From a virus (lineage: Duplodnaviria; Heunggongvirae; Uroviricota; Caudoviricetes): a stretch of 27,476 nt of DNA. The notes under the pieces were generated by a model that saw only the letters and a program-made list of their open reading frames with translations, did not search any database and was not told the DNA's origin. The position numbers and the translations under genes are program-made. Shown in pieces: positions 1 through 27,476 of this stretch. Where the stretch lies: the IMG/VR virus record IMGVR_UViG_3300028962_000002; one strand, given 5' to 3'. Numbering within the stretch: the stretch's first letter is position 1; each line of letters starts with the position of its first letter.

Positions 1-1062
1 CGCCCGCGCTTCATCGTTAACAAAATAATCATCCTTGCGCAGATTCCAGATGTCGTCTGCTTTCTTAAACGCAGCCTCTGCCTTAATCAGCATCTCCTGC
101 GCGGTATCAGGACGACCAATATCCAGCACCGCATCCCACATGGATTTGAATGCCCGCGCTGTCCTGTCTGCCCAGGTCTCCAGCGTGCCCATGTTCTCTT
201 TCAGGCGGCGGGTCTGGTCATCAAACCCTTTCGTTGCGGCCTCGTTCGCCGCCTGCAATGCCCCGGTTTCATCGCCGGAACGCTGCAACTGAGCAACATA
301 CGCAATCTGCTCCGCCGTCACGTTATGGAACTGCTTCGCCATCGCAATCAGCCCCGACGTCGGGTCAGTGGTCAGTTTTCCGAAAGCCTCTGCAACCTTG
401 TCCACCTCCACACCGGATGCAGAAGCAAAACGCGCGACACTCTGGTTGATGGCATCAAACTGTTCACCACCACGCACACCGGCATTCACCATGGCTGCCA
501 GTGACTCACTCGCCTGGTTAAACGTCAGCCCTGCGGCCTGTCCGGCTCTGGAGAGCGTCAGCATGCGATCGGCAGTCAGTCCGGACTGATTACCGGAAAG
601 AACCAGGGTTTTATTAAACGCTGAAAGCGTGGAATCTCCCTGGTACCAGGCGTACACCAGCGCACCTGTCGCCACCGCCAGCGAGGTGACCCCGACCATC
701 GGCAGGGTGATCGCACCGGCAAGCCCCCTGAACATGGGGATCATCCCGCCGAAGGAGTCCTTCACCTGACCGCCCTGTTGCAGCAGGATCAGCCAGGGAT
801 TCTGACCACCGGCAAGCTGCGTGGCGATATCCGTAAACTGTGCGGGCAGGGTTCGCATGGCCGCTTTATACTGCCCGACGGAAATCCCTGCTTTTTGTGC
901 AGCCAGCGCCTGGTGGCTCAGCCCCTGCTCAACGACAGTTGCGGTTTTTCTGGCGTCAGTATCCAGACCTGAAAAATGACGCCTTACCCGGCTCATCTGC
1001 TCATCGAAACGGACCGCATCCAGACTCAGGTCAATAACAAGATCACCAACCGGCTGGGACAT
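1..1062 (-). CDS. H: Tail tape measure protein gpH, N-terminal part (gene runs off the window start)
   Basis: Minus-strand frame open to the window edge; ATG at 1060-1062 preceded by GGAGG; translated N-terminus MSQPVGDLVIDLSLDAVRFDEQM...GISVGQYKAAMRTLPAQFTDIATQLAGG closely matches lambda gpH; positioned after G/T as in lambda. Confidence 0.85.
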   Translation of the reverse strand, partial: MSQPVGDLVIDLSLDAVRFDEQMSRVRRHFSGLDTDARKTATVVEQGLSHQALAAQKAGISVGQYKAAMRTLPAQFTDIATQLAGGQNPWLILLQQGGQVKDSFGGMIPMFRGLAGAITLPMVGVTSLAVATGALVYAWYQGDSTLSAFNKTLVLSGNQSGLTADRMLTLSRAGQAAGLTFNQASESLAAMVNAGVRGGEQFDAINQSVARFASASGVEVDKVAEAFGKLTTDPTSGLIAMAKQFHNVTAEQIAYVAQLQRSGDETGALQAANEAATKGFDDQTRRLKENMGTLETWADRTARAFKSMWDAVLDIGRPDTAQEMLIKAEAAFKKADDIWNLRKDDYFVNDEARA

Positions 1063-1507
1063 ATCTCACACCTCCCGGAATCCCCGCTGAAGCCATCATT
1101 AATGCGGCATCATCCACCATGACATCCGCCACATCCGCAGACGATAAAATATCGCCCCCTCCGTCCCCACCGAACCGGACGCCTCCGGCAAGTCCTGCCG
1201 CTTTCTGCATCAGCATTTTGTCCTCATCCGGCCTCTCCACCTGCTCTTCCTCATGCCGGGGGACAAGCAGACTGAAATCAGAGGGATGCATATCCGGATC
1301 GCAAAAAAACAGGCTGAGTACAGCGTACGTCAGCCCGGAAAAATGCATATCCAGCTGGGTATCCTGAAAATAATGCGTGCGGTAAAAACGGTGCCAGTCG
1401 GCATATTCGGTGGATGTCATCCCGGCAAGCATGGCGCGCCAGTCGGGTCTCCCCATCTCACGCGCCAGTCTGAGGGCAAAGTTCAGCTCACCGTCGAAGA
1501 CTTTCCC
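1043..1507 (-). CDS. T: T segment of tail assembly chaperone gpG-T, expressed only as a -1 frameshift fusion with G
   Basis: The -1 frame from the slippery site reads GKVFDGELNFALRLAREMGRPDWRAMLAGMTSTEYADWHRFY..., matching lambda gpT; no independent start or RBS. Confidence 0.8.
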   Translation of the reverse strand, partial: GKVFDGELNFALRLAREMGRPDWRAMLAGMTSTEYADWHRFYRTHYFQDTQLDMHFSGLTYAVLSLFFCDPDMHPSDFSLLVPRHEEEQVERPDEDKMLMQKAAGLAGGVRFGGDGGGDILSSADVADVMVDDAALMMASAGIPGGVRYVPAGW

Positions 1508-1914
1508 GCAGAAAAATCATCATCAGTCAGCGTGTTATTTTTCGCCACTTCAGTAATATCAGTATCCGGACGAACAGCTTCGATCATCCCGGACAGACGC
1601 AACACCACGTCTTCCGCCCGGGCAATGGCATCAGCAGGCCAGGTGGTGAGCACTTCCTGCTCTATCTTCATCACGGCCTCATTCATTGACGGTGACTGCG
1701 TTTTCTGTGGATGGTTATGCCACAGGGACATCGCCACCAGAAACGCGCCGGTTCTGACAAGATCTTCCACACTCACCTGCAGGTTGCCGCTGGCTTCAGC
1801 CTCTTCTGCCCGCCGTTTCAGGAGGGCAAGATGCTCAATACGCTGCAGCGCAGACAGCTCAGAAAGCGTGACGGATACACCGTTATATTCAAATTGTTCT
1901 GTTTTCAGGAACAT
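1483..1914 (-). CDS. G: Tail assembly chaperone gpG
   Basis: 143-aa ORF MFLKTEQFEYNGVSVTLSELSALQRIEHLALLKRRAEEAE..., near-identical at the N-terminus to lambda gpG; between V and T. Confidence 0.92.
   Translation of the reverse strand: MFLKTEQFEYNGVSVTLSELSALQRIEHLALLKRRAEEAEASGNLQVSVEDLVRTGAFLVAMSLWHNHPQKTQSPSMNEAVMKIEQEVLTTWPADAIARAEDVVLRLSGMIEAVRPDTDITEVAKNNTLTDDDFSAGKSSTVS
1501..1507 (-). other. Programmed -1 ribosomal frameshift slippery heptamer G GGA AAG near the 3' end of G
   Basis: Minus-strand GGGAAAG lies in the G zero frame as GCG GGA AAG; the same heptamer and position are used for lambda G/GT. Confidence 0.75.
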
Positions 1915-1932
1915 CGCTTATCTCTCAGCTCT

Positions 1933-2682
1933 TTAGCTACCCGGCACATTATTAACGGTAATTTCAGCCACCGCAGCAAACTGACCATTACCGGAAATCA
2001 CAGGGATGCTGACTTTTCCATCCTTAACCCCCGTCACAGTAATCGTCATATCTTTCACGCTAATGGTGGCTTTTGATGGATCGGCGGAAATCGCCCTGAA
2101 TGTCTTATCCGTTGCATTTTCCGGTTCCACAGTAACGGTCAGGGTGGTTGTTTTCCCTTTTGCCACCGTACCGGATGTCGGCGTCACCTTAATCGCACTG
2201 ACCGGCGTAATTTTGCTGCGTTCTTCCGCTACAGAAGGTTTACCCACGTTAGTGACTTTCACCGTGCGGGTGATCACTTCTTTCGCCGTCACGGCCTTAC
2301 CGATACTGCTGACCCAGCCACGAAACACATCCACCGTGCCATTCGGAAAACGGATTTTATAGGCCCGGACATCGCCGCTTTCAAACCAGCCTATAAGCCC
2401 TTTCTGACCTTCCTCTCCCGGTTTCCAGGCCAGCGTAAAACTGGTATCACCTGCAGATTTCTGCCCCTGCCCGGTCGCGGTCCAGTCTGCGTCTTCATCA
2501 TCCAGGTAGTTATCATCGTAGGATTCTGCCGTCATCTCGCCCGGCGTCAGATCCTTCACCTTAGCCAGTCGCTGCCAGTCAGCGTCTGACAACGGGTTTG
2601 CATAAGCATCACCCTTGCCGTTGTAAACCCACAGAGTGGTACCGGCACCTTTTACCGGCTCCAGGGGATTTGGTGTTGCCAT
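1933..2682 (-). CDS. V: Major tail protein gpV (C-terminal Ig-like domain)
   Basis: 249 aa; [36 protein letters not shown]... aligns along its length with lambda gpV. Confidence 0.95.
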
Positions 2683-2689
2683 ATCGTCC

Positions 2690-3085
2690 TCACATCTCGT
2701 ATGTAATGGAATAAGTCAGATCCGCAGAGCTCCATAACGCCATATCGTCATCACGACGATACTCATAGCCCTGCGTAACCATCGTGGTAATCAGTCCTGC
2801 CAGTGCCGGGATCGCAGTCATCGCCGGATAAATCCGGCTTTCCATCCACTGATCAAGCTCTGAATCCGGTACCTGTGCCGGTAAAAACACCTCAATATGC
2901 AGTGTGGCCCGCCAGGTATCTGCATCCAGCTCTTCACCGGTATACTCTGCATCCGTCAGATAAACCGCGATCGCAGGAAAATCCTCTTCGTCAAAAACAA
3001 CGGGGCGACCATCAAACAGCGTCGCCCCGTGTTCATGCTGCTCGAGTGCATCCAGCACTGCAGCACGGATATCAGTGTGTTTCAT
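2690..3085 (-). CDS. U: Tail terminator protein gpU
   Basis: 131 aa; [33 protein letters not shown]...LTYSITYEM matches lambda gpU; its start overlaps the Z stop. Confidence 0.95.
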
Positions 3086-3615
3086 CGTTTTATCGCAATC
3101 CTCAGTTGTTGTTTCAGCGCGGATGCCAGTTCTCCGGGCAGGCGTTCACGCCGGATACGGTCAACATTCTCATCAAACGCCTGTTTCAGTGGGGCCGCCA
3201 TCGGGATTTTCACCACATCAATAGGGTAACGGTTTTTCCCGGCCACACGCTGCATGACATGCCAGCGACCGTTTTTTAATCGCTGAATGAATGCCCGCTG
3301 ATACCGATGCTGACCGGCTTTAAGTATGCTGTTCGGACGACGGCCCAGCATCCTGATCCCCAGCTTAATCACTGGAAGATCACCGCGGTTAACGATAATT
3401 TTTGCGTTCGGATTTCTGACCGTCGCCCGTTTCAGTCTGGACCGTTCCTTAACCAGTTTCCGGCGTACCTTTGTCTCCCGGGCAACCTGTGATGAAGACT
3501 GATTAATCGCCGTTGTGGCCACGCGGTTAATCGTCATTGCTGAAGCCGCCGGAATGGCGTTTTTACGAACCCGGCTCAGATTATCAATCGCCTGATCAAG
3601 CCCTTTTATCGCCAT
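3082..3615 (-). CDS. Z: Tail completion protein gpZ
   Basis: 177 aa; MAIKGLDQAIDNLSRV...FIQRLKNGRWHVMQRVAGKNRYPIDVVKIPMA matches lambda gpZ. Confidence 0.9.
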   Translation of the reverse strand: MAIKGLDQAIDNLSRVRKNAIPAASAMTINRVATTAINQSSSQVARETKVRRKLVKERSRLKRATVRNPNAKIIVNRGDLPVIKLGIRMLGRRPNSILKAGQHRYQRAFIQRLKNGRWHVMQRVAGKNRYPIDVVKIPMAAPLKQAFDENVDRIRRERLPGELASALKQQLRIAIKR

Positions 3616-3630
3616 AATTTCCCCCTGCGT

Positions 3631-3981
3631 TTATCGTCGCCGGTTAACAGCGGGTGGTTGCCCACGGTTGAGCCAGAGATAACAGCTTCCCCCGTCATCC
3701 GGAGAAACACGATCCACCCAGAACATCTCGCCGTTAATGGTCAGCGTGTCACCACGCCGCACGGCACGCACCGTATCCGTCCGCACAAATAATGACGGGC
3801 TGCTTCCTTCAATACGGACCCCGCCACCGGCAAAACCCAGCGACTCCGGATCGTCAAAAACCCCCTGAACTTCGCCGCCACGTTGTGCTCCGGAGGTGAA
3901 CTGCGCACGGATCCCCATCACTTCAACAATCGTACTGTCCACCCCGGCAAGGGCGGCATCAAAGGCATTCTGAAAATCACG
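3631..3981 (-). CDS. FII: Head-tail joining protein gpFII
   Basis: Internal start MRDFQNAFDAALAG... aligns with the lambda FII N-terminus (MADFDNLFDAAIAR...); C-terminus ...WVDRVSPDDGGSCYLWLNRGQPPAVNRRR matches; ATG overlaps the FI stop (ATGCGTGA). Confidence 0.9.
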   Translation of the reverse strand, partial: RDFQNAFDAALAGVDSTIVEVMGIRAQFTSGAQRGGEVQGVFDDPESLGFAGGGVRIEGSSPSLFVRTDTVRAVRRGDTLTINGEMFWVDRVSPDDGGSCYLWLNRGQPPAVNRRR

Positions 3982-4351
3982 CATAAACAGCCATTCCACC
4001 ATCAACGTGTGTTTTTGCATCTGAGGACATAATCAGAATCACCCGACCAACATCCGCAAGCTCAACGGATTCCCCCGTTTCACCATCAACGCCACAGAGA
4101 TGGAGGCAGGTCAGAACTCTGATGCGCGTTAACGCGCCGGATGTTTCCTCACGAACATCATGAGCCGCGGTTTCCCGCTCCCGGATATCCATATTCATAA
4201 CCTGTACATCATCGCCGGATGACTGCATTTCCTCTTCCCATTCTGCCACCCGCTGCGCTATCTCTGCGGCACTCCCGGATATATCCGGCTCACGCCCCAG
4301 AATCAGGGCCAGTTCATCAAGCCGTTTCAGATTTTGCTCTTTCGTTGCCAT
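3977..4351 (-). CDS. FI: DNA packaging/head assembly protein gpFI
   Basis: Lies between E and FII as in lambda; start chosen at MATKEQNLKRLDELALILG with an AGGGGG RBS; Glu/Asp-rich middle segment as in lambda FI. Confidence 0.8.
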   Translation of the reverse strand: MATKEQNLKRLDELALILGREPDISGSAAEIAQRVAEWEEEMQSSGDDVQVMNMDIRERETAAHDVREETSGALTRIRVLTCLHLCGVDGETGESVELADVGRVILIMSSDAKTHVDGGMAVYA

Positions 4352-4402
4352 ATCAGCCCCCTGTGAAAAAAGACACGGGGGCATTTCGCCCCCGCTCACG
4401 GA

Positions 4403-5431
4403 TTATTTCACCTGTACCACCACAAACTCATCCGGGTCCGGCAACACCATCAGCGGCGCGGACTGCGTCATGGTAAATTCACGGGCGGGATCCCCTACCG
4501 TCAGCCAGTGTTTCGGATAACGGGAAGAGGCCACCACACCTTCGGACAACGCCTGAGCATCCTGAATGGCACCGTAACAACGGATCCCATCTGCAGCAGT
4601 ATTCCCCAGAACCAGCATGCCATCTGGAAGATAACGTTTTTCGATACCGTCTTCTGCTATATAAGACGTTTTCGCCACCACAATGGCCAGATCGCCGTAA
4701 TACCCCTTGAAGGACACCACTGCGCCCAGATCTTTCACTGCCGTTTCGAGTTGAGAATTTGAACCGCGACGGGTATCCAGTTTTTCGCGGAACAGCTTAA
4801 AACCATTCAGAAGACGCCAGCCGGTACCGTCCATAATGGCAATATTCACAAGACCGCTGGCCTGGTCGCAGTAGAGGTCAATATCATGTGTAGGATCGAA
4901 CGTGTCACGATCCTGTTTTGACCACTCCTTACCACTACCCTGAGTGATGTTATTCTTCGTCGACCTGCCAAAATCGACCTCAATTTTCTCGAACTGGTCT
5001 CCTTCCATGGTGTATTTGCCATACAACACAGCATTTACCGCCTGCATTTCTTCCACCTGGACAATGGCGTGCTCTTCCTGTTTGAGGTTATCGGTAATGA
5101 TACGCAGACGGCGGTAAGCCGGATCATTCAGTTGAGATGGATCTTCACCAGGAAGGCGCTCAACCGCCTGCTGGTAATTAAATTCGTGTTTCGGCTTGAC
5201 GTAGCCCGGACGCAACACGCGGGTTTCACCACCACGATGGCGCAGCACTTTTCCTTCAACGATCGGGGAGACATAGGCCGCCACCGGCGTTTTTCCGGTA
5301 ATTTTGTCCAGCATCACCTCTTCGGTGTGGAAATTCACCGTACGGCGGAAAAACAGCTCCAGAAATAGCGCACGGAATTTAACTTTTTGTTCGGTATAAC
5401 CGAGTAACTGGCGGGTCGTAAACAATCCCAT
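4403..5431 (-). CDS. E: Major capsid protein gpE
   Basis: 342 aa; motifs YVSPIVEGKV, PGYVKPKH, AIVQVEEMQAV, KLDTRRGSNS, GDPAREFTMTQSAPLM are shared with lambda gpE. Confidence 0.97.
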   Translation of the reverse strand: MGLFTTRQLLGYTEQKVKFRALFLELFFRRTVNFHTEEVMLDKITGKTPVAAYVSPIVEGKVLRHRGGETRVLRPGYVKPKHEFNYQQAVERLPGEDPSQLNDPAYRRLRIITDNLKQEEHAIVQVEEMQAVNAVLYGKYTMEGDQFEKIEVDFGRSTKNNITQGSGKEWSKQDRDTFDPTHDIDLYCDQASGLVNIAIMDGTGWRLLNGFKLFREKLDTRRGSNSQLETAVKDLGAVVSFKGYYGDLAIVVAKTSYIAEDGIEKRYLPDGMLVLGNTAADGIRCYGAIQDAQALSEGVVASSRYPKHWLTVGDPAREFTMTQSAPLMVLPDPDEFVVVQVK

Positions 5432-5488
5432 AAATCAGTTCCTTTCATTCAGAAATCAGTCAGGCCACCATGGTGGCCTGATAACGTG

Positions 5489-5836
5489 TTACGGCAGAGC
5501 CGCGTGACTCAGGGCTGTGCCGGCAAAGGCATTTGCCTTTTTGTGTTCATCCACACTTTCAGGCCAGTGGATTGCCTCCGTCGCAAAGGTTCCCGACTTG
5601 TAATACGTCAGCGCTGTCTCTGTGCCTTCAAGCGGCAGTACCAGTATGCCAACCGCACTACCGGCTTTCTGTCCATCCCAGACCACCAGTTTCCCGGTGG
5701 CTTCATCCAGCATCAGGGGCGTCAGAGCCGGTGTTGCGGAAGAAATCCCGCTGCTGCCTGTGGCGGTATGAGCCGGATCATTACCGGCAAAAATACGTAC
5801 TTCCGCACGCTGTTCAGTGATGGTTTTCGTCACCAT
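5489..5836 (-). CDS. D: Head decoration protein gpD
   Basis: 115 aa; ...DPAHTATGSSG...TPLMLDEATGKLVVWDG...YYKSGTF...FAGTA matches lambda gpD. Confidence 0.93.
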   Translation of the reverse strand: MVTKTITEQRAEVRIFAGNDPAHTATGSSGISSATPALTPLMLDEATGKLVVWDGQKAGSAVGILVLPLEGTETALTYYKSGTFATEAIHWPESVDEHKKANAFAGTALSHAALP

Positions 5837-5872
5837 TTTGTTAAAACCTCATATTGATGGTCAGCACTGACT

Positions 5873-6418
5873 TCATGGCATGGCCATGAGCATTTTCACG
5901 TCCGCATCACCGTCTGCTGACGTCTGTGACACGCCACCCCGCACCGCTGCCGGTGAATGATTCGCCATGAAATGTTCAAACAGGGCGGTTGTGGATGCAG
6001 AGACCGGTTCGGCCTTACCTGATCCCGCAGCCAGCACAGCCCGGGCGTTCTCCACGGTCATTCCCGGGCAGGCCGCCAGTTTTTCAGCCTGCGCTTCTGC
6101 CCCTTTTGCCTCATCCAGGGCCATGATCTGATCACGAAGTGAGGGCCCGGCATCCGCCAGTGGTGCAGCCGCCAGTTGTTCACGACCGTTCGCTTCTTCA
6201 CACGCCATAATGCGATCGGCTTCACTCTGCGCGGATGCCACCGGCTGCTGCGGTGCCGCCGCGGCCAGAATCGCCCGGGCCTGTTCAACGCTCATGCCCT
6301 GTTGCCCTGCCAGCATCGTGGCAAGCTGTTCACGTCCTTTCGCTTCCTGGCATGTCAGGATCCCCATCACTCGCTGGTTCTCCTGCACGGCGGCTTCCGT
6401 TGCAGTTAATTGCGGCAT
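5873..6418 (-). CDS. Nu3: Scaffolding protein Nu3-like, in-frame internal start within C
   Basis: Internal ATG at 6416-6418 (M302 of C, MPQLTATEA...) preceded by GAGGAGG; corresponds to the position of the lambda Nu3 start within C. Confidence 0.6.
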   Translation of the reverse strand: MPQLTATEAAVQENQRVMGILTCQEAKGREQLATMLAGQQGMSVEQARAILAAAAPQQPVASAQSEADRIMACEEANGREQLAAAPLADAGPSLRDQIMALDEAKGAEAQAEKLAACPGMTVENARAVLAAGSGKAEPVSASTTALFEHFMANHSPAAVRGGVSQTSADGDADVKMLMAMP

Positions 6419-7321
6419 AGTGCCTCCTCTGACATTACTGTTCAGCGCCGTGGCCATCACACTGATGGCATCCGACGCATTGATTAATTCATCCGCCAGC
6501 CCGGCCTCAATGCCGGACTGACCTTCAAAAACGGCGGCCTCTGTTCCCGTGACCGCATCCACAGACAACCCGGTATACATCGCCACTTTTTCGGCAAACA
6601 TCCGGTGCGCCGCATCAATCCGCTGCTGCATGTCCTGGCGAACCTCTGCCGGCAACGCTTCAAACTGATTGCCATCCACCTTGTGCGCCCCGGCATAAAT
6701 CAGCGTGATATCCACACCGGCCTGCGCCAGATGACCGGCATAGCTGACATGGCTCATCATCACGCCAATGGAGCCGATACGGGATGTCTGGGTAACCAGC
6801 CGTCGGGAGCAGGCCGACGCCAGCAGCATGGCTGCAGAACAGGCAGTGTCATTGCACAGTGCCCAGACCGGCTTCTGCTGACGGAGGCGGTAAATCATGT
6901 CAGCGCAGTCAAACGCGCCGGCGGCCTGCCCGCCCGGACTGTCAATGTCCAGCAGTACGCCCCGCACCTGGCTATCCGCCATTGCCTGCTGAAGACAGGC
7001 GACAATGCCGTCATAGCCTGTCATTCCGGAAAATGGCCGCATACCGCCCAGCCGGTGCACCAGCGTGCCGGTCACCGGCAGTACAGCAATACCGTTCACC
7101 ACCCGGTAAACACGGGCCGGTCGTTTACCTCCGGCCATGTACTCGTCCGTTTCAGCCAGCATTCCGGGAGCATCAAGCTGTACCTGTTGTTGTGGTACCG
7201 AAAGACTTGCTGCCCCTATCTCGCGCCCGAGCGCGCAAAAGAAAACCCGCGCATAGGCGGGCTCCAGAAGCAGCGGTTCATTGAATGCTGCGGCAATAAT
7301 GTGTGAAAGATTACGTCTCAC
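5873..7321 (-). CDS. C: Prohead protease gpC (S49/ClpP-like peptidase) with nested scaffold
   Basis: 482 aa; N-terminus ...AAFNEPLLLEPAYARVFFCAL..., MTGYDGIVA, PVWAL, RIGSIGVMMSH, GLSVD motifs match lambda gpC; start overlaps the portal stop. Confidence 0.95.
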   Translation of the reverse strand: MRRNLSHIIAAAFNEPLLLEPAYARVFFCALGREIGAASLSVPQQQVQLDAPGMLAETDEYMAGGKRPARVYRVVNGIAVLPVTGTLVHRLGGMRPFSGMTGYDGIVACLQQAMADSQVRGVLLDIDSPGGQAAGAFDCADMIYRLRQQKPVWALCNDTACSAAMLLASACSRRLVTQTSRIGSIGVMMSHVSYAGHLAQAGVDITLIYAGAHKVDGNQFEALPAEVRQDMQQRIDAAHRMFAEKVAMYTGLSVDAVTGTEAAVFEGQSGIEAGLADELINASDAISVMATALNSNVRGGTMPQLTATEAAVQENQRVMGILTCQEAKGREQLATMLAGQQGMSVEQARAILAAAAPQQPVASAQSEADRIMACEEANGREQLAAAPLADAGPSLRDQIMALDEAKGAEAQAEKLAACPGMTVENARAVLAAGSGKAEPVSASTTALFEHFMANHSPAAVRGGVSQTSADGDADVKMLMAMP

Positions 7322-8903
7322 GTGGTGTTGTCTCCTCTTCCGGCCTGCGACTCTCCGCTATCTGCTGCTGATACGCCTGCGCTATCCACACCGGACGTGA
7401 GAGTCCGGCTTTTTCCCGCTCTGCAGATTCCCTGACCTGCTGGCGGAAAATGTCCTGATAATCCTCGCCCATCAGCGCCAGCTCTTTCTCATACGTGCTC
7501 AGTCCGGCCTCAATGCGCATCACTGATTCCTGAACCTCCTTGAGCCCGTCAATGGCCATTCTTCCGGCTCCAATCCACTCAGCCCGTGACCAGGCTGATC
7601 GCGCCTGATAAAAATCAAAACGTGCCCGTGGCGGACGAATAATCCCCCGAAGAAGTGCCTCTTCCAGCCAGCAGGAAAACATCTGCGTGGCCAGCCGGGA
7701 CGCAATAAATTTTCGCCGCCCCATAAAATAGCGCCACGACTCATTGGCGGATGCGCGGGCACTTGAATAACTGACCTTCGAGTAATCACGGGACAACTGT
7801 TCGTAGGAAACGCCAAGACCGGCGGCGATATACCGCAGCAGCGCCTGTTCAAGCGCCGAAAATCCATTGTCTGAATCCTGCGCGGTCTGAAGTTTCAGAT
7901 CATCACCGGGGAAAAGGTGCGGAATTTTGACACCGCCCAGCGTCACGCTATTCGTGTCATACCAGGTGGAGAACTTATCCAGAATATTAATAAGCGGATT
8001 ATCCTTCTGCCCCTGCGGCGCACCGGCGATATATTCAAAGGCCTTTTCGGTATCAAGGTCACTTTCAATCGTCGCTGCATACATCGCCTTCACTATGGCC
8101 GACTGAAGCTGTGTTGCCTGCAGGGAATCGAGCATCTTCAGCCGTTCCATAACGCTGTAAAACTGATTAGCCCCACGGGTCTGCCCGTCCTCCACCGGCT
8201 CGAAAATATGCAGCATGGCCGGACGCCCGGTGGGAAGTTCACGCGGGATCCGTTCCCATCGTCCACTCCCGGAGAACGGAAAATCATCCTCACAGATATG
8301 GTACGCAACGGCACGACCATATCGATCGACCTCCACCCCGGCCCGCAGAAAACGGTTCCCGATACCATGTCCTGGCGTGTCCACCCGTTTCGGACTCACG
8401 GCTTTAAAACGCGTACGAAACAGTTGCGTGCTCTCCGGATCCCAGACCGGCTGCACAAAGATTTCGCCGTTAAACGCATGAACGCCCACACCTTCACGAA
8501 TAAATTCTGTAAACGTGCGTTTCCCTTCCACGTCGATCTCGCCAAACACCCCTTCTGCGTATTCTGACCAGGCCGCCTCCACCTCATCGACAAAACTTTT
8601 TGTCGCGGTCTCCCGCATCCCCAACCAGCGCCAGTTCGGGCGGTAGCTGATAAGAAACATATGCCCGACAATGTGATCCTTATGCAGGGCCACCGCATTG
8701 GCCGCTATCCCGTTATTGCGCACCAGATCATCTGCCCGGGCATTCCCCAGACGCAACGCGGGCAGCAGGGCCGCATCGGCACTCTGCGCCGGTGGCAACC
8801 ACTCCGCCATTTGCCCGCCAAATCCTGCGCCGCCCCCGTTGTAGCTGAGGCTCTCCCGAAGCGGAACGCCGTTCACATCAATCAGGACAGGCGTTCGTTT
8901 CAT
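7311..8903 (-). CDS. B: Portal protein gpB
   Basis: 530 aa; ...HIFEPVEDGQTRGANQFYSVMERLKMLDSLQATQLQSAIVKAMYAATIES... and ...RMAIDGLKEVQESVMRIEAGLSTYEKE match lambda gpB. Confidence 0.97.
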   Translation of the reverse strand: MKRTPVLIDVNGVPLRESLSYNGGGAGFGGQMAEWLPPAQSADAALLPALRLGNARADDLVRNNGIAANAVALHKDHIVGHMFLISYRPNWRWLGMRETATKSFVDEVEAAWSEYAEGVFGEIDVEGKRTFTEFIREGVGVHAFNGEIFVQPVWDPESTQLFRTRFKAVSPKRVDTPGHGIGNRFLRAGVEVDRYGRAVAYHICEDDFPFSGSGRWERIPRELPTGRPAMLHIFEPVEDGQTRGANQFYSVMERLKMLDSLQATQLQSAIVKAMYAATIESDLDTEKAFEYIAGAPQGQKDNPLINILDKFSTWYDTNSVTLGGVKIPHLFPGDDLKLQTAQDSDNGFSALEQALLRYIAAGLGVSYEQLSRDYSKVSYSSARASANESWRYFMGRRKFIASRLATQMFSCWLEEALLRGIIRPPRARFDFYQARSAWSRAEWIGAGRMAIDGLKEVQESVMRIEAGLSTYEKELALMGEDYQDIFRQQVRESAEREKAGLSRPVWIAQAYQQQIAESRRPEEETTPRET

Positions 8904-9106
8904 AACCTCACTCCCAGCGGACGACGGCGACGGCGGGTTGTCCCCAGTACCAACTCAGCATCATTGATCGCACGGTTAAGCTCATCCAGAGAGGCCGCCG
9001 TATATTCAATTCTTCGTCCATCTTTCTGGACAGACACCACCCGTTTACCGGTTAATAAATCAAGGCGCGCCTGACGCAGCGCCTGCAGTTCAGCGACTGT
9101 AACCAT
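8900..9106 (-). CDS. W: Head-tail joining protein gpW
   Basis: 68 aa, same length as lambda gpW; ...LTGKRVVSVQKDGRRIEYTAASL...RRRR matches. Confidence 0.93.
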   Translation of the reverse strand: MVTVAELQALRQARLDLLTGKRVVSVQKDGRRIEYTAASLDELNRAINDAELVLGTTRRRRRPLGVRL

Positions 9107-11018
9107 TCACTCCTCCGGACAGCTTCGCTGCCAGTTCTTTAAGGGTTGGCCGGGTCGTCTCTTCTTCCCGGGATTTTGCCAGTACAGCCAGATCAAGCTG
9201 CCAGCGTTGCACGGACACACGTAATGCCGCGTAGGCATACACCAGGCAGTCCAGCGCTTCGTTACGCCGCTTTTTGTTATCCCACAGCAGACGCATCTTT
9301 CCTTTTTCCCACTTCTCCACAAGCTCTTCCGCGACCAGTTGCTGCGCCTCTGTCTGCGAAAAAATCTCCGGATCATCAGGAAAACGGATGGCATACGACG
9401 TGGCTTCATCCGCAGGCGTGGGCTCGGCTTTCATACGGGCATAGAGAATTTCTTTTGCGGTGTCCGTCCCCACTTCACACAGATAAACGCCCCGCTGATT
9501 GCGGGTTTTCGGCATGGTGATCACCGGCTTGCCATAGACAGACGCGCCTTTTACCGGCAGCACACGGAAAACACCGTGTTTTTTTGACCTCTGGTAGACG
9601 ATTTCACCATCGATCCCCCCGGTGTCCCAGCAGACACGGGAAATGGTCATTTCGGTGCCATCCGCATGGCGGTATTTTTTGTTGATCGCCGCATCCACAC
9701 GTAACAGCGTCTCTTCCTCATCAGGACGCCCCATAATGATGATTTTATCCACCAGAAAAGCTTCCTCTCCCGGTGCCCATCCCCAGACATACATCTCAAA
9801 ACGGTTTCGCTGCGAGTCAATGCCCGCCGTCAGATAAACCACCCGGGCAGGCACCGCCGCCGTGTAACGCACAACCTTATCCATCAGCACCTGGTGATCG
9901 AGTTTTTCGCCCACGGCCTCTTCCCAGGTCTCGCCCAGCGTGGTGTTCACAAAGGTTTTCAGGCCGTTGGGATCTTTCAGTGCATCCAGCCAGTCATAGA
10001 CTATCTGTACCCAGGTGGTGAACGGACTGTACGCTGTCCAGATATGGAACGTGATGGAGCGCGGCGGCGGAATTTCATTATCCGCGGCGCTGAAAAACGT
10101 CAGACCGTCACGGGTCCACATCCCCGTGTTTTCACAGATCCACCGCCCGTTGCTCTGGTCAAGCTCAGACTGATGGATCACGCAGCCATGATGTTCACAG
10201 AGGTAGAAAACGCTTTCGGGGCTGTCCTTCTCCCATTTAAGGCCAAAAGGCGTGGATTCATCGCCAAATTTCAGATACTGCTCCTCCCCACAGTGTGGGC
10301 AGGGCACATAAAAACGCATGAAATGCGCCGACTCGTTGGCCGCTTTTTCGATCTGGCAGGTGCCTTTGATTTTAGGCGTCGAGCCGCGAATGGATTTGGG
10401 CCATACAGAGCCCTCAATACGTTTATCCCCAAGCAGGGTTGGCGAACCCTCTTTTTCGACATCCGGTTCGAACGAGGAAAGTTCGTCATAGCAGACCACG
10501 TCCACGGATTTTTCACGGTAGTTTTTGGCGGCAGCGCCGCCCAGGCACCAGAAACCCACACCCGATGAAAAGCGTTTCAGCGTGAGGGTATTGTCACGAT
10601 GTTTACGCCCCAGCCATGGAAAAAGGTCTTTCAGACATGGCACATCCCGAATCGTCGCCTCCACGTGAGACTTCATAAAATCTTCAGCGGCAGAATCCGT
10701 GGGCTGAAAAAGCAGACTGTTTCGGGATTTATGCTCAATAAAATACCCGACCACCCCCAGCAACATCTTTGTATAGCCAACACGGGCAGATTTAATCAGA
10801 TTAACAGTCCGGATCTGATCATTCCCCATGCTGTTCATGATGGCGATCTGGAACGGCAGCGTTTTCCATTCTCCCTCACCATATGAAGATTCTTTAGGCA
10901 GATAATAATTTTGATCAGCCCATTCAACTGGCGTCACCGGCAATGCCCTTATCAGGGGCTGTAATGCTGTTGTGACAGCACTCATCATATTATTCAGTTG
11001 TTGCTCTGATATATTCAT
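9090..11018 (-). CDS. A: Terminase large subunit gpA
   Basis: Start taken at MNISEQQLNN (ATG 11016-11018) by alignment to lambda gpA MNISNSQVN; WADQNYYLPKESSYGEGEWKTLPFQ, FMRFYVPCPHCGEEQYLKFGD, WTAYSPFTTWVQIV motifs match; overlaps the Nu1 3' end. Confidence 0.96.
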   Translation of the reverse strand: MNISEQQLNNMMSAVTTALQPLIRALPVTPVEWADQNYYLPKESSYGEGEWKTLPFQIAIMNSMGNDQIRTVNLIKSARVGYTKMLLGVVGYFIEHKSRNSLLFQPTDSAAEDFMKSHVEATIRDVPCLKDLFPWLGRKHRDNTLTLKRFSSGVGFWCLGGAAAKNYREKSVDVVCYDELSSFEPDVEKEGSPTLLGDKRIEGSVWPKSIRGSTPKIKGTCQIEKAANESAHFMRFYVPCPHCGEEQYLKFGDESTPFGLKWEKDSPESVFYLCEHHGCVIHQSELDQSNGRWICENTGMWTRDGLTFFSAADNEIPPPRSITFHIWTAYSPFTTWVQIVYDWLDALKDPNGLKTFVNTTLGETWEEAVGEKLDHQVLMDKVVRYTAAVPARVVYLTAGIDSQRNRFEMYVWGWAPGEEAFLVDKIIIMGRPDEEETLLRVDAAINKKYRHADGTEMTISRVCWDTGGIDGEIVYQRSKKHGVFRVLPVKGASVYGKPVITMPKTRNQRGVYLCEVGTDTAKEILYARMKAEPTPADEATSYAIRFPDDPEIFSQTEAQQLVAEELVEKWEKGKMRLLWDNKKRRNEALDCLVYAYAALRVSVQRWQLDLAVLAKSREEETTRPTLKELAAKLSGGVNGYSR

Positions 11019-11499
11019 CGAGTAAATCCGGTAATTTATCCCCCGCCCGCGCACACTGATTTGCCCCCTTCGCAATAAGGGTTTTCAGATGGTCAAGATG
11101 GCGCGGTGTTAAATCAGGAAACTGTCGCTGCATGGATAAAGGGATGGAATCAAGCGTACTGGATAACGCCATTGCCAGCTTGCTGAGGGCAAAAATACAG
11201 AACCCGGTATCAATAAGTTTTCCTTTTGACACCTCATTTTTTAACTGCTGTGTAACAGCCTGTTCTGCTGTCAGTTCCCATCTGGCAATAAGCAATTTCT
11301 CCTCATAGTCGTCTTCGCTATCGCCATCAGGCACATCGTTTTTACTTCTTCTCAGATACGATATGTAAAAATCGCGCCAGGCATCCAGATCCAGTTGCCC
11401 TCGCTTATTCGATATCGGGGCACCCGGCAATTTCTGCAATCTGCGAAGCTGGCGATCGGTCAGACTTAAATGCCTGGCAACTTCAGTCTGCGTAGCCAC
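10990..11499 (-). CDS. Nu1: Terminase small subunit Nu1
   Basis: C-terminal half (...DTGFCIFALSKLAMALSSTLDSIPLSMQRQFPDLTPRHLDHLK...LLDEYI) matches lambda Nu1; N-terminal HTH region diverged; apparent GTG start directly abutting a GAGGTGAGGA purine tract, so the exact start is uncertain. Confidence 0.85.
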   Translation of the reverse strand: MATQTEVARHLSLTDRQLRRLQKLPGAPISNKRGQLDLDAWRDFYISYLRRSKNDVPDGDSEDDYEEKLLIARWELTAEQAVTQQLKNEVSKGKLIDTGFCIFALSKLAMALSSTLDSIPLSMQRQFPDLTPRHLDHLKTLIAKGANQCARAGDKLPDLLDEYIRATTE

Positions 11500-11540
11500 T
11501 CCTCACCTCGCAAAAACTCTCACTTCACAATCACAACAAA

Positions 11541-11646
11541 ACCGGTCATGTCCGGCTTACATGTCTATTTTTTGTGCATGTCCGGTTCACAGAAGACCTC
11601 TTTTTTTATTTTTCATATAGTTAACTTGAAGAGAAACCGGACATGG
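11541..11646. promoter_or_regulatory. cosB-like terminase binding region: three copies of a CCGGACATG motif with an AT-rich segment between them
   Basis: Motif at 11636-11645 (accggacatg), inverted at 11577-11586 (catgtccggt) and 11546-11555 (tcatgtccgg); AT-rich block 11600-11630; sits between cosN and the Nu1 start, as cosB R sites and the IHF site do in lambda. Confidence 0.6.
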
Positions 11647-11682
11647 TTCCCGGAAAATTTTCATAAATAGCGAAAACCCGCG

Positions 11683-11694
11683 AGGTCGCCGCCC
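11683..11694. other. cosN 12-nt cohesive end (reverse complement of lambda GGGCGGCGACCT)
   Basis: Window sequence aggtcgccgccc; flanking tcataaatagcgaaaacccgcgaggtcgccgccc is the reverse complement of the lambda left end GGGCGGCGACCTCGCGGGTTTTCGCTATTTATGA. Confidence 0.93.
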
Positions 11695-11842
11695 CGTAAC
11701 CTGTTGGATCGACGGAAAGGACCCGAAAACGAGAATAATTATCACTTACAGCAAGAATCGAATCTGATCTATTATGGTGCTTGCTATTATGTGCCGGCAC
11801 AAGTGCGTCGTTTACCGTCATTTCACACAGAGGCATCATCAA

Positions 11843-12094
11843 ATGAAAATCAGAAATATTCTCGCTATCTCCCTTGCAACATCATCCTTCAGTTGCCTGG
11901 CATTTAAATCCTCGCCCAATGTGCTACCAGGACCAACGAATCAACTAACTGCGGTAGAAAGTAAAATTATCGGACATTTTTATGCCCCACACAGTGCATT
12001 ACCCGGAACAACCATCACAGGGACATGTGACGCCTCCCCCGTCCCGGGATGCACCTGTCCGTTTTGTACTATGCTGCGTAGCCAAAACCGATAA
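11843..12094 (+). CDS. Hypothetical small Cys-rich protein with N-terminal signal-peptide-like segment
   Basis: ATG preceded by GAGG; MKIRNILAISLATSSFSCLA hydrophobic leader; opposite strand to the late genes, in the bor-like slot next to cos. Not recognised. Confidence 0.4.
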   Translation: MKIRNILAISLATSSFSCLAFKSSPNVLPGPTNQLTAVESKIIGHFYAPHSALPGTTITGTCDASPVPGCTCPFCTMLRSQNR

Positions 12095-12155
12095 CATCCG
12101 CATTTACCTGGTATTACATGATGAGTTCACGCAGCGACTGATAGAGGAAGGAAAG

Positions 12156-12335
12156 ATGGTTAGTAAAAGCAAGGCGCATTGCCGCCGCATGCTGCAGGCA
12201 TTGCAACAGACGAGAGCAGGTATTTTTGACCAGTTGGAAAACTGCCAGCATACTTTGCCCGAGTATATCGCCATCTCATCGGAAACCAGTGCAACTCTTA
12301 TTCATCGGGTTCCACCAGAGAAAAAGAAGAAATGA
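12156..12335 (+). CDS. Hypothetical 59-aa protein
   Basis: Strong RBS AGGAAGGAAAG directly before the ATG (MVSKSKAHCRRMLQALQQ...); followed by a hairpin at 12342-12367. Not recognised. Confidence 0.45.
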   Translation: MVSKSKAHCRRMLQALQQTRAGIFDQLENCQHTLPEYIAISSETSATLIHRVPPEKKKK

Positions 12336-12341
12336 ACAGTG

Positions 12342-12367
12342 AGGCGTTGTGTGGCATACAACGCCTT
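12342..12367. terminator. Candidate bidirectional intrinsic terminator
   Basis: Stem aggcgttgt / acaacgcct with a 7-nt loop; T/C-rich tract after it on the plus strand and a T-rich tract after it on the minus strand (downstream of the TonB-C lipoprotein gene). Confidence 0.4.
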
Positions 12368-12457
12368 CTTCCATCATTCCTCGTCAGCCATGACAAAAAT
12401 ATAACCGCTGGCTCTTTCATTTTTCTCCTGCGTCCAGCCCCTCTCTACCTGGAAGCA

Positions 12458-12784
12458 TCAAGGACGTGACGGCGTAAAGATAAATTGTCTCTTCACTCCC
12501 TGACAGGGGCGATTCTTTTCAAATCGCCATTTCGCCATGGCCTTCACCACTTCATCACGAAACAAATTATGAGGCTCTGAGCGGAGAAAAACGATCCGTG
12601 TCACAGTCCCATCAGCACCAATATCGAACTTAACCTCAACCAGCCCCTTGATATAATTTGCTGCAGCATATTCCGGATATCGTGGATACACCGTCACTAA
12701 TTGCCGGGGCTCATCAGCTTTTTGCTGCGAGCATCCCACTGCCAGGACAGATAACAGAAAAAGTAGTAAAAGGCGTCTTTTCAT
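12458..12784 (-). CDS. Lipoprotein with TonB C-terminal-like domain
   Basis: Start MKRRLLLLFLLSVLAVGC has a lipobox (LAVGC) and an AGGA RBS; mature part VTVYPRYPEYAAANYIKGLVEVKFDIGADGTVTRIVFLRSEP...FRDEV...AMAKWRF resembles TonB_C domains; downstream of Rz/Rz1. Confidence 0.65.
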   Translation of the reverse strand: MKRRLLLLFLLSVLAVGCSQQKADEPRQLVTVYPRYPEYAAANYIKGLVEVKFDIGADGTVTRIVFLRSEPHNLFRDEVVKAMAKWRFEKNRPCQGVKRQFIFTPSRP

Positions 12785-13094
12785 TTTTATTCCTACGGGT
12801 CTTATTCTGACAATATATCCTGTGTTCCAGACTGCCACATCACCACATCCTGTGCCATTATCTGACTCACATTACATACATCGCATCGGGATACAGTAGT
12901 AGCACTTTCTGTAATACAGCTTCCTGTTTCTTCCACCATCGCACCGGGATAAACCCGCGAATCATTAACGCGGTAAAAACCCGGTGTGCATCGTTTTTAA
13001 TTATCCCCGCACACTCGCGCAGAGGAGTCTCCCTGTCGGGCTGCGGTCTCTGTTAATGAGGGAATATAGCGACGATACGGCGCATCAACAAAAC

Positions 13095-13568
13095 TTATTT
13101 CAGGCACTGAGTGCGGATATAGTCCTGTGCCCCTTCCAGTTGCTTGTGCATCGTCATCAGCCGCTCTCTGAGGGTGAAATAATCCCGTGTAACGGTGTCT
13201 GCCAGTTGGGGGCCGGTTGCATTATCCACGCCGGAGGTGGTGGGGGCTTCACGCACGGAGCCTGGACAGGTGGCGTTGATCCGCAGGCGCTTACGACCAG
13301 CGGCAACGTCAGCGCGAAGAGTTTCATTTTCAGCTCTCGCATCGGCTAATTCCCTCGAGTATTTTGCATCGAGCGCAGCAACATCGCGCTGGCGCACCTG
13401 CATATCAGTAATGGTTGCGTTCGCCAGCTTCAGTTCACTGGCTTTGTTATCGCGCTGCGCTTTGTAGGTAATCGCGTTATCACGGTAATGGTCTGTTGCC
13501 ATCCACAGCGCACCACAGGCCACCAGCAGAATAACGATAAACGCGGAAAGCATTCGGTTTATGTTCAC
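13095..13568 (-). CDS. Rz: Spanin inner-membrane subunit Rz
   Basis: [52 protein letters not shown]...[19 protein letters not shown] is near-identical to lambda Rz. Confidence 0.93.
13157..13342 (-). CDS. Rz1: Spanin outer-membrane lipoprotein Rz1, embedded in Rz in the +1 frame
   Basis: ...[47 protein letters not shown] matches lambda Rz1, including the proline-rich core and lipobox. Confidence 0.88.
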
Positions 13569-13696
13569 CCCAGCAACCCCGACGAAGACAACATCATCCA
13601 GGCCATGGAAAGAAAAAGAGCAACCAGCATTAGTGAAAATGAAATGCCGACAATTACACAGAGGATCTTCGCCAGCGTTATGAGTTTGTCTGACAT
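13565..13696 (-). CDS. Hypothetical 43-aa single-pass membrane protein, translationally coupled to Rz
   Basis: ATG at 13694-13696 with a GGGAGGA RBS; [35 protein letters not shown] has one hydrophobic helix; its stop overlaps the Rz start. Confidence 0.5.
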
Positions 13697-13710
13697 GCTT
13701 AATCCTCCCT

Positions 13711-13857
13711 TCACGATTTCAACGCAATGACCAGTTTTGCCAGCCCATACAGCATCGGGGACACAGCAACACCGACCGCCACCCACTTAATGGCAAAAGC
13801 CAGTGCTCTGCTGATGTCATCAGTTACAGGCGCTTTCAGTTCAAGGCCATTTTTCAT
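13711..13857 (-). CDS. Hypothetical 48-aa protein with C-terminal hydrophobic segment
   Basis: Start [11 protein letters not shown]... chosen for its GAGG RBS; lies between endolysin and Rz; the longer upstream in-frame start (13926) lacks a clear RBS. Confidence 0.35.
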
Positions 13858-14049
13858 AGTCAACCTCAACAGAATTCGTTTACACTTCGCCATGTTCTCC
13901 CTTGCCTTACTCAAGGTCAGAAACACAAAACCTCGCTTGGTGCCAACAAACGGGGTTTTTACTTTTATTCACTTACGTTTCGCCAGTTCGCAGGATTTCG
14001 TGTTATCCGCCCGCGTGGCCATTCCTCATTTTTCAGCAAAATATTCTGC

Positions 14050-14583
14050 TTATCTGTCGATACCCCAGCACGCCAGCGCGCTCTCCTGGTCACGACGGGA
14101 TACCTGACCGTAACAGTTGTTTGAACGAATACGGCAGTCTCTGCCACCGTCCTTAATCCACCAGCGAATCGCTTCGCAGGCACCTTTTCGATCACCAGCA
14201 TTAATTCGTCTGTAAAACGTCGACGGGAAACACTTACCGGGACCAATGTTGTACGGACAGAATGACGCGATCCCCGCTTTCTGGGGTTCGGTCAGCGGCA
14301 CTCTGATGTTTTTCTCCACCCACGCCAGCGCTTTATCACGCTCAATGGCGTTAACCTGGTCGCATTTTTCCTTCGACAACTTCATGCCCGGAACGACAGG
14401 TTTGCCATCCACCATGATGGCACCACGGCAGATGGTCCAGATACCTGCACCATCACGGTATGCCGTGGTGTGGTTGCCTTCCTTTTCATCCAGAAACTGG
14501 TCGAGAATGTCAGGCGCAGGCGCACCAGCGGCAATCAGCGCCAGAACGGCAGCCGACAGGCCGTATTTGATTTTGGTGTTCAT
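14050..14583 (-). CDS. R: SAR endolysin (T4-lysozyme-like, GH24) with N-terminal signal-arrest-release segment
   Basis: N-terminal Gly/Ala-rich weakly hydrophobic segment YGLSAAVLALIAAGAPAP; catalytic region DEKEGNHTTAYRDGAGIWTICRG (Glu, then Asp, then Thr); P21 R-like architecture directly after the pinholin. Confidence 0.88.
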   Translation of the reverse strand: MNTKIKYGLSAAVLALIAAGAPAPDILDQFLDEKEGNHTTAYRDGAGIWTICRGAIMVDGKPVVPGMKLSKEKCDQVNAIERDKALAWVEKNIRVPLTEPQKAGIASFCPYNIGPGKCFPSTFYRRINAGDRKGACEAIRWWIKDGGRDCRIRSNNCYGQVSRRDQESALACWGIDR

Positions 14584-14619
14584 GGATATATTAAATATTC
14601 AGCCGCTGTCCCTGGCCCA

Positions 14620-15513
14620 CTAAATACGCACTTTAAGATAAGTCAGCCCCGGATGAAGCCAGTAAGCCGGCCCTTTTTTAAAGGGTGGAGTATTAAAATC
14701 ACGAAGAAGAGCCTCCCGCACAATTGCATCCTTATCAGCACCACTGGCCAGCGCTTCAATCTCAGCGGCTACCTGAAGATATCCCATGCAACGGCCAACG
14801 CGCTTCATCAGCCCCTGCTTTTTATTGTTCTTCAGGTAATCAATGGCAAATTCAATGAGCTCCTCACTGTGCTGGTGCGATGGAGGTGTTACTTTCCCAT
14901 TTTCTGAGATGGTTATTTTCCCAGCATCACCGGATACAACAAAGGATGGCCGGTTACACTCCCATTCCGGGTCACTGAAATTATCATTATGAATACTGAA
15001 ACACTCTGCGAGATTTCTGCTCATCACTTTCCGACAATAATCGTCAAACGCAGCAAACTGCTTTTCATCGCCAGAAGGCACCAATATCGACCATTTCTTA
15101 TTCAGCTCAACGACGTAGCTCTCCAGTTTTTCAATACGTGATTCAACATCATCTTTTTCTGACCGCAGTGTTGACGGCGGCATCTTCAGAGAACAAGTAA
15201 TTCTTCCCGGTAGCTTTCCTTTGTAGGTTATCAACACATCCTGCGCCTCTAAAATTACGGGGCGCTTTTCCGGCAACGGTTCGTTCCATTCACATAACCC
15301 GGCAGCAACATCCATGAAAAACTGCTTCGCCTGCTTTTTCGCCTCAGCTTCGTAAAACTCCAGCGTGGCACCTTCAGTACGGTCAAGACTAATCGCCACA
15401 TCTGGCAACAACAGCGACGCTTGCCCGTCACCTTCCGACTTCACAGTAACAGTAACCTTATCCCCGTAATTATTTATCCCCTTAACAACCAGTTCATATT
15501 TTTTATTCATCAC
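14620..15513 (-). CDS. Hypothetical 297-aa soluble protein inserted between holin and endolysin
   Basis: ATG overlaps the holin stop (coupled); long uninterrupted frame; no transmembrane segment; no motif recognised by eye. Confidence 0.7.
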   Translation of the reverse strand: MMNKKYELVVKGINNYGDKVTVTVKSEGDGQASLLLPDVAISLDRTEGATLEFYEAEAKKQAKQFFMDVAAGLCEWNEPLPEKRPVILEAQDVLITYKGKLPGRITCSLKMPPSTLRSEKDDVESRIEKLESYVVELNKKWSILVPSGDEKQFAAFDDYCRKVMSRNLAECFSIHNDNFSDPEWECNRPSFVVSGDAGKITISENGKVTPPSHQHSEELIEFAIDYLKNNKKQGLMKRVGRCMGYLQVAAEIEALASGADKDAIVREALLRDFNTPPFKKGPAYWLHPGLTYLKVRI

Positions 15514-15514
15514 T

Positions 15515-15730
15515 TTACTCTCCCCGCGCCGCCTTACGCCGGTCCTCTTTGATTTTGAAATACAGGTTAGTCAGATATGTCAGCAGCCCAAACAGCAGAC
15601 TCCCCAGCACGCCTATTGCCGCCCACTGAGACGGGGAAACCCTGTCCAGCAACTGCAGGAACCAGTAGCCCGTTCCCACCGCTGACGTGGTGTATGACAC
15701 ACCTGTTGTGATTTTTTCCATCTGGTACAT
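15515..15730 (-). CDS. S: Pinholin (phage 21 S-like class II holin), dual-start motif MYQM
   Basis: [71 protein letters not shown], 71 aa, colinear with phage 21 S71 and with the same C-terminal tail; a second Met at codon 4 corresponds to the S68 start. Confidence 0.9.
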
Positions 15731-16037
15731 ACCCCGTCTCCCGTTATCCGGAAGCTGACAACAATAAAAAAGCCACCAGTTAAGTACTGATGGCTCTGAT
15801 AACTCATGCAGGCGTCTCAGACGACCCACTGACACTACCGGTGAGTTTAACGATACCTTCCATTTGACTGGCTCACTTTTTATGATGATGCCGGTGCATT
15901 TATCTCCAGCACCAGACTTTCTATCTCAACGCCATACGTTGCATTTTTGGTAATATCCGTCAGCGTCAGTGCATTTAGTCCCACTGCCAGACCGTCTTTT
16001 ATGGCCTGGAATGCCGGGCCAGTACGATGACGTAGTA

Positions 16038-16241
16038 TCACTCCGGCTCAGTTGCACCACTGACCACCACATCACCTTCTGCTGCAATCGCCTGCATCAG
16101 GGTATAAGGGGTTATGGCCACCGGACTACCAAACGGCTGCCAGCCCTCTTTCAGTTTATGTGTCAGCTTTTCCGCAAGATCTGACGGCGACGCCGCCCTG
16201 ACAACATCATAGTGTTTAAATGCCATGGTTCTTTCCACCAT
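16038..16241 (-). CDS. Small hypothetical protein (DUF1737-like), late operon
   Basis: 67-aa ORF ...MAFKHYDVVRAASPSDLAEKLTHKLKEGWQPFGSPVAI...; the family name is from memory; true start may be the internal MAFKHYD. Confidence 0.55.
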   Translation of the reverse strand: MVERTMAFKHYDVVRAASPSDLAEKLTHKLKEGWQPFGSPVAITPYTLMQAIAAEGDVVVSGATEPE

Positions 16242-16486
16242 CTGAAAAATGATTCTTTAAAATACCTGACATGTAATACAGAAAAAACACAAAACCATAC
16301 CTTAAATAAAAACCTCATCATCAAGCAGATATGCATGGATAAACTACAAGACGAGATATAAACCACCCTGCATTTAAATAAACAATAAACAACATCAGAA
16401 AAATAATTCTGCTCTATGGTTTACAATCAAAAATATCATTTATACTTTTCAGAACATCACCAGCAAGGCATAAACAAGGAAACTAA

Positions 16487-16822
16487 ATGAAGTGGATTGT
16501 GATTGATACAGTTATCCAGCCATCATGCGGAATATCTTTTTCAGTCATATGGAGTAAAATAAAATTAATAATCTGGTATCAATCGGATGCTTTCTTACCT
16601 CCTGAAAGTATATTTACACTGACTCACACAGGTATCATGCTCAATAACAAAGTGCTACCTGTAACCATTTACAACGTAGTACCATTCAATAAAACATTCT
16701 GGAATTTAATCAAAAACAGCCAGGAATGCCCTACAAATACAGATAACGTATTGAATGAATGCTTTAATAACCGTTGCACTCTGCAAATATGTCCTTATGG
16801 GCTAAAACAACAAAGTCCATAA
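16487..16822 (+). CDS. Hypothetical protein in an AT-rich moron island, opposite strand to the late genes
   Basis: AAGGAAA RBS before the ATG; region 16250-16850 is strongly AT-rich compared with the flanking phage DNA; 111 aa, Cys-containing. Not recognised. Confidence 0.5.
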
Positions 16823-16857
16823 GGAGTTTACTCACATCTGACAAAATCAATATAAAC

Positions 16858-16879
16858 AGCCCCTCCGGAGAGGGGCTGG
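16858..16879. terminator. Perfect 9-bp GC-rich hairpin (cagcccctc-cgga-gaggggctg), candidate terminator
   Basis: Stem-loop read directly; on the minus strand it is followed by a T-rich but interrupted tract (TTTATATTGATTTTG). Confidence 0.35.
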
Positions 16880-17178
16880 AGAGTGGCGCTATGTGCCATT
16901 GCATGGTGCCGGGTGCCTCCCGGTGAATTCAGTACCAGCACCTGAATCCGCGATTATCCCATATACCTACTCGCTGATTGCCCCTCCGCACAGGGGGATT
17001 CACCATGCCAGTTTCTTTTAACAAACTCCCCGCAAACCAGACAACAGTCAACCGCCTGAATTGTGAAGTATTTAAAAATTTCTCCCGCTAACTGATACCC
17101 GGCTAACAGTCTGGCGTTTTCTTTTTCAGCAACGGGAAAGCAACAACCACCACACCCACCAGCCGCCCATTTACCACA

Positions 17179-17206
17179 AATAAAAAAGCCTTCAGGACTG
17201 AAGGTG
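17179..17206 (-). terminator. Intrinsic terminator (minus strand) at the end of ORF 17192-17512
   Basis: Hairpin ccttcag-ga-ctgaagg followed on the minus strand by TTTTTTATTT; the ORF stop codon lies inside the stem. Confidence 0.55.
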
Positions 17207-17512
17207 TCTGTAACAACCAAACTGATAGTCTGCCAGACCCGCCATAACAAGCTGGGTCAGTATTAACTGGCAGCGTTCGCGTGAAAGGTAAGTATTCTGT
17301 GCAATCTCCCTGACTGTCGCCGGGTCGGTAACGCTTAATTCATTAAACACCACTCTGGCGGCTTCTGTCATATCCTGCTGTTTTAGCATGTCTTTTTCCC
17401 TTTTCCGGTTAACGTGACATACCAATAACTCTTGTCGAAAAAGCCGGCAAGCTGAAAGACCCGTATTCGCAACCACCAGCGCGTTTACTGTACTGACGCG
17501 ATTTTCGGACAT
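17192..17512 (-). CDS. Hypothetical 106-aa protein, first ORF downstream of the candidate late promoter
   Basis: ATG at 17510-17512 (MSENRVSTVNALVVANTGLS...); no clear RBS, the start abuts the U-tract of the upstream terminator. Not recognised. Confidence 0.45.
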   Translation of the reverse strand: MSENRVSTVNALVVANTGLSACRLFRQELLVCHVNRKREKDMLKQQDMTEAARVVFNELSVTDPATVREIAQNTYLSRERCQLILTQLVMAGLADYQFGCYRHLQS

Positions 17513-17540
17513 AAAAAAAACCACCTGGCGGTGGTTTTTT
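17513..17540. terminator. tR'-like intrinsic terminator just downstream of the Q-like gene (bidirectional A8-hairpin-T6)
   Basis: aaaaaaaaccacctggcggtggtttttt: 7-bp stem aaccacc/ggtggtt, loop tggc, flanked by A8 and T6. Confidence 0.6.
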
Positions 17541-17580
17541 CTTACTTTGCCATCACGTACAAAATCGGCAAAATATCAGA

Positions 17581-17618
17581 TTTATACGAAACATACGCGA
17601 TTTAATTGACTTTTGCAA
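17581..17618 (-). promoter_or_regulatory. Candidate late promoter (pR'-like): -35 TTGCAA, 17-bp spacer, -10 TATGTT, then -10-like TATAAA in the initial transcribed region
   Basis: Minus-strand -35 at 17613-17618 (inside the 3' end of the Q-like gene), -10 at 17590-17595, downstream TATAAA at 17581-17586; about 70 nt before the terminator. Assignment is by analogy with lambda pR'/tR'. Confidence 0.35.
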
Positions 17619-18297
17619 TATCTCGTCGTGAAAAGGTCGCTTTTTGTTGCGCTCTTATTTTCACGGAGCAAATCAAGGATTCTCTATCGAGGCGCTTAAA
17701 AATATCGCACATCTCACGCCAGTAGTTCGCATAATTATGGCTCCAGTTATCAGGCTTAACTCCACACAGTCTGGCAAGCTCCTGTCTCTGGTAGACCTCA
17801 CACCCGGTAACCCATCCTCTGACATCCTGTGCCGCCAGCCAGATCAACTTCTTCACACGCTCCAGCGTTTTCACTGCAATTTTTCTGGAGCCGGACTGAG
17901 TTTTAAATTCACTCCACCCCCACTGCGTTATCGCGATCTGATGCTCCCAGCAAATGTTTCCGCCATAACACCACAACAACCACGCCTTCTGATGTTCTTC
18001 CAGTTCCAGAACAGCACGCCGCCACGATGATGTTGCAAACTCAACAGGACTGACCAGCGCAATTGATGAGCCTTTCGCCAGTGATTGTTTACCCTGGATC
18101 GGGGGATTATCCCGCGTGATCATTTTTCCGGTTACCTCATCGCGGTAACGAATTTTTTTGCGTCTGTAACGCCCTGTATCGAACAGGGCATTTTCCTGCC
18201 AGGCTTCCAGCTGGCATTTTGTCGACCCACTGAGATCTGCAGTGGCAATCATGAGTTGCTCACGAACAAACTGTAAATACTGGTTATTCATGCACAC
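17602..18297 (-). CDS. Putative late-gene antiterminator (Q-like), assigned by position
   Basis: 231-aa ORF directly downstream of rusA and directly upstream of the candidate late promoter, terminator and lysis genes; no sequence family recognised with certainty. Confidence 0.5.
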   Translation of the reverse strand: MCMNNQYLQFVREQLMIATADLSGSTKCQLEAWQENALFDTGRYRRKKIRYRDEVTGKMITRDNPPIQGKQSLAKGSSIALVSPVEFATSSWRRAVLELEEHQKAWLLWCYGGNICWEHQIAITQWGWSEFKTQSGSRKIAVKTLERVKKLIWLAAQDVRGWVTGCEVYQRQELARLCGVKPDNWSHNYANYWREMCDIFKRLDRESLICSVKIRAQQKATFSRRDIAKVN

Positions 18298-18652
18298 CCA
18301 CCTCTGTAATTCTTATCTCCAGCCGTCCACCAGATACTGGCTGGCCACGTACAATATTGATTTCATCAAACTGCTCATCGTCCATTAACAACCCCGCGTG
18401 CGTCAGCGCATCCAGTGGTGCTTTCAGAATATTGTCCAGGTCACGACGACGCTTATCCGGTGGCTCTGCAATAATTTTTATTGCCAGCCGTCCGGACAGG
18501 CTTAATTTCAGTCGCTGCTGGCGAACAATAAGCGCCACTGCCCGGCGATAACGCTCCCCGGCTTTTGATACAAAATATGTGCTGCCACGGCGTCGCCAGT
18601 AAGTGTTCACCGTCGGCGAGTAAGGCAAAACAAATTCTATGCGTTCGGTCAT
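18284..18652 (-). CDS. rusA: Holliday junction resolvase RusA
   Basis: 122 aa; ...PDKRRRDLDNILKAPLDALTHAGLLMDDEQ...GGRLEIRITEVG matches RusA including the DRRRRDLDN catalytic region. Confidence 0.92.
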   Translation of the reverse strand: MTERIEFVLPYSPTVNTYWRRRGSTYFVSKAGERYRRAVALIVRQQRLKLSLSGRLAIKIIAEPPDKRRRDLDNILKAPLDALTHAGLLMDDEQFDEINIVRGQPVSGGRLEIRITEVGVHE

Positions 18653-19711
18653 TTATGCTTTCCACTTCAGAACACCCGAATTTCTCGCGTGCATTAAAAA
18701 ACGAATCAGCAACAACAACTGACTACCGTGTTTTTCTTCAAAATCTTTTACCCCGGCGTGTAGTTCGTTATGGCATTTACGACACAGCGGAATAACAAAC
18801 AAATCGTCAGCCTTTGTTCCCATCCCTCCCAGTCCATGACCAATGATGTGATGCGGATCATCTGCCTGATTGCCACACGTCATGCATTTCTGCGTTTTTA
18901 CCCAGCGCGTGTATACAGGCATCTCTTCCCGTTGTGGTTTCTGGCGCTGGAGATACTGAGCCGGAGATTCCGGATCAACGGCAATGCTGACCACCGTCTT
19001 TTCCTGTGGTGGGTTCTGTTGCTGGTGGGCGTGAGGCAGCGGCGCAAGATTTTTTGTGCGCTGTTTCAGTATGCTGGTGGCGGTCTGCTCTCCCGGTACG
19101 ATGTCGCTTTCACGGTACATTGAGCGGATTTTTTCCGCACGCAACCCCAGCGAACGACGTAATACCGCTTCCGGTAGCGCGTCCGCCACCTGATTGCGGA
19201 CCGCCCACCAGGATAATTCAGCCAGCGATAATTCCCGTTCCTGCGAGCCATTCATTGCATGGCGTATGACGTCAATCATCCATGCAGACAGGTTTTGGTG
19301 AGCAAGTTGCCCGAGTGATTCGGAGGTCTGGTCGCGCAGCTGGTTGTCGCAGTGCCAGCACAACACCATTGCGCCGGTACCATAACGGTGAATGACGGTT
19401 TCACTGTGGTGATAATCGCCGTGTGGCCACTGGCAGGATTTAACATGGCGCAGTAACCAGTCAGACAATGCGCCAGCGCCACCAGCAGCACGAATCACTC
19501 GTTCGTCGCTGAAAAATGGCAGTAATGATTTATCCTCCGCCAGCGGCTGGCGAACGGCAGGAACGACCCCGGACGACAGATTACGCATGCTTTTCGGTTC
19601 CGGCTCCACCAGTACCCGGGTATTGTGGAATACCGGCATGGATTCACGGCCCGGTTTTAGCACCACCAGCCCAAGTTCCGGTACCAGAACAGGTCGAAGT
19701 AATACCCGCAC
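18653..19711 (-). CDS. DUF968-like protein (YdfU-like) with C-terminal HNH-like Cys/His motif
   Basis: 352 aa; C-terminal CMTCGNQADDPHHIIGHGLGGMGTKADDLFVIPLCRKCHNELH is a Cys/His metal-binding pattern; position next to rusA/Q as in Qin; family name from memory; start codon uncertain. Confidence 0.7.
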   Translation of the reverse strand: MRVLLRPVLVPELGLVVLKPGRESMPVFHNTRVLVEPEPKSMRNLSSGVVPAVRQPLAEDKSLLPFFSDERVIRAAGGAGALSDWLLRHVKSCQWPHGDYHHSETVIHRYGTGAMVLCWHCDNQLRDQTSESLGQLAHQNLSAWMIDVIRHAMNGSQERELSLAELSWWAVRNQVADALPEAVLRRSLGLRAEKIRSMYRESDIVPGEQTATSILKQRTKNLAPLPHAHQQQNPPQEKTVVSIAVDPESPAQYLQRQKPQREEMPVYTRWVKTQKCMTCGNQADDPHHIIGHGLGGMGTKADDLFVIPLCRKCHNELHAGVKDFEEKHGSQLLLLIRFLMHARNSGVLKWKA

Positions 19712-19712
19712 G

Positions 19713-19991
19713 TTACCTCCAGATGCGTTGCTGGAATGTGCGGGACGGACGCGGTGGCCGTTCGGAGTAAGGGAGCCTGACGGAGATTATCCAGTGACGA
19801 TAATCGAGGCTGAGGGCTTTCTTAATCTCGTATCCGTGTCTGCGGTAGCACTGAATTAGCCACTCGGCCTGTTCTTCAGTGCATGGGGGATGCTGGTACC
19901 AGTCTGACTTAAATGCATGAGAATACCGCTCGTGCGTGTGGGCAAGAACGGTCGAATTATCATGATTGTAATATTTTGCGTTGCGTGCCAT
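19713..19991 (-). CDS. Hypothetical 92-aa protein
   Basis: ORF adjacent to the DUF968 gene on the same strand in the nin-like region. Not recognised. Confidence 0.45.
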   Translation of the reverse strand: MARNAKYYNHDNSTVLAHTHERYSHAFKSDWYQHPPCTEEQAEWLIQCYRRHGYEIKKALSLDYRHWIISVRLPYSERPPRPSRTFQQRIWR

Positions 19992-20057
19992 CGGTTTTCT
20001 CCGGTGGCACGGTGTTACTCAGCGGGAGTTCAGCCCCGCGCAAGATTGTAGATGAGT

Positions 20058-20309
20058 TTATTCTTCTGAAAAAGCAGAAAAGCCAGCTTTTATTCCGATC
20101 TCTTTCAATGCCTGTAATGAAGTGACAAACTCACCGTCGTGCAAGATAAATCCGTCCGTCACTCGGGCATCCACAAAATTAATTAACGCAGCCCCATTTT
20201 TTTGCAAACACACAATGCGGTAATGGCTAACAATATTTCCATTTTCAACGCACACAGCATAGAGGCCATCTTCACAAAAAATTTTACGCAGTTCTTCGAT
20301 GTTCATCAT
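20058..20309 (-). CDS. Small hypothetical protein (Rem-like by position and size)
   Basis: 83 aa; GGAAGGA RBS before ATGATG; lies immediately before hok as rem does in Qin; identity to Rem not verified. Confidence 0.5.
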   Translation of the reverse strand: MMNIEELRKIFCEDGLYAVCVENGNIVSHYRIVCLQKNGAALINFVDARVTDGFILHDGEFVTSLQALKEIGIKAGFSAFSEE

Positions 20310-20430
20310 CAGAATCCTTCCGGATAATTAGCTCTCCCCTTTAAGGGACCATCCCTCTTATCCCTGCGCGCTACTTAAGTATTTTTGATTCTATTCCGGC
20401 ACCGTCCAGATCTTCAAACGCGTTGAAAAT

Positions 20431-20458
20431 AAAAACAAAAACCCGCCGAAGCGGGTTA
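20431..20458 (-). terminator. Intrinsic terminator downstream of hok (minus strand)
   Basis: Hairpin cccgc-ttcg-gcggg followed on the minus strand by TTTTTGTTTTT. Confidence 0.65.
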
Positions 20459-20525
20459 AGTGCGGGTGCGTTGAGGATGCCTGCCACATCAGAGGTGGCG
20501 AGGGATTTCTCCCTCGCCTGGTCTC

Positions 20526-20681
20526 TTACTCCTCAGGTTCGTAAGCTGTGAAGACAGCGACCTCCGTCTGGCCGGTTCGGATTCGTACCTCGCAGAGGTC
20601 TTTCCTCGTTACCAGTGCCGTCACTATGACGGTTAAACAGATGACGATCAGGGCGATTAACATCGCCTTTTGCTGCTTCAT
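20526..20681 (-). CDS. hokD: Hok-family membrane toxin (type I toxin-antitoxin), HokD-like
   Basis: MKQQKAMLIALIVICLTVIVTALVTRKDLCEVRIRTGQTEVAVFTAYEPEE, 51 aa, canonical Hok sequence. Confidence 0.92.
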   Translation of the reverse strand: MKQQKAMLIALIVICLTVIVTALVTRKDLCEVRIRTGQTEVAVFTAYEPEE

Positions 20682-20738
20682 AGCCTGCTTCTCCTTGCCT
20701 TTCGGCTCGTAAGAGGCTAACCTACATGTGTCTAGCAT
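20526..20738 (-). CDS. Mok-like leader reading frame: in-frame N-terminal extension of hok (70 codons)
   Basis: MLDTCRLASYEPKGKEKQA followed by the Hok sequence, resembling the chromosomal Mok leader pattern (M-L-N-T-C-R...KEKRA-MKQ). Confidence 0.6.
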   Translation of the reverse strand: MLDTCRLASYEPKGKEKQAMKQQKAMLIALIVICLTVIVTALVTRKDLCEVRIRTGQTEVAVFTAYEPEE

Positions 20739-21355
20739 GAAATTGGCCTCAGATTAATGTTAAGCGTCTTGCAGGACGCGTAATGTTAACTGGGGCTTTT
20801 CTCTATCTGCCTTTGGTGTTCATGCCCGAGGCAGATAGCCTCAAGCACCCGCAGCCATTCTACTTAACTACCGTTACCTCGCCAATATGAAATCAGTCAG
20901 AAAGGCGATCCATAAGAACAATAGCAAGACAATAAATCGCCATTACAGCCGTAATAGCCAGCGCACATTTGAGAACCAGCACCACAACCTCCTGTATTGG
21001 ACGTAGACCAGTCCTGATGAATATGAGGCTGTCTCGTCAGTGATTCAATACAACTATTGGGTATAGTTTCTCTGATTTTTTCTGTGGAAATGGGGCACAA
21101 CCACTAGTCACCACCAGCACTTCTTTTAATACGCAAAGTCCGACACAAGCTAACCTTCTAGTCCGCTTTGAGCGAAAAACAGCCATAATTTAGTGCCACG
21201 TATATAATGATAGAGCTATTCAAGCTAGCAATTCACATGTAAAAATTCAGAGGGTAGAAGCACATAGTTATAAATGTTGGCTCCATCGACAAATTGCGGT
21301 CTCAAGTACATTTATTAATGTTGCCCCCGCATTAACAAATCATCAAGGTGACGAC

Positions 21356-23143
21356 ATGGACGATATTAATATCAGCCTCGACGAACTTAACACTATTGAT
21401 TTATCCCCCTTAATCCAGAGTAAGCTGCCAGTTACCTGCTTTGATATCACAAAGTATCTTTCTAGCCTAGGTGATGGAAGAGCGGAGATAAGACTGCTAA
21501 CCCATATTTGCGGTTTTCACTTTCGTCCCGAAAATCCACAGGTACCATTTGGTCCGTGCTTTCAAAGCAGCCAAGGTAGATCTGCAATTCCGGATGACAT
21601 TAACGGGTTGTCGCTGGAGGTACTTTCTCAATTTTGCCCGACGATAGAGCTACCCGAACTTCAAGCTCGTATTGCTGATACACTTTGGGTTCGTAAAATT
21701 GGTGGAATCCGTTTTCCTTTGCTGGCAGTCCGTGCTTATTATGCGTCCAGTATAGCTATTATGACATCGCAAGGGACGTGGGTTAGTGCTTTAGAACGCC
21801 TAGAGCGTGCGCTTAGGCTGTGTTGTTTTTTTCGAAAGAATACTGATTTCAGGGATGAATTTGATCAGCTTTCGGCACATCTACTAGCAGAGTATGAACG
21901 TACCAGAGAACAAGGCGATTCACCTTATCCGCTGCGACTCCTGCAACTCGATATCGACTGTAAAGTGAGTGAGCCATCTTTTATTGCCCAGGAACTCCTG
22001 TTTCTGACAAAAAACTATCTGGCTCAAAAATTATTTTCATTTGCCGTCGATGCCTGTAAAACCGCAATCACGATTGCGAATAGGTGCTGTGACAGAGATA
22101 CACAGTTTGAATTCTGGCGGCTTCTTGCCGATACACATCTGGAAGAGTCAAAATTCCAAGATGGCGGTATGATTTCGGCAGCCTGCATGCAGAATGCTAT
22201 TGAAGCACTGGCTAATATTCCAGGAACCCGAATAGAACGTCTTGCGCTGTATGAAGAAATGCGTGATTACCAAATCGAATCCCGTCACCAGATGTCTATC
22301 CTTCAGTCTCCCCCTCAAGATATTAGTGAGATTGTCCATCAAGCCAAGAGTCGGGTAGTCGGAAGAGATATGTTTGATATGGTTTTCAGACTTGCGATGC
22401 TGGTCTGTCGGCCAACCAGCATTGAGAGACTTAAGGCTCAAGCAATAGAACAAAAGGCCAACAGCATAGCTTGGATGTTTGGATCAACACATATTGATCA
22501 TGAGGGAATGACACTTGCTCGCATACCCGCAGGATTGGGGATTGATGATGCAAATGGGGCAGTTATTTGGCCCATAATGATGACGAGAATGCGTATCGAC
22601 CATGAGTTGGCAGTAGCTGGGCAAATTATTCCTGCTACAGATGAGATCACAATGAAATATCCAATCTCGGAGGCGTTTTTTCGCGATATGTTCATCAATC
22701 ATCCCTTCATCCCGTTTGGGCATGAAGAGTTTTTCATCAAGGGTATGGTTTGCGGTTTCAATGGAGATTTTATGACGGCATGCCACGTGTTGATTCCCCA
22801 GATCGAAAATAGTCTGAGATATGTGGCTAAAATTAAAGGTGAGGAACCATCGCAGCTTCACGGGGACGGTTCGCAAGAGCGAAATGGACTCAAGGGATTA
22901 CTAGATAATCCACTGATTATTGAAGCTTTCGGCGTAGACATAATTGGCAATCTTCAGGCCTTACTGGTAGATAAAATCTATGGTGATTTACGAAATCAAC
23001 TAGCTCACGGATATGTGCCTGCCGGTTACTACAATCAACCTCCCTGCATTTTTGCATGGTGGCTTGTATTGCACATTCTAATGAACCCTACGGCGAGATA
23101 CTGGCAAGCCACTTATGGCCAAGAGAGTGAGGCTCAGACTTAA
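21356..23143 (+). CDS. Hypothetical 595-aa protein with C-terminal Rx4H (HEPN-like) motif; candidate defence/abortive-infection effector
   Basis: AAGGTGA RBS before the ATG; long clean frame; lower GC than the phage backbone; only plus-strand gene in a minus-strand block; C-terminal ...IYGDLRNQLAHGYVP contains R-N-x-x-A-H. Confidence 0.85.
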   Translation: MDDINISLDELNTIDLSPLIQSKLPVTCFDITKYLSSLGDGRAEIRLLTHICGFHFRPENPQVPFGPCFQSSQGRSAIPDDINGLSLEVLSQFCPTIELPELQARIADTLWVRKIGGIRFPLLAVRAYYASSIAIMTSQGTWVSALERLERALRLCCFFRKNTDFRDEFDQLSAHLLAEYERTREQGDSPYPLRLLQLDIDCKVSEPSFIAQELLFLTKNYLAQKLFSFAVDACKTAITIANRCCDRDTQFEFWRLLADTHLEESKFQDGGMISAACMQNAIEALANIPGTRIERLALYEEMRDYQIESRHQMSILQSPPQDISEIVHQAKSRVVGRDMFDMVFRLAMLVCRPTSIERLKAQAIEQKANSIAWMFGSTHIDHEGMTLARIPAGLGIDDANGAVIWPIMMTRMRIDHELAVAGQIIPATDEITMKYPISEAFFRDMFINHPFIPFGHEEFFIKGMVCGFNGDFMTACHVLIPQIENSLRYVAKIKGEEPSQLHGDGSQERNGLKGLLDNPLIIEAFGVDIIGNLQALLVDKIYGDLRNQLAHGYVPAGYYNQPPCIFAWWLVLHILMNPTARYWQATYGQESEAQT

Positions 23144-23361
23144 AGTGAATAAGTTTACGAAGTTGGCACTTCCGGATGCATGTCCATATGAGTTGAGGCG
23201 ATTTGGTTAATAAGGTTGAGTGCTGCTGAAATTATTCGATGTCCGCTTTTGGCACAAAGCGGACAACCACGCCAGATCTACCCTGTGCCATGAAAAATGA
23301 GAATGTCAATTCACTCCTGAACTAATGCTTTTTAATCTAGTAACGTCTAAAATACCTAACA

Positions 23362-23763
23362 TTATCCCTGATAAAATGCCAGTATGCGCTGCATAACTTC
23401 ACTCATCCGGCACTCGCGACAGATTATGTTTAGGCGACTGTCGTAGCGACGTATTTCTCCATCAGGTAACGACCAGATAAGGTCCGGATCAACCACAGCT
23501 GTTTTCTTCACCTTTGCCCTCGAGAGTTTTTTGCGGGCGTTTTGCCAGTCCTTACGCGCCTGTTCAGACGGGAATAACCCGTAGCCGGAGTTGTATACAT
23601 CGCCACTGGCTACCAGCTCTCTGGCAAGAACGCTCATCAGATATCTAGTCGCACCTGTTTTAGCTTCCAGTTGCCGTAACGTCTCACGACCGCTCTGGCG
23701 CACGAGTTCCACCACCTGCCCTTTAATTTTTTCCCGCTCTTCTTGTGTAAAAACTTTTGCCAC
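23362..23763 (-). CDS. Hypothetical 133-aa basic protein downstream of the replication gene
   Basis: GTG start with AAGGGGGA RBS; MAKVFTQEEREKIKGQVVELVRQ...; ren/nin-like position. Not recognised. Confidence 0.5.
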   Translation of the reverse strand: MAKVFTQEEREKIKGQVVELVRQSGRETLRQLEAKTGATRYLMSVLARELVASGDVYNSGYGLFPSEQARKDWQNARKKLSRAKVKKTAVVDPDLIWSLPDGEIRRYDSRLNIICRECRMSEVMQRILAFYQG

Positions 23764-23803
23764 AAGTCCCCCTTAAAATTACCTCATGACCTGAAATCAA
23801 AAC

Positions 23804-24769
23804 TTATCCTCTGAAACCAGGCGGAATTTCTGTATCCGGTTCAGAAATATGATTAACACAACGCTGTACAGGTGAACGCCCCAGGCGGATGACCAGTTCG
23901 TCCCATTTTTCGCGGAGCTTTGACGGGCTCATGATGTTTTTTACCCAGAATGGATCCCGCTGTACCCGACCAAACATTTCACAAATTTGTCTGTGGCTTC
24001 TGCCATCCAGCATCCGCATTGTGCGCACATCATTGGCCCAGACAGTCCAGTTAGGCTCTTTTGGTCGCATGATCTCGCCATCATCACTGGCGGCCTGTTC
24101 GTAGAGACCCACGATCCGCCCCCATATCCACTGCGCACACGCCAGATCCTCCTGGCTACCCCACTGGCGTTTTTTCGCACTAAACACAACTGCGCCAGGG
24201 TGCCGGATTAAAAAATCCTGTTCAGCCGTCTGCGGGTCCGGTTGCGAAGCTTCCGGACGAAAAGTGTTTTTATTCTCTGTAGTAATCTCTGTTGTATTCT
24301 CTGTAGGATCATCGGGCCATTTTGACCCGATGACATTGGGTCGTTTTGAACCAATGGAGCGTTTCATTTTGACCTCTTCCATCGTGTCATTTTGACCTGA
24401 TGGAGCGGCGCATTTTGAACCGATGGATTCGCTCAATTTGCCATCATCTAAAAGCTCGCTTCCATAGTTAATCGTGTAGAAATTGGTCATATCGCGCTTT
24501 GATTTATTGAGCTTTTCACAACGCAAAAGCCCCAGCGTTTTCAGACTTGCAAACGCGCGCTTTAACGTTGACTCTGACCAGAATGGGAACTGTTCCAGCC
24601 ATTGTTCCGTTGTGTTGTAAATCCAGCGAACACCATCACATTCCATGCCGGAATTGGTATCTCTCAACCAGTAATGCAACTGCTGCAACACAATGGCTTC
24701 ATTTAAGCCAATCTTCATCGCAAGCTGTGTGTTTATAACCAGTGGGCGTTCAGCAAAAAGAAGGCTCAT
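23804..24769 (-). CDS. Replication initiator (lambda O-like) with N-terminal HTH region and internal origin iterons
   Basis: Start taken at MSLLFAERPLVINTQLAMKIGLNEAIVLQQLHYWL; the gene contains 5 direct DNA repeats that encode a repeated IGSK peptide, as lambda ori iterons lie within O. Confidence 0.7.
   Translation of the reverse strand: MSLLFAERPLVINTQLAMKIGLNEAIVLQQLHYWLRDTNSGMECDGVRWIYNTTEQWLEQFPFWSESTLKRAFASLKTLGLLRCEKLNKSKRDMTNFYTINYGSELLDDGKLSESIGSKCAAPSGQNDTMEEVKMKRSIGSKRPNVIGSKWPDDPTENTTEITTENKNTFRPEASQPDPQTAEQDFLIRHPGAVVFSAKKRQWGSQEDLACAQWIWGRIVGLYEQAASDDGEIMRPKEPNWTVWANDVRTMRMLDGRSHRQICEMFGRVQRDPFWVKNIMSPSKLREKWDELVIRLGRSPVQRCVNHISEPDTEIPPGFRG
24317..24427. repeat. Candidate origin of replication: five direct iterons of consensus CATTTTGA(A/C)C..GATGG spaced 23-24 bp
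   Basis: ccattttgacccgatg, tcgttttgaaccaatgg, tcattttgacctc, tcattttgacctgatgg, gcattttgaaccgatgg, read directly; an AT-richer segment follows at 24431-24530. Confidence 0.65.
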
Positions 24770-25271
24770 AATTCCATCCAGCTTTTTGTTGGTATTGCTG
24801 TCGATACGCAAGTTTGAAAGCAATTGCTTTTTCTATAAGTTCGTCAGTTTCACGATCCACTACGGCAGGATCAGCAAAAAGCAGTCCGGACTCCACCACA
24901 TCGCCATATTCTTTGTTTAACCCGGCGATCATGTACGTGATGCTTTTTCCGTCACTAATTTCACGATACAACCTGAAATCATTAATCCGGATAGCCTCCA
25001 TAATTGCAGGCACTAGCGCCGTGAACTTTTCACGCTTATCCCTGGTGTCGATAGCCTTCCAGCGTTCGAATATCTTCACTCGATTAACGCCAAGCGCTCG
25101 CTGATCAACCGCGCCACCTTCATCTGTGACACGCTGAACATCGATGTTCGGGCGCTCTTTCAAAGCCCAGAATGCTTCAGTGATTAATATCGTCGCCTGC
25201 TCCTGTGTCATTCCTGGTCGACATATCCAGGCATCCAGAGCCTCACGAGCCTGTTCAGGAGTGATTTTCAT
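24750..25271 (-). CDS. YdaT-like protein (cII position, downstream of Cro-like gene)
   Basis: 173 aa; ...KREKFTALVPAIMEAI... resembles the Rac YdaT segment (...QREKIQKLIPAILAIL...) as recalled; follows the Cro-like gene as ydaT follows ydaS. Confidence 0.55.
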   Translation of the reverse strand: MKITPEQAREALDAWICRPGMTQEQATILITEAFWALKERPNIDVQRVTDEGGAVDQRALGVNRVKIFERWKAIDTRDKREKFTALVPAIMEAIRINDFRLYREISDGKSITYMIAGLNKEYGDVVESGLLFADPAVVDRETDELIEKAIAFKLAYRQQYQQKAGWNYEPSFC

Positions 25272-25482
25272 TGTTCAACCGCCCCGCCCGCTTCGTCTTA
25301 CGATATTCGTCATAAACCTTGGGATCATACAGAAGCTCGCCGCCAGATGCCTCCTGTAGACGCATCGCGCGACCTTCAGGAACCAGCTCTTGCCATTGAG
25401 AAACAGCAGATGGGTCAACGCCAGCAGCTTTCGCTACTTTGGCTTTCGTACCGTAAAAATTAATTACGTCTGATTTAAACAT
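25255..25482 (-). CDS. dicC: Cro-like regulator (DicC-like)
   Basis: Start MFKSDVINFYG with GGAGGT RBS; C-terminal ...PEGRAMRLQEASGGELLYDPKVYDEYRKTKRAGRLNNENHS; divergent from the repressor gene. Confidence 0.75.
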   Translation of the reverse strand: MFKSDVINFYGTKAKVAKAAGVDPSAVSQWQELVPEGRAMRLQEASGGELLYDPKVYDEYRKTKRAGRLNNENHS

Positions 25483-25559
25483 CGCACCTCCAGTATTGAG
25501 TTTTCTCAATGCTAATCACTCAAGGAATCTCAAGTCAAGGGTTATTAAGATATCTAAAT
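25483..25559. promoter_or_regulatory. Divergent promoter/operator region between Cro-like and repressor genes
   Basis: Perfect palindrome attgag-tttt-ctcaat at 25495-25510 and a nearby CTCAAGG-AAT-CTCAAG repeat; 77-bp intergenic region; the repressor ATG has no RBS (possibly leaderless, as lambda cI from pRM). Confidence 0.6.
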
Positions 25560-25967
25560 ATGAACGAGAAAACTTTAGGTCAACGCATTAGAGAAAGACG
25601 TAAGCAGGTAGGTTTAAGTCAAAACGGTTTAAGCAAAGCTGCTGGCGTATCTGGCTCATCAATTTCATTATGGGAAAGTGACCATACAGCCCCGCGCGGG
25701 CAAAATTTGCATCGCCTCGCCGAGGTATTGCAATGTTCACCAACCTGGATACTGTTTGGCGACGAGGACAAAACACCAGCTCCCCCTGTTTCACTCGATA
25801 GTGCCTTAGACTTATCGGAAGATGAGTTAGAGATGCTGCGTTTGTATCGCGCACTTCCTAAATCAGAGCAACAAGCACAACTCAGCGAACTCCGCGCCCG
25901 CGTTGAGAATTTTAATCGCCTGTTCACCGAGCTATTAGAGGCTCGCAAACGCAACAAGCATCAATAA
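25560..25967 (+). CDS. dicA: HTH (XRE-family) prophage repressor, DicA-like
   Basis: 135 aa from MNEKTLGQRIRERRKQVGLSQNGLSKAAGVSGSSISLWES...LAEVLQCSPTWILFGDEDK...; HTH near the N-terminus; C-terminal half matches DicA as recalled. Confidence 0.88.
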   Translation: MNEKTLGQRIRERRKQVGLSQNGLSKAAGVSGSSISLWESDHTAPRGQNLHRLAEVLQCSPTWILFGDEDKTPAPPVSLDSALDLSEDELEMLRLYRALPKSEQQAQLSELRARVENFNRLFTELLEARKRNKHQ

Positions 25968-26159
25968 TCATCCCTTCACAAAATTTTAAAGCCTTACATT
26001 TCAATGTATTGGCTTTATCTTGCGCCAATACTTGAGTTTTCTCATCAAAAAGCCTTGACGAAAAATAATGAGAAAACTAAATTACCTCCATCAACACACC
26101 GCACGGTGTTCTCAGCAAACAGTTCCGCTACCCCGGCGTTAAGGGGAAATGAGGTCAGC

Positions 26160-26315
26160 ATGGATACTATCGATCTTGGCAACAACGAATCTCTGGTGTA
26201 CGGCGTGTTTCCAAACCAGGACGGCACGTTCACCGCAATGACGTATACCAAAAGCAAAACGTTTAAAACCGAAAATGGTGCCCGTCGCTGGCTGGAAAGA
26301 AACTCAGGTGAGTGA
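26160..26315 (+). CDS. ydfA: Small protein YdfA-like (DUF1391-like), 51 aa
   Basis: GAGG RBS; MDTIDLGNNESLVYGVFPNQDGTFTAMTYTKSKTFKTENGARRWLERNSGE; first gene after the repressor, as in the Qin dicA-ydfABC-dicF-dicB operon. Confidence 0.65.
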   Translation: MDTIDLGNNESLVYGVFPNQDGTFTAMTYTKSKTFKTENGARRWLERNSGE

Positions 26316-26316
26316 T

Positions 26317-26892
26317 ATGGATTTCGACACAATCATGGAAAAGGCTTACGAAGAATACTTCGAAGGCCTTGCCGAAGGCGAAGAAGCTCTCAGCTTCAGT
26401 GAGTTTAAACAGGCACTCAGAATAAGAATGCGCTCTCACAATGACGCGGAGCACAAATATGAGAAGCAAAATCAGACCGCAGAAAATTTTGTTCTGGAAC
26501 CCGGAGAAACGCTTTTCAAAATTCCCGTTACGTGCCCCATTTGCGGTTTTACATCAGAAGAACTTGACGACTCCTGTAACAATCAGGAAACAACCAAGTA
26601 TGTCGAAGATGATACCGAGTGCGCACGAAGAACGATTATATCCACGAGTCCAAACTCCAGGACCAATAAATCTCACTTTGAGAGGGTGATTAATCCACTC
26701 CCCCAAACCAATAAAAAAGATGCCGGAGGACAAAAAAACCAATGGAACAACGGGATATCTGTCAAAAAAAGACGTTCCATTAAAGACAAACAACGCAGCG
26801 CCAACAACTGTAAGCGCTTTATACCAGTAATCAATTTTCATGTTCTTAAGCGGATTTATTGGTGGTTGCGACATTGCTTAATGAATCCTTAA
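26317..26892 (+). CDS. Hypothetical 191-aa protein (ydfB/ydfC-like position), basic low-complexity C-terminus
   Basis: ATG 2 nt after the ydfA stop with AGGTGA RBS (MDFDTIMEKAYEEYFEGLAEGEE...); contains CPICGF; an antisense membrane-like ORF overlaps it, so the gene model is ambiguous. Confidence 0.45.
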   Translation: MDFDTIMEKAYEEYFEGLAEGEEALSFSEFKQALRIRMRSHNDAEHKYEKQNQTAENFVLEPGETLFKIPVTCPICGFTSEELDDSCNNQETTKYVEDDTECARRTIISTSPNSRTNKSHFERVINPLPQTNKKDAGGQKNQWNNGISVKKRRSIKDKQRSANNCKRFIPVINFHVLKRIYWWLRHCLMNP

Positions 26893-27151
26893 AACTGTGG
26901 TGATTTTAAGGATACCACCTCGCCTGACGTGGTTAAAAGCAGGCACACAACACGAAAGCGCACGGCGAAGTTCGTCTCACTGTACGGTGTCGTCAAATTT
27001 AATTCGACCGTGCGCTTCCGGTTGTGGCAACCCGCGAAATGGCGCGGCGGTAAGTATGGCGGGGTTATTCCTTCCCCGTTGAGGACACCGAGTTGTCAGG
27101 TTGACCATACGCTTAAGCGACAACCCCGCTGCAACGCCCTCTGTTATCAAT

Positions 27152-27209
27152 TTTCTGGTGACGTTTGGCGGTATCAGTTTTACTCCGTGACTGCTCTGCC
27201 GCCGTTTTT
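27152..27209 (+). ncRNA. dicF: DicF small RNA (53-nt core plus U-tail)
   Basis: tttctggtgacgtttggcggtatcagttttactccgtgactgctctgccgcc followed by gttttt, matching the E. coli DicF sequence as recalled; ends in a hairpin plus U-run. Confidence 0.88.
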
Positions 27210-27378
27210 AAAGTGAATTTTGTGATGCGGTGAATGCGGCTAAGCGCACGCGGAACAGTTAAAACCAAAAACAGTGTTATGGGTGGATTCTCTGTATCCG
27301 GCGTTAATTGTTAACTGGTTAACGTCACCTGGAGGCACCAGGCACTGCATCACAAAATTCATTGTTGAGGACGCGATA

Positions 27379-27476
27379 ATGAAAACGTTATTACCAAACG
27401 TTAAGGAAGGTGCGAATAAGCGGGGAAATTCTTCTCGGCTGACTCAGTCATTTCATTTCTTCATGTTTGAGCCGAT
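27379..27476 (+). CDS. dicB-like ORF start (cell division inhibitor position); continues past the window end
   Basis: ATG about 175 nt after DicF; first 8 residues MKTLLPNV match DicB as recalled, the remainder diverges; truncated by the window. Confidence 0.4.
   Translation, partial: MKTLLPNVKEGANKRGNSSRLTQSFHFFMFEP

What the first reader, a model, noticed from the sequence alone, without database searches (positions are those of the whole stretch)
25255..27476. Mosaic genome: Qin-type dicA/dicC/dicF/dicB immunity and division-inhibition module on a lambda-type structural backbone
The immunity region and the downstream ydfA / DicF / dicB-like operon resemble the cryptic Qin prophage, while packaging, head and tail genes are lambda-like and lysis genes are P21-like. 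DicF (ftsZ-targeting sRNA) appears intact; the dicB-like ORF shares only its first 8 residues with K-12 DicB as recalled.
Basis: partly seen in the sequence, partly recalled or inferred. Interest (0 to 1): 0.45.

Follow-up and report, generated by a model that had tools for sequence, protein, structure and literature searches.

The report
Qin-type prophage switch, IS5-broken dicB
The flagged stretch is the well-known repressor switch and cell-division-inhibitor (DicF/DicB) operon of a common Qin/mEp460-type E. coli prophage, with dicB cut by an IS5 insertion. The "mosaic" is a join between two prophages that lie far apart in the closest finished genome, so it is either a very recent rearrangement or an assembly error.

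Summary
These are a DicC/Cro-like gene, a 135-aa DicA-like HTH repressor with no S24 domain, ydfA, an intact DicF (Rfam 72.5 bits) and the start of dicB.

The "dicB-like ORF with only 8 matching residues" is not a diverged gene. It is ordinary dicB interrupted after codon 8 by IS5, at a TTAA target. The window ends 72 bp into the element.

The immunity cassette belongs to the DicA/DicC family but has a different specificity from K-12 Qin. DicA is 57% identical and the operator sequence differs. It is about 98% identical to the isolated phages mEp460_ev081 and HannyBb.

Virion genes are phage 21-type (93-100% aa) rather than lambda-type (52-66%). Holin and endolysin are closer to Qin's EssQ and RrrQ than to P21.

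There is a real junction, but at about 20.2-20.7 kb (rem-hokD), outside the flagged interval. Window 1-20410 is identical to a potB/potC-site prophage of E. coli 2017C-4173W12. Window 20411-27476 is identical, bar one base, to that strain's Qin-site prophage 0.63 Mb away in inverted orientation. None of 5,426 complete genomes has the join. It is either a recent inversion or a chimeric contig.

Overall the feature is ordinary and already known.

The parts
20058..20309 (-). rem, the antirepressor of DicA. The allele here is the prophage-A type.
   Evidence: 83/83 aa identical to prophage A Rem, and 77/83 to prophage B and K-12 Rem. Rem relieves DicA repression of dicBp in K-12 (PMC10448788).
20235..20696 (.). 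Crossover zone between prophage A (left) and prophage B (right), in the rem-hokD interval.
   Evidence: The last run of A-specific SNPs ends at 20234. B-specific bases occur at 20411 and 20419, a lone A-type base at 20519, and B-type bases from 20697 on. There are 0 mismatches to A over 1-20410 and 1 mismatch to B over 20411-27476.
20526..20850 (-). hokD toxin gene and Sok antisense RNA (type I toxin-antitoxin).
   Evidence: Rfam RF01794, 116 bits. Annotated hokD in identical genomes.
21356..23143 (+). DUF7380/DUF4209 protein, a candidate defence gene (PADLOC PDC-S39). It occupies the slot held by relBE/ydfV/flxA in K-12 Qin.
   Evidence: Pfam; PADLOC E = 8e-103; K-12 map.
23362..24769 (-). 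DUF977/Ren-like gene (23362-23763) and O-like replication initiator (23804-24769).
   Evidence: Pfam and PHROG hits.
24750..25271 (-). YdaT-family / CII-like gene. K-12 ydfX is its truncated remnant.
   Evidence: Pfam YdaT_toxin and PHROG 163. 91/93 aa identical to K-12 YdfX.
25255..25482 (-). dicC-like Cro repressor.
   Evidence: Pfam P22_Cro, E = 3e-16. 70% identical to K-12 DicC: the N-terminal HTH part differs and the C-terminal 41 aa are nearly identical.
25496..25538 (.). Operator copy 1 (TTGAGTTTTCTCA, 25496-25508) next to a leftward promoter-like site for dicC (25538-25509).
25560..25967 (+). dicA-like prophage repressor, 135 aa, HTH_3 only.
   Evidence: Pfam HTH_3, E = 2e-15, no S24 domain. 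57% identical to K-12 DicA and 53% to the prophage A repressor. The gene lies within a block about 98% nt identical to phage mEp460_ev081.
26029..26084 (+). dicBp-type promoter (TTGACG, 17 nt spacer, TAAATT; 26055-26083) bracketed by operator copies 2 (26032-26044) and 3 (26069-26081, inverted).
   Evidence: K-12 and prophage A have the same layout with different operator sequences.
26160..26315 (+). ydfA (DUF1391), first gene of the dicBF operon.
   Evidence: Pfam E = 2e-28. Lies in a 99.4% nt block shared with K-12.
26317..26417 (+). ydfB 5' part (first 34 codons as in K-12). Beyond 26417 the K-12 sequence (ydfB end plus ydfC) is replaced.
   Evidence: RefSeq's 191-aa ORF (26317-26892) runs antisense through the next gene and is probably spurious there.
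26554..26874 (-). 106-aa predicted three-helix membrane protein gene, antisense to the operon. It lies inside a 517-bp segment (26418-26934) absent from K-12 Qin.
   Evidence: Full-length homologues at 34-58% identity in Yersinia, Herminiimonas and Reinekea, with invariant DYWYKA and GLGEWxNHP motifs. The antisense frames are closed in the distant homologues. AF2 mean pLDDT is 81, with no fold match.
27153..27204 (+). DicF sRNA, intact.
   Evidence: Rfam RF00039, 72.5 bits, full length 1-52. One base differs from K-12, at the 3' end before the U tract. Terminator-like hairpin, -16.6 kcal/mol.
27379..27404 (+). dicB 5' stump: 8 codons plus 2 nt. TTAA at 27401-27404 is the IS5 target site.
   Evidence: Identity to IS5-free strains ends exactly at 27404. 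The uninterrupted allele in strain 118UI encodes the same 62-aa protein as K-12 DicB.
27405..27476 (.). Terminal 72 bp of IS5 (transposase on the opposite strand). The window ends inside it.
   Evidence: In the two genomes with the identical junction the element is 1195 bp, flanked by a TTAA duplication, and annotated as an IS5 transposase.

Best explanation
The interval 25255-27476 is the lysogeny switch and the promoter-proximal half of the dicBF operon of a Qin/mEp460-family lambdoid prophage.

How it most likely works:
- A short DicA-type repressor with no autocleavage domain binds three copies of a 13-nt near-palindrome. One copy lies between dicC and dicA. Two bracket the -35 and -10 of the rightward dicB promoter. 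This silences dicC and the operon ydfA-ydfB'-...-dicF-dicB.
- Derepression is expected to come through the Rem antirepressor encoded 5 kb away, not through RecA cleavage.
[quoted passage not shown] DicF pairs with ftsZ, xylR, pykA and manX mRNAs.

In this copy dicB has been knocked out by an IS5 insertion after codon 8. DicF can therefore still be made, but DicB cannot be made from its own start. IS5 also now separates the downstream genes (ydfD, exo, xis, int) from the promoter.

The cassette is heteroimmune to K-12 Qin. The slot between ydfB and dicF holds an antisense small membrane-protein gene instead of ydfC.

The virion and late genes to the left (1-20.4 kb) belong to a different, phage 21-type prophage. 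The join is in the shared rem-hokD segment.

What is shown: gene identities, IS5 junction, operator repeats, parentage of the two halves.
What is inferred from K-12 work: repression, Rem induction, RNA processing, polarity of IS5.
For: - DicF is called by Rfam at full length.
- The repressor has HTH_3 only, and the cro-like gene is P22_Cro family.
- The operator motif occurs three times at the expected places; 0 of 100 shuffles reach the observed count. The promoter-like site is at 26055-26083 and an inverted repeat brackets it. K-12 and prophage A have the same architecture with other half-sites.
- IS5: identity with 300+ genomes stops at 27404. The full 1195-bp element with a TTAA duplication and an annotated IS5 transposase is present in the only two genomes sharing the junction. 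The uninterrupted allele equals K-12 DicB.
- The element sits at the Qin site next to rspB.
- Phage mEp460_ev081 carries the immunity region (23241-26303, 98.0%) and the dicF-dicB segment (26908-27404, 98.6%); phage HannyBb matches 23366-27404 contiguously at 98.5%.
[quoted passage not shown] DicF targets are in PMC5069750. DicB function is in PMC6832061.
- Parentage of the two halves.
Against: - Nothing here was tested functionally.
- Operator assignment rests on repetition, position and analogy with K-12.
- Rem in this window is the prophage-A allele (6 of 83 residues differ from the B allele). Whether it acts on this DicA variant is unknown.
- Whether the antisense 106-aa gene or IS5 alters DicF output is unknown.
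- The window stops inside IS5, so the downstream part of the operon is known only from the two matching complete genomes.
Confidence: 0.88

Rival explanations
1. The A/B join at about 20.2-20.7 kb is real. A single reciprocal crossover between the inverted rem-hokD segments of the potB/potC-site prophage and the Qin-site prophage inverted about 0.63 Mb of chromosome. This created a hybrid prophage with phage 21-type late genes and A-type rem joined to the B-type early region.
For: - The two parents lie in opposite orientation in CP030768, at 3.948 Mb (minus strand) and 4.578 Mb (plus strand). One crossover would give exactly the order seen in the window.
- They share about 460 bp with only 3 differences, inside an approximately 1.9-kb block of roughly 89% identity.
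- Prophage-flanked inversions are well documented in E. coli, including one with breakpoints in type I toxin-antitoxin genes (PMC8991562, which also cites Iguchi 2006).
- The patchy A/B/A/B pattern over four sites could be mismatch-repair patches.
Against: - None of 5,426 complete genomes shows the join, including about 137 that carry prophage A over at least 80% of the query.
- No match to the junction in viral or species-representative genome collections.
- From memory of the K-12 map, the inversion would span the terminus asymmetrically.
Confidence: 0.4
2. The join is an assembly artefact. The window is a short-read contig that ran through the near-identical rem-hokD repeat shared by two prophages and came out on the wrong side.
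For: - Both halves are base-identical to two unlinked loci of one closed genome: 0 of 20,410 and 1 of 7,066 mismatches.
- The right end stops 72 bp into IS5.
- The left end falls in the tape-measure gene. The sequence just outside the window is at least 95% conserved in about 3,500 records, against about 600 for the first 700 bp inside it. Both ends therefore look like repeat-bounded contig ends.
- Another draft contig (L013) breaks in this same rem-hokD spacer.
- The alternating A/B alleles over 20411-20697 are what bubble-popping in a collapsed repeat would give.
Against: - Assemblers usually break at such repeats rather than mis-join.
- A 460-bp repeat can be spanned by read pairs.
- No reads are available to check.
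Confidence: 0.45
3. One reading: a diverged dicB paralogue and an evolutionarily notable mosaic of a Qin immunity module grafted onto a lambda backbone with P21 lysis genes.
For: - Lambdoid phages are mosaic.
- K-12 Qin matches the window only in patches.
- The holin is of the S21 class.
Against: - The ORF diverges exactly at an IS5 terminus with the expected TTAA target.
- The virion-gene donor has its own DicA/DicC/DicF/dicB module.
- Head genes are phage 21-type, not lambda-type.
- The endolysin is Qin RrrQ-like.
Confidence: 0.03

Closest known systems
Cryptic prophage Qin of E. coli K-12 (dicC-dicA-ydfABC-dicF-dicB-ydfD)
   Same: - Same chromosomal site next to rspB in the genomes carrying this sequence.
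- Same gene order: ydaT/ydfX, dicC, dicA, dicBp with flanking operators, ydfA, ydfB, dicF, dicB.
- ydfA and the 5' part of ydfB lie in a 99.4% nt block; dicF differs by 1 nt; the dicC C-terminus and ydfX region is 98% nt.
- rem and hokD lie upstream.
   Different: - The immunity cassette is replaced: DicA 57% aa, DicC 70% aa, operators TTGAG..CTCA here against TGTTAG..CTAACA in K-12.
- The ydfB end and ydfC are replaced by 517 bp carrying an antisense 106-aa gene.
- dicB is interrupted by IS5.
- A full YdaT, O-like, DUF977 and DUF4209 set is present where K-12 has remnants and relBE/flxA.
Temperate phages mEp460_ev081 (LR597641) and HannyBb (PP925841)
   Same: - mEp460_ev081 is about 98% nt identical over window 23241-26303 and 26908-27404.
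- HannyBb is 98.5% identical over 23366-27404 without a break.
- Same repressor, cro, operators, ydfA, dicF and dicB start.
   Different: - These phages have an intact dicB.
- mEp460_ev081 has an HK97-type head module (ClpP-capsid fusion), like prophage B, not the phage 21-type head in this window.
- mEp460_ev081 differs in the ydfB-dicF slot (26304-26907).
Phage 21 (OL657228, M81255)
   Same: - Terminase large subunit, portal, protease/scaffold, decoration, capsid, FI and FII are 91-100% aa identical.
- The cos-proximal 1.4 kb is 98.7% nt identical.
- The holin is class II, 77% aa identical.
   Different: - The small terminase is only 40% identical.
- The endolysin is 31% identical to R21.
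- Phage 21 has a CI/LexA-like repressor with N, and no dicBF module.
IS5 insertions as gene knock-outs in E. coli
   Same: 1195-bp element with imperfect terminal repeats GGAAGGTGCGAA(T/C)AAG and a 4-bp TTAA (YTAR) target duplication.
   Different: This particular site (dicB codon 8/9) occurs in only 2 of 5,426 complete genomes.

Membership tests
Qin-type DicA/DicC immunity plus dicBF operon | Short (about 135 aa) HTH repressor without an S24/Ala-Gly autocleavage domain. | tested here: met
   135 aa, Pfam HTH_3 only. 57% identical to K-12 DicA.
Qin-type DicA/DicC immunity plus dicBF operon | Divergently transcribed Cro-like DicC followed by a YdaT/YdfX-family gene. | tested here: met
   P22_Cro E = 3e-16 and YdaT_toxin. 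70% identical to DicC and 91/93 to YdfX.
Qin-type DicA/DicC immunity plus dicBF operon | Three operator copies: one in the dicC-dicA spacer and two at dicBp. | tested here: met
   Copies at 25496-25508, 26032-26044 and 26069-81. Same layout in K-12 (PMC10448788). Binding itself was not tested.
Qin-type DicA/DicC immunity plus dicBF operon | DicF sRNA between the ydf genes and dicB. | tested here: met
   RF00039, 72.5 bits against a gathering score of 48.
Qin-type DicA/DicC immunity plus dicBF operon | Intact dicB (62 aa, PF05358). | tested here: not met
   Only 8 codons before IS5. The gene is a disrupted member, not a divergent one.
Qin-type DicA/DicC immunity plus dicBF operon | Same immunity specificity as K-12 Qin. 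| tested here: not met
   The HTH regions and operator half-sites differ. Heteroimmunity is inferred and was not assayed.
Qin-type DicA/DicC immunity plus dicBF operon | Rem antirepressor on the same element. | tested here: met
   rem at 20058-20309, but it is the allele of the other parental prophage.
Qin-type DicA/DicC immunity plus dicBF operon | Integration next to rspB. | not testable with these tools
   The window ends in IS5. The two genomes with the identical junction have int next to rspB.
Lambda-type virion module | Gene order Nu1-A-W-B-C-D-E-FI-FII-Z-U-V-G-T-H, with close identity to lambda. | tested here: inconclusive
   The order and protein sizes fit. Identity to lambda is 52-66% for head proteins against 93-100% to phage 21. 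The module has lambda architecture but belongs to the phage 21 lineage.
P21 lysis cassette (S21 pinholin plus R21 SAR endolysin) | Holin and endolysin orthologous to S21 and R21. | tested here: not met
   The holin is 77% identical to S21 but 80% to EssQ. The endolysin is 31% identical to R21 and 89% to RrrQ.
IS5 | Terminal repeat GGAAGGTGCGAA..., 4-bp YTAR duplication, 1195 bp, IS5 transposase. | tested here: met
   The window holds the first 72 bp. The full element with a TTAA duplication is in the identical genomes.

The most novel reading that the evidence does not exclude
The 106-aa three-helix membrane protein encoded antisense inside the dicBF operon (26554-26874) belongs to an uncharacterised family found from Escherichia and Yersinia prophages to Herminiimonas and Reinekea. 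It may be a lysogen-expressed superinfection-exclusion or abortive-infection factor. It occupies the same place, convergent with the repressor, in a Yersinia prophage. Its convergent transcription could also damp read-through to DicF.
Probability: 0.2. Interest if true: 0.4.

Novelty: already known. Interest (0 to 1): 0.12.

Why it matters
It matters little beyond correct annotation. The dicBF/DicA-DicC-Rem system is well studied, and this exact sequence occurs in hundreds of E. coli genomes and in isolated phages.

Useful points:
1. An apparent "divergent DicB" is an IS5 knock-out. It leaves DicF but removes DicB, a rare allele seen in 2 of 5,426 genomes.
2. The apparent mosaic joins two prophages of one strain and must be checked against reads before it is interpreted biologically.
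3. RefSeq's 191-aa ORF in the operon probably hides a real, conserved antisense membrane-protein gene.

Tried and rejected
- **Exact junction in other collections.** I searched with a SNP-spanning pattern. There were no matches in viral contigs or genome contigs. Two metagenome contigs matched the pattern but are other prophages, 92-97% identical and with a different layout.
- **dicB::IS5 junction in viral contigs.** No match.
- **Contexts of the A-type Rem protein.** The look-up returned only parental A-type contexts.
- **LexA box upstream of rem or the switch.** None at a relevant place, and the total count is not above chance.
- **Pfam, PHROG and PADLOC for the 106-aa protein.** No family found.
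- **Foldseek of its AF2 model against PDB and BFVD.** Nothing below E = 0.001.
- **The 95-aa ORF at 26929-27216 overlapping DicF.** No family hit, so I treated it as non-coding.
- **'Window derives from one known phage'.** Rejected: the best phage record covers 55% of window 1-24900.
Full report
**1. What is in the flagged interval**

Reading 25255-27476 with ORF listing, Pfam and Rfam gives the following, from left to right.

- A Cro-like gene on the minus strand at 25255-25482 (P22_Cro, E = 3e-16).
- A 77-bp spacer.
- A 135-aa helix-turn-helix repressor at 25560-25967. It has HTH_3 only and no Peptidase_S24 domain.
- A 192-bp spacer containing a sigma-70-like promoter (TTGACG, 17 nt, TAAATT, at 26055-26083).
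- ydfA (DUF1391) at 26160-26315.
- A ydfB-like start at 26317.
- DicF at 27153-27204 (RF00039, 72.5 bits against a gathering score of 48, full length).
- An ATG at 27379 that opens MKTLLPNV.

Against K-12 MG1655 Qin (fetched):

| Feature | Identity to K-12 | Note |
|---|---|---|
| Repressor vs DicA | 57% aa | |
| Cro-like protein vs DicC | 70% aa | N-terminal DNA-binding part differs; last 41 residues nearly identical |
| ydfA plus first 34 codons of ydfB | 99.4% nt (one block) | |
| DicF | 1 base differs | last base before the U tract |

**2. The 'dicB-like' ORF is dicB cut by IS5**

Several hundred E. coli genomes match 25200-27404 at or near 100% identity, and the match stops at 27404. Only two of 5,426 complete genomes (CP030768 and AP027563) match through to 27476.

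In those two genomes an annotated IS5 transposase lies immediately downstream. It is followed by the rest of dicB, then ydfD, an exonuclease gene, xis, int and rspB.

The element there is 1195 bp. It begins GGAAGGTGCGAATAAG, ends with the imperfect inverse, and is flanked by a TTAA duplication. The insertion point is GTT AA|T, at codons 8/9.

The uninterrupted allele in strain 118UI encodes a protein identical to K-12 DicB. The window's last 72 bases are therefore the IS5 end. The ORF's divergence after eight residues is read-through into IS5.

**3. The immunity cassette is a heteroimmune member of the DicA/DicC family**

A 13-nt near-palindrome, TTGAGTTTTCTCA, occurs exactly at 25496-25508 in the dicC-dicA spacer. 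It occurs exactly again at 26032-26044, just upstream of the -35. A third copy, inverted and with one mismatch, lies at 26069-26081 over the spacer and -10. No shuffle out of 100 reached the observed count.

K-12 Qin has the same layout but uses TGTTAG..CTAACA. The second prophage of the closest strain uses CTTAGG..CCTAAG. In all three, the sequence from just after the -10 onward (CATCAACACACCGCACGG...) is conserved.

So the DNA-binding halves of dicC and dicA, together with their operators, form an exchangeable cassette between conserved flanks. This is the classic lambdoid immunity pattern.

The published K-12 work describes three operators, DicA repression of dicBp and a DicA/DicC bistable switch. 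It also reports that DicA lacks the Ala-Gly cleavage site and is relieved by the Rem antirepressor, and that RNase III and RNase E process DicF from the dicBp transcript (PMC10448788). DicF targets are described in PMC5069750 and DicB function in PMC6832061.

The expected route is Rem, whose gene lies at 20058-20309, not RecA. No LexA box lies near rem or the switch.

**4. The module is already known on active phages**

Phage mEp460_ev081 is 98.0% identical over window 23241-26303 and 98.6% identical over 26908-27404. Phage HannyBb is 98.5% identical over 23366-27404 without interruption. Ragunathan et al. explicitly note that mEp460_ev081 is a functional phage carrying dicAC, dicBF and rem.

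**5. Module attributions for the rest of the window**

| Proteins | Closest match | Alternative |
|---|---|---|
| Terminase large subunit, portal, protease, decoration, capsid, FI, FII | phage 21, 91-100% aa | lambda, 34-70% (52-66% for the five head-shell and packaging proteins) |
| Tail proteins V, U, Z | equidistant between phage 21 and lambda | |
| Holin | EssQ (Qin), 80% | S21, 77% |
| Endolysin | RrrQ (Qin), 89% | R21, 31% |
| Rz | lambda, 69% | phage 21, 68% |

The cos-proximal 1.4 kb is 98.7% identical to phage 21. 'Lambda-like' should read 'phage 21-type', and 'P21-like lysis' holds only for the holin class.

**6. The real junction and its nature**

Window 1-20870 matches, at 99.9%, a prophage inserted between potB and potC in about 137 complete genomes. 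I call this prophage A. From about 20.4 kb onward the window matches the Qin-site prophage, which I call prophage B.

Ungapped comparison with strain 2017C-4173W12 (CP030768) gives these counts:
- 0 mismatches to A over 1-20410.
- 1 mismatch (at 20519, an A-type base) to B over 20411-27476.

The switch occurs in the rem-hokD interval. There A and B differ at only three sites over about 460 bp. The allele pattern across the zone is A...A (to 20234), then B, B (20411, 20419), then A (20519), then B... (20697 on).

In that genome A and B lie 0.63 Mb apart in opposite orientation. One reciprocal crossover would therefore invert the segment between them and produce exactly this order.

No complete genome has the join. 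I did not find it in viral, species-representative or metagenome collections either.

Several features point to a short-read contig bounded by repeats, in which case a mis-join through the collapsed rem-hokD repeat is equally plausible:
- The window ends 72 bp into IS5.
- It begins in the tape-measure gene, where conservation among prophages changes sharply.
- Another draft assembly breaks in the same spacer.

Prophage-flanked inversions are common in E. coli (PMC8991562). I cannot decide between the two from sequence alone and rate them about equal.

Either way, the pairing is not an evolutionary novelty. Prophage A has its own DicA-like repressor, which is 63% identical to K-12 DicA and so closer than this window's repressor. 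It also has its own Cro, YdaT, ydfA, DicF (61 bits) and dicB.

**7. Likely consequences in this copy (inferred)**

- DicF should still be produced on derepression.
- DicB cannot be made from its own start.
- IS5, with its transposase on the opposite strand, separates ydfD, exo, xis and int from dicBp.
- In the two matching genomes, PGAP annotates a 66-aa chimeric ORF that starts in the IS5 end and continues in frame into DicB residues 9-62. Whether it is expressed is unknown.
- Rem here is the A allele (6 of 83 residues differ from B). Rem proteins are at least 93% identical across prophages whose DicA proteins are only 53-63% identical. This suggests, but does not show, that Rem contacts the conserved C-terminal half of DicA.

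**8. Things seen in passing**

The 517 bp at 26418-26934 replace the K-12 ydfB end and ydfC. They carry, on the minus strand, a 106-aa hydrophobic ORF.
- It has full-length homologues at 34-58% identity in Yersinia, Herminiimonas, Reinekea and metagenomes, with invariant DYWYKA and GLGEWxNHP motifs.
- The opposite-strand frames are closed in the distant homologues. RefSeq's 191-aa plus-strand ORF is therefore probably a shadow.
- In a Yersinia prophage the homologue also lies convergent with an HTH_3 repressor next to a YdaS gene.
- The AF2 model (mean pLDDT 81) has three helices and a hairpin, with no fold match.

The 595-aa DUF7380/DUF4209 gene at 21356-23143 matches the PADLOC candidate defence system PDC-S39.

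**9. Verdict**

The feature is an already-known system in a common prophage, carrying a rare IS5 knock-out of dicB. The window's mosaic junction needs read-level confirmation before it is interpreted biologically.

Noticed in passing
window 26554-26874 (-), within the 517-bp segment 26418-26934: A conserved 106-aa predicted three-helix membrane protein gene lies antisense inside the dicBF operon and replaces ydfC. It has no Pfam, PHROG or PADLOC family and no fold match. Homologues occur in Yersinia prophages (same position relative to the repressor), Herminiimonas and Reinekea. RefSeq instead annotates a 191-aa plus-strand ORF over it.
   Followed up: partly
window 20235-20696: This is the switch point between two prophages that lie 0.63 Mb apart and inverted in strain 2017C-4173W12. 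Both flanks are base-identical to that genome. It is either an inversion or a chimeric contig.
   Followed up: partly
window 21356-23143 (+): A 595-aa DUF7380/DUF4209 protein matches the PADLOC candidate defence system PDC-S39 (E = 8e-103). It sits where K-12 Qin carries relBE, ydfV and flxA.
   Followed up: partly
window 26885-26913: A perfect 10-nt inverted repeat (ATCCTTAAAA, 9 nt, TTTTAAGGAT) lies just upstream of the start of the 106-aa gene. It could be a regulatory site.
   Followed up: no
window 27216-27356 (+) and 16848-17037 (-): A full STnc100 sRNA match (132 bits) lies downstream of the Q gene. A sub-threshold STnc100-like match (34.5 bits, E = 3e-5) lies between dicF and dicB.
   Followed up: no
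L004 38566-38766 (outside the window, in CP030768): PGAP annotates a 66-aa chimeric DicB that starts at an ATG in the IS5 end (MISYQGLVRTFL) and continues in frame with DicB residues 9-62.
   Followed up: partly
window 20058-20309 (-) compared with 25560-25967 (+): Rem antirepressors are at least 93% identical among three prophages whose DicA-type repressors are only 53-63% identical. This hints that Rem recognises the conserved C-terminal half of DicA.
   Followed up: partly
L006 43143-44431 (prophage A of CP030768): The other parental prophage has its own DicF. It also has isrK and C4 RNA matches and a Rha-family gene inserted ahead of dicB, so the source lineage probably carries at least two dicF copies.
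   Followed up: partly
window 16487-16822 (+): An IraM/PmrD-family anti-adaptor gene is carried as a moron between Q and the holin of the phage 21-type prophage.
   Followed up: no

What the first reader, a model, noticed from the sequence alone, without database searches (positions are those of the whole stretch)
26317..26892. Long ydfB/C-position ORF overlapped by an antisense ORF with three hydrophobic segments
The plus-strand ORF starts 2 nt after ydfA with a good RBS and runs 191 codons into a basic low-complexity tail. An antisense ORF (26554-26874) encodes a peptide with convincing hydrophobic helices (KIDYWYKALTVVGAALFVF..., LVFLSSGIFFIGLGEW..., ALGIIFDILGCFLIVTGVV). Only one is likely real; if it is the minus-strand one, this is a small membrane protein inserted in the dicB operon.
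Basis: seen in the sequence. Interest (0 to 1): 0.35.

Follow-up and report, generated by a model that had tools for sequence, protein, structure and literature searches.

The report
Prophage membrane gene nested in antisense ORF
The minus-strand ORF is a real, conserved and mostly unannotated small membrane-protein gene sitting in the prophage's sieB (superinfection-exclusion) slot. The longer plus-strand ORF that reads across it also looks real, because evolution has kept it free of stop codons, so this appears to be a rare two-strand gene pair.

Summary
They are codon-aligned. The minus ORF is certainly a gene. It belongs to an unnamed family of about 105-aa proteins with three predicted helices (382 representatives at 50% identity) found from Escherichia to Desulfobacteraceae. 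Its dN/dS is 0.10-0.19, against 1.3-1.7 for the plus frame in close pairs. In enterobacterial prophages it sits beside the repressor, antisense to an early operon, behind the same upstream DNA scaffold as lambda and Rac sieB. I infer a lysogen-expressed exclusion or abortive-infection protein; this is untested.

"Only one is real" does not hold. In about eight diverged lineages where the gene is a lone antisense insert, the plus frame has no stop across it (joint chance roughly 1e-7). Relatives in same-strand contexts, and sieB itself, have 3-16 stops. Just 5' of the overlap the plus frame encodes a conserved PGE..IP..CPxCGF block with synonymous third-position changes. In this window the plus ORF is YdfB(1-33) fused in frame to the tail of an early gene I call X.

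My preferred reason is that translation escorts early transcription across the cargo. RNA data could not be obtained, so expression is unproven.

The parts
26554..26874 (-). Cargo gene: 106-aa protein with three predicted membrane helices. It carries the conserved motifs N-x-K-I-D-Y-W-Y-K-A and G-E-W-I-N-H-P, and is the real protein-coding gene on this stretch.
   Evidence: - Intact homologues of about 105 aa occur in Yersinia, Scandinavium, Providencia and Edwardsiella, and in distant bacteria.
- The family has 382 representatives at 50% identity.
- dN/dS is 0.10-0.19.
- The AlphaFold2 model has mean pLDDT 79.
- There is no Pfam, NCBIfam, PHROG or PADLOC match.
26317..26892 (+). Read-through ORF of the early (dicB) operon, 191 codons. 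It consists of YdfB(1-33), then a fragment of early gene 'X', then a 107-codon tail that is the codon-aligned antisense of the cargo gene.
   Evidence: - ORF coordinates.
- Most RefSeq records annotate it either as a 191-aa hypothetical protein or as 'ydfB, missing C-terminus'.
- The frame is stop-free in about eight lineages.
- The tail is predicted disordered, pLDDT below 50.
26317..26415 (+). ydfB-derived N-terminus. The DNA is identical to K-12 Qin ydfB up to about codon 33, where the recombination joint lies.
   Evidence: Pairwise alignment with K-12 Qin. phrog_2061 matches residues 1-34.
26500..26553 (+). Conserved plus-frame block PGETLFKIPVTCPICGFT, immediately 5' of the overlap. It is the C-terminal module of early gene X.
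   Evidence: - Codons compared across five lineages give differences at plus-frame positions 1/2/3 of 63/55/106.
- Synonymous variants such as CCC/CCA/CCT, TGC/TGT, GGT/GGA/GGC and TTT/TTC are seen.
- The same module is present in the full-length X of Edwardsiella and Scandinavium.
26416..26955 (.). The mobile cassette as a whole. This segment replaces the ydfB 3' end and ydfC of K-12 Qin.
   Evidence: Alignment with K-12 Qin. The segment is present in 806 of 5426 complete E. coli genomes.
26895..26950 (-). Conserved upstream scaffold of the cargo gene, shared with lambda and Rac sieB. It holds a hairpin (GCCTG 26944-26940 paired with CAGGC 26926-22), a -35-like TTAACC (26936-26931) and a -10-like TATCCT (26914-26909).
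   Evidence: Conserved in the upstream regions of eight lineages and in the sieB upstream regions of lambda and Rac. RNAalifold predicts a 5-bp stem in which two pairs show compensatory changes. Promoter function is inferred; the consensus scan did not reach its threshold here.
26160..26315 (+). ydfA (DUF1391), the gene preceding the read-through ORF. Its stop lies one base before the ORF's ATG.
   Evidence: Pfam DUF1391, E = 1.7e-28; RefSeq annotation.
26055..26083 (+). dicBp-like promoter (TTGACG-17-TAAATT), the presumed source of the plus-strand early transcript.
   Evidence: Consensus scan. Its position matches dicBp upstream of ydfA as described for K-12 (bioRxiv 10.1101/2023.04.14.536235).
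27153..27204 (+). DicF sRNA gene, downstream of the pair on the early transcript.
   Evidence: Rfam RF00039, 72.5 bits.

Best explanation
This is a two-strand cassette in the sieB slot of a Qin/lambda-like prophage.

Shown:
- The minus strand encodes a conserved 106-aa protein with three predicted membrane helices. By the positive-inside rule its N-terminus is cytoplasmic. The conserved residues lie in the N-terminal stretch and in the loop after helix 2.
- In enterobacterial prophages the gene sits next to the repressor gene, antisense to an early operon. It lies behind the same upstream DNA scaffold as lambda and Rac sieB.
- The plus strand carries an early-operon ORF. In this window it is YdfB(1-33) fused in frame to the C-terminal module of an early gene X (PGE..IP..CPxCGF).
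- The plus frame then runs without a stop, codon for codon, across the whole cargo gene. It ends in the cargo's 5' leader.
- Its amino-acid sequence over the overlap is not conserved for its own sake, but its openness is.

Inferred:
- In the lysogen, DicA keeps dicBp off. The cargo gene is transcribed from its own sieB-type promoter and acts as a superinfection-exclusion or abortive-infection membrane protein.
- On derepression, transcription from dicBp runs convergently through the cargo gene. Ribosomes reading the stop-free frame stay coupled to RNA polymerase.
- That coupling protects the A-rich antisense RNA (C/G ratio only 1.18) from Rho-dependent termination.
- The early transcript therefore reaches DicF, dicB and the genes beyond. 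It also overruns and silences the cargo gene and its promoter.
For: Minus gene is real:
- Full-length homologues fall to 51% identity in Yersinia and 36-44% in Desulfobacteraceae, Herminiimonas, Marinobacter, Salinimonas, Polyangia and Shewanella.
- The family has 382 representatives at 50% identity and 633 clusters at 90% identity.
- dN/dS is 0.10-0.19, against 1.3-1.7 for the plus frame in close pairs.
- The AlphaFold2 model has mean pLDDT 79.

sieB slot:
- The synteny repressor / cargo (antisense) / early genes holds in Yersinia, Scandinavium, Providencia and Escherichia species.
- The Rac layout is ydaF(DUF1391)-sieB-kilS-kilR. The window layout is ydfA(DUF1391)-cargo-DicF-dicB.
- The upstream scaffold is shared with lambda and Rac sieB.
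- In Edwardsiella the gene sits in a block with AbiH.

Plus frame is selected:
- There are no TTA, CTA or TCA codons among about 107 Leu and Ser codons of seven diverged lineages, although GC3 is about 0.4.
- Each lineage has P = 0.05-0.14 of being stop-free by chance. The product over six lineages is about 2.5e-7.
- Controls have stops in the same frame. Edwardsiella, in a same-strand block, has 8. Pseudomonas has 12, distant relatives 3-16, Bcep176 has 4, and lambda and Rac sieB have 9 and 7.
- The block 5' of the overlap shows a plus-frame coding signature.
- X has full-length forms and homologues that are the first early gene after the repressor.
- In L101 and phage mEp390 the read-through ORF fits tightly between cro and cII.

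Background on Rho:
- Rho silences early-left operons of N-less cryptic prophages, for example at t_rac upstream of kil (PMC4150792).
- Lambda places N and nutL just upstream of sieB.
Against: - No transcription or translation data exist for either strand.
- No exclusion phenotype is known. The family matches nothing in PADLOC, Pfam or PHROGs, and no known fold.
- Rac sieB and Bcep176 gp33 are also lone antisense inserts, yet their antisense frames have stops. A stop-free frame is therefore not a general requirement for crossing such a gene.
- After the plus ORF ends, 260 nt of untranslated RNA still precede DicF. In several lineages 230-900 nt precede the next gene.
- If only read-through mattered, the conserved PGE..CPxCGF peptide would be unexplained.
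- A few E. coli haplotypes carry a stop in the plus frame or upstream of the overlap while the minus gene stays intact. These are L098, L087, L117 and L119.
- The E. coli versions of X lack its N-terminal Cys pair.
Confidence: 0.55

Rival explanations
1. Only the minus gene is functional. The plus ORF is a shadow frame, or a decayed remnant of ydfB and X. Its openness reflects codon choice in the cargo gene made for other reasons, or chance.
For: - Plus-frame dN/dS is above 1 in close pairs.
- The tail is predicted disordered.
- The in-phase antisense frame is the one most often open in any gene.
- Some haplotypes have a broken plus frame.
- Current PGAP annotation calls only a ydfB pseudogene here.
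- The E. coli forms lack the N-domain of X.
Against: - Absence of stops in about eight diverged lineages has a joint probability of about 1e-7 or lower under this prophage's codon usage.
- The Leu codons used (CTT, TTG) are not the preferred ones.
- The closely related Edwardsiella gene, in a same-strand context, has 8 stops.
- The block just 5' of the overlap shows plus-frame purifying selection.
- The join to ydfB is in frame.
Confidence: 0.15
2. Both strands encode functional proteins that work together. The hydrophilic tail of the early protein is the hydropathic mirror of the membrane protein. It acts as the phage's own antidote or gate for that protein on induction, playing the role Esc plays for SieB.
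For: - The cassette travels as a unit: X module, tail and cargo.
- Openness of the frame is selected.
- In Pseudomonas phage Fc02, an early gene antisense to a lysogen-expressed gene also confers exclusion (PMC9936078).
- P22 needs Esc to escape its own SieB (PMC12197685).
Against: - There is no sign of amino-acid-level constraint on the tail.
- The tail is predicted disordered.
- In Edwardsiella, X ends two codons into the overlap and still keeps its conserved module. The tail is therefore dispensable for X there.
- Binding between sense and antisense peptides is not an established principle.
Confidence: 0.15
3. The plus ORF is the real gene, a long YdfB/C-type early protein, and the minus ORF is an accidental antisense frame.
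For: The plus ORF is longer, has a good ribosome-binding site coupled to ydfA, lies in the operon's direction, and is the frame most gene callers choose. Its cluster P0027 has 1798 member sequences, and it defines phrog_35040.
Against: - The minus protein is conserved to 36-51% identity across orders of bacteria, in loci where the plus frame is full of stops.
- Substitutions fall on minus-frame third positions.
- Indels in the family are in-frame for the minus strand.
Confidence: 0.01
4. The minus gene is real but is not a defence gene. It could be a small membrane toxin or holin-like protein, or a lysogenic-conversion factor unrelated to phage exclusion.
For: - It has three predicted membrane helices in about 105 aa, like class I holins.
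- Distant relatives lie in ordinary chromosomal neighbourhoods without prophage genes, next to AsmA/DUF748, Tex or a TonB-dependent receptor.
- There is no PADLOC hit.
Against: - It is not in the lysis cassette and has no charged C-terminal tail.
- In enterobacteria it is always in the immunity-region slot that holds sieB.
- In Edwardsiella it lies beside AbiH.
Confidence: 0.14

Closest known systems
sieB of lambda, P22 and Rac (superinfection exclusion B, with Esc and the sas antisense RNA)
   Same: - The slot is the same: just after the first early-left gene(s) beside the immunity region, in the orientation opposite to the early operon.
- The upstream DNA scaffold is shared.
- The product is a membrane protein.
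- Antisense relations are part of its control in P22 (PMC12197685).
   Different: - There is no sequence or family relationship; Pfam finds no SieB domain.
- The protein has 106 aa, against 162-192 aa for SieB.
- The antisense frames of sieB are full of stops, whereas here a translated early ORF spans the whole gene.
- No exclusion phenotype has been shown.
Pseudomonas phage Fc02 olg1/olg2 versus gene 10 (PMC9936078)
   Same: A lysogen-expressed small gene next to the repressor is overlapped in antisense by a gene of the early lytic operon. That system involves superinfection exclusion.
   Different: - The phage type is different (Mu/B3-like) and the proteins are unrelated.
- Expression and phenotype were measured there; none are known here.
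- Here the overlap is complete, codon-aligned, and supported by comparative evidence across genera.
Antisense overlapping genes reported in E. coli O157:H7 (pop/ompA, ano, asa, laoB, nog1; e.g. PMC7103648, PMC5960689)
   Same: A long ORF lies fully embedded in antisense to another protein-coding gene, and such ORFs are usually dropped by annotation pipelines.
   Different: - Those genes are young and taxonomically restricted. They rest on RNA-seq and Ribo-seq data with weak evolutionary support.
- Here the evidence is evolutionary, across lineages at about 50% identity, and expression data are missing.
- Here the embedded gene is the well-conserved one and the embedding ORF is the weakly constrained one.
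YdfB / YdfC of K-12 Qin
   Same: The first 33 codons of the plus ORF are identical to ydfB, with the same position after ydfA and the same ribosome-binding site.
   Different: From codon 34 onward the sequence is unrelated. ydfC is absent from the window. In some relatives (P0032-P0035) the read-through ORF runs on into a ydfC-like sequence.

Membership tests
SieB superinfection-exclusion family (Pfam SieB) | Sequence match to the SieB profile | tested here: not met
   The Pfam scan of the 105-aa product gave only noise (TMEM238 at E = 0.11, DUF7103 at E = 0.18). There was no PHROG, NCBIfam or PADLOC hit.
SieB superinfection-exclusion family (Pfam SieB) | Genomic slot: antisense in the early-left operon next to the immunity region, behind the sieB-type upstream scaffold | tested here: met
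   Annotated regions of Rac and lambda; shared upstream sequence; synteny in six lineages.
SieB superinfection-exclusion family (Pfam SieB) | Aborts or excludes superinfecting phage when expressed from the prophage | not testable with these tools
   This needs plaque assays on a strain carrying the gene.
YdfB (K-12 Qin, 42 aa) | Full-length similarity and a stop after about 42 codons | tested here: not met
   Identity ends at codon 33 and the ORF runs to 191 codons. PGAP itself calls it 'ydfB, missing C-terminus'.
Antiparallel overlapping protein-coding gene pair | Both frames open over the overlap in diverged relatives, beyond chance | tested here: met
   About eight lineages are stop-free, with a joint P of about 1e-7 or lower. 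Controls have 3-16 stops.
Antiparallel overlapping protein-coding gene pair | Purifying selection on the protein sequence of each frame | tested here: inconclusive
   - Minus frame: yes, dN/dS 0.10-0.19.
- Plus frame inside the overlap: no, 1.3-1.7 in close pairs.
- Plus frame just outside the overlap: yes, position differences 63/55/106.
Antiparallel overlapping protein-coding gene pair | Transcription and translation of both strands | not testable with these tools
Class I holin | Three membrane helices in about 100 aa, a charged C-terminal tail, and a position in the lysis cassette | tested here: not met
   Three helices are present. However, the protein ends ...VVKFF with no charged tail, and the gene lies in the immunity region, not the lysis cassette.
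Catalogued anti-phage defence systems (PADLOC-DB 2.0) | Match to any model | tested here: not met
   No family matched at E <= 1 for either product.

The most novel reading that the evidence does not exclude
N-less lambdoid phages may cross an oppositely oriented moron by translating its antisense strand. A stop-free, sequence-indifferent reading frame would be kept open so that ribosomes escort RNA polymerase, which protects the transcript from Rho. The same passage would switch off the lysogen-expressed membrane protein on induction. This would be a translational counterpart of lambda's N/nut antitermination at the very same map position. It would also be a rare case where selection acts on a frame's openness and not on its product.
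Probability: 0.3. Interest if true: 0.75.

Novelty: new variant of a known kind. Interest (0 to 1): 0.6.

Why it matters
**Annotation.** A conserved gene present in about 15% of complete E. coli genomes (806 of 5426) is missing from most annotations. This includes an O157:H7 strain and the plaque-forming phage HannyBb. Annotators call either the opposite strand or a 'ydfB pseudogene' instead.

**Phage defence.** The gene names a new, widespread family of small membrane proteins sitting in a slot known to hold an exclusion gene, so it is a cheap candidate to test.

**Overlapping genes.** Long antisense overlaps in bacteria are disputed because they usually rest on expression data without evolutionary support. 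Here the support is evolutionary and comes with natural controls. The same gene in same-strand contexts has lost the open frame.

**Test of Rho and coupling.** If the open frame serves to carry transcription across the insert, the locus gives a direct, recodable test of how Rho and transcription-translation coupling shape phage operons.

Tried and rejected
**Searches that found nothing**
- Pfam, NCBIfam, PHROGs and PADLOC scans of both products. The only hits were phrog_35040, which is the plus ORF itself, and phrog_2061, the YdfB N-terminus.
- Foldseek of the cargo model against BFVD and PDB; nothing at E <= 0.001.
- A viral-contig scan with the Yersinia protein.
- The genome search with the X N-domain across the order; only hits at noise level.

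**Tools and scans of limited use**
- The promoter and terminator consensus scan gave no site above threshold for the minus gene. It found only a weak terminator-like hairpin at 26377-26358, inside the ydfB-derived part.
- Neighbour genes of distant relatives (AsmA/DUF748, Tex, TonB receptor, AAA_14/DUF4143, DUF5677) gave no functional lead.

**Ideas considered and rejected**
- A four-ligand zinc ribbon within the window's plus ORF. Only the CPxC pair is conserved; the other Cys positions vary.
- A holin; see the membership test.
- Reduced dS in the cargo gene as a sign of dual coding. For L098 against L099, the cargo dS is 0.77. The neighbours KilR and the ASH/pRha gene give 1.11 and 0.39, so there is no clear reduction.

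Full report
**1. What is there**

The window's right end is the immunity and early-left region of a Qin/lambda-like prophage.
- It holds a cro/dicC-like gene (25258-25482, minus strand) and a dicA-like repressor (25557-25967, plus strand).
- A dicBp-like promoter lies at 26055-26083.
- ydfA lies at 26160-26315.
- The two ORFs in question follow.
- DicF lies at 27153-27204.
- dicB starts at 27379 but is cut after 27404 by the end of an insertion sequence.

The plus ORF (26317-26892, 191 codons) and the minus ORF (26554-26874, 106 codons) are exactly as described. They are codon-aligned, so each plus codon is the reverse complement of a minus codon. A stop in the plus frame can therefore only arise from a TTA, CTA or TCA codon in the minus gene.

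**2. The minus ORF is a gene**

- A search of 5.8 billion proteins found full-length relatives of 105-108 aa. Identities were 88% and 84% in other Escherichia, 65% in Scandinavium, 57%, and 51% in Yersinia.
- A scan of one genome per species found intact ORFs at 36-44% identity in Desulfobacteraceae, Herminiimonas, Marinobacter, Salinimonas, Polyangia and Shewanella.
- A profile search of 1.84 billion representatives gave 382 hits at E <= 0.001, of which 142 were at E <= 1e-10. A profile word search gave 633 clusters, all named 'hypothetical' and none with a Pfam domain.
- Invariant residues are D15-Y-W-Y-K19, G56, E59-W, N62-H-P64, R81, G87 and G94.
- Nei-Gojobori dN/dS among six enterobacterial sequences is 0.10-0.19 for the minus frame. 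Differences concentrate at minus third positions, for example 11/7/35.
- AlphaFold2 on 15 sequences gives mean pLDDT 79 and pTM 0.68. The model has helices 8-32, 42-62 and 85-105 and a hairpin at 66-78.
- Hydropathy and charge suggest an N-in, C-out topology, with the conserved residues on the cytoplasmic side.
- Foldseek found nothing significant in BFVD or PDB.

**3. Where the gene sits**

- In Yersinia, Scandinavium, Providencia, two Escherichia species and unnamed enterics, the gene lies next to the prophage repressor. It is oriented against the early-left operon.
- In L101 and in phage mEp390 it lies, again antisense, between cro and cII.
- Comparison with K-12 shows that window ~26416-26955 replaces the 3' end of ydfB plus ydfC.
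- Rac has ydaF(DUF1391)-sieB(antisense)-kilS-kilR. The window has ydfA(DUF1391)-cargo(antisense)-DicF-dicB.
- The 60 nt upstream of the cargo gene (gtgcctgcttttaaccacgtcaggcgaggtggtatcc) is conserved in eight lineages. It is also recognisably the same as the region upstream of lambda and Rac sieB. A 5-bp stem there has two compensatory pairs.

The gene therefore occupies the sieB slot in the literal sense, although it is unrelated to SieB in sequence. In Edwardsiella it lies in a block of same-strand genes that includes AbiH. From this I infer, and have not shown, a lysogen-expressed exclusion or abortive-infection function.

**4. The plus ORF is not a mere shadow**

*Stop-free frame*
- All six diverged enterobacterial sequences first examined have zero stops in the in-phase plus frame. 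No TTA, CTA or TCA occurs among 10-12 Leu and 4-6 Ser codons each, although GC3 is 0.36-0.50.
- Providencia-type loci (L100, L103, L108), L101 and mEp390 show the same.
- I resampled synonymous codons using this prophage's own usage (TTA+CTA 13.7% of Leu, TCA 20.8% of Ser). This gives P(open) = 0.05-0.14 per lineage. The product is about 2.5e-7 for six lineages whose synonymous sites are saturated against each other.

*Natural controls*
- The Edwardsiella gene is 61% identical but sits in a same-strand block. It has 8 stops in that frame.
- Pseudomonas guineae has 12 and the six distant relatives have 3-16.
- Bcep176 gp33 has 4.
- Lambda and Rac sieB have 9 and 7.

*Coding signature outside the overlap*
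- The 18 codons just 5' of the overlap encode PGE..[IV]P..CPxCGF in five lineages.
- Summed pairwise differences are 63/55/106 at plus positions 1/2/3. Changes are synonymous at P, C, G and F codons.

*Early gene X*
- This block is the C-terminal module of an early gene I call X.
- Full-length forms in Edwardsiella (117 aa) and Scandinavium share an N-domain..QCxWxLKDCxMFRRWI...
- N-domain homologues in other prophages are the first early gene after the repressor. They converge on other cargo genes.
- In Edwardsiella, X stops two codons into the overlap.
- In the window, the X N-domain has been replaced, in frame, by YdfB(1-33).

*No constraint on the tail sequence*
- Inside the overlap the plus frame shows no amino-acid constraint, with dN/dS 1.3-1.7 in close pairs.
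- The tail is predicted disordered.

**5. Mechanism**

What is selected is that the frame stays open, not what it encodes. My preferred reading, at about 0.3-0.4 within the overall picture, runs as follows.
- Ribosomes translating from ydfA/ydfB through the tail keep RNA polymerase coupled while it crosses the cargo gene in antisense.
- Rho does not then terminate on the A-rich RNA (its C/G ratio is only 1.18).
- The early transcript reaches DicF, dicB and the genes beyond.
- The same passage overruns the cargo gene and its promoter.
- In every lineage the ORF ends 5-22 codons past the cargo start codon.

Two pieces of background fit this.
- Rho is known to silence early-left operons of N-less cryptic prophages such as Rac (PMC4150792).
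- Lambda has N and nutL immediately upstream of sieB.

Several points count against it.
- Rac sieB and Bcep176 gp33 are crossed without an open frame.
- Untranslated stretches of 230-900 nt follow the ORF in several lineages.
- The conserved X module is not explained by read-through alone.

The main alternative is that the tail polypeptide is itself a partner or antidote of the membrane protein. A precedent for an antisense early gene with an exclusion phenotype exists in phage Fc02 (PMC9936078).

**6. State of annotation and distribution**

- The cassette is present in 806 of 5426 complete E. coli genomes, at 99% identity or more in 771 of them.
- RefSeq records annotate either the 191-aa plus ORF or, more recently, only a truncated 'ydfB' pseudogene. 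They seldom annotate the minus gene.
- The isolated phage HannyBb carries an identical copy.
- Both frames are occasionally broken in individual genomes.

**7. Relation to earlier notes of this scan**

Three follow-up reports on the same cassette in other genomes reached similar readings. I found the conserved upstream region, the stop-free frame and the X module before reading them. The comparison with lambda and Rac sieB tested and confirmed part of one note.

**8. Verdict**

The minus gene is real at about 0.97. The plus frame is under selection to stay open at about 0.8. The exclusion function (about 0.45) and the escort mechanism (about 0.3-0.4) are inferences awaiting expression and recoding experiments.

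Noticed in passing
window 27379-27476: dicB is intact for only 26 nt. After 27404 (...CAAACGTTAA) it is interrupted by the end of an insertion sequence (GGAAGGTGCGAATAAG...). The 72-nt end occurs in 2314 plasmid records across many genera. From memory it looks like the IS5 terminal repeat. This prophage therefore cannot make DicB.
   Followed up: partly
window 26922-26944 (minus strand); lambda L111:~600-640; Rac L110:~2050-2090: A conserved hairpin (GCCUG, then a 13-16-nt loop that usually contains UUUAACCAC, then CAGGC) lies upstream of the cargo gene and of lambda and Rac sieB. Providencia-type and Rac sequences show compensatory changes (GCCGGG/CCCGGC). It may be a shared regulatory RNA or DNA element of the sieB slot.
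   Followed up: partly
L194-L197 (viral contigs), L100:930-1199: Homologues of the X N-domain (..QCEWTLKDCxMFRRW..) are the first early gene after the repressor in other prophages. Their 3' ends converge on, and overlap by 6-95 nt, a different recurring cargo family (..VVHHEHRIGYIVIRD..GGY.VEKGH..).
   Followed up: partly
L102 (Edwardsiella piscicida) 1776-6326: Between the early-left genes and the cI-type repressor lies a five-gene same-strand block. It contains AbiH (PF14253), the cargo-family gene and a DUF2971 protein, and looks like a small defence island in the immunity region.
   Followed up: no
L204 (phage mEp390) 2456-2911: The annotated gp39 (151 aa, between cro-like gp38 and cII-like gp40) is the antisense read-through frame. 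The conserved family gene on the other strand (TTG start at 2495, AAGGA 8 nt upstream) is not annotated.
   Followed up: partly
window 26317-26892 in RefSeq records (L001, L002, L106, L107): NCBI annotation of identical DNA differs between records. Some call a 191-aa hypothetical protein (WP_000344958). Others call a 34-codon 'ydfB' pseudogene and leave about 480 bp unannotated.
   Followed up: yes
proteins P0032-P0035: In Rac-like Escherichia variants the read-through ORF starts at the ydfA-type start site (MGIQKQ...). It runs across the cargo gene and the upstream scaffold and continues in frame into a ydfC-like sequence, giving ORFs of 227-271 aa.
   Followed up: no
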